A stretch of 64,000 nt of DNA, taken from assembly GCA_964352355.1 (NCBI GenBank), contig CAYGRT010000013.1, positions 6,828-70,827 on the forward strand. Reading direction: 5' to 3'. Source of the DNA: an uncultured Pseudohongiella sp. (GTDB lineage Bacteria > Pseudomonadota > Gammaproteobacteria > Pseudomonadales > Pseudohongiellaceae). Shown here piece after piece: positions 1 to 64,000 of this stretch. The notes under the pieces were generated by a model. That model searched no databases and had not been told where the DNA came from. It was given only the letters and a program-made list of their open reading frames with translations. The translations under genes and the position numbers were made by a program. The first letter of the stretch is position 1. Every line of letters begins with the position of its first letter.

Positions 1-546
1 TTGATTAGTAACCAGTAATACAGAAGTCTGTATTTGTTGGTTTTACTGACTTTGGTTGGTTGTTATCATGACAAACATCTAAAGGGGCAAGACCAATGGG
101 AATTAAGTTGAGTGTCAGGCAATTGCTCTTGGGTTTGGTCAGTCTTGCAATATGTGCCCCGTCAACTAAAGATACTCGTGATAACGCATTAGTTATTTTT
201 GCCCGGGCTGAGCAGCAATATTTACCATGGAGTTCAAGGTGATAGTGTTTGGGCTCTCGGTGCGCAATTTGGCAGCAGCGTGGATATCTCAATCGACGGT
301 ACTGAGTGCATAATCACAAGCAACAGCATCCCCAACTATGATTTCAACGATTGCTATTCCGCATTCGCCACAAAAGTTTAAACAAGCGGAGAATCTTGTT
401 GGTGCCTTCACTTTTCTGGGGGTCAACTTAACACTCTGCATTAAGGAAATGGCTATGGGCTTTTGTGAGTGCCCAACAATTAATCCAACTGTGGCATAGG
501 CCAGCTAAACATCGTACTCTTGAGATCACATTCAAGGAGGCTAGGC

Positions 547-2151
547 ATGCTCAAATTTAATTACTCACTCTTGCTTTGTATCTTTCTAACAATCACTAGC
601 AGTGTTGGCTATGGACAAACTGGCGGCGGGCTAACTGGCCTGAAAGCTGATGCTGCCAACACAATTGATGATAAGGCCAAACTTGTTCAAGAAATTATTG
701 ATAGCTTGTTTTCATTTTCTGAGCTCGGTTTCCAAGAATTTGAAACTCAATCCTATCTCACAAAAATTTTAGCCGACAATGGTTTCGACATTGAATTAGG
801 AGTAGCAGGAATACCTTCTTCATGGTGGGCCAGTTGGGGCAGCGGTTCTCCAGTAATTGCGCTGGGCTCTGATGTTGACGGAATTCCTCGAGCCTCTCAG
901 TTACCAGGTGTTGCCTATCGCCAGCCTATGATAGAAGGTGCCCCCGGTCATGGCGAAGGTCACAACTCAGGACAGGCTGTAAACATCGTCGCAGCACTGG
1001 CTGTAAAAGAAATCATGGAAAGAGAAAACCTTCCCGGCACCATCGTACTTTGGCCGGGCATCGCCGAAGAATTGCTCGCCACGAAAGCTTGGTATGCTAG
1101 AGATGGCTTGTTCGACGGTGTTGATGCGGTTCTGTTTACTCACGTTAGTAATAATATGAATGTTAGTTGGGGCGATGCCACAGGCACCGGTTTGGTTTCT
1201 GTGGAGTATTTATTTGATGGTGTTGCTGCGCACGGCGCGGGTGACCCCTGGAAAGGGCGCAGTGCTTTAGACGCCGTCGAGTTAATGAATGTAGCTTGGA
1301 ACTTTCGCCGCGAGCACCTACATCCATTGCAACGCTCTCACTACGTGATTAGCAATGGTGGTGACCAACCTAACGTAGTGCCGTCCTATGCAAGCGTATG
1401 GTACTTTATTAGAGAGATCACGGCCGAAAATATACGCGAGAACTTCGCCACACTGCAACGAATTGCCGAAGGCGCCGCCATGATGACCGATACGACAGTC
1501 AGTCGAAAGATTGTCGGCGCAGCTTGGCCTCGACATTTTAACAAGCCCATTGCACTGGCAATGGATGACAATATTAAAGCCGTTGGATTACCCACTTGGT
1601 CAGAAGATGATCAGCGTTTTGCTAAAGCGCTGCAAACCCTACTAGGCTCAGACAACCCGACCGGACTCGCCACAGAACTTTCTGGCATCGGCGAGCCACC
1701 TGAATCTCCCGTATCCGGCGGCTCCGACGATATCGGCGATGTCTCTTGGAATGTACCTACGGTTACTTTACGCTACCCCTCAAACGTGCGGGGACTGCAG
1801 GGGCACCATTGGTCTAGCGCCATGGCGATGGCGACGCCTATCGCACACAAAGGCGCTGTGTCTGGCGCAAAGGTAATAGCAGCAACAATGCTTGACTTGA
1901 TTCAAGATGAAACACTGGTTGCTGATGCCCGAACTTACTTCGAAGACGTGCAAACTGCCGAGGTTCAATATGAGCCTTTTATTGGCCCAGACGACGCCCC
2001 CGCGATTGAAAAAAACGCTGAGATTATGGCGCAGTACAAACCACTTTTACAGCAGATGTACTACGACTCATCCCGATTCGATACCTACCTTGATCAACTA
2101 GGAATTGAATACCCACAACTGGAACCAACGGTGATCCAAAGAAACCAATAG
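547..2151 (+). CDS. Secreted M20-family metallopeptidase/amidohydrolase (AbgB-like)
   Basis: ORF 520..2151. I prefer the ATG at 547 because AAGGAGG lies at 534-540. The N-terminus is hydrophobic and signal-like (LLLCIFLTITSSVGYG). The motif APGHGEGHNSGQA resembles the PGHGCGHN metal-binding motif of AbgB-type M20 amidohydrolases. Confidence 0.7.
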   Translation: MLKFNYSLLLCIFLTITSSVGYGQTGGGLTGLKADAANTIDDKAKLVQEIIDSLFSFSELGFQEFETQSYLTKILADNGFDIELGVAGIPSSWWASWGSGSPVIALGSDVDGIPRASQLPGVAYRQPMIEGAPGHGEGHNSGQAVNIVAALAVKEIMERENLPGTIVLWPGIAEELLATKAWYARDGLFDGVDAVLFTHVSNNMNVSWGDATGTGLVSVEYLFDGVAAHGAGDPWKGRSALDAVELMNVAWNFRREHLHPLQRSHYVISNGGDQPNVVPSYASVWYFIREITAENIRENFATLQRIAEGAAMMTDTTVSRKIVGAAWPRHFNKPIALAMDDNIKAVGLPTWSEDDQRFAKALQTLLGSDNPTGLATELSGIGEPPESPVSGGSDDIGDVSWNVPTVTLRYPSNVRGLQGHHWSSAMAMATPIAHKGAVSGAKVIAATMLDLIQDETLVADARTYFEDVQTAEVQYEPFIGPDDAPAIEKNAEIMAQYKPLLQQMYYDSSRFDTYLDQLGIEYPQLEPTVIQRNQ

Positions 2152-2162
2152 GTCAAAATTAG

Positions 2163-2816
2163 GTGAAAAGTCGCGTTATCTGCAAGGCTCTAATAGCTGC
2201 ATGTTTCTTTTGGCAGCTAGGGTCGCCAAACGTTCTTTTGGCTCAAGATAGGATTCCTCGCCCTGCTCTTGATGCTGGTGAAATCATTCGCTCGGCGAAA
2301 CAGGGCTCCGGGAGAGAACTTACGGTATTGGCGCCCACCCTTACAGCCGGTGAAATCGATCAAGCGGTCTTAAATCGGCTTATGCAAGATATCGCCAAAC
2401 AACCTGAAACCGTCATGCAGGAACTACGGATCGAAGAGAATAAGCTGCAAGACATATTGATTAGCCTTTCTAATGCCCGTAGCTTTATCAATACTAACGA
2501 AATTGCCAGTATTAGGGTCATGTGCGACAGTTTCAAGCAATCAACCAAGGAGGGTGAACTTAGGGTTGCTGACGCTTTAGCAGCCTATAACCGGCGCAGC
2601 AATTACACCAAACAGTTTATTGCTAAGTTTTATAGCATCGTAGTGGCAGAGATAGAGAATGGTTTATCACCCCAAGCACTTGTATCATTTCAGTCTTATA
2701 TGGATGACCGGCGTCGCCGCATGGCCAGCGCTGGCAATGTCACCTTAGGTATACCCTCTCATAACGTGCGCAGTGGCATCGAAGCAGTTGAGTTTCACTG
2801 CGGCAAACCCCGCTAG
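2163..2816 (+). CDS. Hypothetical secreted protein
   Basis: 217-aa ORF with a GTG start 12 nt after the upstream stop. It has a signal-like N-terminus (ALIAACFFWQLGSPNVLLAQ). No family recognised. Confidence 0.5.
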   Translation: MKSRVICKALIAACFFWQLGSPNVLLAQDRIPRPALDAGEIIRSAKQGSGRELTVLAPTLTAGEIDQAVLNRLMQDIAKQPETVMQELRIEENKLQDILISLSNARSFINTNEIASIRVMCDSFKQSTKEGELRVADALAAYNRRSNYTKQFIAKFYSIVVAEIENGLSPQALVSFQSYMDDRRRRMASAGNVTLGIPSHNVRSGIEAVEFHCGKPR

Positions 2817-2836
2817 CAATCTTCAAAGGAAAAGTG

Positions 2837-3694
2837 ATGACCTATTCTTGTTTTACCGTATCAATCTCAAATCAGATCGCTCACGTTCAATTAAGCAGAC
2901 CAGAGCGCCGTAACAGTATGATTCCAGAGTTTTGGGACGAACTACCAATAATCATTGACGAGATAGAAAAAAGCGGACAAGCCCGCGTCATTGTCATCTC
3001 CTCTACCGGCCCACACTTTACCTCAGGTCTAGATACCAGTGTTTTTGGCACTACTATTTCGAATAAAGACAGCACTTTATCGTCACAGCAACAACAGCGA
3101 CTTAAGGGCTTAAAGCTTTATGAAACGATTCAGGTTATGCAAAAAACCTTCACTGCGTTAGAACAATCAAGGCTACCAGTTCTGGCGGCTATTCAAGGCG
3201 GGGCAATTGGCGGTGGTGTTGACCTCATTACAGCCTGTGACTTACGTTATATGACAAGCGATGGCTTCATCACCATTTTTGAAATAAATATTGGCATGAC
3301 CGCAGACGTTGGCACATTCCCTCGAATTTGCAAACTGATCCCTGAGGGTGTTGCGAAGGAATTAGCGTTTACCGGCAGACGGATGCACGCGGCTGAAGCA
3401 AAGGCTCAAGGGCTAGTTAACGAAATCTTCGAGTCTCATGAGGAGTTGCTTGCGGGAGTCATGTCTGTCGCTGAACAGATCGCAAACAAAGCACCTCTCG
3501 CGACTTATGGCACTAAACGAATCATAAATTATGCTCGAGACCACAGCACCGCCGATAGCTTAGATTATATCGGCATCTGGAATGCCAGCATGCTGCAGCA
3601 CGATGAAATTCAAGAAGCGATGGCCGCAAGCAAAGAAAAACGGACCGGGGATTTTGTAGATCTGCCGCCGAAAAAGCACAAGCTAGGCAACTAG
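2837..3694 (+). CDS. Enoyl-CoA hydratase/isomerase (crotonase) family protein
   Basis: Crotonase-fold signature AAIQGGAIGGGVDLITACDLRY and length of about 285 aa. ATG at 2837 follows AAGGAAAA. Confidence 0.8.
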   Translation: MTYSCFTVSISNQIAHVQLSRPERRNSMIPEFWDELPIIIDEIEKSGQARVIVISSTGPHFTSGLDTSVFGTTISNKDSTLSSQQQQRLKGLKLYETIQVMQKTFTALEQSRLPVLAAIQGGAIGGGVDLITACDLRYMTSDGFITIFEINIGMTADVGTFPRICKLIPEGVAKELAFTGRRMHAAEAKAQGLVNEIFESHEELLAGVMSVAEQIANKAPLATYGTKRIINYARDHSTADSLDYIGIWNASMLQHDEIQEAMAASKEKRTGDFVDLPPKKHKLGN

Positions 3695-3815
3695 CCTTGC
3701 AAGGATGAAAGCGAGCGTCACCGTCAACGCGCAGCTCTCAATTTGAGCCTTCGCTAAGATAGACATTTTTGATGAAGACTTTTACTCTAGACCAATAATT
3801 AAAAGAGGCAAGGTT

Positions 3816-4916
3816 ATGCCCACTTACATTCACAGTGATCTCCCCATTATTTGCCGCTGTTTACGTAACATCGCATGGGCCGTCTGCATTAGCCTGCTCG
3901 CTACCCCGTTTAGCTCAGCCAAAGAACCGGCGCCAACTGGCGTCACCATCACGCGGCTCGGTAATGGCCCAATCATTACGCCGAGTCTTCACCTTAGCAT
4001 TGGTGAAAATATTCAAGGCCCCTCATTAATTAAGGTTCCCGAGTGGGTAGAAAACCCTTTAGGTAACTACTATTTATACTTTGCCGATCATAAAGGGCTC
4101 TACATTCGTCTTGCCTACGCTGATGCCCTGCTGGGGCCATGGCACATCTATGAACCTGGCAGTTTAGCCATCGAAGACTCATTCTTTGCCCCAACTAGAC
4201 CTCCTATTAGCCCAGAGCGGCTTGCGGAACTCGTAGCCGCGCGCGAAGCGAGTGGCGTCCAAATCATGCATGATTACGCCAAAGAACTTACCGAACCCCA
4301 TATCGCCTCACCCGATGTGCATGTTGATGAGGAGAATAAGCAAATTGTAATGTACTACCATGGACTTGAAGCTGCTGCGTTTCAACATTCACGTGTTGCT
4401 GTATCAAAGGATGGCATTACATTCACGGCCCGAGAAGAAAACATTGGCAAGACTTACTTTAGAAAATTTGACTATCAAAACATGTCTTACGCCATATCAA
4501 TGCCTGGTCAGTTTTACCGGTCAATGGATGGGCTAAGCAACTTCGAAGCTGGGCCACTGCTGTTTGAGCCAACTATGCGACATAGTGCTGTTATCGTTAA
4601 AGATGACACTTTGTATGTTTTCTGGACTCGGGTGGGAGACGCTCCTGAATCAATTTTACTCAGCACCATTGATTTGCGGGGTGATTGGATGGATTGGGAA
4701 GAATCCGAGGAGACACTACTGCTGCAACCGGAGTTTGACTGGGAAGGTGCTAGCGCAGCAATTGAACCATCTGTCCGCAGTACAGCGTATGGACTAGTTA
4801 ACCAATTAAGAGACCCAGCAATATACAGTGAAGACGACGAGCTGTACCTGCTTTATGCTGTAGCAGGAGAGAGCGGAATCGCTTTAGCAAGGGTATCCAT
4901 TACTCCCAAGAGATAG
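3816..4916 (+). CDS. Secreted hypothetical protein, possibly a beta-propeller glycoside-hydrolase-like fold
   Basis: 366-aa ORF with a signal-like N-terminus. Repeated blade-like segments (YYLYFADHKG, VMYYHG, LYVFWTRVG, RDPAIY..LYLLYAV) are reminiscent of GH43/GH32-type five-bladed propellers. The fold call is tentative. Confidence 0.45.
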   Translation: MPTYIHSDLPIICRCLRNIAWAVCISLLATPFSSAKEPAPTGVTITRLGNGPIITPSLHLSIGENIQGPSLIKVPEWVENPLGNYYLYFADHKGLYIRLAYADALLGPWHIYEPGSLAIEDSFFAPTRPPISPERLAELVAAREASGVQIMHDYAKELTEPHIASPDVHVDEENKQIVMYYHGLEAAAFQHSRVAVSKDGITFTAREENIGKTYFRKFDYQNMSYAISMPGQFYRSMDGLSNFEAGPLLFEPTMRHSAVIVKDDTLYVFWTRVGDAPESILLSTIDLRGDWMDWEESEETLLLQPEFDWEGASAAIEPSVRSTAYGLVNQLRDPAIYSEDDELYLLYAVAGESGIALARVSITPKR

Positions 4917-4920
4917 TTTT

Positions 4921-5790
4921 ATGAAGCCAATCATAGGCATTCTAGTCATTATCATCCTCAGCAGCGCACTCATTTTCGCAGGTAACCAAGGCAGTGTTTC
5001 TGTTTCTGGGCTGCCACTATTTTTTCTCTGTGCTAGCGTTGGCTTTATTCTACACTGGGCGGTTTTTATTCCGTCATTTGCATTGCAGACCGAGCACTAC
5101 TTTGATCTAACCGGTTCTATTTCCTACCTCTGTACCGTGCTGCTTGCGTATATATTGCACCCGGGCATCACGACTCGTGGATTAGTTATTTGCGTGCTTG
5201 TGGCCGTTTGGGCAATCAGGCTTGGTAGCTTCCTTTTCATTCGAGTAAAAAAAGCCGGACAAGATCGCAGGTTTACTGAAATTAAGAAGCGCTTCTTTCG
5301 TTTCCTGTTTACCTGGACGCTTGGTGGCGCTTGGGTTTTCGTCACGTTAGCGGCCGGCCTTGGCGCCATCACCTCGAGCATCGACGTACCAGTGGGCGGA
5401 TTATTTTATCTTGGCCTTGCGCTGTGGATTCTTGGTTTCGCAATCGAAGTGATTGCAGACCGCCAGAAGACTCTGTTCCGAAAAGATCCAGCCAACACCG
5501 AGTCTTTCATCACGACTGGACTATGGAAGTATTCTCGCCACCCTAATTACTTTGGTGAGATCGTGCTTTGGCTGGGTATCGCAATTATCGCCCTGCCGGT
5601 TTTATCTGGATGGCAGTTGGCGACCCTTATTTCGCCACTGTTTGTGTTCCTGTTACTTACTCGCGTTAGTGGCATCCCCATGCTGGAAAAAAGCGGGCAG
5701 GAGCGCTGGGGGGCTGATCCTAACTATCAGACTTATGTTGCATCTACCTCTTCCCTAGTGCCGCTTCCACCAAAGTCTTTGCCTGTTTAA
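4921..5790 (+). CDS. DUF1295 / steroid-5-alpha-reductase-like polytopic membrane protein
   Basis: Multiple predicted TM helices. The C-terminal motif GLWKYSRHPNYFGEIVLW is typical of the DUF1295/ICMT-like superfamily. It starts 4 nt after the upstream stop, so it is probably co-transcribed. Confidence 0.65.
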   Translation: MKPIIGILVIIILSSALIFAGNQGSVSVSGLPLFFLCASVGFILHWAVFIPSFALQTEHYFDLTGSISYLCTVLLAYILHPGITTRGLVICVLVAVWAIRLGSFLFIRVKKAGQDRRFTEIKKRFFRFLFTWTLGGAWVFVTLAAGLGAITSSIDVPVGGLFYLGLALWILGFAIEVIADRQKTLFRKDPANTESFITTGLWKYSRHPNYFGEIVLWLGIAIIALPVLSGWQLATLISPLFVFLLLTRVSGIPMLEKSGQERWGADPNYQTYVASTSSLVPLPPKSLPV

Positions 5791-5855
5791 GCCGAAGGTT
5801 TATTGAAGCGCCTCCCATGATCATCTAAGCTAGCGGGCCACAGGAGAGGGCTCGT

Positions 5856-7415
5856 ATGTCTTGGCAAAACGAAATTGATGAACTGAAACGCCGCGCCGAC
5901 CTAGCGAAGCAAATGGGCGGTGCTGAAAGAGTCAAACGTCAACATGACAATGGCAGACTCACCGTACGGGAGCGCATTCATGCACTCGTGGACCCAGATT
6001 CGTTTCACGAAATCGGTGCCCTCGCCGGAAAGGCAAACTATGCAGAAGACGGTGAAATTACAAGTTTCGTTCCCTCAAATTTTGTCCTAGGCACAGCGAC
6101 TCTGGATGGCCGCAAAGTTGTAATAGGAGGCGATGACTTTACCGTTCGAGGGGGCGCAGCGGATGCCAAAGTCGGCGATAAATCTGGCTATGGTGAGCGC
6201 TACGCGCTTGAAATGCGCTTGCCACTGATTCGGCTGATTGATGGATCTGGAGGTGGCGGCAGTGTCAAAACATTAGAAATGGCTGGTTACTCCTACATAC
6301 CTGAATTAAAAGGTTTCGAAACCACCATGAAATTACTCGGCCATGTGCCGGTCATTTGTGCTTGCATGGGGTCCGTAGCGGGGCTTGGCGCCGTACGAGT
6401 TACTATCTCCCACTTTTCAATTATGGTGAAAGATACCAGTCAATTATTCGTCGCCGGCCCTCCGGTGGTAGAAAGGAGTTTTGGCAAGCCTGTAGAGAAG
6501 AATCAGCTAGGGGGTTCTCAAATTCACGCCCATGGGAGCGGCGCAGTCGACAACGAAGTTGAAAGCGAAACTGAAGTGTTTACTCAAATCAGGCAGTTTC
6601 TAAGCTATCTACCCCAGAACGTTTGGCAAATACCACCACGGCATCAAATCGAGGACCCTGTGACTCGTCGAGAGGAGTCATTGCTATCGGTAATCCCCAG
6701 AAATAGGCGCCAAATATACCAAATTAGGGATGTTATTCATCCTATTGTGGATAAAGACTCTTTTTTCGAGTTAAACACCGGGTTTGGTGAATCATTAGTA
6801 GTAGGGCTTGCTAGATTGAATGGGTATTCAGTCGGCGTGATGGCGAATGACACCCAGTTTCATGGTGGTGCTGTCGATGCTTCCGCGGCTGAGAAAATGA
6901 TGCGCTTTGTTGACCTCTGCGATACGTTTCATTTGCCCGTAATCAACTTCGTCGATAACCCCGGCTTTCTGATAGGAATTAAAGCTGAACAAGAAGGCAC
7001 CGTAAGACTAGGCAGTCGCGCATTGATGGCCTGCTTACAAGCTACAGTGCCTTGGGTGTCGATCATCATTAGACGCTGCTATGGTGTTGCCGGCGCTGGC
7101 CATGGCAACGCAGACCGGCTTAATCTGCGCTATGCGTGGCCCTCGGCGGATTGGGGCTCGTTGCCAATAGAAGGCGGAGTTCAGGCCGCCTATCGACGGG
7201 AAATTGAGGCCGCAGATAATCCAGATGCAAAGCGCAAGGAAATAGAAGACAGTTTGGAAAAGTACCGATCGCCACTTCGCACCGCAGAAGCCTTCGGCAT
7301 TGAAGAAGTGATCGACCCACGGGATACGCGCCCTTTGCTTTGCGAATGGGTGGAGCTAGCCTACCAGTTACTGCCCAGTCAATTAGGCCCCAAAGCTAGA
7401 GTTACCCGCCCCTAA
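5856..7415 (+). CDS. Acyl-CoA carboxylase carboxyltransferase (beta) subunit
   Basis: 519 aa, with GGAGAGG as RBS. It has the typical carboxyl-transferase two-domain layout (GGDDFTVRGGA...; VGVMANDTQFHGGAVD...; FVDNPGF). Confidence 0.85.
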   Translation: MSWQNEIDELKRRADLAKQMGGAERVKRQHDNGRLTVRERIHALVDPDSFHEIGALAGKANYAEDGEITSFVPSNFVLGTATLDGRKVVIGGDDFTVRGGAADAKVGDKSGYGERYALEMRLPLIRLIDGSGGGGSVKTLEMAGYSYIPELKGFETTMKLLGHVPVICACMGSVAGLGAVRVTISHFSIMVKDTSQLFVAGPPVVERSFGKPVEKNQLGGSQIHAHGSGAVDNEVESETEVFTQIRQFLSYLPQNVWQIPPRHQIEDPVTRREESLLSVIPRNRRQIYQIRDVIHPIVDKDSFFELNTGFGESLVVGLARLNGYSVGVMANDTQFHGGAVDASAAEKMMRFVDLCDTFHLPVINFVDNPGFLIGIKAEQEGTVRLGSRALMACLQATVPWVSIIIRRCYGVAGAGHGNADRLNLRYAWPSADWGSLPIEGGVQAAYRREIEAADNPDAKRKEIEDSLEKYRSPLRTAEAFGIEEVIDPRDTRPLLCEWVELAYQLLPSQLGPKARVTRP

Positions 7416-7517
7416 ATAGGGAAGAAGCCTGAATGTCGAGCATTAGCTCAATATTGGAACTGGAAATTCTCGCCAGACTATTTTACTGTAAGGCAAGTCG
7501 ATCTCCGAGGAAGCATT

Positions 7518-7787
7518 ATGACACGACAATTGCTTGTTTTTTTCTTAGCTCTCCCGTTCGCCGCCTGTCAGACCGTGCCGTCCTTCAATAGAATGTCCGA
7601 TCAAGAGATTTTGGCGTTCAATGTAGGCCGCTCCCCGGCTGAGCAAGTGATCTGCGTAGAACGCACGTCTCTGTCCAGCAGAATACCAAGACGTGAATGC
7701 AACACCCGAGCCGCCTTCTATGAAGAGAGTATGATCAATGCTGGGTTTATCAATACCGCCAGCGCTGGCCTGCCGACGTTTAGGTAG
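7518..7787 (+). CDS. Small putative lipoprotein
   Basis: 89 aa, with GAGGAAG as RBS and a lipobox-like sequence LPFAAC near the N-terminus. No family recognised. Confidence 0.45.
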   Translation: MTRQLLVFFLALPFAACQTVPSFNRMSDQEILAFNVGRSPAEQVICVERTSLSSRIPRRECNTRAAFYEESMINAGFINTASAGLPTFR

Positions 7788-7924
7788 CGTGAGAGTCACT
7801 TTAAGCGAATAGCCTACTTATTACTGCAAACCGCTGTGGATTTTTATTCCACCCACCCTGAGCTGTTGGCTGTTTAAATACTGTCATTCTGCGATAACGC
7901 AATGTTTAGATTGCAGGTAATTTC

Positions 7925-8893
7925 ATGAAAGCTGTTCGAGTCAATCAACAGGGCGATCCCGATGTACTATCTCTCGAAGACCTCCCTACCCCAACCCTTG
8001 AGGGCGACCAGTGCCTTGTCGAGATAGCTGCCATCGGCGTCAATTTTATCGACACCTACCAGCGTTCTGGACTTTATAAAATACCACTGCCTTCCACTCT
8101 TGGCCTTGAAGCGGCCGGCACTATTGCAGCTGTGGGAGCGGGCGTCACCCGCTTCAAGGTTGGCGACCGGGTTGCTTACACAAACGTGCCAGGCGCCTAT
8201 GCCGAATATGCCGCTGTTCCTGAGGCCAAACTCGTCTCTCTGGATGAAGGCGTAACGTTTCAGCAGGGTGCCGCCATTATGCTGCAAGGGTGCACAGCGC
8301 ATTTTCTGTCTCATTCCACCTACCCTGTAAAACCCGGCGACACCTGCCTTGTCCATGCCGCTGCTGGCGGGGTTGGGCTCTTGCTGACGCAAATGATAAA
8401 AATGCGAGGCGGCATTGTCATCGGCACGGTATCAACAACAGCCAAGGCAGAGCTGGCCAAATCAGCCGGTGCAGATCATATTGTGCTGTACAAAGACTGC
8501 GATTTTGAAGAAGCCGTGCGTTCACTCACCCAAGGCCGCGGCGTCAATGTCGCCTTCGACTCAGTCGGCAAGACCACTTTCGAAAAGAGTATCAATTGCT
8601 TAGCCAAACTGGGCATGATGGTGCTCTATGGCAATGCAAGTGGCCCGGTGACTGAATTTAATCCAGCGACGCTAGGGCCTAAGGGCTCCCTTTTTCTAAC
8701 TAGGCCAACGGTGTTCGATTATTTAGCGGATCGAGCAACGCTAGAGTGGCGCAGCAATGATTTGTTTCAGTGGGTGGCTGAAGGTAAATTATCCCTGCGA
8801 CTAGAACACAGCTACGCCCTGGCCGATGCCAGTTTGGCTCATAGCGATTTGGAGATGCGGAAAACTACTGGAAAATTGCTGCTAATTCCCTAA
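7925..8893 (+). CDS. qor: NADPH:quinone oxidoreductase (zeta-crystallin-type MDR)
   Basis: 322 aa. The layout is typical of Qor: N-terminal GroES-like region, nucleotide-binding motif AAAGGVGLLL, and C-terminal end TGKLLLIP. Confidence 0.8.
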   Translation: MKAVRVNQQGDPDVLSLEDLPTPTLEGDQCLVEIAAIGVNFIDTYQRSGLYKIPLPSTLGLEAAGTIAAVGAGVTRFKVGDRVAYTNVPGAYAEYAAVPEAKLVSLDEGVTFQQGAAIMLQGCTAHFLSHSTYPVKPGDTCLVHAAAGGVGLLLTQMIKMRGGIVIGTVSTTAKAELAKSAGADHIVLYKDCDFEEAVRSLTQGRGVNVAFDSVGKTTFEKSINCLAKLGMMVLYGNASGPVTEFNPATLGPKGSLFLTRPTVFDYLADRATLEWRSNDLFQWVAEGKLSLRLEHSYALADASLAHSDLEMRKTTGKLLLIP

Positions 8894-8962
8894 TTTCGCC
8901 AAGCCAGAGCTTTTAATTTATCATAGCCACTTTATCCCATCATCTAACGACGAGACTCAGAA

Positions 8963-9847
8963 ATGTTAAAGACAAGCAAAATCCTATTATGCGCAGTGCT
9001 CTGCGCCTTGACGCAGTTCGCTTCAGCTCAATCAATTGATCTTGGCCGGGGTGAATTACCGCTAACAGTTCCTGCCCATTACAATCCGGACACCCCATCG
9101 CCACTAATTGTATTACTGCATGGCTACACCTCAAGTGGCGCCCAACAAGATTCCTACATGGGCTTTAGCAAGCTAGCCAACAAGTATGGCTTTTTGTTTG
9201 TCGCACCAGACGGCAATAAAGAACCTGGCGGCGATGAGAATCGATTCTGGAATGCTTCACCAGCGTGCTGCGATTTTTTTGCCACCGGAGTCGATGACTC
9301 AGCCTACGTGCTTGATGTTATTAACGCGGTGAAACAAGACTACAACGTGGACCCAAATCGAGTATTTCTAATAGGCCATTCTAACGGGGGGTTTCTTTCC
9401 TATAGAGCCGCCTATGATCACTCCGACACCATAGCTGCTATTGCAAGTCTAGCAGGGGCGAATCATGTTGAAGAACGGGAGCCACCAAGCAGCCCAGTGC
9501 ATATTCTGCAAATCCATGGCACTGCTGATGGCACAATTGCTTATGAAGGCTTTCAAATACGTGGCAACTACTATCCTAGCGCGTTGGATTCAGTCAAAGC
9601 ATGGGCGAAATACAATGGCTGCAGCGACGAAGGCGCAGCTCGCGAGCTTAGAGATTTGGATGCGAATATAGAGGGCCACGAATCTAGCGTGATTTCGTTC
9701 AAGAGTGGGTGCCAAGTCGGCGGCTCTAGCGAGTTATGGACTATCGCTGAAGGGTCACACGTTCCGCCATTATCTGCGTCGTTTAGTGAACAAGTAGTGG
9801 AATGGCTTTTTGCCCACCCTAAAACCAGCGCTAGCTTCTCTGACTAA
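8963..9847 (+). CDS. Secreted esterase, PHB-depolymerase (LpqC-like) family
   Basis: Signal peptide (LCAVLCALTQFASAQ). Motifs LLHGYTSSG and the nucleophile elbow GHSNGG, followed by IHGTADG. Confidence 0.65.
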   Translation: MLKTSKILLCAVLCALTQFASAQSIDLGRGELPLTVPAHYNPDTPSPLIVLLHGYTSSGAQQDSYMGFSKLANKYGFLFVAPDGNKEPGGDENRFWNASPACCDFFATGVDDSAYVLDVINAVKQDYNVDPNRVFLIGHSNGGFLSYRAAYDHSDTIAAIASLAGANHVEEREPPSSPVHILQIHGTADGTIAYEGFQIRGNYYPSALDSVKAWAKYNGCSDEGAARELRDLDANIEGHESSVISFKSGCQVGGSSELWTIAEGSHVPPLSASFSEQVVEWLFAHPKTSASFSD

Positions 9848-10026
9848 CATTTGCACGATTTAAAAGTAGCGAGCAGGAAGCAGTCTGCACCGGCAGAGGC
9901 CAATTAAGCTGCTTGAATACTCTCATGTTAGTAAGGGTTAGCAAGTAGCCATCAAGGTGTTACCCATGTCTATCGGGCTCCTTGGTGGCTCCAAACCATA
10001 CAATAACACTCTAGGCGATCCAAACT

Positions 10027-10830
10027 ATGTTCGTAAAATCAACTCGCAGCAAAAACCTTTACAGACTACTCGCCTGCTCTGCCAGCTTAGTAGGATTCCT
10101 TGGCAACCAAAGCTTGGCTGCAGATGAGTCTTGGATAGACCTATTCAACGGCAAAGACCTCGACAACTGGACTGTAAAATTCACTGGTTATGAATTAGGC
10201 CACAATCATCTAGACACCTTCCGAGTGGAAGACGGTCTCCTAGTGGTTAGTTATGACAACTGGCCCGATTTCAACAACGAATTTGGACACATGTTTTATA
10301 ACGAGGAGTTCTCTTACTATAATCTTCGGGTGGAGTATCGGTTTATAGGCGACCAAGTCACCAATGGCCCGGAGTGGGCTTTCAGAAACAATGGCATGAT
10401 GCTTCACAGTCAAGACCCTAGTTCGATGCAAGTCGAACAAGAATTTCCCGTCTCAATAGAAGCTCAAATGTTAGGGGGTAATGGCACCGATGCAAGACCC
10501 ACTGGCAACGTGTGTACGCCAGGGACCAATATGGTAATGGCCGGTGAACTTATCACCAGACACTGCACAAATTCCACCTCAGAGACTATTCACGGCGATC
10601 AATGGGTAACTATGGAGATGGAGGTGCGTGGCAGCGAATCCATCAAACAGATCGTTAATGGGGTTTTAGTCTTGGAGTACCAAGATATTCAACTGGACCC
10701 TCAGGATAAAGATGCGCAACGTTTATTAGCAAAAGGCGCGCCTCTAATGTTGGATCGTGGATATATTTCAATTCAGGCCGAAAGCCACCCTATCGAGTTT
10801 CGCAAAATTGCGATTCAATTAATTGAGTAG
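10027..10830 (+). CDS. DUF1080 (3-keto-disaccharide-hydrolase-like, concanavalin-type) secreted protein
   Basis: Signal peptide. The start WIDLFNGKDLDNW and the end GYISIQAESHPIEFRKIAI are both typical of DUF1080. Confidence 0.6.
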   Translation: MFVKSTRSKNLYRLLACSASLVGFLGNQSLAADESWIDLFNGKDLDNWTVKFTGYELGHNHLDTFRVEDGLLVVSYDNWPDFNNEFGHMFYNEEFSYYNLRVEYRFIGDQVTNGPEWAFRNNGMMLHSQDPSSMQVEQEFPVSIEAQMLGGNGTDARPTGNVCTPGTNMVMAGELITRHCTNSTSETIHGDQWVTMEMEVRGSESIKQIVNGVLVLEYQDIQLDPQDKDAQRLLAKGAPLMLDRGYISIQAESHPIEFRKIAIQLIE

Positions 10831-10862
10831 CTATTCGTGGTGTTGTTAACAGTGCCGGTACA

Positions 10863-11615
10863 CTACCAAGGAATGGGCTTGCCATCCCATGCCAAAAACT
10901 GAATACGCTTCTCGGTGCTAAGACTCTTTATAATTTTTAGTAATTGTTCCGCTACAAAATCCGGCTGAAACAATTTGTCATCCTTGACGTATTTCTGAAA
11001 CGGTTTAGACAAAGGCGTATCGGTAGTGCCCGGGTGAAACGCAAGAAATCGCACTTTTCTGGCGCTGCGTGCGACTTCGATGGATACCGACTTTAAACAC
11101 ATGTTGAGCGCAGCCTTGGACGCTCTATAGCTATACCACCCACCTCTGCCGTTGTCTTCAATGCTACCAATGCGAGCGCTGAAAACCGTCACAATGCAGT
11201 TTGAATCCCGCTTGAACACAGGCTTCATGTGTTTAAGCCATAGCATTGGAATAAGCGTGTTGACTTGATGCACATGCAGATAATTCTCTTCTGCAAAATC
11301 CGCAAGGGAGCGTTCAGGTTGCATTACGTCATCATGTAAAATGCCATTACAAATGAACAACATCTCCAAATTAGTAAGTTTCGCCTTGCTTATCTGAGCA
11401 CACACTTCAGCTATGGATTCCTCATCATAATCGAGTTCGATCCAATGTAGCCGCGGTTGACTATCGCTTGGCCTATGGCGGCTGATAGCAATCACCTGAC
11501 GGGTCTGGTCCGCCTCTAGCAGCTGCGCAATTAGCGCCTGTGCGATTTTACTACTGGCACCGACGATTATCGCAGTCGGCGCCTGCGGGGAAATTTTAGC
11601 CAAGTTCAATTGCAT
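10863..11615 (-). CDS. Short-chain dehydrogenase/reductase (SDR)
   Basis: Motifs VGASSKIAQAL (glycine-rich NAD(P) site) and YSYRASKAAL (YxxxK). I prefer the ATG at 11615 over the TTG at 11624. Confidence 0.75.
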   Translation of the reverse strand: MQLNLAKISPQAPTAIIVGASSKIAQALIAQLLEADQTRQVIAISRHRPSDSQPRLHWIELDYDEESIAEVCAQISKAKLTNLEMLFICNGILHDDVMQPERSLADFAEENYLHVHQVNTLIPMLWLKHMKPVFKRDSNCIVTVFSARIGSIEDNGRGGWYSYRASKAALNMCLKSVSIEVARSARKVRFLAFHPGTTDTPLSKPFQKYVKDDKLFQPDFVAEQLLKIIKSLSTEKRIQFLAWDGKPIPW

Positions 11616-11620
11616 GGAAG

Positions 11621-12028
11621 TCAAAGAGCACAGCCAGAGGATTTATCTGCCCTGCAGGGCTCGCAGCGGCGTTTTCCTGTGATCAACCAAGAAATAGTGT
11701 AGCGATGCTTAGCGAAAATCCTATAGCCAATATCAGCAAAAAATCGAATTACCGGCCATCGCAATACAACAAGCCACGGTTTTTTACCCACGGCACGCCA
11801 CACTGCAAGCGTCACATCCAATCCGAGCAGCATAGTGCCGTCTGCAGTCCTAGCGTGTAGCAAGCGATCGGCTGCCTTAGGGTCTATCTCGGGATATCGA
11901 ATCGAAAAATCTTCCTGATGAATATCCTCCAATTGCAACAAGCTCTGAGTATCTAATTCTCTCAATTGGTTCATTTCAGCAACGCATAATGGGCAGTAGC
12001 TGTCGAAAAATACGGTTAATTTTTGCAA
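11621..12028 (-). CDS. DCC-family thiol-disulfide oxidoreductase (DUF393)
   Basis: N-terminal FFDSYCPLC motif and length of about 135 aa. TTG start. Confidence 0.65.
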   Translation of the reverse strand: MQKLTVFFDSYCPLCVAEMNQLRELDTQSLLQLEDIHQEDFSIRYPEIDPKAADRLLHARTADGTMLLGLDVTLAVWRAVGKKPWLVVLRWPVIRFFADIGYRIFAKHRYTISWLITGKRRCEPCRADKSSGCAL

Positions 12029-12045
12029 AACTTAGATCCTATAAA

Positions 12046-12510
12046 TCAATCATTAACTAGAAGTACGGTAACAAGAAAATGTAACGCGACAACAACAGCG
12101 CTGAGCACTAATCGCAACGCAGGGTAGCCTTGTGATACGCCTTGGTAGAGTATATTTTTAGTTGCCAACTCAACACCGAGCACAGCCAAGTAGCCCGCGC
12201 TAAGCAATAACAAGCACCCGAAAAGAGAGTATTCGGCTAAACCCAGTGCCATCCAAACCACAAGGGCTATCCCGTTAGAAAACACCAGCAAGCACAGCGA
12301 TAAAGCGCTGGCCTGTTTGCCCAGTAACAACCCCCAAAGTGAGCCGCTTAAGAACGCGAGAATCACTGCGCTGTAATAGCTAAACCACAATGCACCAGCG
12401 AGATCAAATAAAGATTGGTCAAGATAGGTGAGCACGGCGGTGAAAATAAAAGGCAGTAAGCCGGCAAACCCCAAACTCGTAATCAATTGTGTCTGCCGAT
12501 TTTGATTCAT
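12046..12510 (-). CDS. Small polytopic membrane protein (DUF3429-like)
   Basis: 154 aa with 4-5 hydrophobic helices. The family name is from memory only. Confidence 0.45.
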   Translation of the reverse strand: MNQNRQTQLITSLGFAGLLPFIFTAVLTYLDQSLFDLAGALWFSYYSAVILAFLSGSLWGLLLGKQASALSLCLLVFSNGIALVVWMALGLAEYSLFGCLLLLSAGYLAVLGVELATKNILYQGVSQGYPALRLVLSAVVVALHFLVTVLLVND

Positions 12511-12621
12511 GATAATACTACGCTGAAACCTTTATTTCGGTTCTTCACGGTCCTTAAGACCTGTTAACAATTACCTAACGCTGAGGTATGCTGAGAGTAG
12601 ACTTTTTAAAAGGACGCACCT

Positions 12622-13749
12622 ATGCCCAGCCGTCGAAATTTATTGCAAGCTATGGCTTTGCTACCCGCCGTGAGCGCATGCTCAATCACCACCCCCGAAG
12701 CAACCCAGCCCAAGCGATTCTATACACCCTCAGGGCTTCCACTTCGCGCTGTCAACATTGATGAAAGTCGGGTCATTCGCACGGTTACAGGGCTTCGGCC
12801 TTATCGCCGCGAAGGTTTTGTTGTCGAAGCCGAGCGGCGTGGCGAAAAAACAGTGGTGCACAACTACGGCCATGGCGGCGGAGGCATAACGCTATCTTGG
12901 GGCACCTCTCATCAAGCGATGGAAATGGCGCTGCAAACTGGCCAACAACAATGTGCGGTGATTGGCTGCGGAGTGATGGGACTGACCACTGCACGTCTCA
13001 TGCAAGACCAAGGTTGGGATGTCACGATTTACGCCAAATCTTTACCGCCGTATACCACATCCAATATCGCAGGAGGGCAATGGTCTCCCGCGTCTGTGTT
13101 TGAAGAAGGCTTTGACACGCCAAGGTTTAAAGCTCAATTTGAAGAAGCCATGGCGATCTCCTATCGCTACTATCAAAATTTAGTCGGGCCCAAGTATGGG
13201 GTCAGGTGGATCAGTAATTATCAGCTGTCAGACACCCCAAGGCCAACTGATGACTTGGTTCACAATTACGCTTCGATGTATCCACAGTTGAAGGTTTTGG
13301 GGCCTAATGAACATCCTTTTCCAGTCGCCTATGCGACCCACTACGACACTATGCTGATTGAACCAGCCACTTTCCTGACCGCACTAATGCAAGATTTTTA
13401 CGGGGCTGGCGGGGTTATCGAAGTTAAAGAGTTTTCATCAGACGCTGAAATTCAATTACTGACTGAGCCTGTGGTGTTTAACTGTGCCGGGCTTGGCGCG
13501 CGCCAACTCTTTGGCGATGAAAAATTGTTTCCCATTAAGGGGCAGCTGAGTTTCGTATTGCCCCAAGCCGAGGTCAATTACATCACCATCACAGATGGAA
13601 CCTACATGTTTCCCCGTAGCGATGGCATCTTGCTGGGTGGCACGTTTGAGTACAACAATTGGGATTTAACACCTGATGCGGATGTAACTAATCGTATTCT
13701 GCGGGAGCATCAGGCGTTCTTCGGGGCAATGAATGACCCATGGCGCTAA
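12622..13749 (+). CDS. Tat-exported lipoprotein, FAD-dependent oxidase of the D-amino-acid-oxidase type with permuted motif order
   Basis: Twin-arginine motif SRRNLL and lipobox VSAC (Cys20). DAAO signature VVHNYGHGGGGITLSWG at aa 78-93. GxGxxG (VIGCGVMG) at aa 113-120. Further DAAO-like blocks follow: IAGGQWSP, VFNCAGLGA, PIKGQL and LLGGTFEYNNW. Confidence 0.75.
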   Translation: MPSRRNLLQAMALLPAVSACSITTPEATQPKRFYTPSGLPLRAVNIDESRVIRTVTGLRPYRREGFVVEAERRGEKTVVHNYGHGGGGITLSWGTSHQAMEMALQTGQQQCAVIGCGVMGLTTARLMQDQGWDVTIYAKSLPPYTTSNIAGGQWSPASVFEEGFDTPRFKAQFEEAMAISYRYYQNLVGPKYGVRWISNYQLSDTPRPTDDLVHNYASMYPQLKVLGPNEHPFPVAYATHYDTMLIEPATFLTALMQDFYGAGGVIEVKEFSSDAEIQLLTEPVVFNCAGLGARQLFGDEKLFPIKGQLSFVLPQAEVNYITITDGTYMFPRSDGILLGGTFEYNNWDLTPDADVTNRILREHQAFFGAMNDPWR

Positions 13750-13756
13750 TCAAAGA

Positions 13757-13800
13757 TAAAAAAAAGCGGCATGGAGAGGGGGATAAATTGCCATGCCGCT
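13757..13800 (-). terminator. Rho-independent terminator between convergent genes
   Basis: Perfect 10-bp stem agcggcatgg (13765-13774) / ccatgccgct (13791-13800). The A-run at 13758-13765 gives a U-tract on the minus strand, downstream of the peroxiredoxin gene. Confidence 0.7.
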
Positions 13801-13828
13801 TAAGGAGCCTATTAAATTTGGTAGGGAG

Positions 13829-14353
13829 TTAGGCTCCGCGGAGATACTCGAGCATAGTGTCAACATCACTGCATTCAAACGGATCAGTATCGGCGTTGTC
13901 GCACTTACCGGCTTCAGCGAATAACTTTACAACTTTGCCATCCTCAACCACCATGGCATAGCGCCAAGACCGATCACCAAAACCAAGGTTTTCTTTCTTT
14001 ACAAGCATATCCATGCCTTTGGTGAAATGGCCATTACCATCTGGCAGCATCTTGACCTTGCTTACGCCTAGCTGCTTGCTCCACTGATACATAGAGAAAG
14101 CGTCGTTAACGCTCAGGCAGTAAACCTCATCAATGCCCAAGGCTTTCAGGTTATCGTATTTCGCTTCATAACCCGGCAAATGAGTACTACTGCAAGTGGG
14201 AGTGAAAGCGCCGGGGAGTGCAACAATAATGACCTTCTTGCCAGCAAAAATGTCATCAGTGCTCACGTCCTGCCATCGGAACGGATTATCACCGCCAACA
14301 GCTTCGTCTCTTACGCGGGTCTTAAAAACTACATTAGGAACAGATTGAGTCAT
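13829..14353 (-). CDS. Peroxiredoxin, Prx5 subfamily
   Basis: Motif LPGAFTPTCS with the peroxidatic Cys. The length (174 aa) and overall pattern are typical of Prx5-type peroxiredoxins. Confidence 0.85.
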   Translation of the reverse strand: MTQSVPNVVFKTRVRDEAVGGDNPFRWQDVSTDDIFAGKKVIIVALPGAFTPTCSSTHLPGYEAKYDNLKALGIDEVYCLSVNDAFSMYQWSKQLGVSKVKMLPDGNGHFTKGMDMLVKKENLGFGDRSWRYAMVVEDGKVVKLFAEAGKCDNADTDPFECSDVDTMLEYLRGA

Positions 14354-14611
14354 AGTGCTAATTCAAACTCCAAATCAAGTGAATCAAAGGGTATGGGTGC
14401 TACTATAGACAACAGAGAAGTATCGGTAAAATGAGAAATTTCGATAGCTCTGATCGTATAATCCGATGTTAGTCTCTCGCTGTAAAAATACGGGAGATCT
14501 ACTCTCCTCTGCATTCGGGCGTATAACCCAAGCGATACAGCCACCAGAGATAGACAAGCCAAAGCATTAGAATTAGTCTTAGAGCCAATAAAACAAGAAC
14601 AAGGAACCACC

Positions 14612-15979
14612 ATGAAGTTGTCTGCTCACCGATTATTACCTGTATTTGCTAGCGTTCTGACCTGCTCTTTATCAACGTTTGCGAGCGCTCAGACAGATAG
14701 CCCTACGTTCTACGCCGATGCACTGCCGCTGTTTGAGAAAAACTGCGTTGCCTGCCATCAGCCCAATGGACCTAAAGTGGGTGGAATCACAGCCCCCATG
14801 TCTCTGCTGGACTACTCTCAGGCAAAGCTGTGGGCGCCAATGATCAAGAATGCGCTGATAACCGGCTATATGCCGCCTTGGGGTGCCCACGAGAGACACC
14901 GCGGAGAGTTTAAAGGAGAGCGCTATATCGACAAGGCTGAAAAGGATCTGCTGATCGCTTGGGTTGATGCAGGCGCCTTAGAAGGCAATCCGAACGATGC
15001 CGCAAAGGATGATGGTTTGCTGGCGAGCAGCGGCGGCACTACCCTGCCAGAATCTGGCTGGTGGATAGGCGACCCTGACCTAATTGTGCAGTTTGCGACC
15101 CCGGTCTATGTGCCAGACGATGTCGTAGATTGGCAACCCACCATCGAATTGCCTGTGCCCGAAGGTGCCCACACCGAACCCAAATGGATTTCCAAAGCCG
15201 AACTGGTGCCAGGGGGGCCTTGGGTTCATCACATTGTATCCAGTCACATGGGTGTGGGAGTTCCAGGCCGCGGCCCCTTTACCTATCCTGAAGGCTGGGG
15301 CGTACTCATGCCCGAAAACCCATTTATTACCGCCAACATGCATTACCACAAAGATGCAGGAGAAGGCACAGCGGTTACAGATCTAACCAAAGCGGGATTT
15401 GTATTTTATGACGAGGGGGACGTGATCGACTACGTTGTGGAAACGAATCTTTTGCCTCATCGTGGTTGGACTATCCCTGCTGGCGACCCAAATTTCGAAG
15501 TTAATAATACCTTCGATATCGAGGAAGACATTTATCTATTGTCTATGGGTCCCCATATGCACTATCGCGGCAAAGCGATGCGCTACGAGTTGGAGTACCC
15601 AGACGGTGAGCAAGAAACCTTACTGTGGGTTCCAAAATACGATTTTAACTGGCAGTTTCTCTATGAATACGAAGAGCCTAAACTCATTCCTGCCGGTTCA
15701 AAGCTGCATATGAGCTGGTGGTTCGATAACTCCAGAGAGAACCGTTACAATCCTGACCCAACTGCCGATGTGGTCTACGGCCCTGAAACAACCGATGAAA
15801 TGGCCAATGCTCGTATCTACTACGCTCCAGTAACCCCTCGGGGAATCGTGGTGGGTCAGCCCATTCCGGAAGATGTGCTAGAGCAGGCGAGAAAAGAGGA
15901 TGAAACGCGCCGCGCTAACACCAAGCTTCTCGACCCATCAAACAATGATTTTTCCTGGATACCTGATGAATCACACTAA
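14612..15979 (+). CDS. Periplasmic c-type haem domain fused to a PHM/DBH-like copper monooxygenase domain
   Basis: Signal peptide. Haem-c site CVACH (C45, C48, H49) in a context like planctomycete-type cytochrome c (FYADALPLFEKNCVACH). Copper-ligand-like pattern VHH (H206/H207), MHYH (H244/H246), PHMHYRGK (H315/H317) and TTDEMANARIYY (M397). Confidence 0.65.
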   Translation: MKLSAHRLLPVFASVLTCSLSTFASAQTDSPTFYADALPLFEKNCVACHQPNGPKVGGITAPMSLLDYSQAKLWAPMIKNALITGYMPPWGAHERHRGEFKGERYIDKAEKDLLIAWVDAGALEGNPNDAAKDDGLLASSGGTTLPESGWWIGDPDLIVQFATPVYVPDDVVDWQPTIELPVPEGAHTEPKWISKAELVPGGPWVHHIVSSHMGVGVPGRGPFTYPEGWGVLMPENPFITANMHYHKDAGEGTAVTDLTKAGFVFYDEGDVIDYVVETNLLPHRGWTIPAGDPNFEVNNTFDIEEDIYLLSMGPHMHYRGKAMRYELEYPDGEQETLLWVPKYDFNWQFLYEYEEPKLIPAGSKLHMSWWFDNSRENRYNPDPTADVVYGPETTDEMANARIYYAPVTPRGIVVGQPIPEDVLEQARKEDETRRANTKLLDPSNNDFSWIPDESH

Positions 15980-16030
15980 GCGCTAGAGAGTTTTTCTGTC
16001 TGGTCCTAAGATACGTTGATAGCTTATGTG

Positions 16031-16063
16031 AAGCCGGCTACCTAGAGTAGCCGGCTTTTTTTA
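16031..16063 (+). terminator. Rho-independent terminator
   Basis: Stem aagccggcta (16031-16040) / tagccggctt (16048-16057), followed by a T-run. Confidence 0.8.
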
Positions 16064-16212
16064 TCTAAAAAGTCAACTGTCGACCCTAGATAGCTTGAAG
16101 CGCTCATTGACTGCTAACGGTTCTGTGCAAACTGGCAAAGCTGCTTCGATCTTTTTAGACGTTTCACTTCAATCTAAGCACAGGTGCTGAACCCGACTCG
16201 GCTTCGTGACAC

Positions 16213-18225
16213 CTAGGCAGCAGGCTGCCAATCTTTAATCCGAAGTTTCACTACGTCCATGTCGTGCTTGCACACTCCTGCTCTGGCGATAAGTTTGATT
16301 TCACACAGATCGCAGCGAACGCATTCTTTAAAATCAATAGCAGGGCCTCGGATTGCGCCCGTGGGACAAGCATGCTCACAAACGCTGCACACTTGGCACT
16401 GCTCCACTCGCTTTATTTTAAAAGGCGAAACAAAAGATACTACCCCTAATGCTGCACCCAGAGGGCAAGCGTAGCGACAATAAAACCTTGGTACCAAAGT
16501 TGCTCCGATCAAGAACACAAGAAGGATTACCCAAAGAGTCATCGATTGACTGAAATAAAATACCGTTCCAAACGGCTCGAAGTATTGGAATAAGCTGAGT
16601 TCGCTATAAGTCAGCGCCATCACTATCAAGAAGGCTAACACTGCGTACTTTAAGTACAGCGCCATGTCATGGATTTTTTGCGGCACTTTTTGCTGCCATC
16701 GCTTAGGCGCGAAGCGAGTAATGAAATCTTGCAACGCGCCAAATGGGCAAAGTGAAGAACAGAATACCCGCCCCCAAAACAAAGTAGTCACAAGGGTAAA
16801 CACGATAATTAAAAGTAGCGGCAAGTCATTAAGAAACAGGACCGGCCCCTGTTTTATGCCATTGGTGATATGAGAAACGGACACAAAACCACCATCAAAA
16901 AACCCAAGATACAACAGTGTATAAGTGAGTGTTGCCCAACGTAATGTGGCATTTTTCTTTAAAAAAGACGTTATTACTAATGTCAACAACACAAGCATAG
17001 CTATCACTTCAAGCCACGGCGCATCACTGATCAGGCTTGCTAAGGCCCCCTCTTCGCCAAGATCTGAATAGTCAGCAGTGGGTGCGGGCAAGTACTGCTG
17101 GGGTATCGGGTCACCGTTTGACAAAGCGAGAGCAAGGACAGGCACGACATATTCGATTTCAAGAAAGTTTTCAAATTCGCCTCGGGTTTCACTGTCATCG
17201 TAGAGAATTTTAAATGGTCTGCTGAGATCGACCGCTGGATCAAGCACTATGGCGCCGGCGAATCTTACTTGATCAGCAATCAAGCCATTATCAGCGCTAC
17301 CGGCATAGACAAATCTGTTGCGACTGATGGTGTATCGAATACCATCTTGCTCAACTGCGAGACGTTCTTGTCGAAACGGTCGTTCAGCATCACCATCTAT
17401 GCCTATCAAAAATAGCTTGCCATCCGATACTCGATTACTAGCTTCTCTGTCCGCAATTGAATAGTCCTCAACTCCAAGCACTAACTCGCCCAAGCCATCA
17501 TGGCCGATAAACGCCAGATCAAGTTCGAGTGTCGTTTGGTCAGGTTGGGGAATTGTAAAATCAAGCACTAGGCCTTCGGATTTCAATTGCGACCAGTTTT
17601 TCTCACCATAGTAATTAAGAGCAATAGCATCTGCGGCTGCGCCAGAAACGACTGCTGAATCATTCATGTAAGCAGTCGCAACCCGGCGACCCGCATTACG
17701 AATTCCTCTCGCGACAGCCCAACTGGTAACGGTTGCGCGAGAGACTCCGTCTATATCTCTACCAACTCGAAAGCCATCAGTAATACTCTTGCCGTCAAAC
17801 TGATTGGGGAAGCGTTCCGTCGCTAAAAAATCTCCTCGAATGCTCTTATAGGATTCACGATAAAAGAGCACTTGGATTGAAGTGATGGAGCCGTCCAATC
17901 CCATACCTACAAGCACGTTGATTGGCGCGCTGTAGCCCACCTCTTCCGGAGGTAAATCGGCCGTTTCAAACACATAACCCAGTAACTGAGCATCTCCCGA
18001 ATCCACTGCACGGTATGCACGAATCACTGGAGGATTGCCAGATTTCTCAGAGAAATCTGTAGCCTCTGGAAACAAATCCGCTAATAGCTCCTGTGATACA
18101 GAGATAGCTGACTGACCATAGGAGACACTCGTTAAGGCCCATAACGAGCAAACGGCAAGGGTAAAAGCAAACTTCGCAACAATCTGAGAAAATGATGCAG
18201 GTAAGACGTTGGTGACAAGGGACAT
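16213..18225 (-). CDS. NosR/NirI-family membrane FMN-binding iron-sulfur protein
   Basis: Periplasmic FMN_bind-like motif DGVSRATVTS. TM helices flanked by CxxxCP motifs (FCSSLCPFGALQD, YCRYACPLGAAL). C-terminal ferredoxin motif CQVCSVCEHACP plus a second Cys cluster, CVRCDLCE...C. Confidence 0.7.
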   Translation of the reverse strand: MSLVTNVLPASFSQIVAKFAFTLAVCSLWALTSVSYGQSAISVSQELLADLFPEATDFSEKSGNPPVIRAYRAVDSGDAQLLGYVFETADLPPEEVGYSAPINVLVGMGLDGSITSIQVLFYRESYKSIRGDFLATERFPNQFDGKSITDGFRVGRDIDGVSRATVTSWAVARGIRNAGRRVATAYMNDSAVVSGAAADAIALNYYGEKNWSQLKSEGLVLDFTIPQPDQTTLELDLAFIGHDGLGELVLGVEDYSIADREASNRVSDGKLFLIGIDGDAERPFRQERLAVEQDGIRYTISRNRFVYAGSADNGLIADQVRFAGAIVLDPAVDLSRPFKILYDDSETRGEFENFLEIEYVVPVLALALSNGDPIPQQYLPAPTADYSDLGEEGALASLISDAPWLEVIAMLVLLTLVITSFLKKNATLRWATLTYTLLYLGFFDGGFVSVSHITNGIKQGPVLFLNDLPLLLIIVFTLVTTLFWGRVFCSSLCPFGALQDFITRFAPKRWQQKVPQKIHDMALYLKYAVLAFLIVMALTYSELSLFQYFEPFGTVFYFSQSMTLWVILLVFLIGATLVPRFYCRYACPLGAALGVVSFVSPFKIKRVEQCQVCSVCEHACPTGAIRGPAIDFKECVRCDLCEIKLIARAGVCKHDMDVVKLRIKDWQPAA

Positions 18226-18285
18226 TATTATTCTTATTGAAAGTAAAAGGTGCCTAATCCTATCAACTTTTCAAGCAATTCGTCA

Positions 18286-20955
18286 CTAGGCGGACGATGT
18301 CGACACCGTATTCAGTACTGCTTTAAGCTCGTCTAAGCCGAAGGGCTTACTAAGAATGTGATGTCTTGTCTCTTCACCGGAATTTACGAAGTGGGCAGAG
18401 TCACTATAGCCAGTCGCCAATATCACAGGTACGGTAGGCCGCTTAGTGGCGCAAAAATTTGCAATATCGATTCCGGTAACCTCAGGCATTGAGTAATCAG
18501 TAATGACAATATCAAACTGATCGCCATCGCTCGCGATTAACTCCAGCGCCTGCTTCGGATCAGCGCACTGAATACAATCGTGCCCTAACGCATCTAACAT
18601 CATCCCTACAGTCTCTAGCAGATCTATCTGATCATCGATAAGCAAGATTGTTGAGCGACTGGCCTTGCCCAGCAAAGACCCGTCCTTCGCTTTATCATTT
18701 GAAGAGCTACTAACGGGAAAATAGACACTAATCGAAGACCCTTTAAATGGAACGGATCGAAAATCAATACCACCCTTGTGAGCCAAGACCAATCCTCGCG
18801 CAATCGAAAGACCCATACCACTGCCTAGGTCTTTAGAGGTATAGAAAGGGTCAAATATTTTGTCAATTCGATCGCTACTTACACCTAGGCCGTTGTCAGA
18901 CACAGTTATTTTGGCGTATTTTCCAGGCAGCAAATGCCCGTGCAAACACTCCGTTCTGCGCCCTATTTCTAGCTCGTTCAACTCGAAATGTATTTCCCCA
19001 TGTTCTTGCTCTAGCGCTTCAAACGCATTGGTGAGAATGACGATAAGTACTTGGGAGACCTGATTCGGGTCAGCAATAATTTGAATTGGATTCTCGCTTA
19101 AAACTTTCTCCAACTTTACGGACTTTGGCAAGCCAGCCTGAACTAGCTGTAGCGCATCGGCTGCCAGTTCACCCAAGTCCAACTCTGTTTTGTTCAAATT
19201 TCCTTGCCTGCTGAATGCAAGGATTTGACTGACCAATGCTTTGGCTCGGTCCGCTGTCTCCATCAGTTTATCGACGATAGCAGTTGCAGCTGCATTATCG
19301 GCAAGTTTTAGTTTCAAAAGCTCATTTAAACCAATCATAACGCCTAGCATATTATTGAAGTCATGAGCGATACCGCCAGCCAAGGTGCCCAAAGATTCAA
19401 ACTTTTGCGCCTGACGTAGCTGGCCTTCCAGGATCAGCCGATTACTTTCCTGTTGCTTGCGTTTAGAAATATCTCGAGTAACCCCTACCCACTGATCGAC
19501 ACTCTTGCCTCCTTCCACTATAGGTTGGGCGGCAATTTCGCAGGGTACTTTCGAGCCATCTTTATGAATCAAGTCAACTTCGAATACGGTTGATCCAAGC
19601 GCTGTAGAAAAAACCAGCTGCAGCGCTTTTTCCGCCGACTCTTCTGTCATGATATCCCGCATGGAGAGATTTAAAAATTCTTCTGGGGTATAGCCAGCTA
19701 ACTGCATTATCGACGGACTACAATAAGTAGTTTGTCGCTTGGTCTGATCCCAAGTCCAAATAACATCTAGCGTACTCCTGGCGAGCACCTCGTATCTCAG
19801 CTGACTTTCTTTTGCCCGCCGTTCACTAACTTGCAATTGCAATTTTGCCGCTTCGGATTTCTTTAACGCTCTGAAAAGTTGATAAGTAATAATGGCGAGA
19901 GCGAAGAACATGAGTACAGTGACGTAGACTGTGTTTCTATACTCAGCAAGTAGTGAGCTGGGCTGATTCAACACGGTAAAAGGCTGCTCTAGGGAATTAA
20001 CCGGCAAACTAAATCGCTGCACCTGATTATAATCGAAAATAATTGACCCAAATTCATCGCCAACTTGAGGTGACTCGACGTTAGTGTCTTCTACCAGCGC
20101 AAATACCGCCTCAGATGCTGCGGTTGCATACGCTTCAGCGGTATGAAAGTACCCTCCTGTCAGCCCATAGCCTAGAAACGGGTCAGCTATGCCAAACAGC
20201 GGCACAGCACTAGCGGAAGATAAGCGCTGAAACAATTTTAAGGAATCGAAATTACTCGAACGATCCCCAGCCATATAGGGCAGCGTCAAAACTATTGATT
20301 CATCTGACAGCAGGCTCAAATACTCTTCTGTATCTGGAACACTCATATTATAATGAAATTTCGCGGCATACTCAGAAAACGATTCGTTGATGATTCTGCG
20401 CGCTGCTGCTCCAAACTGCAGTTCGTCGCGCTCTGAACCAACGAACACTTCAATAGTTGATGCGCCTGGCTGCAGCTGGCTTGCCACTGAGAGGGTATTC
20501 ACTATCGACAAATCGCTTCTTGCTAAAACCGTTTTCACACGATCCGAAGTCAGTTCTGCATCATTTGCAGCTGCGCCAGGTAAAACCATAACCAAAGGCA
20601 AAGTGTTATAGACTTGCAATTGTTTTACAAATTCTGCCGCGGCTGGCAGAACAGACACAATGATGTCGACACCCATTGAGGCGACGATGCTGACCACGAA
20701 ATTCTTATAAAATTCTACAGTAGCCTCATCGGTAAGAGACCCAACACCGAGGCGTTGAAAAGATATCTGATGAGGAACCGTGAGTCGCGCTTGAAGCGCA
20801 TTCACTAAGTGATTGTCAAAACCGCCATCCCAAATACCTTCATCCCACCCTCCGTGAAGCACCAGCACACGAACTGGTTCTTCTATTTGGGCCTGAACTG
20901 GAAAATTGATCAGCAGAAAAGCGATCAAACAGGCAGTGCAAGACCAAATTTTCAT
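18286..20955 (-). CDS. Hybrid sensor histidine kinase (periplasmic solute-binding-like domain, PAS, HisKA, HATPase, REC)
   Basis: H-box GGIAHDFNNML. G-boxes DNGLGV and GSGMGLS. C-terminal receiver ILLIDD...VITDYSMPE. The ATG at 20955 gives a signal/TM start, MKIWSCTACLIAFLL. Confidence 0.8.
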   Translation of the reverse strand: MKIWSCTACLIAFLLINFPVQAQIEEPVRVLVLHGGWDEGIWDGGFDNHLVNALQARLTVPHQISFQRLGVGSLTDEATVEFYKNFVVSIVASMGVDIIVSVLPAAAEFVKQLQVYNTLPLVMVLPGAAANDAELTSDRVKTVLARSDLSIVNTLSVASQLQPGASTIEVFVGSERDELQFGAAARRIINESFSEYAAKFHYNMSVPDTEEYLSLLSDESIVLTLPYMAGDRSSNFDSLKLFQRLSSASAVPLFGIADPFLGYGLTGGYFHTAEAYATAASEAVFALVEDTNVESPQVGDEFGSIIFDYNQVQRFSLPVNSLEQPFTVLNQPSSLLAEYRNTVYVTVLMFFALAIITYQLFRALKKSEAAKLQLQVSERRAKESQLRYEVLARSTLDVIWTWDQTKRQTTYCSPSIMQLAGYTPEEFLNLSMRDIMTEESAEKALQLVFSTALGSTVFEVDLIHKDGSKVPCEIAAQPIVEGGKSVDQWVGVTRDISKRKQQESNRLILEGQLRQAQKFESLGTLAGGIAHDFNNMLGVMIGLNELLKLKLADNAAATAIVDKLMETADRAKALVSQILAFSRQGNLNKTELDLGELAADALQLVQAGLPKSVKLEKVLSENPIQIIADPNQVSQVLIVILTNAFEALEQEHGEIHFELNELEIGRRTECLHGHLLPGKYAKITVSDNGLGVSSDRIDKIFDPFYTSKDLGSGMGLSIARGLVLAHKGGIDFRSVPFKGSSISVYFPVSSSSNDKAKDGSLLGKASRSTILLIDDQIDLLETVGMMLDALGHDCIQCADPKQALELIASDGDQFDIVITDYSMPEVTGIDIANFCATKRPTVPVILATGYSDSAHFVNSGEETRHHILSKPFGLDELKAVLNTVSTSSA

Positions 20956-21154
20956 GGTAGAGTTAGGCCTTGAGACAATCGGCAGTGGCATCTAGGTACC
21001 TTAAATACAGGGGCCCATGTGAGTCATGCTCCTCCCGCTGCAAGTATAGACAAAGAATGGAATACATGCTGAGTAATTTACATCAGTTTACGAGGCAGAC
21101 AATTGCCTATAGCGTCGCTGATTCGCACCGGTCACATCGTCCAACAACTTTTTT

Positions 21155-22984
21155 TTGGAGTCGTTTACAGTGACTCCCGAAGATTTTTTGGAAACAATAA
21201 CGAGCAATAGTCCTTCCTACATAATGGTATTGGATAACAATGGGCTTATACGCTTCGTCAATCGTACCACGCGCAACTTAGACAAAAAGAGTGTTCTTGG
21301 CCAATCTGCGTTCGACTATGTGGCGAGCCAAGAAGAAGCTGACAAATTAAGAGCGTGTTTCGACCGTGTCACTAAACATCAAAAACCTGAACTGCTTGAA
21401 AGCAAGGCTATCAACTCCGAAGGTCGAATTAGCTACTGGGAATCTAGAATCAGCCCAGTCATGGAAAACGGCGTGCCCAGTGGCTTTGTAATTATTACGA
21501 ATAATATTACAAAACGAGTGTCAGCTCAGTTAGAGCAGCAAGCAATTTTCGATTTGTCTGCAGATTTTCTCTGCGTTCTAAAATTTGACGGTTATTTTGG
21601 CCGGGTAAACCCAGCATTCGTTACAAAGCTAGGATACAGCGAAGAAGAATTACTCTCCACCCCGGTATTCGACTTTATTCACCCTGAGGACCGCCAGGTC
21701 ACTTTAGATGCGTTTACCCGGGTCCGAGAGGAGCACCATAAACTACCACCTTTTGAAAACCGCTATGTTGCTAAAGATGGCAGCCTTGTCATTATTGAGT
21801 GGCTTGGCAGTGTAGATAGAGAGGCGAATCGAGTTATTGGCATCGGACGTGATGTAACGGCAAACCGAGAGTTAGAGCAGCAACTCCGCCAATCTCAAAA
21901 AATGGAAGCCATTGGTCAATTAGCTGGTGGCATAGCGCACGATTTTAATAACTTATTAATGGCAATATCCGCCAATACGGAGCTTGGCTTACTGAGCGAC
22001 AATTTAGACAAGGTTAGGAGTAGACTCAGAGATATCGAGGCAGCGTCAGAGAGAGCGGCAGAGCTCACTCGAAAGCTACTTTCATTTTCACGCAATCAAC
22101 CGCTGCAAAAAGCACCGCTGGATCTAAACCTTCTAATCCAAAATCTGCTTCGGCTGCTTGAGCGAGTCTTACCGCCGAACATTCAGCTAACCTTTCAGCC
22201 AGAACTAAACTTGCCCCTTGTCGCCGCTGATAAGCTGCAGTTAGAGCAAGTCTTGATGAATCTTTGTGTGAACGCCAGAGATGCCATGCCTGACGGGGGA
22301 CACATCGCCCTATCAACGGGACGAATTATTGATAAAACCAACGATGCTCAAGTCACTGTCGATGTAAGCGACTCTGGCACTGGCATACCCGAAAGCATTA
22401 AAGAGCGTATCTACAATCCATTTTTTACCACGAAGCCCGAGGGCCATGGCACAGGTCTTGGACTTTCCATGGTGTACAGCATTATGCAAAAGCACAACGG
22501 CACTGTGACGATTCATGACACCACAGACAAAGGCACCACAATGCGAATCACCCTGCCACCTGTGAAGGCAGCGGATAAATCAAAAATCGCGTTAAATCAA
22601 TCTTTACCGTTTGGTGGATCTGAGACGATTTTGGTGGCCGACGATGAGCAATTAGTCGCCAAGATAACCAAAGAGACTCTTGAAAAAGCCGGATATACCG
22701 TGGTTGTCGCAAGCAATGGCCAGCAAGCCATCGAACTGTGTAAAAACAACCCCGCTATCCAATTGGCTTTTTTGGATGTGATGATGCCCCAGATGAATGG
22801 GCCGGATGCGGCAGCGATTATTAAACAAGACTCGCCTCAGCTGCCGATTCTGTTTGCCACCGGCTATGCGGCGGATTCCCATAAAACTCTCCAAGACAAA
22901 TATCACGTCCTGCACAAACCCTACCGGGGTGATGAGCTACTAAATATGATAAGGAAACTATTGGATGAGCCTCACTCGCACTAG
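21155..22984 (+). CDS. Cytoplasmic PAS-PAS hybrid histidine kinase with C-terminal receiver
   Basis: Two PAS-like segments, H-box GGIAHDFNNLL, motifs DSGTGIP and GTGLGLS, and receiver ILVADDE...FLDVMMPQMNG. The start is uncertain: TTG at 21155 or GTG at 21170. Confidence 0.8.
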   Translation: MESFTVTPEDFLETITSNSPSYIMVLDNNGLIRFVNRTTRNLDKKSVLGQSAFDYVASQEEADKLRACFDRVTKHQKPELLESKAINSEGRISYWESRISPVMENGVPSGFVIITNNITKRVSAQLEQQAIFDLSADFLCVLKFDGYFGRVNPAFVTKLGYSEEELLSTPVFDFIHPEDRQVTLDAFTRVREEHHKLPPFENRYVAKDGSLVIIEWLGSVDREANRVIGIGRDVTANRELEQQLRQSQKMEAIGQLAGGIAHDFNNLLMAISANTELGLLSDNLDKVRSRLRDIEAASERAAELTRKLLSFSRNQPLQKAPLDLNLLIQNLLRLLERVLPPNIQLTFQPELNLPLVAADKLQLEQVLMNLCVNARDAMPDGGHIALSTGRIIDKTNDAQVTVDVSDSGTGIPESIKERIYNPFFTTKPEGHGTGLGLSMVYSIMQKHNGTVTIHDTTDKGTTMRITLPPVKAADKSKIALNQSLPFGGSETILVADDEQLVAKITKETLEKAGYTVVVASNGQQAIELCKNNPAIQLAFLDVMMPQMNGPDAAAIIKQDSPQLPILFATGYAADSHKTLQDKYHVLHKPYRGDELLNMIRKLLDEPHSH

Positions 22985-23018
22985 CCATGACTGGAAGTTA
23001 AGCACTAGGAGATACCCC

Positions 23019-24209
23019 ATGAAAAAAACAACCCTCATACTGTGCTTCCTGCTGAGCTTATTTTGCGAGGCGATACTCCACAGCAGAGCAATGGCGCAAA
23101 ACGCCGAAATTAGACCTAGAGCGCGAGAGGCAGGGGTCGTAGTTGGCATTTTTCAACCCGGAAGCAACAACGCCATAACCGATGTGAGTGGTGTCTTAGT
23201 TGGCCACGAAACTGTCATCGAAGGTGATGACATACGCACTGGAGTCACAGCAATTATTCCAGCCGCTGGGAACCTATACACAAATCCCATTCCCGCTTGG
23301 ATTCACGTAGGTAACGGGTACGGTAAGCTTATAGGGGAAACCCAAGTAAGGGAGTTTGGCGAGATAGAGACACCAATACTGCTGACCTGCACTCTCTGCG
23401 TATGGAGCGCAGCCAATGGGCTCAAACAGTGGCTTTACTTGCAGCCAGGTATGGGTGAGCACACCATTAATCCCATTGTTGGTGAAACCAATGACGGAAG
23501 AGTCAACAATATGTGGGCAGACCCTATTGGAGCGCAGCAAGTGTTTAGTGCCTTAGAAAAAGCAACATCGGGCCCTGTCGCCGAGGGCAGTGTTGGCGCC
23601 GGCACGGGCACTCAAGCGTTCGGCTGGAAAGGTGGCATCGGCACAAGCTCCCGTGTGCTGCCAGAGGCACTTGGCGGCTACACTATCGGCGTACTAGTGC
23701 AGACGAATTACGGTGGAATAATGTCGATCAACGGCGCACCTGTGGGTCGAGAACTAGGCACCTACGCATTTCAAGAGCAAGTCTTTCCCACCGGAGACGA
23801 AGACAAAGAAGATGGGTCAATAATGCTAGTGCTGGCGACCGATGCCCCTCTAACTGCTCGTAGCTTAGACAGACTAGGGCTGCGTGCCATCATGGGTTTG
23901 GCAAGAACAGGTTCTTATGCCAGCAATGGCTCTGGCGATTACGTTATTGCATTCTCGACCAACCCAAGCGTGCGCCGGCCGCGAGAGTCAGCAACGCCTG
24001 TGACCTCCACTAGCCTAGTTAACAGTTCCATATCCCCTTTGTTTGCTGCCGCGGCAGAGGCTACCGAAGAAGCCATTTACAATGCTATTTTTAAAGCAAC
24101 CACCGTCAGCAGCAGTCGGGGAACTCTTGAAGCGGTTCCTATACCAGCCCTAATGGAAATTCTGCGTAAGTATGGCGCGCTAAATTGGGATACTACTATT
24201 CCCAACTAA
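23019..24209 (+). CDS. Secreted DmpA/S58 (P1) family aminopeptidase
   Basis: ATG at 23019 after AGGAGA, followed by a signal peptide. Family motifs are GVTAIIP and the self-processing-type site DGSIMLVLATDAPL (a Gly-Ser junction). Confidence 0.75.
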   Translation: MKKTTLILCFLLSLFCEAILHSRAMAQNAEIRPRAREAGVVVGIFQPGSNNAITDVSGVLVGHETVIEGDDIRTGVTAIIPAAGNLYTNPIPAWIHVGNGYGKLIGETQVREFGEIETPILLTCTLCVWSAANGLKQWLYLQPGMGEHTINPIVGETNDGRVNNMWADPIGAQQVFSALEKATSGPVAEGSVGAGTGTQAFGWKGGIGTSSRVLPEALGGYTIGVLVQTNYGGIMSINGAPVGRELGTYAFQEQVFPTGDEDKEDGSIMLVLATDAPLTARSLDRLGLRAIMGLARTGSYASNGSGDYVIAFSTNPSVRRPRESATPVTSTSLVNSSISPLFAAAAEATEEAIYNAIFKATTVSSSRGTLEAVPIPALMEILRKYGALNWDTTIPN

Positions 24210-24402
24210 GTGATCGAGCAATGACGCAGAATCAGAAGGCGGCTTTTTAGCGCTCAACACAGCTACCTAGCTGCCCGAGAATCTAGAAATTCTAACCGCG
24301 CATTATGATATGCTATCAAGTCCCAAGCCCCGGATGGCAAGCATCCCAGCATGAGCATATGCGACATTACCTAAATACCAATTCTGCACATACCCAAGAC
24401 CC

Positions 24403-25446
24403 ATGTTAACTGACGACATCGCATTTTTTTTCTTTGCGGTTATATTCGTTGCAGTTTTAAACTTTATGATTATCTCTGGAATATGGCTTAGCTATCTCAC
24501 GTCCAAAAAGCCCTATTTGGCCATTGCCTGTTTCGCTGGCGCATTGGAAGTACTATTACACTTCAGTGATTTTGGGACGGGACTGAGCTCGAACGTTTCT
24601 ACTTACTACTTTATTTCCAAAGTTCTCCAATTCGCCTCCACCTTGCTATTGGCGATCGCGATGCTTTCAGCGTTCGGTACAATTTCAAGGCCGGTGAAAG
24701 CGTTTTGTGTTGGCTTGAGCGTCTGCTTGCTATTGAGCATTAGCATTGAGTTGGCAACTGGCATCGCAAGTGATGCCGTGGTTGTGTATCTATTAGACGC
24801 GCCACTTCTATTAGCCAGCGGTTTTTTGGTATGGCGCACTTTCTTTACAGGTCAAACGTTTACTCCTAGCAAGCTATTTTTTATTGCCGCTAGCAGCACA
24901 TTACTGCTAATCCGCTTAAGTTTGCCACTGTTGCCTTTGGACAACCTTTACCTATTACTTTATTTTATTGAGTATATCTGCTTCTCGATGTTACTCATTG
25001 CCATCATCCTCTATGAAATCGAATATTCGAATCGCAAAGTAAAAGAGTTGTTAGATAGCAAGGTGCAGTCCGAACAAGACTTGCAGTTTATAGTTGATAA
25101 TTCGTTCGACATAATCCTGGTGGCTGACCAACAAGGTCTATTGCGTTCTTGGAGCAAAAAAGCACAGCAGGTTTTTGGATATAGTCGAGACCAAGCCATT
25201 GGCAAAATTCACCTAGACGCGATCTTTGTCGATAACTTTCTTAAGCGTCAACTGGGCGCGGTAGATGAATTTCATGCCCGCATGATGAGCATCGATGGAA
25301 AATCATTTATGGTAGATGTAAGACTTAAAGAGGTGAGCCACGAGGATAATTTTTATTCTATCTTTGTCTTGCGATTAATTGAGGAGCCCGGCAGTTTTAG
25401 TGGCATCGGAGCCACCAAACCTACTGGCGGTGCTGCAGAATGTTAA
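24403..25446 (+). CDS. Polytopic membrane protein with a C-terminal PAS-like domain and no output domain
   Basis: About 200 aa of hydrophobic helices (6-7 TM), then a PAS-like segment (FIVDNSFDIILVADQQGLLRSWSKKAQQVFGYSRDQAIGK). No kinase, GGDEF or HTH follows. Confidence 0.55.
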   Translation: MLTDDIAFFFFAVIFVAVLNFMIISGIWLSYLTSKKPYLAIACFAGALEVLLHFSDFGTGLSSNVSTYYFISKVLQFASTLLLAIAMLSAFGTISRPVKAFCVGLSVCLLLSISIELATGIASDAVVVYLLDAPLLLASGFLVWRTFFTGQTFTPSKLFFIAASSTLLLIRLSLPLLPLDNLYLLLYFIEYICFSMLLIAIILYEIEYSNRKVKELLDSKVQSEQDLQFIVDNSFDIILVADQQGLLRSWSKKAQQVFGYSRDQAIGKIHLDAIFVDNFLKRQLGAVDEFHARMMSIDGKSFMVDVRLKEVSHEDNFYSIFVLRLIEEPGSFSGIGATKPTGGAAEC

Positions 25447-25509
25447 GCATACATCTTGCAGTGTGTCCACTGGCTCATTTTTTAACAACCCAAACTACGG
25501 GCTAAGACT

Positions 25510-26625
25510 TTGTATTTGACCTCTTCGGCATTCACCAAAAAAGTAACTAGTGCGCTGTTTTTTACGGGTTTCCTGGTCGGCGTTATCATCGGTGCCGGCG
25601 CTCTTTCTGGAGATGAATTGGGGCGCGTAAATCTGCTGTTCTTTCTCTTCCTCTTCGCGCTTGTTCCAATCTTGAGCCTTGTCGTCTCCGCAATTTTATT
25701 GCTTACTAAGAAAAACGGGATCGCATCCCTGATCATAACTTCCCCATTATGGCCAAAGGCGCTTGCACTTCACTCGGTACAGCAAGAATTAATTGGGTCA
25801 AAACGCAACTGGCTGTTTTTACAATCACAAATTATGGTTCTTGCTTTTGCGTTTGGCGGCCTTGTAGTGTTTGTCGCATTATTGCTAGGCACAGATGTAA
25901 ATTTTGTTTGGCGAAGCACGCTACTAGACGCCCAAGCCCTTCAGCCTGTATTGCAAGCGATCGCACTACCGTGGCTGTTTTGGTCAGACGCCCAACCGAC
26001 CCTCGACCTGCTTGAGCTGTCTCGCAATTCTCGTATTACTACTGACGGCAGTGGTTACTCAGCAAGTTGGTGGAAATTTGCCATTGCGGCTCAAATTACC
26101 TACAACTTAATCCCCAGAATAGTGCTGCTGCTGATAGCCGCTTGGCGCTACCGCCAAGATGCCGTAGCAAATTCTGTTGAGAATTTAGTTAATAGTATGG
26201 CTAAGGCAAGGCATTTTTCAGCAGATACTCCGCCACCGCTTGCAGAAATTGCCTACACCACTCCTAGTGAGTATCAGTTAGCAAATTGGGCCGATGCGCC
26301 AGACTTTTGCCTTAGTTTTATTACCAAATCATTTGGAAGTGCCAAAACCAAACTATCGCTGAATCCACTTACCGCAACCACCACTTTGGCTCAAACTACA
26401 ACACAAACTTCCCTAGTGGTAATTGTCAAGAGTTGGGAGCCACCTCTTGCCGAATTACAGGATGTCCTTAAAGCGATTGCTAACGACGAAACCAACTTCA
26501 TTTTGCCGTTAGACTGGAATGAAACCCAAGTAGTGCCTACCCAAACCAGCCATCTCACAGAATGGCGGCGGTTTGCAGCGACGTTAATTAACTGGAAAAT
26601 ACTCTTGCCGGGCACTCACTCATGA
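25510..26625 (+). CDS. Membrane protein of unknown function (DUF2868-like)
   Basis: 371 aa with several N-terminal TM helices. The stop overlaps the downstream GTPase start (ATGA at 26622-26625). The family name is from memory of the conserved DUF2868/DUF3482 gene pair. The TTG start is uncertain. Confidence 0.5.
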   Translation: MYLTSSAFTKKVTSALFFTGFLVGVIIGAGALSGDELGRVNLLFFLFLFALVPILSLVVSAILLLTKKNGIASLIITSPLWPKALALHSVQQELIGSKRNWLFLQSQIMVLAFAFGGLVVFVALLLGTDVNFVWRSTLLDAQALQPVLQAIALPWLFWSDAQPTLDLLELSRNSRITTDGSGYSASWWKFAIAAQITYNLIPRIVLLLIAAWRYRQDAVANSVENLVNSMAKARHFSADTPPPLAEIAYTTPSEYQLANWADAPDFCLSFITKSFGSAKTKLSLNPLTATTTLAQTTTQTSLVVIVKSWEPPLAELQDVLKAIANDETNFILPLDWNETQVVPTQTSHLTEWRRFAATLINWKILLPGTHS

Positions 26626-27977
26626 CACCCGTATTTGCAGTCGTAGGCCACCCAAACAAAGGTAAGTCGTCCATAGTGGCGACTCTAGCTCAAAATGACA
26701 GCATAGCTATCTCTTCAATTAGTGGCACCACCAAGACTTGTCAACGGGTAGAAATTCACATTGGTCAGGCCAGCTATGAACTCATCGATACCCCGGGGTT
26801 TCAGCGTCCTACAAAGGTGCTGGCGTGGCTGCAGGCGCAAGCCACTACTGCGGATAAGCGTGCTATTGCCGTCCGCGCATTTTTGAACGATAAATCATGT
26901 CAAGTTAACTATCCTGACGAGGTTGAGCTACTTACTCCCATAATGAATGGAGCGGCCATTTTGTATGTAGTTGATGGCTCTCGTCCCTACGGGCCTGAGT
27001 ACGAAGCAGAAATGGAGATTTTGCGATGGACAGGTCAAGCCAGCGTTGCACTTATAAATCCCATTGAAAATGAAGACTATGTTTTGCAGTGGCAAGATGC
27101 GCTGCAGCAGTACTTTAAAGTGGTACGTGTTTTCAATGCCATGGAGGCTGAATTCGATAAACATCTAGCGATACTTCAAGCGCTTTCCCATATTCGCCAA
27201 GATTGGCAAAGCTCGATCCAGGAAATTGTAGACGCCTCTAAAGCACAAGCGAGACAGCGCAAGAAAGATGCGGCTGACCTTGTTGCCTCGTTGCTGACGA
27301 AGGCCGCTTGCTTACAAATTACTCAAAAAGTACTGACTAAGGAGCAGGCATCGTTATTAAAAGCTGAGATGTCGAAGCGTTACTACGCTCAAGTTCAGGC
27401 CATAGAAACCAAACACCATGAGTCTCTAATGTCACTTCGAGCCTATCATCATCTTGATAGTCGGGCGACGCCACTGCCTGAATTCGACGATTTGTTCGAT
27501 ACTGAAAAATGGATTATTTGGGGGCTTACTCGGCAACAGCTCACCACCGCTGCTGCAATGGCGGGTGCCGCAGCCGGCGTTGCTGTAGACATCGCTTTAG
27601 CGGGCACTAGTTTGTTAGTTGGAGCTGCGGCCGGCAGTGCAATAGGCGCCGTCGGCGCATGGCTCAGCTCAGATAAATTGGCTGAATCCAAAATAGAAGG
27701 ATTACCTTTAGGTGGCTATGTTGCCATTCAAGGCCCCATGAAGAATCGCAACTTCCCCTACGTGCTTTTAAGTAGATTCTTGCATCTAGAAGAAATTTTA
27801 ACCCATCGTACTCACGCACAACGGGGCAGCATCACTATTGAAGAAGGAAAACTGCAAGAAAAGATTTCTCGCTTAAGCGAAAAACAGCAACGGGCATTGC
27901 ACAGGGCCTTGGCAGATCTTAGCAAGCAGAAAAACGTTGAAAATCTTAGCAGCGCACTAATCCCGCTTTTCCCCTAA
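26622..27977 (+). CDS. Membrane-associated P-loop GTPase (MMR_HSR1-type G domain plus DUF3482-like C-terminal region)
   Basis: G1 GHPNKGKS, G2 GTT and G3 DTPG. These are followed by a coiled-coil-like region and a Gly/Ala-rich hydrophobic segment, AAAMAGAAAGVAVDIALAGTSLLVGAAAGSAIGAVGAWL. Confidence 0.7.
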   Translation: MTPVFAVVGHPNKGKSSIVATLAQNDSIAISSISGTTKTCQRVEIHIGQASYELIDTPGFQRPTKVLAWLQAQATTADKRAIAVRAFLNDKSCQVNYPDEVELLTPIMNGAAILYVVDGSRPYGPEYEAEMEILRWTGQASVALINPIENEDYVLQWQDALQQYFKVVRVFNAMEAEFDKHLAILQALSHIRQDWQSSIQEIVDASKAQARQRKKDAADLVASLLTKAACLQITQKVLTKEQASLLKAEMSKRYYAQVQAIETKHHESLMSLRAYHHLDSRATPLPEFDDLFDTEKWIIWGLTRQQLTTAAAMAGAAAGVAVDIALAGTSLLVGAAAGSAIGAVGAWLSSDKLAESKIEGLPLGGYVAIQGPMKNRNFPYVLLSRFLHLEEILTHRTHAQRGSITIEEGKLQEKISRLSEKQQRALHRALADLSKQKNVENLSSALIPLFP

Positions 27978-27994
27978 GCGGGATGACGATAGCT

Positions 27995-28687
27995 TTATGC
28001 GGCATCGTGAAAAATAATACCAAGTGTCATTCTTTCTCCCCAGATTATTTCAGCTACACCATGGCGCACACTTGCTTGCCGCCAGCCTCTTTTGCCAGGG
28101 ATCGGTCTTTCGCGAGTAGGAATAATTACAGCAGTGCCTTTTTCAAGTTTTGCTACATGGGGTCTGGACTGCATACGCGGGTAGTTTTCTACTAACACCA
28201 AGTCGCCTCCATCAAAGTCTTTCCCTTTTTCGCTCAGCAAGATAATCACTTGGAACGGGAAATAGACTTCACCATAAATATCTTGATGCAATCTATTGTA
28301 ATCGCCAACGAGGTAGCGCAGCAGCAAGGGTGTCGGTTTAGTCTGTCCTACAGACTCGCAGCGCTTAATAAATTGTTGATAGGCATCGGGCCAACGTTCT
28401 TGCCGACCTAGTTTTTTATACCAATCATTGGCAATAATCGCTAACGGCGGGTATAGAGCATGGCGTAATTCATTCACGAGTGTTGGCAATGGCCTGGCGA
28501 AGTAGCGATACTCTCCTTGACCAAAATTATGTCTATCCATCACCACGGTTTTTCGAAATTGCACATCTTCTTTGTAGCTCGCCATAAGCTGATCGCACTC
28601 GGTATGACTAAGCAGTTCGTCAATTACACTAAAACCTCGGCATAGCAACTGATTCTCAATCGATGACCAATCCAGAGACTTCGGCAA
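27995..28687 (-). CDS. 2-oxoglutarate/Fe(II)-dependent oxygenase superfamily protein
   Basis: HxD motif (RLHQDIYGE), distal His (VRHGVAEI) and a C-terminal Arg (GERMTLG), at spacing typical of small 2OG oxygenases. Confidence 0.6.
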   Translation of the reverse strand: MPKSLDWSSIENQLLCRGFSVIDELLSHTECDQLMASYKEDVQFRKTVVMDRHNFGQGEYRYFARPLPTLVNELRHALYPPLAIIANDWYKKLGRQERWPDAYQQFIKRCESVGQTKPTPLLLRYLVGDYNRLHQDIYGEVYFPFQVIILLSEKGKDFDGGDLVLVENYPRMQSRPHVAKLEKGTAVIIPTRERPIPGKRGWRQASVRHGVAEIIWGERMTLGIIFHDAA

Positions 28688-28701
28688 TTCTCTCTCCCTT
28701 A

Positions 28702-29628
28702 CTACAGATCAAGCCACTGAAGAAAATTAACGGTCGCCGCAATTAGCCTGTTGCGAGGCGTTTCCAACAGGGCTGCGTGGTCACCGCCGGCAAGCACAAC
28801 CCACTGCTTATTCGGATTCGCCAGCATTGAAAACACAGCAGCATGGGCCTCGGTTTGAGCAAGCGGATCGAACTCTGCCTGCAGCAGAAGAGTGGGTAGC
28901 CTAACTTCAGCGGCGTTTAACGCGTTCCATTGCTGCAATTGATTCCAGTCCGCGCGCACCGGATCGGCTTTAAGCGCAGCCTCTACATAAGTGTTTACCG
29001 CTTTCTCACTAATGGATCCAGGCACGATAAAATCAGAAGCCGCTGCTTCTGCAGTGGTAGCCACTCGTGGTGGCTCAGTCACCACTGGCGCTTCACCATA
29101 ACGCCTATCCGGATTCACAGGATAACCGAACAGAGTGACGCTAAGCATATTTTCGGGATACATCTGTGCGGTCAATTGGGCAACCATTGATCCATAAGAC
29201 CAGCCCCAAACGTGAGTCTTTTGTTGGTTACGCTGTACCAACCACTGCAGCACTGTTGCTAGGTCCTTTGCCGCTCTATTAGGAGTATTCCAGCCGCTCT
29301 CATCTCGAGCAGTCGCACCGTACCCTCTCCCATCAAGGGCCCAAACACTGTATCCCTGCTGATTAAATCCATCCATCAGCGATAAGTCTTCACCCTCGAC
29401 TTGTAAATCAAAGTCTGGAATAGAACTCCAAGTGCGGCCATGATGCAAAACAATATGAGCACGAGGATTAGGTATCGATTTTTCCCAAACAGTCAGCGGA
29501 TGCCCATCAGCCATCACTATATTCTGTTTAAGTTCCGCAGCGCCAGAGGAGGCGACAACAAATAGCAAACTTGCGAAAGCCACAGCACGTAGCACGCCGT
29601 TGCGGATATGAGTAAATCTTTGCAGCAT
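28702..29628 (-). CDS. Secreted alpha/beta-fold hydrolase
   Basis: Signal peptide. Motif HHGRTWS and nucleophile elbow GWSYGS. C-terminal motif GGDHAA supplies a candidate catalytic His. Confidence 0.7.
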   Translation of the reverse strand: MLQRFTHIRNGVLRAVAFASLLFVVASSGAAELKQNIVMADGHPLTVWEKSIPNPRAHIVLHHGRTWSSIPDFDLQVEGEDLSLMDGFNQQGYSVWALDGRGYGATARDESGWNTPNRAAKDLATVLQWLVQRNQQKTHVWGWSYGSMVAQLTAQMYPENMLSVTLFGYPVNPDRRYGEAPVVTEPPRVATTAEAAASDFIVPGSISEKAVNTYVEAALKADPVRADWNQLQQWNALNAAEVRLPTLLLQAEFDPLAQTEAHAAVFSMLANPNKQWVVLAGGDHAALLETPRNRLIAATVNFLQWLDL

Positions 29629-29664
29629 CTGTACGCCTCTTTTAAATAGAATTTTAGCTGGTCT

Positions 29665-29799
29665 TTAGCGTGCGTTAGTTGATAAATACACTAGCAACTG
29701 CTGCTCCAAACTATCTGCGACACTTGGCACTAAAAGCAGCAAACCCGCAGTTAAAATGCTAACGCAAGCACAAGTAATCAAGTAGTGTTTTAGTGACAT
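29665..29799 (-). CDS. Possible 44-aa single-TM small protein (below the ORF-track size cutoff)
   Basis: My own translation gives MSLKHYLITCACVSILTAGLLLLVPSVADSLEQQLLVYLSTNAR. The ATG at 29799 lies 2 nt after the upstream stop at 29802. There is no independent support. Confidence 0.25.
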   Translation of the reverse strand: MSLKHYLITCACVSILTAGLLLLVPSVADSLEQQLLVYLSTNAR

Positions 29800-29801
29800 A
29801 A

Positions 29802-30335
29802 TTAAGCCTCCGCTGGCGCTAGTTCAAAAACCCAAGTGTCACCCGCCTCGATAGAAGCACGAGTGGTTGGCGAGTTGTATTTTCGACCCAGCTCTGCAGC
29901 AACCCCTTCAAGCACTTCACCCTGCTCAATTCGTACTAGCTGCCGTGGATAACGCACACCATTGACTCTGAGCACTGCCCTACCGTCACGATTTGCTTGC
30001 ACTGCCCAGTGTTTCCAGAGTCTACCCAAAAAAGAATTCATATAGCCTGACACCACATAGGCTTTACCGTCACTCTCCACAATCCAAATCAAACGGGACG
30101 TCATTGACTGGGTCAGTTGTAGTTCGATGGTGCCCACACTGCGTGTGAAGCTCCAATCCGGCTCGGGTCCACTGTGCAACTCTCCAGAAACTAGCTCGCC
30201 ACCATTAAACAGTACCGAAGGCCCATCGGCACCGCGATGCCGCAGCGCCAGTGTGCCAAAAGCAACTACCGGGATCAGCACTAATATCCCGATGATCTGA
30301 AAGCCGATGAGCAGCTTTTTATTTGCTTGAATCAT
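29802..30335 (-). CDS. Membrane-anchored hypothetical protein
   Basis: 177 aa with one N-terminal TM helix (LLIGFQIIGILVLIPVVAFGTLAL). No family recognised. Confidence 0.45.
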   Translation of the reverse strand: MIQANKKLLIGFQIIGILVLIPVVAFGTLALRHRGADGPSVLFNGGELVSGELHSGPEPDWSFTRSVGTIELQLTQSMTSRLIWIVESDGKAYVVSGYMNSFLGRLWKHWAVQANRDGRAVLRVNGVRYPRQLVRIEQGEVLEGVAAELGRKYNSPTTRASIEAGDTWVFELAPAEA

Positions 30336-30385
30336 AGTAATTTACCCCAAATGGCCACTGTGAGTTCAACTTGCATTGCCGCAAC

Positions 30386-30422
30386 AAAAAGGCCGGAAGT
30401 ACTTAACATACTTCCGGCCTTT
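30386..30422 (-). terminator. Rho-independent terminator after the PQQ dehydrogenase gene
   Basis: Stem ggccggaagt (30391-30400) / acttccggcc (30410-30419). It is flanked by an A-run at 30386-30390, which gives a U-tract on the minus strand. Confidence 0.75.
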
Positions 30423-30454
30423 AGGTTTTAGCAACGGTTATTTATTGCTATTTT

Positions 30455-32470
30455 TTAATGTCCATCATCCGCCGCTGACATAGCTCCCGGAAGTGCCATA
30501 GCAGTTAACGTAGATCCCGTTTGCAACAGCACATATTGATGCCCGTCTAACGTCCATGAGCTCATACCATAGCTTGAACGTGCTGGAGCCTCTATCTGTT
30601 CCAAGATTTCACCGCTGGCCTTATCTATTGCATAAAGCATTGGTGTGCCGTCACTCGCCGCATCCGAGTAAATTAGCATATTGGCTGTAACAACCATAGG
30701 AACCAATGCCCCTGTACCGGTATTACCAATATCAATACCGTTAAGCGCTGGGCTGTTCTTAATTCGGTTGGGTGTCTCACCGGTAGGAATCATCCAAGCA
30801 TGATCGCCCGTAGTCATATCGATTGCTGTGATACGGCTATAAGGTGGCTTCCAAATAGGAATACCAGATTGCAAGCGAGGAGTTCTCGCCGTCGCGCCTG
30901 GCACGCCGTTTGCGTACTGAGCGGTAGTAACACCGGTTGAATTAGGGAACAGCAAATCCGCTTCTTCACCAGGGATAAGTCTCAACGCAAAGCATGCTGT
31001 GTGTGACGAGACATAGAAAATACCTGTGGTTGGGTCAGCAACCGCAGGTGCGGTGATATTCGCACCGCCAGCGCCGCCAGGACAGTTCATGGCGGCATAC
31101 TTGCCCATAGGGTTATCGGCATGGATTGGTGGGTTAAACAGGCCACCCAACACATAGTCTTCCACCGCCTCTAACGCCTCTGCGCGAAGTTCTGGCGTGA
31201 AGTCGACTAAATCATCTTCTGTTAAGCCCTGAAGGTCATACGGTGCAGGCTTGGTAACATGAGGCTGAGTTGGTGATAACACTTCCCCAGGCACAATTGA
31301 CGCAGGTACCGGACGATCAACGATTGGCCACAAGGGTTCACCGGTAATTCGATTAAAGGCGTAGGCCCAAGACTGCTTGGTTGCCTGAATCACAGCCGGC
31401 ACTCGACCGCGACCTGGCATATCCAAGTCCATCAAAACAGGTGCAGTGGGATTATCAAAGTTCCAGATTTCGTGTTTAACCATCTGGAAGTGCCACTTTC
31501 TTTCACCGGTTCTTGTATCGAGGGCGATAAGGGCGGCTCCATAGAGATTATCCCCAGGCCGGAACCCACCGTAATAATCAATGGTAGCGCTGTTAGTTGG
31601 AATGTAGACCAGATTGTTTTCTGGATCGGCAGACAGCGGTGCCCAAGATGAGACATCTCCCGTCCATTGCCATGCGTCGTTCTCCCAAGTTTCGTGGCCA
31701 TACTCACCTGGCTTAGGAATCACGTTAAATTTCCACTTAAATGCGCCAGTCTTGGCATCATAGGCCAATATATCGCCAGGCACATTCTCGATACGGGCCT
31801 GGTGATAGCCCTGCTCTGCTGAGTTACCAACGACAATAGTGTCATTGACCACGATCGGCGGAGAAGAAGAAGTGATGTATCCAGTTTCTAGTGGAATACC
31901 TTCATAGGGGTCATAGGGGTGTCCTAAGTCTGCCAGAAGATCCACAACCCCAGTCTGTGGGAAGCCATCAATAGGTACTGGCTTGCCAAAACCTTCTAAC
32001 GGAATACCCGTTTTTGCATCTAATGCGGTTAAAAAGAAGCCGGGCGACACGATGTACACAACACCTTTGCCATCGATTTCAGAATAAGCAACGCCCTTGC
32101 CGTAGTCCGCACGCATTGAGTATTCGGCCCGTGGCGTGTTTGGCTCACGATAACTCCACAGAGTTTCGCCAGATTTGGCATCAATCGCGATTACGTAGCG
32201 ACGATTACCGGCAACGGTGTATAGAACTCCATCGATCATGGAGGGAGTCGACCGGCCACTAACCGCTCCGAAGCTTGCGCCATCCCACTCCCAAGCAACG
32301 TCAAGTTCAGCAAAATTTTCCGCTGTTATCTCATCTGAAGGGGTGTACCGTGTGTGTGCATAGTCTCCACCTAAGGTGCGCCACTCATCCGCATTTTGCG
32401 TCTGAGCGTTAACCAATGTGGGTACCAACAAAAGCGCCAGTAAGGCTCTTCCTACTGTTGGAATTTTCAT
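30455..32470 (-). CDS. Periplasmic PQQ-dependent dehydrogenase (eight-bladed propeller; no haem domain)
   Basis: ATG at 32470 after GAGAGGAGA, followed by a signal peptide. The N-terminus matches quinoproteins (WRTLGGDYAHTRYTPSDEI). A.DA.TG..W propeller repeats recur (AIDAKSGETLW, AYDAKTGAFKW, ALDTRTGERKW). Confidence 0.8.
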   Translation of the reverse strand: MKIPTVGRALLALLLVPTLVNAQTQNADEWRTLGGDYAHTRYTPSDEITAENFAELDVAWEWDGASFGAVSGRSTPSMIDGVLYTVAGNRRYVIAIDAKSGETLWSYREPNTPRAEYSMRADYGKGVAYSEIDGKGVVYIVSPGFFLTALDAKTGIPLEGFGKPVPIDGFPQTGVVDLLADLGHPYDPYEGIPLETGYITSSSPPIVVNDTIVVGNSAEQGYHQARIENVPGDILAYDAKTGAFKWKFNVIPKPGEYGHETWENDAWQWTGDVSSWAPLSADPENNLVYIPTNSATIDYYGGFRPGDNLYGAALIALDTRTGERKWHFQMVKHEIWNFDNPTAPVLMDLDMPGRGRVPAVIQATKQSWAYAFNRITGEPLWPIVDRPVPASIVPGEVLSPTQPHVTKPAPYDLQGLTEDDLVDFTPELRAEALEAVEDYVLGGLFNPPIHADNPMGKYAAMNCPGGAGGANITAPAVADPTTGIFYVSSHTACFALRLIPGEEADLLFPNSTGVTTAQYANGVPGATARTPRLQSGIPIWKPPYSRITAIDMTTGDHAWMIPTGETPNRIKNSPALNGIDIGNTGTGALVPMVVTANMLIYSDAASDGTPMLYAIDKASGEILEQIEAPARSSYGMSSWTLDGHQYVLLQTGSTLTAMALPGAMSAADDGH

Positions 32471-32678
32471 GGATTTCTCCTCTCTTATTAAGTCCAAAAA
32501 CTGAGTACTGAACTAGGTATACTGAAACATAGCTGCTGGGGTTATTATTGTTTCGCCAAATTTCGTCAGCCCCGATTGTGCCCCAATATGGAGAGCAAAG
32601 CTTGTTGAATTTGCGATCAGCTGCCCCATTCTATGGCGAAACGTAACCGAGGAATGCAATAAATTGTCACCCCAGCCC

Positions 32679-34343
32679 CTAGTCTCCTAGGGCAAATGTG
32701 GCCATGGCATTGCCCGAAATCACGGAAATATACTGCACCCCGTCCACCATATAGGTAACCGGCGCCATTACAATTTGGCCGCCAAGATTCACTTTCCAAA
32801 GGAGTTCGCCTTTTACCGCGTCCAAAATGTGCAAATAACCCTCGCGCCCTCCCGTTAGCAGTAAATCGCTGGCCGTTGTCAGCATACCGCTGTCACTGAC
32901 ATCAAACTGATTGTACTCCCAAACCGGCTGGCCGGTGTTCGGGTCCATCGCCTTCAGCGACGCATGCCCAACCTCATCGGTCCAATTATTAATGGGATTA
33001 GTCCTGCCAATACCGATTGTCGGTGCACCAGGCGCCGGGGCAAGCACGGAAAAACCGCCCCCTAAAAATGCGCGGCCTGGCTCATATTCAACCTCTTCTG
33101 ATCTGTAAATGGTGGCGTAGTCTTTCCACGCGCTAAAATAAAACAGTCCGGTGCGTGGGCTAAATGAAGGCGGATACCAATTCGTGCCGCCTTGATTACC
33201 TGGAAATGTTGGCATGCCCTCCGGCTGGGGAGTGGGAATGGGCCGACCGTTTTCATCCAGTCCGCTAGACCAATTGACCCGCACGTAAGGCTCCCCTAAT
33301 AAAAACTTCCCGTTGGTGCGGTCAAGAACGTAAAAATAGCCGTTACGGTTAGCCCAAAGCATGGCTTTGGTAGGAGTCCCCTGCCACACAATGTCAGCCA
33401 ACACCGGCACTTGTACCGAATCGTAATCGTAGGCGTCATTGGGTGTGAACTGAAAATACCACGCCAACTCGCCGCTATCGGCATCCAGTGCGATAACTGA
33501 ATCGGAGTAAAGATTGTCTCCGGGCCGTTGACCCGCGTTCCAATCGGGACCAGGATTTCCCACTCCCCAAAAAGTTAAGTTTGATTCTGGATCGAATGAT
33601 CCTGTAATCCATACAGGCGCACCGCCGTATTGCCAATCATCGCCTTCCCATGAATCCGCATTTGGCTCGCCCGGCGCAGGGATTGTATAAGTTTTCCAAA
33701 CTTCCTCTCCGGTCGCCGCATCGTAGGCTGCCACGTAACCACGGATTCCAAATTCACCGCCGCCAACACCAACAATAACTTTGTCGTGAACCACAAGAGG
33801 CGCCATTGTCACGGAATAGGCTCGGCTGACATCGCCTACTTCTGTATTCCACAACACTTCACCACTGATGCGATCGAGGGCAATTAATCGAGCATCGAGG
33901 GTGCCCATAAACACTCTATCATCCAACAGAGCGACACCCCGATTATTTGCACCACAGCACACTCGCGCGCGCTCGTCTGGTACATGACGGTACTTCCAAA
34001 ATACTCGCCCGGTAATAGCATCTAAGGCCATCACACTATTAGGGCGCTCTGTAACATACATAACCCCATCTACCACCAATGGGTTCGATTGCCACGCGCC
34101 AAATACTTGGTTTTGCAGCATCCATTTCAATTCTAAGCGATCAACATTTTCCCCATTGATCTGATCTAATTGGCTGAACCGTTGACTGGAGTAGCCACCG
34201 TTATAAGTAAGCCAGTTTTGCGGCTCATCTGCTGCGTTAAGGATTCGATCGAAAGGCACTTGCGCCCGCAGCTGACTCGCCACAACTATCAGCACTAGAA
34301 AGGTCAGCCATTGCTTAGTAGTTTGGTTAACTAAGATATTCAT
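32679..34343 (-). CDS. PQQ-dependent alcohol dehydrogenase, methanol/ethanol family
   Basis: N-terminus PQNWLTYNGGYSSQRFSQLDQI. Vicinal disulfide motif RVCCGANNRG. Metal and PQQ ligand motifs GGGEFGIRGY, GVGNPGPDWN and FTPNDAYDYDSVQ. Confidence 0.85.
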   Translation of the reverse strand: MNILVNQTTKQWLTFLVLIVVASQLRAQVPFDRILNAADEPQNWLTYNGGYSSQRFSQLDQINGENVDRLELKWMLQNQVFGAWQSNPLVVDGVMYVTERPNSVMALDAITGRVFWKYRHVPDERARVCCGANNRGVALLDDRVFMGTLDARLIALDRISGEVLWNTEVGDVSRAYSVTMAPLVVHDKVIVGVGGGEFGIRGYVAAYDAATGEEVWKTYTIPAPGEPNADSWEGDDWQYGGAPVWITGSFDPESNLTFWGVGNPGPDWNAGQRPGDNLYSDSVIALDADSGELAWYFQFTPNDAYDYDSVQVPVLADIVWQGTPTKAMLWANRNGYFYVLDRTNGKFLLGEPYVRVNWSSGLDENGRPIPTPQPEGMPTFPGNQGGTNWYPPSFSPRTGLFYFSAWKDYATIYRSEEVEYEPGRAFLGGGFSVLAPAPGAPTIGIGRTNPINNWTDEVGHASLKAMDPNTGQPVWEYNQFDVSDSGMLTTASDLLLTGGREGYLHILDAVKGELLWKVNLGGQIVMAPVTYMVDGVQYISVISGNAMATFALGD

Positions 34344-35116
34344 TACAGACCTCGCAGGGTTAATAAGTAAGCAACAACATCGGCTACTTCTTCGGTATTT
34401 AAATTAGTCGGTGCTTTACTGGGAGCCATGCTAATTTCATAACTCACTAAGTCAGCCTTAATGAACGAACGAAGCCGATTATTAGAATCAACTAACTGCA
34501 CCGTATAAGTATCTTCATTCAAGCGCCGACCCGAGACAGTTTCTTCAGTGCGGGTCACTAAACGCACTGGACGGTTAATTGGCAGCAGTGCTGCCTCAGG
34601 GTCCAATAGATTACGCTGCAACGATGCCGCGGAAAGCCTTGACGCGACAGAGGTTAAATCGGGCGCTGTATAAGGCCCTACACCATTCACTCTGTGACAA
34701 TCGGCACACTGCCCTTTTCCTTCAAACAGCTGCTTACCCGACTGTGGGTCACCAATTCGCACCGCAACCCCGTCAGGGTCAAAACCTGCACGAATATAGG
34801 CAATAACACCGCCGAGCTCTTCATCGCGTAATGTAAATGCTGGCATCCTGCCACCGGCGGCGCCATTGGAGATAATCCGCCGCAAGTCGGCGTCAGATTG
34901 GGCACTGCGAAACTGTCCGCGGCTTAAGTCGATGCCGTCAACTAAGTCTCCCTGCGGCCCATGACAAAGCGCGCATTGCTGGTTGTAAACGCTGAGGCCA
35001 GTCGCCACCATTTCACTAGAATATTGATGATCGCTTATTTCCTGACTGACCGTGACCATCGGCAGCAACCACAGTCCGGCACAAAGCAGACCAAGTAGGG
35101 GTTTGTTTTTAACCAT
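34343..35116 (-). CDS. Periplasmic di-haem cytochrome c
   Basis: Two CxxCH sites (CALCH, CADCH). I prefer the ATG at 35116, which gives the signal peptide MVKNKPLLGLLCAGLWLL. The stop overlaps the ADH start by 1 nt (TAATG). Confidence 0.75.
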   Translation of the reverse strand: MVKNKPLLGLLCAGLWLLPMVTVSQEISDHQYSSEMVATGLSVYNQQCALCHGPQGDLVDGIDLSRGQFRSAQSDADLRRIISNGAAGGRMPAFTLRDEELGGVIAYIRAGFDPDGVAVRIGDPQSGKQLFEGKGQCADCHRVNGVGPYTAPDLTSVASRLSAASLQRNLLDPEAALLPINRPVRLVTRTEETVSGRRLNEDTYTVQLVDSNNRLRSFIKADLVSYEISMAPSKAPTNLNTEEVADVVAYLLTLRGL

Positions 35117-35333
35117 AATGCTTTTCACTTCAGTGTTGTCAATGAAAGTGACTAGCGCCTTAGTACTAGTCCCTATTGTCAATCCTAGAATAATAGCATT
35201 CGCCAAGCGGGTCTACGGCAAGGGGCTCAGCAATGCACGTTGGCTTGCACATTAAGCGCTGTTTGTTATATTGAGTCGGTGCATATCGGTGATAGTGCCA
35301 ACTTAAAATCAAGAACAAACAGAGGTAATTACC

Positions 35334-36269
35334 ATGCCAATGCTCAATGTCTGGTTTAATCCATTGTTTTCAGTGTGTTCCAAGCATTTCCCCGTAGCCC
35401 TAGCTTTCAGTCTATGCCTTTCGTCACTTGCTAACGGGCAAGACAACGCTGAAGGACGTTATCGCCCAGAGGGCCGACAGATCGCGATGGCTGCCTCGCA
35501 AGAATTTGGTGAACGTCTATTCGAAGTGCGTACTTATGACCCTCAACCGGAGGTAGCTGAGTTTGCCGGCGGCACGATTTTTTATCCCTTAACTCTGAGC
35601 TTTGATGCACCCGTTGGCTTAATCGTCTTTGTACCGGGTTTTCGCGCCACCCAAAGCGTCTACGACTGGTGGGGACCAGCCCTGGCCTCTTTCGGCTATG
35701 CCGTTATGATAATCGATACCAATACCCCCACCGAATCGCAGGCCGGTAGAAAGCAAGCCGCGATCGCTGCAATTAATTTTTTAAAGGCAGAAAACAGCAA
35801 GCAAGGTAGTCCTCTACTGGGCAAATTGGATACTGAAAAAGTAGCGCTCATGGGACACAGCATGGGCGGCGGGGCTGTCTTGCAAGCCGCTGCACAATTG
35901 GCTGCCGAAGTGGATGCCGTGATTCCCTTGTCACTATATTGCTGCGAACCTGGGCAAAGTTTTAGCGGTGACTTTTCCCAACTGAGCGTTCCCACTCTCT
36001 TATTCGCCAGCAGTGAAGACACCGTCGCGCCGCCAGCGGAACATGCCAAGCTATTGTTTGACTCCATTAATAATAGTGCTGCCAAGGCCTATGTGGAATT
36101 TGCCACTGGAGATCATATGATTGCTGCCAATGGGGGGCCAGATCTCAGCACCTTGGGACGATTAAGTCTAGCGTGGTTGAAAGTGCACATGGAAGACAAA
36201 ACCAATCTAGTTAGATTTATTGCCAACGATGACAGTAAATTTTCTCACTTTGAATCTACTCTAGACTAA
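35334..36269 (+). CDS. Secreted cutinase/PETase-like polyester hydrolase (dienelactone-hydrolase-type alpha/beta fold)
   Basis: Signal peptide. The block GGTIFYP...VFVPGFRATQSVYDWWGPALASFGYAVMIIDTN parallels IsPETase/cutinase GTVYYP...[32 protein letters not shown] (recalled from memory). Candidate triad: Ser176 in GHSMGGG, Asp229 in SEDTVAP, His261 in TGDHMIA. Confidence 0.75.
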   Translation: MPMLNVWFNPLFSVCSKHFPVALAFSLCLSSLANGQDNAEGRYRPEGRQIAMAASQEFGERLFEVRTYDPQPEVAEFAGGTIFYPLTLSFDAPVGLIVFVPGFRATQSVYDWWGPALASFGYAVMIIDTNTPTESQAGRKQAAIAAINFLKAENSKQGSPLLGKLDTEKVALMGHSMGGGAVLQAAAQLAAEVDAVIPLSLYCCEPGQSFSGDFSQLSVPTLLFASSEDTVAPPAEHAKLLFDSINNSAAKAYVEFATGDHMIAANGGPDLSTLGRLSLAWLKVHMEDKTNLVRFIANDDSKFSHFESTLD

Positions 36270-36394
36270 ATTCCAGCGCTTTTGGCCTCGTTTTTTTTTG
36301 CGGATTGCCTGGCTGATTAAGAAGAACCCTTTGTGAAGTCAGCCGGCAGGGTTTAGAATTCGCGCCTTTCCTCGCTTTTAGTATTTTTTGGGTC

Positions 36395-36649
36395 ATGGCA
36401 AAAATCACCATCTACACGCGAAAATTTTGCGGATATTGCACTGCCGCTGTGCAGCTACTAAAAAACAAGGGTTATCAGTTTACCGAGATTGCCACAGACG
36501 GCGATCGTGAAATTAGACACGAGATCGAGCAGCGTTCTGGCCAATCTACTGTACCTCAAATTTTTGTAGGTGATCATTCCGTTGGCGGCTACACTGATCT
36601 CGCCCAGGCAATATCCGATGGCGAGTTTGACCGATTGCTAAAACACTAA
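36395..36649 (+). CDS. grxC: Glutaredoxin (Grx3-type)
   Basis: 84 aa. Active-site motif CGYC and the motif TVPQIFVGDHSVGGYTDL. Confidence 0.85.
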   Translation: MAKITIYTRKFCGYCTAAVQLLKNKGYQFTEIATDGDREIRHEIEQRSGQSTVPQIFVGDHSVGGYTDLAQAISDGEFDRLLKH

Positions 36650-36697
36650 GCAATCTTAATCACGTTTTTCACTCACCTAATCTACGCAGGCTTTGCC

Positions 36698-37504
36698 ATG
36701 CTTTTGTACACCAGTTGCGACTTCTCGTTTGAAATAACCGAACCAACACCGTTTGTCCTGATGTTGAGGCCCAGAAGCGCAGCCAACCAATGGATAAGCC
36801 GAGAGCACTATGAAATTTTACCGCAAGTGCCAGCCGTAGAGTTTACAGATCAGTATGGAAATTTGTGTCAGCGATTAGTCGCGCCTGCGGGAGAATTTTT
36901 TGTACACACGGGTACAGAAGTTTCGGTGCCCGAGACTGTCCAAATCGCCAGAGGTGCGCCATTCATAGAGGTGCAACATCTCCCCGATAACGTGCTGAGT
37001 TATTTGCTGCCTAGCAGATACTGTGAATCCGATCGCTTCTGGCAAATGGCGACAGAAATCACCGACGGGCAGCTGCTTGGTTACGATCAAGTGGAGGCAA
37101 TAGAACAGTGGCTAGCAAAAAACATCGCCTACACGCCGGGCAGCAGTGACATACCTATTTCTGCCATTGAAGTTAACGGACGTCAAAGTGGAGTCTGTCG
37201 AGATCTCTCTCATTTAGGAATCGCACTGTGCAGAGCGTTGAGCATACCGGCGCGCCTAGTTGTTGGGTATCGCTATAAACTGGAACCAATGGACATGCAC
37301 GCCTGGTTCGAAGCCTTCGTAGGTGACCAGTGGTATACTTTCGATGCGGTGCAACACCAGACTAAAGGCGGTTATGTGGCGATCGGGTATGGTCGGGATG
37401 CAGCAGATGTGGCGGTTTACAACCAATTTGGTCCCTCAGTTTATCCCCTCGAACAATTAGTCGACGTTAAACGCTTACCCGAACCTGATTCTGGTACAAG
37501 CTGA
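36698..37504 (+). CDS. Transglutaminase-like cysteine protease-fold protein
   Basis: Core motifs GVCRDLSHL (Cys) and MHAWFEAFVGDQWYTFD (His/Asp). Confidence 0.75.
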   Translation: MLLYTSCDFSFEITEPTPFVLMLRPRSAANQWISREHYEILPQVPAVEFTDQYGNLCQRLVAPAGEFFVHTGTEVSVPETVQIARGAPFIEVQHLPDNVLSYLLPSRYCESDRFWQMATEITDGQLLGYDQVEAIEQWLAKNIAYTPGSSDIPISAIEVNGRQSGVCRDLSHLGIALCRALSIPARLVVGYRYKLEPMDMHAWFEAFVGDQWYTFDAVQHQTKGGYVAIGYGRDAADVAVYNQFGPSVYPLEQLVDVKRLPEPDSGTS

Positions 37505-37680
37505 GTGCCCCACCTAGGGCATCGAGTTTGCGGCGCAAACTTGAACGCTTCTTCAGTTTCAATGAACAAGTTTAGTTACCCTAAAACTTAGGCTGAAATC
37601 ATCAGAGGTATTGGCTTCAGAGTAAACATGACTAGCTACTAGTTGGGCCTCGGTTACAACGGCTGTTCTTGGACATCAGC

Positions 37681-38097
37681 ATGGACAAACTTTTCACTCT
37701 ACATAACGCTAAAAAACATGCGCCAGAAATAGACCACTGGCTTTCAGGCGAGCCCCACGACCTTCACACTATTGGTAGGCATTGGTTTTCTATAATGCGC
37801 AGCTGCGGTCAAGATGTGCGCGAGCTCATGCATGATGGCTACGCTGTTGCCTGCGTCCACAATGCACCCTTCGCTTACATTGGCATATTTACGAACCATG
37901 TGAACGTTGGCTTTTTCATGGGGGCAATGCTTTCTGATAGGAACCAGTTGATGGAAGGAACTGGCAAGAGAATGCGCCATGTAAAACTGAGGCCAGATGG
38001 AAATATCAATTCTGAAGCGCTAGAAACTCTGATACATAGCGCCTATGCCGACATGAAAACTCGACTGTCCCACCACGCCTCAGACCGGCAGGCTTAA
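37681..38097 (+). CDS. DUF1801 (YdhG-like) domain protein
   Basis: About 138 aa. ATG at 37681. The family call rests on overall pattern only. Confidence 0.45.
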   Translation: MDKLFTLHNAKKHAPEIDHWLSGEPHDLHTIGRHWFSIMRSCGQDVRELMHDGYAVACVHNAPFAYIGIFTNHVNVGFFMGAMLSDRNQLMEGTGKRMRHVKLRPDGNINSEALETLIHSAYADMKTRLSHHASDRQA

Positions 38098-40820
38098 GCT
38101 TCAGCCTTCTTTACATGGCCCGCATTGGTTGCGACAAGCTCTTTAACTTTAGTCAGCAATGCCTGAGTAGAAAAAGGTTTAGCGAGAAAAGGATGGCCTT
38201 TAGGAATATTTTCTGAGTAGCCCGACATCAATAGCGCTGGCAACTGCGGGTGAACTTCTCTTGCTTTTACAATTAACTTATCACCGGTCATATCTCCCGG
38301 CATGATTTGATCTGTAATAAGCAAACTCAAGTTATCGATGGTCGGTAATTTTTCCAGAGCATCAGCGCCATCCGCAGCAGTGACGACAGAGTAGCCGACG
38401 GATTCGAGCACCATAGTGGCTACATTGCGAATCTGTTCTTCATCCTCTACCAGCAAGAGAGTCACATTAACATCGCTTTCATCGGCACAAATATGATTAG
38501 CGGGTGTTTCCGGTTTGGAATTGGCTGCAGCGAAAATCAACTGCACTGTTGTTCCTTGCCCGACTTTACTCGTTATTTTTAATTCCGCACCGGACTGTTT
38601 TATAAACCCTTCAACCATGCTCAACCCTAAACCAGACCCCTCTGATAAAGGCTTAGTGGTATAAAACGGCTCACTGGCAGCTTCTAGTTGTTTTTCTGTC
38701 ATACCACAGCCACTGTCCGTTACTTCTATTATTACCTTCTCCTCCACCTTCATGGCAGACAGTAAGATGCGCCCTCCCGCACTGCTAGCTTCTCTAGCGT
38801 TAAGCAGAAGATTAATGATTGAACTAGTCAATTGCCCTGGATCAGTCTCAATCACAAGGTCTCCATTGGAATCGTCAAGGTGCGTATCTAAAGTGAAGGA
38901 TTCATCTATTGATCGGGCAAACATAGCTTTATTGGCTGCGAAATAGTGGGTGAGATCGATGGTTGTAGGCTGCAACACTTGCTGCCGCGCATAGGCCAAC
39001 AATCCCCTAGTGATGGCTTTTCCAGAATTCACTGCAGTTAATATATCTTCAGCGACTTTGCGCTGTTCGCTCGTTAAATTGCTTAATAGAAATTCTGACG
39101 ACAATTGAATGACCGTCATTATGTTGTTGAAGTCATGAGCAACACCGCCGGTTAACTGACCGATAATTCGCAGCTTGTCATCTTTGGCAACACGCACCTC
39201 CAACTCAGCCTTGCGCTGCTCCGATTCATATTTCTGCTTCAAGGCACGTTCCACCTGCAAACTACGTTCCTCGACCTCTTGCTTAAGTTGCTGCGCTGCT
39301 TTTCGCTGAATCAACGCCTCCCGCTGGTTAGCATCCCGACTGAGATACAGATAAACAAAGATCAAGAATGCGAACAAACTGGCTAAAGCCAGTAACTGAA
39401 TCAACTGACCTAAGCGGCGACTCGCCAACTCAGCACGCTCTCTTTCAAGCTGCAGTGCTAAAGACTGTTTTTGTAGGTCTAGCTCGTTATTCACTCTCAG
39501 TGCGGCGAGCCGCCTGCTGTAAATATCGCTCTGGGACTCGCGCAGAGACTCAATCGCTTGCTTGCTATGCATCAGCGCCGAGTTGTAATCGCCGATTGAT
39601 TCATAGGCGCTGGCCAACAAACTGTGAGCAGCCTCGAGCCCTGCCCGTAGGTCATTGGCTGCAAATTGGTCAAATAAATTATTCAAATAGCGTGCAGCCA
39701 ACTGGGGCTCACTGCGATTGATAAGAAGCTCAGCATAGGCCAAAGTAAGCTCTCGAAGCCTTACAGGATTATTGGCGTTAGTGGCGATATCGATTCCTGT
39801 TAAGAGTGCGGATTCAGCCTCTTCGATATTGCCCAGCCCCACATAAGCACCTGCTAAAGCTAGCTGCGCTTGAGCCTCACTGTCTTGGGTCACCGAAAAA
39901 TCATCACGCCTGAGCCAAGGTAACAGCCGGTCCAATGCTTCTTGATATTGACCTAGGCCAATTAAAGAGAGGGCTATTTGCGTATGCACTATGTACATTC
40001 GTGCTAACTGATTGGTTTCTTCTAACCACGGCAGTATCGCGTCATAGCCTTTGAGCGCTTCTTCATGATTAGCGCTTTGGGCCTGAACATAACCAAGGTT
40101 ATAGGCAAGAATTGAGGGAAGCATTTCATCAGGGGCTAATACGCCTTTTGCCTCATTGGCGGCATTGAAGGCCTCAATTGAAAGCTCAGGTAAACCAGAC
40201 AACATTAGAGCGACGCCGCGATTGTGGAGCAAATGAACACGCACCACCTCGTCTTCGAAATTAGGCAGTTGCAAGGCTGTTTCAAATTGACGTAGGGCTT
40301 GTTCCCCACGTCCCGCTCGAATGTAATAGTAGCCTAGTGCGTTAAGGGCTATGGCCTGGGCTTGATGATCATCTGCGCTAAGGGCGATCGCCTCTGCAAT
40401 TCTATTGCAAAAAGGTTCGGCCCTTTCAGATTCTCCTTGACGAATATTATGTTCGCATCGATAAGCGTTCACCATTACGCCAAAAGAGTCCGTTAGCAGC
40501 CGCTGGGGAATTGCATCGAGTATCTCCAGTGCCTCAGTGAAACTTGATTGGCCCAATTTGCGCACTATGGCCAATTTAATTTCTACGTTTTCCGGCGAGC
40601 TACGCTCTTCAGTGCGAAGCGCTTCAAGGGTTAAGCGGTGTAAGCGAGGTAAATCATTTGCTTCTGCTAACCCTGAAATGAAACAAAATCCTAAAACCAG
40701 CGCTGTTTTTATGGCTGGCAGTAGACTCGATGGCCGCTCTTTGGAGGGCGAACTGAAACCAGCACAAACTCTTGAGACAAGGATTGAAAGTACGATCGAT
40801 GCAGGCGAGTAAGCTATCAT
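38094..40820 (-). CDS. TPR-repeat hybrid sensor histidine kinase/response regulator
   Basis: About 450 aa of TPR-like repeats, one TM helix (LIQLLALASLFAFLIFVYLYL) and a coiled coil. H-box GGVAHDFNNIM, motifs DSGCGM and GSGLGLS, and receiver LLLVEDEE...LITDQIMPG. Confidence 0.8.
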   Translation of the reverse strand: MIAYSPASIVLSILVSRVCAGFSSPSKERPSSLLPAIKTALVLGFCFISGLAEANDLPRLHRLTLEALRTEERSSPENVEIKLAIVRKLGQSSFTEALEILDAIPQRLLTDSFGVMVNAYRCEHNIRQGESERAEPFCNRIAEAIALSADDHQAQAIALNALGYYYIRAGRGEQALRQFETALQLPNFEDEVVRVHLLHNRGVALMLSGLPELSIEAFNAANEAKGVLAPDEMLPSILAYNLGYVQAQSANHEEALKGYDAILPWLEETNQLARMYIVHTQIALSLIGLGQYQEALDRLLPWLRRDDFSVTQDSEAQAQLALAGAYVGLGNIEEAESALLTGIDIATNANNPVRLRELTLAYAELLINRSEPQLAARYLNNLFDQFAANDLRAGLEAAHSLLASAYESIGDYNSALMHSKQAIESLRESQSDIYSRRLAALRVNNELDLQKQSLALQLERERAELASRRLGQLIQLLALASLFAFLIFVYLYLSRDANQREALIQRKAAQQLKQEVEERSLQVERALKQKYESEQRKAELEVRVAKDDKLRIIGQLTGGVAHDFNNIMTVIQLSSEFLLSNLTSEQRKVAEDILTAVNSGKAITRGLLAYARQQVLQPTTIDLTHYFAANKAMFARSIDESFTLDTHLDDSNGDLVIETDPGQLTSSIINLLLNAREASSAGGRILLSAMKVEEKVIIEVTDSGCGMTEKQLEAASEPFYTTKPLSEGSGLGLSMVEGFIKQSGAELKITSKVGQGTTVQLIFAAANSKPETPANHICADESDVNVTLLLVEDEEQIRNVATMVLESVGYSVVTAADGADALEKLPTIDNLSLLITDQIMPGDMTGDKLIVKAREVHPQLPALLMSGYSENIPKGHPFLAKPFSTQALLTKVKELVATNAGHVKKAEA

Positions 40821-41168
40821 TGTCGAAAAAACGCGCTTAATATCGGTAGCTGCTTCCTAGCTGGATGGTCAATGACGTCCATATGTCGTAGGTCTCTCTC
40901 TATTTTCCCACCGCATTAGAGCAAAAGTCTTACATGAAAGAAATACATCAATATGACAAAATCCGAACGCGCGCCCATCAGTAATGCTATTCAGGGCTAA
41001 TTTACGAGTAGAAGTGATCGCAAACTCCTGCCACTAGAATGTGTCACTGTCTGCACACTAGAACCCAACCAAATTGCCGGGCAAGGCGCTCACTTTAGCT
41101 GGGGAGTGCAACTCAAGTCAGGCATCCAGCGAGATAAGCAGCGCGGATTGCGAATCCAATTAAGGAGA

Positions 41169-42854
41169 CTAAAACGAGCCTTTGATCTCGATTGAGAGCT
41201 GCAGTGCTGACACGCTGGGGTCGTTTCGATTACTCAGGGGCGTAGCCAGGTCGATATGGGCAACTCGGCTCGATGACGCCTTGCTCGACGCGAGCCGCAG
41301 ACCTAACCCTAAATTTGCTAGATACGAATCCTCTAAACCATCATCGACTCCGGGTTGCCAGGCTCTACCAAAGTCTGCAAATACCGCTGCACCAACTCGA
41401 ACCAAATTAAACCAGTGCATATCGCTATACAGCCGCTGCTCAATGGTTGCAACAAACGATCTATCACCGGCTTGAAATCTGTTATCGAAGGCCCGCGCAC
41501 CTGCGAAACCTCCCATCACTAATTGCCGATTGGGATTGAGGTTTTTACTTAGGCTGGCTTCAAGTTTCGCAAAAAACGCCAATCGTTCAGATTGCCTTCT
41601 GAAATATCGTGATTCATAGTGCGCTACAAAATCTTCCAGTTCTCCATTTTGCCTATTCCAGAACCCATCCATGCTGAATTCGTGCTGCCAGAGTCGAGTA
41701 CCATCGAAGCGCAGTGTGTCTGAAAAACTGGCACCGATGACTAGACGATCTACATCCGATCCGAATGCCTCAGCAGCAAAACCCAAAGTTGCAGTGAAGT
41801 TACTGCCAAGCAGTAGATCTTCGGTTAAATAAATTTGGTCCAGATTTACGGCAGTAACATAGTTGTCTTCGATGGATTCATAGGCCACAAAGGGATAGGA
41901 CAGTGTGCGATCGAGGGGAAACTGCGCGGGTGGTGGTAGAAACTCGTCTCGTGAAAATTCATCTTGCCGGAACCCAAAGCCCATCGTAAAACGCCGGCTA
42001 TAACCATCAACTAAACCTGCTGAAATACCATACTCAATTGAATAATTATGAGTATCGTGAACCACCGCCGCTACCTCTTGTCCTCTAAGAAACAATTCAT
42101 CAACCCGCTCATCGGCCTCAAGCAGCAGTTTCCAACTTTGGCGAGAATCTAATTCAAAAAAAGGCAGCCCTATTTCAAATAGGGCAGTAGAACCATCATC
42201 ACTGGACACAAACGCCGTTCGATTGCTCAAGCGCGAGCCGTAAAGATTATTATCCTCGTAAATAATTTCAGAGGATCGACGATCGATGTCATTGCTTATC
42301 CCTACTTGGAGGGAGTTACCTAAACCGAATATATTGGTATCACGCAGACCGACTCCAAAGCTGTTCTCGCCACCGGATCGATCAAATGACAAATTAGGTG
42401 TAAAACTCCAACTATCCCGAGTAATCACCTCTAGGTCCACTTTGTCACCACAAACTCGAAATGGACGAATATCTGCATCAAAGAAATAACCTTGGGCACG
42501 AAGTAGGCGCTGAGATTCCAGCAGTAAGCGAGGTTCGAATTTTTCGTCTTTTGCAAACAATAGTTGCTGGTTTACTATTTCTTCCCGTGTTAGAAAATGC
42601 GCTCGGTTGGCCCATCGATAGAGCCAGTTATTTTCCTCTGGGTCGTTTTCATTGAACACTGGCAGTCGAGTGATTTCGATTGAATCGATAACAAATTCGC
42701 CCTCGGGCAGTTCAATCGGTTCTCTTTCCCGAACAAACGGATAGCTGCTGGAAGCTGGCACAAAGGCATCATGACAATTGGGAAAAGACTGAGCTGAAGC
42801 AAAAGAGCTACCAGCGAAAAGCCAGCTTCCAATAATGAAATCGCTGTATTTCAC
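41169..42854 (-). CDS. Omp85-superfamily outer-membrane protein (single POTRA-like domain plus beta-barrel)
   Basis: Signal peptide, a POTRA-like segment (IDSIEITRLPVFNE...DLEVITRDSWS), alternating beta-strand patterns, and a C-terminal aromatic residue (IEIKGSF). Confidence 0.6.
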   Translation of the reverse strand: MKYSDFIIGSWLFAGSSFASAQSFPNCHDAFVPASSSYPFVREREPIELPEGEFVIDSIEITRLPVFNENDPEENNWLYRWANRAHFLTREEIVNQQLLFAKDEKFEPRLLLESQRLLRAQGYFFDADIRPFRVCGDKVDLEVITRDSWSFTPNLSFDRSGGENSFGVGLRDTNIFGLGNSLQVGISNDIDRRSSEIIYEDNNLYGSRLSNRTAFVSSDDGSTALFEIGLPFFELDSRQSWKLLLEADERVDELFLRGQEVAAVVHDTHNYSIEYGISAGLVDGYSRRFTMGFGFRQDEFSRDEFLPPPAQFPLDRTLSYPFVAYESIEDNYVTAVNLDQIYLTEDLLLGSNFTATLGFAAEAFGSDVDRLVIGASFSDTLRFDGTRLWQHEFSMDGFWNRQNGELEDFVAHYESRYFRRQSERLAFFAKLEASLSKNLNPNRQLVMGGFAGARAFDNRFQAGDRSFVATIEQRLYSDMHWFNLVRVGAAVFADFGRAWQPGVDDGLEDSYLANLGLGLRLASSKASSSRVAHIDLATPLSNRNDPSVSALQLSIEIKGSF

Positions 42855-42958
42855 AAAGAGTCCTAAATTTAAAAAGAGAAGCTTGCTTATGAGAAAAGCC
42901 TTAAATTGATCATAGCAACCGCGACTTGAGTGTCAATCCGGAAAAGACTGTAGGCATC

Positions 42959-43588
42959 ATGAATCTTAAAATTTCAAGGTTGGCGCTTTTAGTAGGCATT
43001 CTTCCAACGATAGCGATTAATGCAATTTACCTGCTGGCAGCGTCTGAAGGGTCGGTGCCTTGGTGCAATCCCTATTGGGACGGCTGTACGTCAATTAGCG
43101 CCACGGGTCGCCACGGAACTGCCTTCATCGTTTTCAAGTTGACCATGCTTCCCATTGCCATACTTTATGCACTCTACTGGCACCAGACTCAAAAACAGCT
43201 GCAACATCGAGGCTACAAAAGCTCAAGTATAATCCTATTGGGCTACCTATCGGTCGCGGCCCTGTGTTTGTATGTGGCGACTCTAGGATTAGTGGGCGAC
43301 AGTTTTCAGCTCAGCCGCAGAATAGGCATTATTTTTTATTTCACGTTTACTTATCTTTGTCAGCTGTTGGCACTTTATCAGCTTTACACCCTATCCATTA
43401 GTCTCCCTGGTAGATCGCTGCAATTAATCCTAAGCCTCGCTATATTAGCCATTGGCGTTTTAACGTTAATTCTTGGTCTTGTCTTAGATAACTACAGTGA
43501 CTACGAGGATGCTTTTGAGTGGAATATTGCCCTGTTATTACATGCAGGTTTCATACTAAACTGGTGGGGATGGCGGCGCATGGACTAA
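42959..43588 (+). CDS. Polytopic membrane protein, unknown function
   Basis: About 209 aa with 5-6 hydrophobic helices. ATG at 42959. Confidence 0.45.
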   Translation: MNLKISRLALLVGILPTIAINAIYLLAASEGSVPWCNPYWDGCTSISATGRHGTAFIVFKLTMLPIAILYALYWHQTQKQLQHRGYKSSSIILLGYLSVAALCLYVATLGLVGDSFQLSRRIGIIFYFTFTYLCQLLALYQLYTLSISLPGRSLQLILSLAILAIGVLTLILGLVLDNYSDYEDAFEWNIALLLHAGFILNWWGWRRMD

Positions 43589-43596
43589 CACCCGTT

Positions 43597-44412
43597 CTAA
43601 GCCTTCACCAACACCGTGAGATTAAAATCCGCCGTAACCGTCCCAAGCTGAAGGATAGCTTCTTGCCTCTCATTTTCCTGAGCCGACCAATAAAAAGGCG
43701 TCATCATCAAAAGGTTTTCTCGGCTACTAGTCTCATTAAGAGCAAGCTCAAATCTTAGCGAATCCTGTATCAGTGGCTCAAAACCCTCCGGCGATCGAAC
43801 ATCAACTTCATGATGTGCTGCCTCTGCATATAGCTCTTGCTTCAACTCAAACAAGTGGTCAGGCCCCGGCGTGACTCGCAGCCATAATCCCTCTTGTCTC
43901 AATATTCTTCGAACTTCTTCATCTTTCGCTGGCGCAAATATTTGCAACAACAGATCAACACTTTGATTGCTCTTAGGGATAGCGAAGCTGCTGGCCACGG
44001 CAAAATTGATCGCTGGGTACTTTTTTGCCGCCTTAGCAATGGCCCATTTTGATATATCATGGCCACTGACCTCTACTGCATAGTTGAGCTCGGTTAACGC
44101 GTTACTCACTCCGTGGGTGTAATACCCTTCACCGCATCCTGCGTCATGCAGGCATAGGGAGGCAAGGTTTGAATGAGAATCAACTAAGCGGGTGATACGT
44201 TGGATCAAAGGGGAATAATAGTGGCGGTCCAAAAATTCACGCCGGGCGTTTATCATTAGCTTGTTGTCACCGGGGTTTTGACTGCTTTTCTGATTTGGCA
44301 ACAGCAAATTAACATAGCCTTCACTGGCGCAATCAAAGGAATGGGCATTACTACAGCGCCATGACTTCAACTCTCGAACGAGCGGGAGGCGACAAATTGG
44401 GCAAGACCACAT
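43597..44412 (-). CDS. rlmA: 23S rRNA (guanine745-N1)-methyltransferase
   Basis: N-terminal Zn-finger motif CPICRLPL...C..AHSFD. Motifs EGYVNLL and SAM-binding DAGCGEGYYTH, with ATPGP-type TPGPDHLFELK. The order is collinear with E. coli RlmA as I recall it. Confidence 0.85.
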   Translation of the reverse strand: MWSCPICRLPLVRELKSWRCSNAHSFDCASEGYVNLLLPNQKSSQNPGDNKLMINARREFLDRHYYSPLIQRITRLVDSHSNLASLCLHDAGCGEGYYTHGVSNALTELNYAVEVSGHDISKWAIAKAAKKYPAINFAVASSFAIPKSNQSVDLLLQIFAPAKDEEVRRILRQEGLWLRVTPGPDHLFELKQELYAEAAHHEVDVRSPEGFEPLIQDSLRFELALNETSSRENLLMMTPFYWSAQENERQEAILQLGTVTADFNLTVLVKA

Positions 44413-44619
44413 AGGCAGAGCGGTGATGGTTCAAAATGAGCAGTGTACGTGAATTCGCCCGTTAAGCCACGCTTAAGCAATAGGGCTATATAATTGGAAC
44501 TTTAGCAAAAATCGTAGCGTCTAATTCATTGGATTGAATAAAAGCAACAAATGCCTTGGCCTTCTCAATACTGTAGACTTACGTTTTGCACCCAACCCTG
44601 CCCGTTGCAATCAAACATA

Positions 44620-46359
44620 ATGACTAAAACTAGATCTCTAATGTCCCTGAGAGCCTGTTCTATTTGGCCGATTCTGGCGTTGTGTTTAGTATTCAGCAAC
44701 GTCCATGGACAGTCTGTGCAGATAGTTGGTGCCAATGCCGCGCTAGAGCGAAATATTCGCGCGCATATCGGCACACCGGCAGCGGATTGCGACAGCTCTC
44801 CTCGGCGTCTTGCCCGCTTGTTGCCTGATATCAAATCTAAACTACTGCGCGCCAGTCGAGCGCTGGGCTACTACCAACTCAGCCATGAAGTAAGTTTTGA
44901 GAAAGAAGATGCCTGCTGGGTACTAAATGTCAGCGTGCAGCCGGGGGAACCCGTCCTCATCAACGCAGTAAACATTAACATCCAATCTATGGGTGATTTG
45001 TTTCGCCAAACTACCGCGGCCAACCAACTGGCACCGGGCGAGCAGTTAAATCATGCGAGGTATGAACAGATCAAGACCAATTTAAGTTCTAGGGCAATCG
45101 AATTGGGTTTTTTTTCCGCCCGTTTTGTGAGTTCGGAAATAGCCTTAGATTTGGCAACCAACCTTGCAGATATAAATATCACTTTTGACCCAGGCACCCA
45201 CTACCGCTTTGGTGATGTCAACATTACTCCCATAGACGAGCTATCAAACACGTTCATTCGGCGCCTAGTTGTGTTGCCAGAGGAAGGGTTTTATTCCTCA
45301 AGTGCGCTTATCCAGTTGCGTAACCAGTTGAGCGATAGCCAATATTTTAGTGACATCACGGTTACGCCTGACATCGAATCTTTATCCGAAGACGCTGTCC
45401 CAATTCAAGTAGCGCTGCAGATGCTACCCCAGCGCGTCTACTCCGCCGGCGTTGGACTAACTACAGATATCGGACCCCGTGTGCGAGGTGACTATACTAA
45501 TCGTTACCTTAATGAAGGTGGGCACAAATTAAGCGCGAGCACTGGCCTCTCACCATTAGAGCAGCAAATTGATCTCAGCTATGTGATACCAATGCAGCGC
45601 CCAGCAATCGATAAGCTACGCCTATCTGCTGGCGTGCTCAGGGAAGACAATGACACTTTTGAGAGCACCACCACTCGCCTTGGTGTGCGCTATGAGACTA
45701 TCAACCGCTGGAATTGGCGACAAACCTGGTTTAGCAATTTACAAAACGATATTTATAAAATTAATGATGAAGATGAGTCTTCCAATCTTTTGATACTCGG
45801 CAACAGTCTAACTCGTACCGTTGCCGATGATGCGCTTTACCCACAAAAGGGTTGGCGCTTGTTTGGACAAGTGCAGGGGGCAAGTGAGACTCTTTTATCC
45901 ACTGAAACTTTTGGCCAGTTAAACTTAACAGCAAAAACAGTTCAGTCTTTAGGCCCGGGCCGAGTTATTGCACGGGCAACACTCGGCGCCACTTGGACCA
46001 ATAATCTAGACGGACTGCCGGTATCGGTCCAGTATTTTGCCGGGGGTGACCAGAGTGTGCGAGGTTATCAATACCAATCACTGGGGCCGCTCAACGAGAA
46101 TGGTGAAGTAATTGGTGGTAAGCATTTATTGTCGGGCAGCCTCGAATATGACTTCAATATTTTACCTAATTGGAAACTGGCGGTATTTGCTGATTCCGGC
46201 AATGCGTTTTCCGATTTTACAGATTTAAAATTTAAGACTGGCGCTGGTATGGGTGTTCGATGGCTATCTCCAATCGGGCCTGTTCGTGTTGACTTGGCCT
46301 CAGCCCTCGATGACGACAATAAGATTCGGTTGCACATCACCATGGGGCCTGAGTTTTAA
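44620..46359 (+). CDS. tamA: Translocation and assembly module outer-membrane subunit TamA
   Basis: ATG at 44620 gives a signal peptide. POTRA repeats are followed by an Omp85 barrel (QYFAGGDQSVRGY, ...RLHITMGPEF). The stop overlaps the tamB start. Confidence 0.75.
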   Translation: MTKTRSLMSLRACSIWPILALCLVFSNVHGQSVQIVGANAALERNIRAHIGTPAADCDSSPRRLARLLPDIKSKLLRASRALGYYQLSHEVSFEKEDACWVLNVSVQPGEPVLINAVNINIQSMGDLFRQTTAANQLAPGEQLNHARYEQIKTNLSSRAIELGFFSARFVSSEIALDLATNLADINITFDPGTHYRFGDVNITPIDELSNTFIRRLVVLPEEGFYSSSALIQLRNQLSDSQYFSDITVTPDIESLSEDAVPIQVALQMLPQRVYSAGVGLTTDIGPRVRGDYTNRYLNEGGHKLSASTGLSPLEQQIDLSYVIPMQRPAIDKLRLSAGVLREDNDTFESTTTRLGVRYETINRWNWRQTWFSNLQNDIYKINDEDESSNLLILGNSLTRTVADDALYPQKGWRLFGQVQGASETLLSTETFGQLNLTAKTVQSLGPGRVIARATLGATWTNNLDGLPVSVQYFAGGDQSVRGYQYQSLGPLNENGEVIGGKHLLSGSLEYDFNILPNWKLAVFADSGNAFSDFTDLKFKTGAGMGVRWLSPIGPVRVDLASALDDDNKIRLHITMGPEF

Positions 46360-49300
46360 TGACTGAATATTTTGCCATCGTCAAACGTGCCAGCCTTGCA
46401 TTAGCCAAGTCCATTCTTGCACTCGCTTTACTTGCTATCGGCTTGGTTACAATTGCTGTCAACACTGGCGTTTTCACAGAAGCAATTGCCGCCCGTGTAG
46501 TGGCAGAACTAAATGCTCACACTAGCCTAAACCTTCGTTATGCATCCGTGACAGGAGTGCCAATCCGGAATCTAACTATCAAAGACTTAGAGATAAACAT
46601 TGGCGATCAAGCCGTCAGTGTTAAAGAGGCAGAGATGACCTGGAGCCCTTTCCAGCTCATGTCAAATTCATTGGATATTTCATCGCTAAAACTTACGGGC
46701 GTTCAATTGACAGTTAGCGCATCATCAAACCCTGCTGAGCCCGGCCGCGAACAATTACTATCCACTCTGGATCCAATCGGCATTGAGTTAGTTATTTCAG
46801 AGCTTATTGTGGACGGCTTTGCACTTGTGACAAATGACCAAGTAGTGACAATTGATACCTTACAAACAGCTCTTGCTGTCAATGACCAGCTTATAGCGCT
46901 GTCAGGCTTGTTTATAAGAAAGACTGACAATGAACTCACTGGATCAATTGACGTGAGTGTTGGTAATTCTCCCCATCTAGAAGCTGACCTTGATTGGTAT
47001 AGCCCCGCATTGCAGGCCAACATTCCTTCAAGCGTGCTGAGCCTGCTACCGCAGTTGGGTGCGGAAGTGCCTTCAGGTCAATTGCAGATCAATGGCTGGA
47101 CTCAAGAACTCACTGTTAAGCACTCGTTGCTAACCCCGATTGCCATGAGTTCAAACGGCACGCTCACCAACCCCTTAGAGTTGGATAGTTTATTTTTTAG
47201 TTTCACGCAAAATGCTGACTCGCTGTTGCTCGACACAAGCACTGGAACCCTGACAACGCTGAATCAAGTGCAAATCGACGTCGAGGGAAACCTGTCGCAA
47301 CAGACCTTTCGAGTAAGCACAGATGTGCAGGATGAAAGGCTCGCCGATGTGACGCTAGCCGCCCAGCTTACACTGGCAGAGCAGCAGCTTCTAATGCAAA
47401 CACTCGAACTGCAAACTGCTAGCGGCACCGCGCTGGGAAATGCCACCATCGATTTTAGCAATGCCATTCGCATAAACGGCAGCTTTACAATCAATGACAC
47501 AGCACCTCTATCGGTTGTAAACATTGTCACTCCTTTCGATTTAGCCAATCTGACCAGCAATGGCGATTTTGCTATCAGCCAAGCGCCCCAAGGTTGGAAT
47601 GGCACAGTTGAAGTAAGCGAGCTCTTGGGAGTACTTAGCGGTTATCCTCTTAAAGGCAATGCTGCCTTTAGCCTGCAAAATAATACGCTTGTCATCGATG
47701 CGCTCACTCTTGCTACCAATGACAACAGCCTCGGCATAGCCGGCAGCCTAGCGGACGCTGCAGGCATTCGGTGGAATTTAGACGTGCCAGCACTGAACCA
47801 AGTATTACCAAATGCAAACGGCTCAATTCGCGGCAGAGGCACGCTGTCAACTATCAATGACAGTTTAGCTGTGCTCGGCATGATTGAGGCCAAGGCAATA
47901 GACTATCAAACACTGTTTGCTGACGAAGTTCTGATTGATTTCGATTTCAATCAAGATGCGGTCGCCGCAACAATAGCATTAAAAGGTGTCAGCCAAACGG
48001 AAAATGAAGTAGTGGCGCTTATTAATCAGGCCAATCTCGTTCTTAATGGCAATCCAGAAAGCCATAGGATCAACGGCGTGATTGATTCACCCTTTGCCTC
48101 TGTCACAACTGCTATTGCAGGAAGTTTCTCCCAAGCAGGAACAGACTGGGATTGGACCGGTGCTGTCTCCTCTGCACAGGTAAATTCTAGCTACGGACTT
48201 TGGCAACTTGGCTCCGCCCTTCAAATTTCACTCAATAACAGTCTTGAAATAAGTGTTTCTGGCGGCTGCTTTGAACAGCAATCAACCCGCTTGTGTACTT
48301 CTCTAAGCGGTTCTGTTGGAAACTCTTTGCAATCACAACTTTCACTCAATGGATTACCCTTATCACAGTTGAACCAAGGAAGTAGAGACTACAGCAATGA
48401 ATTTGTAACCCCTCAGCTGCCTTCATTGCCATCAGGGTTTCAGTTGGACGGTACAGTATCTGCTCTAATAACCGCAGGTTTTGGCACGACCGCACCGGAG
48501 ATTAACTTGAGCATTGAGTCCGAGGGCACCCGACTGACAATTGATCCAGCTCAATTCGACAATGCCGACGAGTCCGTAGCACCCGAACTCGAAGTGCAGT
48601 CATACCTCATTGATCAACTCTCCATCACCGCGTCTGGCAACCTTGATCGGCTTGGATTGATTTCACAAATTCGAATCAACGAAATGAATTTGCATGATGA
48701 AACACTAACCGCGCCAGGACTGGTCAGCTCAGAAGTATTCATCAGTAACATGAGCGAGCTCGAAGGCGATATAAGACTAAGTTTGCCTTCCCTTGACTGG
48801 GTACCCGCTGTGGTTGCAGGGGTCAGCAATGTGCAAGGCGGCGCTACCAGTTCGATTAAAGTAAGCGGTTCAATCCAGCAACCTAGTCTGGGCGGCAATA
48901 TTGAAGTTAGCAATTTGGGCTTTGACGTGGACGCTTTGGGAGTCCGTTTTAGGGATGCCAATCTTAGCGCCGAACAGGCAGCCGATGGGAGCTACGTGAT
49001 ATCGGGCAGTTTAAACTCTGGCGAAGGTGCAGCGACAGTGTCTGGACGCATCAACGATTTATTCCTCGCCAGTTGGTCAGCCGAGGGGGAGATATCAGGA
49101 AGCAATTTCTTGTTTATAAACCGGCCCGAGCTCAGCATTACAGCGTCACCTGATTTAAGTCTTAACGCCTCTGCCGCTCTAATTGATATCAGTGGTCAGC
49201 TTGGGCTGCCGACGCTCCAGCTTGATGTTGAGAGCTTGCCTGACTCTGCCATCGATGTGTCTCGCGATGTGGTGATCACTAATAATTCAGGCACGCTACC

Positions 49301-50051
49301 TAATCAAGACACTAATGTGTATGTTGACGAACGCTCCCTTTTTTCTATTCCACTTGCCGCTGATATCAATGTGACACTGGAAGACAACGTTCGATTTAAT
49401 GGCTTTGGTATCTCGGCAGCCCTTGGCGGCGACATCAACTACCGCCAGACTGCCACCGGTGCTAGCTCAACCTACGGTGAGCTATCGATTCTTTCAGGCA
49501 GCTATAAAGCCTATCAGCAAGAGCTTGTTATCAGACAAGGCCAGTTTCTCTTTTTTGGAGCGCTTGACAATCCAGCCTTAGATATTAGAGCCGTGCGTGA
49601 AGTCAACGACATCACTGTGGGTGTGCTAATGAATGGAACCCTTAAAAGCATTAATAGTCAGCTGTTTTCAACTCCAGCCCTGCCTGAGAATGACATCATT
49701 TCCTTGATAGCAACTGGTAGAAAGTTTTCGTCAATCGGAGAAGGGGATGATGTCAATATATTGAACACAATCGCCAATTTAGGTCTCAACCGCAGCCAGG
49801 GTTTTACAAATTCCATGCGCGATAGACTAGGTCTCGATGCCCTTGCAATCACTAATACTGGGGACATCAATAACAGCGTTCTTACTGTAGGCAAGTATGT
49901 GACACCCGACATTTTTATTCGTTACGGTGTCGGGCTTTTTGACAATCAATCCAAAATTTCGGTTGATTACACCTTGGGAGAGAACTTGAAACTGCAGGCT
50001 GAGTCAGGCGAGTTTCAGAGTATCGACATAACCTATTCGGTTGAAAAATAG
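46359..50051 (+). CDS. tamB: Translocation and assembly module inner-membrane-anchored subunit TamB
   Basis: 1230 aa with an N-terminal TM anchor and a long, repetitive, beta-rich periplasmic region. The C-terminal end is DUF490-type (VGKYVTPDIFIRYGVGLFD...LKLQAESG). It is translationally coupled to tamA. Confidence 0.8.
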   Translation: MTEYFAIVKRASLALAKSILALALLAIGLVTIAVNTGVFTEAIAARVVAELNAHTSLNLRYASVTGVPIRNLTIKDLEINIGDQAVSVKEAEMTWSPFQLMSNSLDISSLKLTGVQLTVSASSNPAEPGREQLLSTLDPIGIELVISELIVDGFALVTNDQVVTIDTLQTALAVNDQLIALSGLFIRKTDNELTGSIDVSVGNSPHLEADLDWYSPALQANIPSSVLSLLPQLGAEVPSGQLQINGWTQELTVKHSLLTPIAMSSNGTLTNPLELDSLFFSFTQNADSLLLDTSTGTLTTLNQVQIDVEGNLSQQTFRVSTDVQDERLADVTLAAQLTLAEQQLLMQTLELQTASGTALGNATIDFSNAIRINGSFTINDTAPLSVVNIVTPFDLANLTSNGDFAISQAPQGWNGTVEVSELLGVLSGYPLKGNAAFSLQNNTLVIDALTLATNDNSLGIAGSLADAAGIRWNLDVPALNQVLPNANGSIRGRGTLSTINDSLAVLGMIEAKAIDYQTLFADEVLIDFDFNQDAVAATIALKGVSQTENEVVALINQANLVLNGNPESHRINGVIDSPFASVTTAIAGSFSQAGTDWDWTGAVSSAQVNSSYGLWQLGSALQISLNNSLEISVSGGCFEQQSTRLCTSLSGSVGNSLQSQLSLNGLPLSQLNQGSRDYSNEFVTPQLPSLPSGFQLDGTVSALITAGFGTTAPEINLSIESEGTRLTIDPAQFDNADESVAPELEVQSYLIDQLSITASGNLDRLGLISQIRINEMNLHDETLTAPGLVSSEVFISNMSELEGDIRLSLPSLDWVPAVVAGVSNVQGGATSSIKVSGSIQQPSLGGNIEVSNLGFDVDALGVRFRDANLSAEQAADGSYVISGSLNSGEGAATVSGRINDLFLASWSAEGEISGSNFLFINRPELSITASPDLSLNASAALIDISGQLGLPTLQLDVESLPDSAIDVSRDVVITNNSGTLPNQDTNVYVDERSLFSIPLAADINVTLEDNVRFNGFGISAALGGDINYRQTATGASSTYGELSILSGSYKAYQQELVIRQGQFLFFGALDNPALDIRAVREVNDITVGVLMNGTLKSINSQLFSTPALPENDIISLIATGRKFSSIGEGDDVNILNTIANLGLNRSQGFTNSMRDRLGLDALAITNTGDINNSVLTVGKYVTPDIFIRYGVGLFDNQSKISVDYTLGENLKLQAESGEFQSIDITYSVEK

Positions 50052-50103
50052 CAATCGGGTTGCCTAAATCAGCCTTAACACCGCATGCGCAAATTTATAA
50101 CTT

Positions 50104-51084
50104 TTATTGTTCTACCTGCTTCGGCAACGCTAATTCGTTTGATCGAATGTGAAGATCTCTCTGGGGGTACGGTACCCTAATATTATTGGCTTTAAACTTT
50201 TCCCAAATTTTGAACAACACGTCACTGGTCGGCCCCCACCGTCCCTCTGTAACATCTGACACCCAAAAATGGAGAATAAAGTTAACCGAACTGTCTCCGA
50301 ACTCTCTAAGAAAGCAAGCCGGCGCTGGATCTTCAAGACATCGTTCATGTTCGCCGGCTGTTTCTACAATTAGGTCATGGGCAAGTTGTAAATCAGAGTC
50401 GTATGCCACCTTGATGGCGATTTCAACTCGGCCTTTGTTGCTTGAATAGGTCCAGTTGGTCACTCGACTTGTTATCAAGTCCTCGTTGGGCACGAGTATT
50501 TCTTTGCCATCGAGAGTCTCGATCAGTGTAAACCTTGCGCGTGCCTTGCGAATAAATCCAAAGGTTCCGTCTGACAGTTCGACTAAGTCCCCTTCTTCTA
50601 TAGAGCGTTCAAACAGCAAGATTAGCCCGCTTATAAAATTGCTGGCTATTTTCTGCAAGCCAAAGCCGAGACCGATACCTAGTGCGCCACTGAATACCGT
50701 CAAGGTAGTCAGATCCACTCCCATAAAGTCAATGGTAAACAGTATGGCTACTACGTAGATCAGAATTTGCGATATTTTGACGATCAACGTGCGATTAGCC
50801 GCGCGCATTCCGCTGATTTTATTAATCCTTATCTCCGCCTCATCAGTAATGATAGCGGTAATCCAAAATACCAAAGCGATCACCACGAATGCGCGTAAGG
50901 CGCTATACAGACTGATGTTGTAGCTGCCGATGGAAAGCGTGAATTGTTGCTGTGTCAGAGTCGCTCGCAGTTCCGCGAAGTAGCCCAAATTGGCCAGAAT
51001 GGCAATGGCTACTAGGGTCAGTAAGATTAGCCATTTAGCCTGTAAGCTTTTTGGCTTAATGAGCCGCAAAAAAAGGCTTCTCAT
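50104..51084 (-). CDS. Mechanosensitive ion channel, MscS family
   Basis: TM helices followed by the MscS beta-domain pattern GDLVELSDGTFGFIRKARARFTLIETLDGKEILVPNEDLITSRVTNW. Confidence 0.8.
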   Translation of the reverse strand: MRSLFLRLIKPKSLQAKWLILLTLVAIAILANLGYFAELRATLTQQQFTLSIGSYNISLYSALRAFVVIALVFWITAIITDEAEIRINKISGMRAANRTLIVKISQILIYVVAILFTIDFMGVDLTTLTVFSGALGIGLGFGLQKIASNFISGLILLFERSIEEGDLVELSDGTFGFIRKARARFTLIETLDGKEILVPNEDLITSRVTNWTYSSNKGRVEIAIKVAYDSDLQLAHDLIVETAGEHERCLEDPAPACFLREFGDSSVNFILHFWVSDVTEGRWGPTSDVLFKIWEKFKANNIRVPYPQRDLHIRSNELALPKQVEQ

Positions 51085-51306
51085 GAATTGGTCCTTTCAA
51101 CAAGTTCTGACCGCAGTAACGGCCACAAAGTCGAAATGATATCTTATGCCGCCATAGATAGCAGGTTTTTCACAAATTCCAGCACTTACAGAGGAATGTT
51201 CTCGTCCAGATTGTCAGTTGAGCATTGGAGCGACTGGACATTTATGGCAAGCTAGCACTCTTATCATTTAATGTTCTCTTTCTAGCCATTTGTTTTGAGG
51301 TTTGCG

Positions 51307-53466
51307 ATGCGAAATTTACTTGTAGCAGTTAGTCTAATCTCGGCATTAGTCCATGCCGACGAGGGGATGTGGCAACCCCACCAACTACCCCAGCTTAATG
51401 AAAGACTGAGACAACTGGGACTTGAAATAGACCCACAAAATTTGAGCTCCTTAGACGAGTTCCCTATGAATGCTGTCGTCAGCTTAGGTGGTTGCAGCGC
51501 CTCTTTTGTTTCACCACAGGGCTTGGTCGTATCTAACCACCACTGCGTCTATGGCTCCGTGCAATACAATAGCTCTGCAGACAACAACCTACTAATTGAT
51601 GGGTTTCTTGCAAAATCCTTTAGCGAAGAACTTCCTGCTGCGCCAGGGACTCGGGTATACGTCACCGAAGATGTACGGGAAGTGACTCCCGATGTACTCG
51701 CCGGCACCAATGATTCAATGTCCGGGGCGGACCGTTACCTTACAATAGAAAACAACCGAAAGAACTTGATTGCACAGTGCGAATCCACCGGCATCCACCG
51801 CTGTAGCGTGTCTTCCTTCCATGGCGGACTGGAATACTTTCTTATAAAAAGTTTGGAAATACGAGACGTTAGGCTGGTGTACGCGCCCGCCACCAGTATC
51901 GGTAAATACGGTGGTGACGCCGACAACTGGCAATGGCCAAGACACACAGGTGATTTTGGTTTCTACCGCGCCTATGTAGACAGCAATGGCGTGCCGGCAG
52001 ATTACAACGAGAGCAATGTGCCTTATCAGGCACCAAGTTTCCTCGAAGTGAGCGCAAAAGGCGTTGAAGCTGGAGACTTCGTGATGGGTGTTGGCTATCC
52101 CGGCAGCACCAATCGATACCGAACTGCTGCCGAAGTAGAACACGAGTTTGAATGGTATTACCCCCAAGCGCGACAAATGCGCGAAGACATCATAGAAATT
52201 ATTAATACGAATACTGCCGAGGGCAGTCAAGCTAGATTAGCTTATGAAGATACCTTAGCTGGACTGGCAAACTACGCAAAAAACTTCCAATCTATGGTGG
52301 AAAGTTTCCAGCATAGCGACTTTCTTGAGCGAAGACGCTCTGAAGAGGCAGCCATCGCCCAATGGATTCGAAGCGACGTCACTCGCAATGAACTTTATGG
52401 GGCTGCTATCGACATGCTAAGCAGCATCATCGAGACCAGCAACAACGGTGCCGAACAAGAATTAGTTCAAAGCTATCTTGCCTACGCTAGACTGCCAAGT
52501 ACTGCTTCTAGGCTTTATCGCTATGCGGTAGAGCAAGAGAAGCCAGATGCCGAAAGGGAGCCCGGTTATCAAGATCGTGACCTGAGCCGCTTTCAACAAT
52601 CTATGCGAGTTCTCAGTCGCCGCTATGACGAACAAGTCGATAAAGCGACTCTAAGCTACTTGTTATCCCGCTACGCTGAGCTTCCCGAGCAATATCGCTG
52701 GGCGTCCATGGATAGTTTTTTTGGCATTGATGGCAGTTACGACCAATCTGCAGTAGAGCAGCTCATCGAGCAAATCTATAACGCTACCTCACTTGATCAA
52801 GAAGACGTTCGCCTAGCTTGGATGGGCAAAAGCGTCGAAGAATTTAAGAACAGCGATGACCCTTTGATTCAATTTGCTGTCGCTTCTTTCGACGAGCGTA
52901 TGGCTCTGGAAAAAGAGACCAAGGAATTAATTGGCCAACTGCAACAATGGCGACCCCGCTATATGGAAGCAGTTATTGCATACCTGCGAAGCTACGACCT
53001 TCCGGTCTATGCCGATGCCAATAGCACGCTTCGAGTAACCTTTGGTCAAGTAATTGGCAATCAGCCAAAAGATGGATTGACTAACCAGCCGTTCACTAAG
53101 CTTGAGGGCATTCTGGAAAAAGACACAGGAGTTGCCCCATTCAACGCGCCCCAAAAGCAACTTGATCTAATCAAAGCCAAGCAATATGGTGACTACGTTT
53201 TTCCAGAACTCGCCTCGGTCCCTGTAAACTTTCTTAGCACTCTCGACATCACCGGCGGCAACTCCGGCACCGCGACGATGAATAGTAAAGCCCAACTAGT
53301 GGGTTTGTTATTTGATGGAGTTTACGAAAGCATCATCGGAGATTGGGATTTCGACGACAATAAAAATCGCGCAATCTCGGTAGACTCCCGCTACATGCTG
53401 TGGGTGATGGAGTACATGGATGGCGCGACCAACTTACTCGAAGAGATGACCATAGTCACTGACTAA
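51307..53466 (+). CDS. S46-family dipeptidyl-peptidase (DPP7 / DAP BII-like)
   Basis: Signal peptide followed by DEGMW, which is the typical S46 mature N-terminus. Catalytic His in VVSNHHC and catalytic Ser in TGGNSGT. Gly lies at Ser+18 (LFDGV). Confidence 0.85.
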   Translation: MRNLLVAVSLISALVHADEGMWQPHQLPQLNERLRQLGLEIDPQNLSSLDEFPMNAVVSLGGCSASFVSPQGLVVSNHHCVYGSVQYNSSADNNLLIDGFLAKSFSEELPAAPGTRVYVTEDVREVTPDVLAGTNDSMSGADRYLTIENNRKNLIAQCESTGIHRCSVSSFHGGLEYFLIKSLEIRDVRLVYAPATSIGKYGGDADNWQWPRHTGDFGFYRAYVDSNGVPADYNESNVPYQAPSFLEVSAKGVEAGDFVMGVGYPGSTNRYRTAAEVEHEFEWYYPQARQMREDIIEIINTNTAEGSQARLAYEDTLAGLANYAKNFQSMVESFQHSDFLERRRSEEAAIAQWIRSDVTRNELYGAAIDMLSSIIETSNNGAEQELVQSYLAYARLPSTASRLYRYAVEQEKPDAEREPGYQDRDLSRFQQSMRVLSRRYDEQVDKATLSYLLSRYAELPEQYRWASMDSFFGIDGSYDQSAVEQLIEQIYNATSLDQEDVRLAWMGKSVEEFKNSDDPLIQFAVASFDERMALEKETKELIGQLQQWRPRYMEAVIAYLRSYDLPVYADANSTLRVTFGQVIGNQPKDGLTNQPFTKLEGILEKDTGVAPFNAPQKQLDLIKAKQYGDYVFPELASVPVNFLSTLDITGGNSGTATMNSKAQLVGLLFDGVYESIIGDWDFDDNKNRAISVDSRYMLWVMEYMDGATNLLEEMTIVTD

Positions 53467-53476
53467 AAATAAGGCT

Positions 53477-53513
53477 GTGCTGGGGGCGATGCAATATCAA
53501 TCGCCCCCAGCAC
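53477..53513. terminator. 14-bp perfect hairpin between convergent genes (possible bidirectional terminator)
   Basis: Stem gtgctgggggcgat (53477-53490) / atcgcccccagcac (53500-53513). There is no clear U-tract on either side. Confidence 0.45.
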
Positions 53514-53522
53514 CTGACCAAT

Positions 53523-54722
53523 TTAGTAGACTCGACAAGCTAGGCCTTTAAGGTACTGACTCTCCGGAAACTCTAGGGCGATGGGATGATCCTCTCCCTG
53601 ATGCAGATAGCGGACAATTTCACCTTGCCTTGAAGCATCCAACAAAGCGTCAGACGTAATCTTTTGAAAAAGATTCAATTCTATCGCTCCTGAGCAAGAG
53701 TAGCTAAGTAAAAGCCCGCCGGGGCTTAAGAGCTTACATGCCTGCAGCGCCAAGTCTTTGTAGGCTCGTGCCGCTTTCATCACTTGATTTTTATTTTCAG
53801 CAAATTTGGGCGGGTCTAACACTATCACGTCGAAGCTTCGCTCTTGGCCCTGAAAATTTCGCAGCACATGAAATACGTTATCAGTAATGCTTGTATGATT
53901 TTTTGTGCCTAGTTCATTAAGAGCTAGGTTCGCTTCCAGCAATGCCATTGCCGCCGCAGATGAATCGATACTCGTCACATGACTGGCACCACTTTTTAAG
54001 GCAGCGATGCTAAACCCTCCCGTGTAACTAAAACAGTTCAGCACCGTTTTACCTTGGCAGTGTTCACGCAAAAACTGGCGATTGTTCACTTGATCCAGAA
54101 AAAACCCAGTTTTTTGCCCGCCTACAACATCTACATGAAACAGCATGCCATTCTCATTTATTGGAATAACTGCAGGTGGCGCCTCACCCCAGAGTACACC
54201 TGTCACCTGCTCTAAGCCCTCTTTCGCTCTTGAGCTGACGTCAGATCTTTCATAGATACCCTTGCATCCGCTAAGGTCCGCCAACGCCGATACTATTGAT
54301 TGCTTCCAAGGCTCAAGCCCTGCAAAAAGAAACTGACACACTAAGAAATCAGCGTATTTGTCCACGATTAAACCAGGCAAGTGGTCTGACTCTCCATAGA
54401 CCAATCGGCAGGCATTGCGCTGCTCGCTGCTCAGAAGTTCTGAACGCTTAGCCAGCGCTTTCGTCAGTCTTCGCACAAAAAAATCTTTGTTAATTGATTC
54501 GTTCTCGAAACTAAGAACACGCACTCTGATTTGCGATGAAGGGGAATACCCGCCCACGGCGATGAACTGGTTTTTGCTGTCCACCACCTGCACAATGTCG
54601 CCAGATTTTAAATCACTACTCTCCCGCTCGATACCACCGGAGAATATCCAAGGATGATGACGACGCAAGGAAGCGTCACGATTTTTTTTGAGTTTAATAA
54701 CAGCTAAAGTAGATTCAGGCAT
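53523..54722 (-). CDS. rlmI: 23S rRNA (cytosine1962-C5)-methyltransferase
   Basis: The ATG at 54722 gives 399 aa, starting MPESTLAVIKLKKNRDASLRRHHPWIFSG (E. coli RlmI has ...LLRRHPWVFSG). SAM-MTase motifs VLNCFSYTGGFS and VILDPPKF. Confidence 0.85.
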   Translation of the reverse strand: MPESTLAVIKLKKNRDASLRRHHPWIFSGGIERESSDLKSGDIVQVVDSKNQFIAVGGYSPSSQIRVRVLSFENESINKDFFVRRLTKALAKRSELLSSEQRNACRLVYGESDHLPGLIVDKYADFLVCQFLFAGLEPWKQSIVSALADLSGCKGIYERSDVSSRAKEGLEQVTGVLWGEAPPAVIPINENGMLFHVDVVGGQKTGFFLDQVNNRQFLREHCQGKTVLNCFSYTGGFSIAALKSGASHVTSIDSSAAAMALLEANLALNELGTKNHTSITDNVFHVLRNFQGQERSFDVIVLDPPKFAENKNQVMKAARAYKDLALQACKLLSPGGLLLSYSCSGAIELNLFQKITSDALLDASRQGEIVRYLHQGEDHPIALEFPESQYLKGLACRVY

Positions 54723-54884
54723 AACGGATAAAGGCATGGGTAGTTGGCGGGTTAGGATCATTATTGATGAGACGCCGCAAGCAGCCCTCGAAGAATAAGA
54801 GCTATCTCCGCCCAAGTCTATGGAAACTTGCTGTAGAGGGAAGCTGAGCTTCAATAAGTCACAACAGCCCTCTTATTCGCTGTT

Positions 54885-55754
54885 TCAGGGTTGGTTACTG
54901 TCAAGCTTTTCATTAACAGTCAACACAAGATTCAGTGCCGCCTGCTGTGCTTCTCTATTCAACTTTAAGACCAGCTTTCCTGCTCCCCCCCCAGGCAGAT
55001 GCTTGAAGACTTTCATATTGCGGCCTTGTATCACCAATTCGCTACTCCAGAACCTTTGCTGCAGCTTTATGGTTTTTATATCCGCCAGGGCAATGGACGC
55101 TTCTTTGAGCTGCGTGCGTAGCAATCCCAGCAAGGCATCATAGGTTTGGAACTCTATTTGTAAATGATCATCAACTAAGGACACCATGCCTTCTGACTCC
55201 ATCAAACCACTGGGGTCATCAATTTTAAAACTCACGTTAGCGTCTTCGTCAAAATACGCTGACGTACCATTTCGCGCCAGTTCACTGGTACGCTCCAAAG
55301 CTTTCTGTAAAAACTCCGGGGCAAATCGAAGGCCTAGATAGTGACCCATCAACAAGAACCCCATGGCAACCACTATATAGCCAAGCCAGTACTGGTCCAT
55401 CCCTGCCAGCAGATTAACAAACAGCGCAAACACCGCTACACACACAAAGACCAAGCAGTGCCCTTTGAATTTAGCCCAAAGCTGTTTGTCCTGATCTTTA
55501 CTTACCTGCTGCTGTTCTAATAGCAAAATGGAGCGGTCAATGGTTTCCGCACTTACTCCCAAATCTTTACCGATAGCGACTAATTCACTGTAATCAACCG
55601 TGTCTGCTGTTTCCCCGGAATCATTTAAAAGTCCTAATCGAATGATATCCGCTACTTCGTCGCTGCTGTAGCGACGAGACATCTTTCGCGAAGCGGTTTT
55701 TCTATGCGCGCTGCCCTCGGCTTCTTCCTGGTTCGAAGCTTCATACTCTGTCAT
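54885..55754 (-). CDS. Hypothetical membrane protein (acidic N-terminal region, two TM helices, C-terminal soluble domain)
   Basis: ORF 54885..55802. I prefer the ATG at 55754 over the TTG at 55802. No family recognised. Confidence 0.45.
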   Translation of the reverse strand: MTEYEASNQEEAEGSAHRKTASRKMSRRYSSDEVADIIRLGLLNDSGETADTVDYSELVAIGKDLGVSAETIDRSILLLEQQQVSKDQDKQLWAKFKGHCLVFVCVAVFALFVNLLAGMDQYWLGYIVVAMGFLLMGHYLGLRFAPEFLQKALERTSELARNGTSAYFDEDANVSFKIDDPSGLMESEGMVSLVDDHLQIEFQTYDALLGLLRTQLKEASIALADIKTIKLQQRFWSSELVIQGRNMKVFKHLPGGGAGKLVLKLNREAQQAALNLVLTVNEKLDSNQP

Positions 55755-56005
55755 CGTTTTTCGCCTGTCATTTTCGTCAATTAAAGATAATTTTTTCGGC
55801 AAATCGCCATTCTACAGGGAAATAGCAAATATCAGGCCACTATAGTGCGTCTATCTGCAAGCCCACGTTTCATGGGCCCTAGCGGGCGGGCTCAAGCCCC
55901 TTGGCGGTAGCGAGTTTAGTCTCATTTGCTAAAAGTTGGTGAAATTACACAAGATATGAACGCAGCACTGGGTTGAGCGCAGCGGCAAGGCTGATTGTCG
56001 CCGTA

Positions 56006-56953
56006 TTAGGCGACGGGCAACAACACCTTAAAGGTAGTGCCTCGGCCAAGCTCGCTGCTTACATCTAAATTCCCTTGCAGTTCTTGCATGATGCCGAAAC
56101 TAATAGAGAGGCCTAGCCCAGTGCCTTCGCCAACGGGTTTAGTGGTAAAAAATGGAGTAAACAACTTACCCATATTCTCCTCAGAGATGCCTGAGCCATT
56201 GTCCTCAACTTCGATCACCACATTGGAGTTTGATTCATAGGAACGTAAAAATATATGACCTTCCTCATGCTCGATAGCTTGAGTGGCATTGACAAGCAAA
56301 TTCAAAAAGACCTGGCCCAGCTTTGTTTCACTAGCCATCACTTTTGGTACGGGCTGAAGATCCATGGTGATCTGGCAGCCACCTTTTGTTTGACCATTGA
56401 CGAGCGCATAAATTGAACGCAGGCAATTGTTGACATCCAGCAGCGCGTGCTCAAAACCTCCTGTATGAGCGAATGTACGCAGGCCTTTTACAATTTCGCC
56501 AATTCGAGTCAGCCCATCAAGAGACTCATCAATCAAGCTTAAACTATCCGCGGAAATGTAACTGAGGTCCGTCTCCTTGAGATACCGAGAAACTTCATCT
56601 TTGAGCTGTGAGAATTCCTCGCCGCCCGGTGCAAGTTCAAGGAATTTTTCGAGATAGTCAGACAGACGAAGAAAAACCGGCAGATATTCCTTGAGAGTAT
56701 GAATGTTACTTTGCACATAGCCTACAGGGTTATTTATTTCATGGGCTATTCCCGCCACTAAGATACCAATCGACGCCATTTTTTCGGAATGTACTAACTG
56801 TCGCTGGTTTTTCTGGAGATCTAGATGAGCGAGTTCTAGGTCCTCATAGAATGAGAATAACTCTCTGGATTTTTTTTCCAGTAATTGCTCCGCAAGTTTG
56901 CGTCTTACTCGCTCTCGCTGCAGCGCTTTTTCGATCGCTGACTGAGTTTCCAT
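56006..56953 (-). CDS. hnoK: Cytoplasmic histidine kinase associated with H-NOX
   Basis: There is no TM or sensor domain. H-box AGIAHEINNP, motifs DNGSGI and GTGLGLS. It starts 2 nt after the H-NOX stop. Confidence 0.75.
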   Translation of the reverse strand: METQSAIEKALQRERVRRKLAEQLLEKKSRELFSFYEDLELAHLDLQKNQRQLVHSEKMASIGILVAGIAHEINNPVGYVQSNIHTLKEYLPVFLRLSDYLEKFLELAPGGEEFSQLKDEVSRYLKETDLSYISADSLSLIDESLDGLTRIGEIVKGLRTFAHTGGFEHALLDVNNCLRSIYALVNGQTKGGCQITMDLQPVPKVMASETKLGQVFLNLLVNATQAIEHEEGHIFLRSYESNSNVVIEVEDNGSGISEENMGKLFTPFFTTKPVGEGTGLGLSISFGIMQELQGNLDVSSELGRGTTFKVLLPVA

Positions 56954-56955
56954 TG

Positions 56956-57501
56956 TCAGAAAAATCTCATCTTTAGTTCACAATGATCATCGCCATTGTG
57001 CATACATACGGAATGCTCGAGACTATAGTCCTCCTCGAAATAGGTAGCAGCACCATCAATCAAGCCTTCCGAAAGTGCGCATAGTTTTCTCGGCGACTTG
57101 TAGATCATTGTAAGCTTGCTGAGGTCTTCGGCTGCCCCTTTCTCATAGTCAAACGTAGGCAAGCCCGCATCAGGATATAACTTGCGCACCTCGACGTGTA
57201 TCACTCGATCCACTGTCAACAAAAAGTCTCGCAGCGTAGGTTGGCCTGTAAAAAAAACAGGATGGCTTTTTACAAAACTTGGCAGCATAAAGCGACCAAA
57301 GTCTTTAACCAGATCCTTTGCTGGAATCCCACACACGGTTTCTGCTGCGGCAACTAACTTAAACAATTCTTCGTCAGAATAGGTCTCTGTCGTCACATAG
57401 ATACCATCGAGGCCAGCCAGTTCTAGAATTTTCTCCCAGGCCTCAAAACCAAACTTCTCTTCAACCATTTCATTGAGTATATCGAACACTACGCCTTTCA
57501 T
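56956..57501 (-). CDS. hnoX: Haem nitric-oxide/oxygen-binding (H-NOX) sensor protein
   Basis: 181 aa. The N-terminus MKGVVFDILNEMV is typical, the proximal His candidate is H102 (RVIHVEV), and the Y-x-S-x-R haem-propionate motif is Y134-K-S136-P-R138. Confidence 0.85.
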   Translation of the reverse strand: MKGVVFDILNEMVEEKFGFEAWEKILELAGLDGIYVTTETYSDEELFKLVAAAETVCGIPAKDLVKDFGRFMLPSFVKSHPVFFTGQPTLRDFLLTVDRVIHVEVRKLYPDAGLPTFDYEKGAAEDLSKLTMIYKSPRKLCALSEGLIDGAATYFEEDYSLEHSVCMHNGDDHCELKMRFF

Positions 57502-58817
57502 GCTTTCTCCTGATCGGGGTCTTTGCGTTTAACATAGATTGTGAGTTTTTTCTCAATTTGGTTTTCAAGATTCACAATCGTATTAATCACCCCTATAGTT
57601 AACACTCTACCTTTGTTAAGTAATAAAGCGCCTCGCTGCGTGGTTAAGTCTCTCGCCAATTCCATACCCGGTTGCAACATACGGGCTTCGATTAACGCTT
57701 CGACTGCGTGAGTATTTATGTTGTCATGAATCGGCAACACTTTTTTAAATGCCGCCACTACTTGCGGGTCATAAGTCTTCGCTGACAGCGAGAGTATTTC
57801 TTTATACGCCTGCGCGCTGCTTATGGCTTGATCACGCCAACGGCCGCTAATGGCATCGTAATAATCCCGTACGACGGCAACAATTTTTGCAGCGAGTGGA
57901 ATACCCTCCGTTGCCATACGCTCCGGAAAACCGCTGCCTTCATAAGTTTCGTGCTGTGATCGCAGTATTTTTCCAACACTTGCAAGTTCAGGAATATTGA
58001 GCAGAAGACTTTCTGCAAACAGGGGGTGGTGTTTGTATTGCTCCAACTCTTCAGTAGTCATGGCATTCAGTGACTTAGTGGTAAGCCCCCTTGGCAAAGC
58101 ACACCAGCCCAAGCGGTGCAAGCGAGTGGCGCGTCTGAGCACAGTAAGTGCTTGTTCGTCTAGCTTTAACTCTTTGCCAATGCTCAGAGCTAGATCAATT
58201 TTCTTCCGAGTCGATTCGCTTTCATGATGAGGTAACGCAGCAAGGTTAGCCAATAAGTCGACCATAGTTTCATAGCTAGATTCTAGCTGCGCCACGGTTT
58301 CGTTGAGCATTGAATTGGCCGCTTCCAATTCATGGGTACGGGTTTCGACTTGCTCTTCAAGTGCGGCATTTAATTTAATCAACAACGCGTTTTGTTCAGC
58401 ATTTACTTGAACCAGCTTTTCGTTTTCTACTTCGAGTCGAGATACTCGGATGGCTCTAGTCACCACTTCCCGTAGATGCTCGCCCTCCCAAGGTTTAGTC
58501 AAATAGTTAGATACACCTCCGCCATTAATGGCATCGATAGCGGACTCCATGTCTGCAAAGCCTGTGAGCAATATCCGCTGCGTGTGCGGCTGAATCTTTC
58601 TCGCCTCGCCTAAAAATTCTGCACCCGTCATACCCGGCATTTTCATGTCGGTCAAAATCACATCGATGGTTTTATTTGACATGATTTGCAAGGCGCCAGA
58701 CCCACTGCTGGCCGTCAACACCTCAGCATCAAGTGAATGAAGAGTGCGCACGATGGCGCTAAGCACGTTTTGCTCATCATCCACAGCAAGTATTGTTGCC
58801 TTCTGCGCTTCAGACAT
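57498..58817 (-). CDS. hnoD: Response regulator with a degenerate HD-GYP domain (HnoD-like)
   Basis: The ATG at 58817 overlaps the upstream stop (ATGTCTGA). REC motifs ILAVDDE...ILTDMKMPG. In the HD-GYP region LHRLGW replaces LHDIGK and QHETYEGSGFP replaces HHERWDGSGYP. Confidence 0.75.
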   Translation of the reverse strand: MSEAQKATILAVDDEQNVLSAIVRTLHSLDAEVLTASSGSGALQIMSNKTIDVILTDMKMPGMTGAEFLGEARKIQPHTQRILLTGFADMESAIDAINGGGVSNYLTKPWEGEHLREVVTRAIRVSRLEVENEKLVQVNAEQNALLIKLNAALEEQVETRTHELEAANSMLNETVAQLESSYETMVDLLANLAALPHHESESTRKKIDLALSIGKELKLDEQALTVLRRATRLHRLGWCALPRGLTTKSLNAMTTEELEQYKHHPLFAESLLLNIPELASVGKILRSQHETYEGSGFPERMATEGIPLAAKIVAVVRDYYDAISGRWRDQAISSAQAYKEILSLSAKTYDPQVVAAFKKVLPIHDNINTHAVEALIEARMLQPGMELARDLTTQRGALLLNKGRVLTIGVINTIVNLENQIEKKLTIYVKRKDPDQEKA

Positions 58818-60456
58818 AGCGCTGCCCACTGAGAGTTTGAGCAAGGTCATCGACGCCCATGGGCTTGTAGAATGCATAGCCCTGTATCATGTCGAACCCG
58901 AGTTGCGTGCAGAAATCAATTTGATAACTGGTTTCTACCCCTTCTGCCACCGTCTCAAGCGATAGCTCCTTTGCCATATTCGCTAAGTGCGTGACCAGCG
59001 TTTTACTCTTGTGATCGGTTTCCACATGCTGAATGAGACTGCGATCAAATTTTAGAACATCAATGGGAAGTTTATTTAATTGGGCTAACGACGAATGGCC
59101 GGTACCGAAGTCATCGAGGGCAATTCGTGCGCCGATGGCTTTCAGTTGAGACAGTATTTGCAAAGCTCGGTGAGGATCCGTCATCACCGCCGATTCGGTC
59201 ACTTCGAGTTCTAACCGGCTAATGGCTTGGGGATACTCGCGAGCAAACTGCTCAATGTATGCAAGCCAGGCAGTATTCATTTCAGAGTAAATCAGTTGCA
59301 CGGGAGAGACATTGAAGCTCACTCGCACATTATCGATTTGCATATCTAGAATTCGACGCAGTACATTAGTGGTCTCTCGCATCACCCAAAAGCCCATCTG
59401 ATTAATGAACCCTGTCCGCTCAGCAATATCGATAAATTTAAACGGCGCCACTAAGCCAAATTCTTTGTGTTGCCAGCGAATAAGCGCCTCTGCACCTTCG
59501 ACACGATGACTGCGCGCATTCACCTGCGGCTGCAGCATCAGAAAAAACTCATCACTGGACAGCGCCTGCTGCATGTCTCGCTCTAGCTGCTCTCGCATTC
59601 GCAAATCAACCGCAGTTTTAGCGGTGAACCCCGCAACAGAATACTGAGCTTTATAGTCTACCGAGTTCAAAGCAATCATGGCGCGGTCAATAACTTTACT
59701 GCCCTTGTTATCTGCCAGCGAAGAAGCGCAGTAACCTAGGCCCACTTGAATCGCCACCAGCCGCGAATCGATTTCCAGCGGCAAAGACAGTCGATCAGCA
59801 AGCTCTATAAGCTGCTGCTCAGGCAGGTCGGCACGGGTAGCGAATGCTATCAAGCCCGCTTCAAAACTCGCCATTGGCACCAAGAGTTCACAGACCTCAG
59901 CGCATCGTCGTTCAATTTCATTGGCCATTGTTTGCCTTTCCCGAGGCTGCAATGAACCCCAAGTGGCTGACGCATTACGTAGCTCCCCTACGACAACCAT
60001 CGCGCGGCGATCGGAAATACACTGGGTCAATCGGTCGGTAAAACTTTTCTTAGTCAACCAACCGGTTGTGGCATCTAATTTTGAAGACAAAGCCAACTCA
60101 GCCGCTTCTCGCACCACGTTGCGAAGATTAGTATCGGACCATGGCTTGCTGATGAACTTAAAAATATTGCCTTCATTGATGGCATCCACCATCACATCCA
60201 TATCTGCCTCACCGCTGAGCATGAGGCGCACTGTGTGGGGATGGCGTTTGCTCACCTCTGCGAGAAATTTCACCCCAGTCATTTCCGGCATACGATGGTC
60301 GCTGACGACCACATCGATAGGGTTTGCATCCAAGGTAGTTAAAGCGGCAGTGGCATCGGTGGCGGTATAGACAATGTATTTGTCTTTATGCAGCACACGC
60401 CGGATGGAGCTGATGATGTTGGGTTCATCATCTACGATGAGAAGACTGCAATGCAT
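58810..60456 (-). CDS. hnoB: Response regulator with a degenerate GGDEF domain and an intact EAL c-di-GMP phosphodiesterase domain (HnoB-like)
   Basis: REC motifs LLIVDDE...VVSDHRMPE. In the GGDEF-like domain SFEAGLIAF replaces R.GGDEF. EAL motifs EALIRW, FNVSP, ELEVTES, DDFGTGHSSL, KFDRSL, EGVET and QGYAFYKP are all present. Confidence 0.8.
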   Translation of the reverse strand: MHCSLLIVDDEPNIISSIRRVLHKDKYIVYTATDATAALTTLDANPIDVVVSDHRMPEMTGVKFLAEVSKRHPHTVRLMLSGEADMDVMVDAINEGNIFKFISKPWSDTNLRNVVREAAELALSSKLDATTGWLTKKSFTDRLTQCISDRRAMVVVGELRNASATWGSLQPRERQTMANEIERRCAEVCELLVPMASFEAGLIAFATRADLPEQQLIELADRLSLPLEIDSRLVAIQVGLGYCASSLADNKGSKVIDRAMIALNSVDYKAQYSVAGFTAKTAVDLRMREQLERDMQQALSSDEFFLMLQPQVNARSHRVEGAEALIRWQHKEFGLVAPFKFIDIAERTGFINQMGFWVMRETTNVLRRILDMQIDNVRVSFNVSPVQLIYSEMNTAWLAYIEQFAREYPQAISRLELEVTESAVMTDPHRALQILSQLKAIGARIALDDFGTGHSSLAQLNKLPIDVLKFDRSLIQHVETDHKSKTLVTHLANMAKELSLETVAEGVETSYQIDFCTQLGFDMIQGYAFYKPMGVDDLAQTLSGQRYV

Positions 60457-60601
60457 GGCAGATCCTTTGCCAGATTAATAGAGCGTTTGTGTAAGTTTAG
60501 TAGAGGTTTATTGGAATACCAGCGAAGTCACATCTCTTAGAGGCTGCGTGTTTGTGGCGAAACCCACATAGATCTGAGAGTTAGGGTGGCGCTGCTAAAG
60601 G

Positions 60602-61237
60602 CTAAGACAGCCCTGGAAGGAGCACCTTGAGCCCACCAACAACGAACTCGACGCCAATGGCTGCGAGAATTAAACCCATCACGCGAGTCGTCACATTCAT
60701 CCCAGTTTGACTCATGCGGTCCCCGATTTGAGGTGCATAGTGAAGTATCAACCAACAGGCAAAAGCCACCAATTGGCAGACAACAAAGAGCCCTACTTTA
60801 GCGACATAGGTGTCTGCTTGGTTGCTGAACAAGATCACCGTACTGATGGCGCCGGGGCCTGCCAGCAATGGCATGGCGATAGGGACCACGGCCACAGTCT
60901 TACTATCAACGGCTTCTTCGTCCTCTTCTGGGGTGTGCCGAATACGCCCCCGCCGCGCCTCTAGCATGCCGAAGGCAATGGTCATCAACAATATACCGCC
61001 AGCAACCCGAAATGCATCGACACTGATGCCAAAGAAATTCATGATAGATTGGCCCAGCAGCATAGCCACCGTAAAAATCACCGCAACGGCAATCGCCGCA
61101 GATCTTGCGACTGCGTTACGTTCAAAACGAATATTCGCCGTGTAGCTCAAGTAAAGCGGTATTACGCTAATTGGGCTAATAATGGCAAATAAGCCAATAA
61201 ACATCTGGATGTATGAATTCCAGTTGATAGGTTCCAT
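60602..61237 (-). CDS. marC: MarC-family (UPF0056) integral membrane protein
   Basis: 211 aa with 6 TM helices. The N-terminus FIGLFAIISPISVIPLYL is typical of the MarC family. Confidence 0.7.
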   Translation of the reverse strand: MEPINWNSYIQMFIGLFAIISPISVIPLYLSYTANIRFERNAVARSAAIAVAVIFTVAMLLGQSIMNFFGISVDAFRVAGGILLMTIAFGMLEARRGRIRHTPEEDEEAVDSKTVAVVPIAMPLLAGPGAISTVILFSNQADTYVAKVGLFVVCQLVAFACWLILHYAPQIGDRMSQTGMNVTTRVMGLILAAIGVEFVVGGLKVLLPGLS

Positions 61238-61429
61238 AGACTGCCGTTGCTTAGTACAGGGTGAATTGGGCGCGCATTATACAAACATAGCGCCAGATGA
61301 ACAGCTTACAATTCAAGCAAGGGGCGATCAACCAAGCGATTGTCCAAAGTTTGGGCAAAGATCACCTGAAACACAGGCACTGGCGACAGAGAATTTGCAT
61401 TGCGACTGCCATAGACTCGCAGCGCTTTG

Positions 61430-61828
61430 TCAGTTCGCTAGGGCTTCGGCTGATTGGTTGTCTTTGATGCGGGCGACTAACAAAGACAATCTAGCGAGGT
61501 CTTCGGTTAGAAGGTATTTCTCAATGAGGCTGCGAATGGCCGGAGAGTAGCCCAGAGCTGACATTTTTTGATTCGCCCAAACAGCCAATGTTGGCGTCAC
61601 CACAATGCTGCCAGGCACAATACCTTGCGCCAGCTCCATCGGTACGGCAAAGACTTTACTAAAGCACTCGCACTCAGGTTGCTCAAGGGCAATCCATGAA
61701 AATTTGATTCCGTTTCCTGGGTTTTGATCGTCAATTTTTGCCAACCTTGCTGCTCCCGGTATTAACTCTGAAACACTAGACTTGTCAGCATGTTTTAGAC
61801 TTCTAGGGCCCCTGTCAAAGGATTCCAT
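61430..61828 (-). CDS. Hypothetical protein
   Basis: 132-aa ORF transcribed divergently from the KAS III-like gene. No family recognised with confidence. Confidence 0.4.
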   Translation of the reverse strand: MESFDRGPRSLKHADKSSVSELIPGAARLAKIDDQNPGNGIKFSWIALEQPECECFSKVFAVPMELAQGIVPGSIVVTPTLAVWANQKMSALGYSPAIRSLIEKYLLTEDLARLSLLVARIKDNQSAEALAN

Positions 61829-61934
61829 GTACTATTTTTCATGACCAAATCGCTCCAGAGTGGTTTACTGAATGACCTTGAAGTTAAAGGGTAGGTACAA
61901 GGCTGCCCAATGTTGGGCAGCGTCAAAAATCTCC

Positions 61935-61952
61935 GTGACCAAATTCGGTCAC
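61935..61952. promoter_or_regulatory. Candidate operator palindrome in a divergent promoter region
   Basis: GTGACC-AAATTC-GGTCAC, a perfect 6-bp inverted repeat 37 nt upstream of the ATG at 61989. The 9-mer TGACCAAAT recurs at 61842-61850, and a further TGACC lies at 61873-61877. Confidence 0.3.
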
Positions 61953-61988
61953 TTAAATTAACCGATTGATTAGAAAGGTTTTATTGCT

Positions 61989-62993
61989 ATGGCTCATGCA
62001 AAGATATTGTCGACTGCGGCTTTTCATCCTGCGCAAGAAGTTTCAACTTCGGAGCGTGTTAAAGATTCTGGGCTTACTGAGTTTGGCGTGTTGCCTTCCT
62101 TGGTGGCTGACAAATTAGGCATTACCCATGTTCGGCAAGCCGATCCCGATGTAGCTCCCTCAGATTTGGCGGCGGCTGCCTCGCGCATCGCGCTGGATAA
62201 GGCGGGCCTAAAACCCACAGATATAGATGCCATTGTGTTTTGCGGTATCACTCGGGATATGGTGGAACCGTCAACCGCCTGCATCACTGGCCAGAAACTG
62301 GGTGTCGGTACGCCCAACCTAAAATTAGCCCCCGATATCACCAGCGCGTGTCATGGCTTTACCGCCGCGATGCAACTGGCCAATGCCATGATTGCTACTC
62401 ATCAATGGCAGAGAGTGCTGCTTTGCACTGGTGAGCAAAATAGCTCCCGTCTGGCCCGCATCGCTCAAGATATTAAGTCCGGCAAATATACGGCGGAGAA
62501 AGCCATCGACATCGTCGGCTTTTTTTCCTGCGGTGATGTAGGCGCGGCCATGGTGTTAGGGCCATCGGATGATGAACGGGGCCTTGTTTACATGCGCTCG
62601 GCAACCAATCCAGAGTTCGCCAATGCTTGCCACATGGGCTCGTGGGGAGACGAAAATCACTGCTCCATGAATATGGAACAAATTTGCAACGAAACTATTA
62701 ATCTGGTGAAAAGCATGCGCCCACGGGAAATATACGCCCAATTAGGATGGAATGTGGCCGAGATCGATATGCTAGTGCAGCATCAAGTAGGACAATTGCC
62801 CTATCTAGCTGGCTCTCGAGTATTTAATATACCGGTACGCAAGTGTCCAAAGATCTTCGAACGCTATGGCAATTTAACCAGCGCCTCGATCCCAGCGACC
62901 TTGGATCAATGCGATTTGAAAGAGGGGCAGCGAATAATGACTAGCTCCACCGGCAGCGGTATTGCCGCCTCGCAGTGGGCCTATGTAGTTTAG
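61989..62993 (+). CDS. 3-oxoacyl-ACP synthase III (KAS III / FabH-like) family condensing enzyme
   Basis: Cys-His-Asn triad candidates lie in TSACHGF, LVQHQVG and YGNLTSASIP. These motifs diverge from housekeeping FabH (ACxGF / HQAN / GNTSAAS). Confidence 0.7.
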   Translation: MAHAKILSTAAFHPAQEVSTSERVKDSGLTEFGVLPSLVADKLGITHVRQADPDVAPSDLAAAASRIALDKAGLKPTDIDAIVFCGITRDMVEPSTACITGQKLGVGTPNLKLAPDITSACHGFTAAMQLANAMIATHQWQRVLLCTGEQNSSRLARIAQDIKSGKYTAEKAIDIVGFFSCGDVGAAMVLGPSDDERGLVYMRSATNPEFANACHMGSWGDENHCSMNMEQICNETINLVKSMRPREIYAQLGWNVAEIDMLVQHQVGQLPYLAGSRVFNIPVRKCPKIFERYGNLTSASIPATLDQCDLKEGQRIMTSSTGSGIAASQWAYVV

Positions 62994-63065
62994 GGCTTGA
63001 AGGTGAGGCGGTTTCTGTTAGTCTTGTGCTTTGACGTTTATAAACAATAACTTAAATAAAAACAG

Positions 63066-63965
63066 ATGAACTCATATTATTGGTTAGGTTTAGTAGGCGC
63101 TGCTGCGGCTATCACACAGGGGTGGATGCTTTATAAAGCGAGATCCCATACCACTCTTTCGTCCGCATTTACTCTATTGACATTGATTTTGATTTTGCAG
63201 CACTCGTTAGAGTTTGTGATTTCACTCTTGTTGGTCAACAACCCCGCAGCCATCACGCCGTTCATGCATCTCTTTATGGCAACGCTCTATTTTATGACCC
63301 TCGCCATGGTCAACGTGGTGCGCTGCGTGGTGAATTCCAAGCCGGCAGACATTGCCTTTAAGATGTTAGCGTTAATGACTGCAGGCATTATGCTGCTCCA
63401 TATCAATGGGCAGCTGTTTGCTGCGTTTACCCTTACTAAATACTCTGTCATTAGCACGCCAGGGCCTTATCAGGGTATATGGTATATGTACGCCGCCGTT
63501 TTGCTGACGGCTATCGTTGGCATTTTGCTCAGCGGCGTGTTTGCTGACAACAAAGAAACTCAGCGTCACTCGTGGGTTGCAATAAAAGCGCTGTCTCCGC
63601 TGCTAATCTGCAGCATGTCCGTAGTGATTCTGCGCCAGCTTGGCTATCAAGCGTCTACTGCAATTGTTCTGCCTATTGCGTCTACCCTCATGCTTGCCAT
63701 TTTAATGCTGGAAGAGAAGAACGAATTTCTTGTGTTTGAAGAGAACTTAAAAGACCAATGGGCAAGGTTTGTGATTAAGCTGAGAGTGGGCAGCTATGTA
63801 CTATTGCATTGGCACGGGACTGACCGCAAAGAGCTGCTAAAAACCATTGATTCGATTCTTGTCTCTGGCGCAATGAAGAGAAAGAAAACTACCATTGATG
63901 CCGCTGAGTTTTTGAATATACCACGCAATACGCTCAATAATATTCGGCAGAAAAACGCCGGCTAA
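63066..63965 (+). CDS. Polytopic membrane protein with a C-terminal Fis-type helix-turn-helix
   Basis: About 200 aa of TM helices, then the C-terminal sequence TIDAAEFLNIPRNTLNNIRQKN, which resembles the HTH_8 motif (AA..LGISR.TLYRKLK). Confidence 0.55.
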   Translation: MNSYYWLGLVGAAAAITQGWMLYKARSHTTLSSAFTLLTLILILQHSLEFVISLLLVNNPAAITPFMHLFMATLYFMTLAMVNVVRCVVNSKPADIAFKMLALMTAGIMLLHINGQLFAAFTLTKYSVISTPGPYQGIWYMYAAVLLTAIVGILLSGVFADNKETQRHSWVAIKALSPLLICSMSVVILRQLGYQASTAIVLPIASTLMLAILMLEEKNEFLVFEENLKDQWARFVIKLRVGSYVLLHWHGTDRKELLKTIDSILVSGAMKRKKTTIDAAEFLNIPRNTLNNIRQKNAG

Positions 63966-64000
63966 ATTGGGTGTCTGTCCCGGGCGTATTACTTTAATCG

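What the first reader, a model, noticed from the sequence alone, without database searches (positions are those of the whole stretch)
12622..13749. Circularly permuted D-amino-acid-oxidase-type flavoprotein exported as a Tat lipoprotein
In canonical DAAO-type oxidases (mammalian DAAO, as I recall the sequence) the GxGxxG Rossmann motif is at the extreme N-terminus. The signature ...TGFRPVRP...VIHNYGHGGYGLTIHWG is at the extreme C-terminus. Here the order is inverted.

The protein starts with a twin-arginine signal (SRRNLL) and a lipobox (VSAC, Cys20). The mature protein then opens with VTGLRPYRREGFVVEAERRGEKTVVHNYGHGGGGITLSWGTS (aa 55-96, nt 12784-12909). Only after that come VIGCGVMG (aa 113-120), IAGGQWSP, VFNCAGLGA, FPIKGQL and LLGGTFEYNNWDL. 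The protein then ends with no second GHGG motif.

This is the pattern expected of a circular permutation of the fold, not a duplication or fusion. Tat export fits a pre-folded FAD holoenzyme. A lipid-anchored periplasmic oxidase of this type would generate H2O2 outside the cytoplasm, for example on D-amino acids from peptidoglycan turnover. I am not aware of a description of this permuted form.
Basis: partly seen in the sequence, partly recalled or inferred. Interest (0 to 1): 0.65.

Follow-up and report, generated by a model that had tools for sequence, protein, structure and literature searches.

The report
Circularly permuted, exported DAAO-family flavoprotein
This gene encodes a D-amino-acid-oxidase-type FAD enzyme whose last ~60 residues have moved to the front of the chain (a natural circular permutation) behind a Tat/lipoprotein export signal. 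It belongs to a large bacterial family that databases label only "FAD-dependent oxidoreductase" and whose rearranged order I could not find described.

Summary
ORF 12622..13749 (+, 375 aa) matches the Pfam DAO model in two non-collinear pieces: aa 49-99 match HMM 301-350, and aa 112-368 match HMM 3-298. It aligns the same way to solved DAAO/DDO chains. Against a doubled copy of a canonical bacterial relative it gives one continuous alignment across the C-to-N junction, which is the classical permutation test. AlphaFold secondary-structure order is a cyclic rotation of the canonical order. Two independent metagenome assemblies carry the gene without indels, so it is not an artefact. The permuted order is shared by thousands of proteins in at least 593 species-level genomes across many phyla. 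The RR motif and lipobox Cys are invariant in the query's clade. Other clades are Tat-only or lack a signal, so permutation and export are separable. The DAAO substrate-carboxylate Arg and the HxYGHGG motif are invariant, and Tyr228's equivalent is mostly kept. An amino-acid oxidising reaction in the cell envelope is therefore likely but untested. Whether O2 or a cytochrome c is the acceptor is open. No paper, PDB entry or NCBIfam model describing the permutation was found. Periplasmic Tat-exported DAAO-like flavoproteins have been noted before. Verdict: real, a new variant of a known kind, moderately interesting.

The parts
12610..12614 (+). Shine-Dalgarno-like AAGGA, 7 nt upstream of the ATG
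   Evidence: Read directly from the sequence.
12622..13749 (+). Whole gene: 375-aa permuted DAAO-family flavoprotein precursor, stop codon included
   Evidence: ORF list and translation. Pfam DAO E 1.9e-33. The start agrees with homologues that begin MTSRR.
12622..12678 (+). Tat-type signal peptide, aa 1-19. It has the twin arginine R4 R5 (nt 12631-12636) in SRRNLLQ, the hydrophobic stretch AMALLPAV, and the lipobox V-S-A.
   Evidence: R4 and R5 are invariant in 45 sequences. Motif statistics over 120 homologues. Export itself is inferred.
12679..12681 (+). Cys20, the predicted lipid-modified first residue of the mature protein. Residue +2 is Ser.
   Evidence: C20 is invariant. Position -1 is A/G/S in 107 of 114 and +2 is Asp in only 1 of 114. 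Lipidation and outer-membrane sorting are inferred from the E. coli rules.
12682..12756 (+). Tether and lead-in segment, aa 21-45. Aa 21-30 are low-confidence linker. Aa 33-45 (YTPSGLPLRAV) are conserved and correspond to the canonical loop just before the last beta-meander.
   Evidence: pLDDT is about 50 for aa 11-30 and 90 for aa 31-40. S37, G38 and V44 are invariant. The alignment to the doubled canonical relative starts at aa 40.
12757..12933 (+). Transposed block, aa 46-104, equal to the canonical C-terminal module. It has three strands (51-62, 67-73, 76-82) and a helix (85-104). It carries R59 (= DAAO Arg283) and H80-N-Y-G-H-G-G86 (G86 = DAAO Gly313).
   Evidence: Pfam DAO HMM 301-350. 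Pig DAAO 270-325 and DDO 280-333. R59 and HxYGHGG are conserved in 91-92 of 92 diverse members. pLDDT is 89-97.
12934..12948 (+). Short connector, aa 105-109 (TGQQQ), that joins the old C-terminal helix to the old N-terminal strand beta1
   Evidence: The alignments to canonical proteins break here. Its length varies among homologues. The model is confident on both sides.
12949..13746 (+). Core, aa 110-375, equal to canonical residues about 1-268. It has the Rossmann beta-alpha-beta with G115-x-G117-x-x-G120 (nt 12964-12981), the TTSNIAGGQWSP flavin/substrate loop, the substrate-binding domain with Y328 (= DAAO Tyr228) and invariant R332, and a final helix 353-368. It ends in DPWR.
   Evidence: Pfam DAO HMM 3-298. 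DDO 13-266. Residue conservation. Foldseek hits to DAAO/DDO.

Best explanation

Shown:
- The module that closes the FAD-binding domain in canonical enzymes (three strands plus the helix that starts at HxYGHGG, canonical residues about 270-335) now comes first.
- It is joined by a 5-residue connector to the Rossmann beta1.
- The chain ends where the canonical surface loop at about residue 268 would be.
- The predicted fold is the normal DAAO fold.
- The family is large, old and probably of single origin, with a small canonical bacterial clade as nearest relative.

Inferred from conserved motifs:
- The precursor binds FAD and folds in the cytoplasm.
- It is exported by the Tat pathway through SRRNLL.
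- It is cleaved and lipidated at Cys20.
- Having no Asp at +2, it is tethered to a membrane facing the periplasm, probably the outer membrane.

Inferred from active-site conservation:
- It binds the alpha-carboxylate of a free amino acid with R59 and Y328.
- It transfers a hydride to FAD, giving an imino acid that hydrolyses to a 2-oxo acid plus ammonium.
- D-amino acids are the most likely substrates.
- The flavin is most likely reoxidised by O2 to H2O2, because this gene has no operonic cytochrome c.
- The likely role is use or removal of D-amino acids in the cell envelope of a marine or biofilm gammaproteobacterium.
For: Permutation:
- (Pfam HMM 3-298 then 301-350, in reversed order).
- (PDB DAAO/DDO alignments).
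- (one 208-bit alignment across the junction of doubled P0233, against 143 + 52 bits in two pieces on the single copy).
- (secondary-structure order E-E-E-H moved from the end to the start).
- (a sequential Foldseek aligns about 275 columns with TM about 0.6 for the query, against about 355 columns with TM about 0.84 for the canonical relative).

Real gene:
- (two independent contigs, no indels).
- (7348 hits, at least 593 species genomes, 471 clusters at E<=1e-30).

Export:
-.

Chemistry:
- (R59 = R283, G86 = G313, Y328 = Y228).
- (R59 in 92/92, H80/Y82/G83 in 92/92, Y328 in 71/92, R332 in 90/92).
- DDO-specific Arg216 and Arg237 are replaced by T322 and F342.
- Rhizobial homologues sit directly upstream of a TPP-dependent enzyme, which typically acts on 2-oxo acids.
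- A canonical relative sits among amino-acid metabolism genes.

Oxidase rather than dehydrogenase:
- No small cytochrome c gene lies next to the gene in 80 related loci.
- In the MAO-type family, Tat enzymes without an adjacent cytochrome c mostly react fast with O2 (PMC12224317).

Single origin:
- (the permuted sequences form one split in 60/100 NJ bootstraps; the bacterial clades separate from eukaryotic DAAO/DDO in 94/100).
Against: - No experiment, no RNA evidence and no signal-peptide predictor were available.
- Substrate identity is unknown. The DAAO lid loop is absent and Tyr224 is not conserved. An extra invariant Arg (R332) of unknown role lies near the active site.
- In the query's own clade a haem-c/copper-domain protein is linked to the gene in 9 of 13 loci. 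It is directly downstream in 2 of them.
- A Kozakia homologue is followed by a cytochrome c gene.
- A dehydrogenase mode is therefore possible.
- Seven of 114 close homologues have R, Q or L at lipobox position -1.
- The NJ support for a single origin is only moderate.
Confidence: 0.65

Rival explanations
1. Same permuted, exported enzyme, but it is physiologically a dehydrogenase. The reduced flavin passes electrons to a periplasmic c-type cytochrome and on to the respiratory chain or to a copper enzyme, not to O2. This is what happens with the Tat-exported NicA2 and Pnao.
For: A haem-c plus Cu-monooxygenase-like protein (14612..15979) is linked to the gene in 9 of 13 loci of this clade. It lies directly downstream on the same strand in L002 and L011 with a 70-nt gap. 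The Kozakia baliensis homologue (Tat signal KRRQLL) is followed after 6 nt by a Sec-signal mono-haem cytochrome c. PMC12224317 shows that a Tat signal plus an adjacent cytochrome c predicts dehydrogenase behaviour.
Against: In the window the haem protein is separated from the gene by an opposite-strand peroxiredoxin gene and is not a simple cytochrome c. No cytochrome c neighbour occurs in the other 68 loci from other phyla. The precedent comes from a different flavoprotein family (MAO type).
Confidence: 0.25
2. The enzyme oxidises something other than free D-amino acids. Candidates are glycine, sarcosine or N-substituted amino acids, an amino-acid-derived metabolite, or an L-amino or 2-hydroxy acid.
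For: The substrate pocket differs from mammalian DAAO. The lid loop is missing, Tyr224 aligns with Thr324, Leu51 aligns with Gln153, and there is an extra invariant Arg332. Family members sit in varied contexts. The best NCBIfam hit is glycine oxidase ThiO, although it scores 70 bits against a cut-off of 250.8.
Against: The closest solved relatives by sequence and fold are all DAAO/DDO, well ahead of glycine and sarcosine oxidases (E 1e-32 to 1e-17 against >0.01; Foldseek 1e-16 against 1e-9). The carboxylate-binding Arg is invariant and Tyr228's equivalent is usually kept.
Confidence: 0.2
3. The order is an artefact (misassembly or frameshift), or it is the remnant of a tandem duplication or fusion rather than a true permutation.
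For: None found. It was considered because a single metagenomic contig could in principle be chimeric.
Against: Contigs from two independent runs cover 12300-14100 with 0 and 4 substitutions and no indels or joints. Thousands of homologues of 370-390 aa have the same order. There is only one GHGG and one Rossmann motif, and no tandem form occurs among 378 collected relatives. The C-terminus stops exactly where the N-terminal block picks up in the canonical sequence.
Confidence: 0.01

Closest known systems
Canonical D-amino-acid oxidase and D-aspartate oxidase (pig and human DAAO 1an9/2du8, Rhodotorula 1c0k, Rasamsonia 7ct4, human DDO 6rkf)
   Same: Best sequence matches (E 2.4e-32 to 1e-17) and best fold matches. 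The same FAD-binding motifs are present. The same substrate-carboxylate Arg (R283 = R59), Tyr228 (= Y328) and Gly313 (= G86) are present. Like DAAO, it has Phe where DDO has Arg237.
   Different: The chain order is rotated: canonical residues about 270-335 precede residue 1. It has an N-terminal Tat/lipoprotein signal instead of a C-terminal peroxisomal signal. It has no active-site lid loop. An extra invariant Arg332-x-Asp334 is present. Identity is only 23-26%.
Small clade of canonical-order bacterial DAAO-like proteins (P0233, P0257, P0285-P0303; 320-353 aa, no signal peptide)
   Same: Nearest relatives overall (E about 1e-52, 37-41% identity). They share the family-specific motifs TTSN/D-A, HNYGHGGGGITLSWG and PRSD. 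They group with the permuted family against eukaryotic DAAO/DDO in 94/100 bootstraps.
   Different: Collinear with Pfam DAO positions 2-353. Apparently cytoplasmic and rare (about 20 clusters, mostly single sequences). The loop where the permuted proteins have their termini is the least confident part of the P0233 model (pLDDT 67 at residues 261-270).
[quoted passage not shown]
   Same: Same broad family, same predicted Tat export of a folded flavoprotein, and the same proposed link to D-amino-acid-containing material in the periplasm.
   Different: That paper mentions neither a permutation nor lipoproteins. I could not obtain those sequences to see whether they are permuted. The permuted genes from Sphingomonas-like genomes in my set are not next to a PvdM-like gene.
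NicA2 / Pnao and related Tat-exported flavoprotein amine dehydrogenases (PMC12224317)
   Same: Works alike in outline: an FAD enzyme folded in the cytoplasm, exported by Tat, oxidising a C-N bond in the periplasm. The adjacent-cytochrome-c criterion from that work can be applied here.
   Different: They belong to a different flavoprotein family (MAO type) with canonical chain order. Here no operonic small cytochrome c is present in the window.
Glycine oxidase ThiO and D-amino-acid dehydrogenase DadA
   Same: Same DAO superfamily fold and the same kind of reaction.
   Different: Scores are far below the family cut-offs: ThiO 70 against 250.8 bits, DadA 24-30 against 383-494 bits. Structural similarity is weaker. 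Both have canonical chain order.

Membership tests
DAO superfamily (Pfam PF01266, FAD dependent oxidoreductase) | Significant match to the family HMM above the gathering score | tested here: met
   116.9 bits against a cut-off of 27.9, E 1.9e-33.
DAO superfamily (Pfam PF01266) | Collinear domain order: Rossmann beta-alpha-beta at the N-terminus and the HxxGHGG module at the C-terminus | tested here: not met
   HMM 301-350 matches aa 49-99 and HMM 3-298 matches aa 112-368. The canonical relative P0233 matches positions 2-353 collinearly.
DAAO/DDO subfamily (EC 1.4.3.3 / 1.4.3.1 type) | Closest relatives by sequence and by fold are DAAO/DDO rather than glycine/sarcosine oxidases or DadA | tested here: met
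   phmmer against PDB: 17 DAAO/DDO sequences at E 2e-32 to 6e-15, with the next family at E>0.003. The Foldseek top 33 hits are all DAAO/DDO.
DAAO/DDO subfamily | Substrate-binding residues: Arg283 (alpha-carboxylate), Tyr228, and Gly313 in the H-N-Y-G-H-G-G motif | tested here: met
   R59, Y328 and G86 align to them. Conservation in 92 diverse permuted members is 92/92, 71/92 and 91/92 respectively.
DAAO/DDO subfamily | FAD binding and oxidation of D-amino acids with O2 to give H2O2 | not testable with these tools
   Needs purified protein. Only the motifs GxGxxG (aa 115-120) and HxYGHGG are seen.
D-aspartate oxidase specificity | Arg216 and Arg237 (human DDO) that bind the side-chain carboxylate | tested here: not met
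   They align with T322 and F342 (with 6rkf chain numbering offset by 9).
Tat-exported lipoproteins (Tat/SPase II class) | Twin-arginine motif (S/T-R-R-x-F-L-K-like) in the n-region, followed by a hydrophobic stretch | tested here: met
   S-R-R-N-L-L-Q at aa 3-9, followed by AMALLPAV. RR is invariant and present in 114 of 120 close homologues. No TatP/SignalP run was possible.
Tat-exported lipoproteins (Tat/SPase II class) | Lipobox [LVI][ASTVI][GAS]-C at the end of the signal | tested here: met
   V-S-A-C20. Cys is invariant in 45 sequences. Position -1 is A/G/S in 107 of 114 and the RR-to-Cys distance is 16 in 107 of 114.
Tat-exported lipoproteins (Tat/SPase II class) | Demonstrated Tat-dependent export and lipid modification | not testable with these tools
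   Experimental only.
Cytochrome-c-dependent Tat-exported flavoprotein dehydrogenases (NicA2-like; functional class, PMC12224317) | Tat signal plus an adjacent, co-oriented gene for a Sec-exported cytochrome c | tested here: inconclusive
   The Tat signal is present. In the window the nearest haem-c protein is a 455-aa fusion protein 863 nt downstream, beyond an opposite-strand gene. It is adjacent in L002 and L011. A true small cytochrome c is adjacent only in the Kozakia homologue. None is present in 68 loci of other phyla.
Glycine oxidase ThiO (TIGR02352) / D-amino-acid dehydrogenase DadA (NF001933, NF009074) | Score above the curated NCBIfam cut-off | tested here: not met
   ThiO 70.3 against 250.8 bits; DadA 24.2 against 383 and 30.5 against 494 bits.

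The most novel reading that the evidence does not exclude
This is the first recognised natural circular permutation of the classical DAAO (GR2-type) flavoenzyme fold. It arose once from a canonical bacterial DAAO. It now defines a large, unnamed family found in Gammaproteobacteria, Alphaproteobacteria, Acidobacteriota, Gemmatimonadota, Verrucomicrobiota, Actinomycetota and other phyla. Many of its members, including this one, would be Tat-exported, membrane-tethered enzymes that oxidise free D-amino acids in the cell envelope. Such a periplasmic route for D-amino-acid use or detoxification has not been characterised biochemically.
Probability: 0.35. Interest if true: 0.7.

Novelty: new variant of a known kind. 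Interest (0 to 1): 0.55.

Why it matters
DAAO is a textbook flavoenzyme used in biotechnology and studied in neurobiology. A widespread natural permutant shows that the FAD-domain-closing module can be supplied from either end of the chain. It gives protein engineers a natural template with new termini. It also explains why domain-based annotation sees these proteins only as a truncated DAO domain plus an odd N-terminus.

Biologically, D-amino acids are abundant in peptidoglycan debris and in marine dissolved organic nitrogen. An envelope-located, lipid-anchored DAAO-type enzyme in common marine and soil lineages would be an unrecognised step in their turnover. It would also be an extracytoplasmic source of 2-oxo acids and ammonium, and possibly of H2O2.

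Practically, thousands of database entries now called 'FAD-dependent oxidoreductase' could be given a family definition.

Tried and rejected
- Misassembly or frameshift: rejected (homologues).
- Duplication or fusion remnant: rejected. There is one GHGG and one Rossmann motif, and no tandem intermediates among 378 relatives.
- Conserved operon partner across phyla: none found by clustering the +/-4 neighbours of 80 loci. Only clade-level synteny is seen (Prx5, the haem-c/Cu protein, and hslUV in sphingomonads).
- Exact look-up of the window protein in the assembly index: not on record.
- RNA evidence: no RNA run is listed.
- Coordinates of the AlphaFold model were not available in the sandbox, so no CE-CP or TM-align -cp superposition could be made. 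As a substitute I compared secondary-structure order and ran a Foldseek control with the canonical relative.
- Literature: eight searches for a permuted DAAO or a periplasmic or Tat DAAO found nothing on the permutation. PA4548, recalled from memory as a possible member, gave no useful paper.
- PvdM link: I looked for PvdM-type neighbours of sphingomonad and caulobacter-like members and saw none in crude ORF calls. Two short contigs of distant members were uninformative.
- Annotated regions of Niveispirillum and Nonomuraea carried no gene table.
Full report
**1. The observation**

The window holds an ORF at 12622..13749 on the + strand, 375 aa. An AAGGA ribosome-binding site lies 7 nt upstream.

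- SRRNLL at aa 3-8.
- VSAC with Cys20.
- VTGLRPYRR...VVHNYGHGGGGITLSWGTS at aa 55-96.
- VIGCGVMG at aa 113-120.
- The later DAAO-like motifs.

There is a single GHGG-type motif. The gene stands alone between opposite-strand genes. Upstream and divergent lies a DUF3429 gene. Downstream and convergent lies a Prx5-type peroxiredoxin gene.

**2. Is it a circular permutation?**

- Pfam DAO (PF01266, E 1.9e-33) matches in two stretches. The main one is aa 112-368 on HMM positions 3-298 of 353.
- Submitted alone, aa 39-108 match HMM positions 301-350 through aa 49-99.
- Against solved structures the same pattern holds. Query 109-362 aligns with human D-aspartate oxidase 6rkf 13-266, and query 52-102 aligns with 6rkf 280-333.
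- Query 111-349 aligns with pig DAAO 3-249, and query 46-98 aligns with pig DAAO 270-325.

I then ran the classical doubled-sequence test with the closest canonical-order relatives found (P0233 and P0257, 339 aa).
- On the single sequences the query aligns in two non-collinear pieces (143 + 52 bits).
- On the doubled sequence one continuous alignment of 208 bits runs from P0233 residue 269 through its C-terminus into residue 246 of the second copy.
- The query's C-terminus (aa 353-375) therefore corresponds to the canonical helix just before the point where the query's N-terminal block (from aa 40) takes over. This is a clean rotation with nothing duplicated.

The AlphaFold model built with 45 homologues is confident (pLDDT 88.3, pTM 0.85; only the signal peptide and tether are low).
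- Its secondary-structure order is E-E-E-H (51-104) followed by the Rossmann E-H-E and the rest.
- In the model of canonical P0233 (pLDDT 91.6) the same E-E-E-H (280-338) comes last.
- The P0233 loop where the permuted proteins have their ends is that model's least confident stretch (pLDDT 67 at 261-270).

Foldseek is a sequential aligner.
- It finds only DAAO/DDO structures as top hits for the query, with about 275 aligned columns and TM about 0.6.
- The canonical control gives about 355 columns and TM about 0.84 against the same entries.
- The shortfall corresponds to the transposed block.
- No PDB entry with the permuted order appeared.

**3. Not an artefact, and not rare**

Contigs of two independent public runs (biofilm metagenomes) cover 12300-14100 with 0 and 4 substitutions and no indels or joints.

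The word-indexed search returned 7348 significant hits. The best 120 are all 58-100% identical, mostly full length, and 361-417 aa long.

The exhaustive search of 50%-identity representatives found 4992 hits at E<=1e-3 and 471 at E<=1e-30. Among the best 149, 90 are full-length permuted proteins and only two are canonical.

They come from Pseudomonadales/Pseudohongiella, Woeseiaceae, Acidobacteriota, Gemmatimonadota, Verrucomicrobiota (including cultured Luteolibacter pohnpeiensis), sphingomonads, Hyphomonadaceae, Eremiobacterota and Dadabacteria.

Replicons of cultured Rhizobium, Bradyrhizobium, Mesorhizobium, Kozakia, Niveispirillum, Nonomuraea and Mycobacterium lentiflavum also carry permuted members. 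These are annotated 'FAD-dependent oxidoreductase'.

The window itself most likely comes from a Pseudohongiellaceae-like gammaproteobacterium. The best named relatives are 60-70% identical.

**4. Export signal**

In 45 aligned homologues R4, R5 and C20 are invariant.

Among the 120 closest homologues:
- 114 have RR followed by a Cys.
- The spacing is exactly 16 in 107 of them.
- Position -1 is A, G or S in 107 of 114.
- Position +2 is Asp only once.

This is the signature of a Tat signal ending in a lipobox. It predicts a lipid-anchored periplasmic protein. By the E. coli +2 rule it would be sorted to the outer membrane; that last step is an inference.

Across the diverse representatives, 24 of 90 are Tat plus lipobox, 36 are Tat only, and 28 have no recognisable signal. 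Some of the 28 are truncated gene calls, but many start 10-25 residues before the first strand and look complete. The rhizobial plasmid proteins (353 aa) also lack a signal. The permutation is therefore not a consequence of export, and export was probably added in some lineages.

**5. What it probably does**

From the alignments to pig DAAO:
- R59 corresponds to Arg283, which holds the substrate alpha-carboxylate.
- Y328 corresponds to Tyr228.
- G86 corresponds to Gly313 in HNYGHGG.

In 92 diverse permuted sequences R59 and the H-x-Y-G-H-G-G residues are essentially invariant, and Y328 is kept in 71.

The two arginines that give DDO its preference for acidic substrates align with T322 and F342, so the pocket is DAAO-like rather than DDO-like. 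The mammalian lid loop is absent, as it is in yeast DAAO. An additional Arg (R332) is invariant and unexplained.

NCBIfam models for ThiO and DadA score far below their cut-offs.

Context elsewhere is compatible with amino-acid oxidation to 2-oxo acids.
- In Rhizobium and Bradyrhizobium plasmids the gene is sandwiched between an FAD-binding oxidoreductase and a thiamine-pyrophosphate enzyme.
- In Kozakia it lies in an operon with serine hydrolases of the beta-lactamase fold, an alpha/beta hydrolase and a canonical DadA-like enzyme, near a TonB receptor.
- The canonical relative P0233 sits beside ornithine cyclodeaminase, an aminotransferase and a DDAH-like gene.

My best reading is an FAD enzyme folded in the cytoplasm, exported by Tat, tethered by a lipid, and oxidising free (probably D-) amino acids in the envelope.

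**6. Oxidase or dehydrogenase?**

Work on the unrelated MAO-type family showed that a Tat signal plus an adjacent cytochrome c gene marks cytochrome-c-dependent dehydrogenases. Tat enzymes without such a neighbour mostly react fast with O2 (PMC12224317).

Applying that rule gives a mixed picture.
- No small cytochrome c neighbours the gene in the 80 related loci.
- The Kozakia homologue is followed after 6 nt by a Sec-signal mono-haem cytochrome c.
- In the query's clade a 450-aa haem-c/copper-domain protein is linked in 9 of 13 loci. It is directly downstream in L002 and L011.

I therefore favour O2 as acceptor for this gene but give the dehydrogenase alternative about one chance in four.

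**7. Origin**

I rearranged the permuted sequences in silico to canonical order. I aligned 101 of them with 23 canonical bacterial relatives and with three eukaryotic DAAO/DDO sequences rebuilt from the alignments.

In neighbour-joining trees:
- The permuted proteins form one split in the full data and in 60 of 100 bootstraps.
- Bacterial clades separate from the eukaryotic enzymes in 94 of 100.

This is a rough analysis. It suggests, but does not prove, a single origin with the small canonical clade (about 20 clusters) as nearest relative. No tandem intermediate was seen.

**8. Comparison with what is known, and novelty**

By sequence, fold and active site the protein belongs with DAAO/DDO. 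It fails one defining feature of the family as modelled, namely the collinear order.

The full-text searches found no description of a permuted DAAO. There is no solved structure with this order and no specific NCBIfam model.

[quoted passage not shown] That paper mentions neither permutation nor lipidation, and I could not check whether those proteins are permuted.

I rate this a new variant of a known kind. It is real, widespread and unrecognised in annotation, but the chemistry is probably conventional and remains untested. The library searched is limited to open-access papers, so an earlier description cannot be excluded.

Noticed in passing
window 14612..15979 (+): A 455-aa secreted protein with a Sec-type signal and one haem-c motif (CVACH), followed by a His/Met-rich domain. 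That domain weakly resembles the C-terminal domain of copper type II ascorbate-dependent monooxygenases (Pfam PF03712, E 1.2e-4, below cut-off). It has no NCBIfam model and no PDB sequence relative. It is linked to the permuted DAO gene in 9 of 13 Pseudomonadales/Pseudohongiella-like loci and lies directly downstream in L002 and L011.
   Followed up: partly
window 16213..18225 (-): A NosR/NapH-like membrane protein (FMN_bind plus Fer4_5 domains; NosR model 169 bits, below cut-off). It is conserved next to the haem-c/copper protein in WIN, L002, L003, L008 and L011. It may be the electron donor of that copper protein.
   Followed up: no
window 13829..14353 (-): A Prx5-type peroxiredoxin (Redoxin, PGAFTPTCS) with no signal peptide, convergent with the DAO gene. 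It is in the same position or nearby in 6 related loci. This would fit H2O2 production by the neighbour, but it may be plain synteny.
   Followed up: partly
L083 (Kozakia baliensis plasmid pKB14400_3) 757-10606: An operon of two beta-lactamase-fold serine hydrolases, a canonical DadA-like FAD enzyme, an alpha/beta hydrolase, and a Tat-signal permuted DAO homologue (408 aa) followed 6 nt later by a Sec-signal cytochrome c. A CocE/NonD hydrolase and a TonB receptor lie alongside. It looks like a periplasmic (D-)peptide or amino-acid degradation module with a cytochrome-c-linked flavoprotein. In this homologue the Tyr228 equivalent is not conserved.
   Followed up: partly
L081 5482-9708 and L082 5363-9690 (Rhizobium ruizarguesonis and Bradyrhizobium elkanii plasmids): A conserved three-gene unit: an FAD-binding oxidoreductase, a signal-less permuted DAO homologue (353 aa), and a thiamine-pyrophosphate enzyme. 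It lies on conjugative plasmids near azurin/multicopper oxidase genes and transposases.
   Followed up: no
protein P0234 (1042 aa): A permuted DAO domain (HNYGYGG variant) forms the C-terminal 310 residues of a 1042-aa protein. The 720-residue N-terminal part has no Pfam match.
   Followed up: no
proteins P0233, P0257, P0285-P0303; locus L085: The canonical-order sister clade is small and known only from metagenomes. P0233 is encoded beside ornithine cyclodeaminase, an aminotransferase and a DDAH-like gene. Its loop at the future cut site is the least confident part of its model.
   Followed up: partly
close homologues of the window protein: Seven of 114 have R, Q or L at lipobox position -1 (for example LSRC, LTQC) while the Cys is still kept at the same distance from RR. 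Either the lipobox is more tolerant here or the Cys has another role.
   Followed up: no
window 10863..12510 (-): A divergent upstream cluster: DUF3429 membrane protein, DCC1-like thiol-disulfide oxidoreductase, and a short-chain dehydrogenase. The DUF3429 and DCC1 pair recurs upstream of the DAO gene in L003.
   Followed up: no
literature: PMC12502724: A catalogue of proteins released by Asaia bogorensis lists a 'D-amino acid oxidase' (A0A060QKK3). Asaia belongs to the same family as Kozakia, so this may be an exported permuted member.
   Followed up: no
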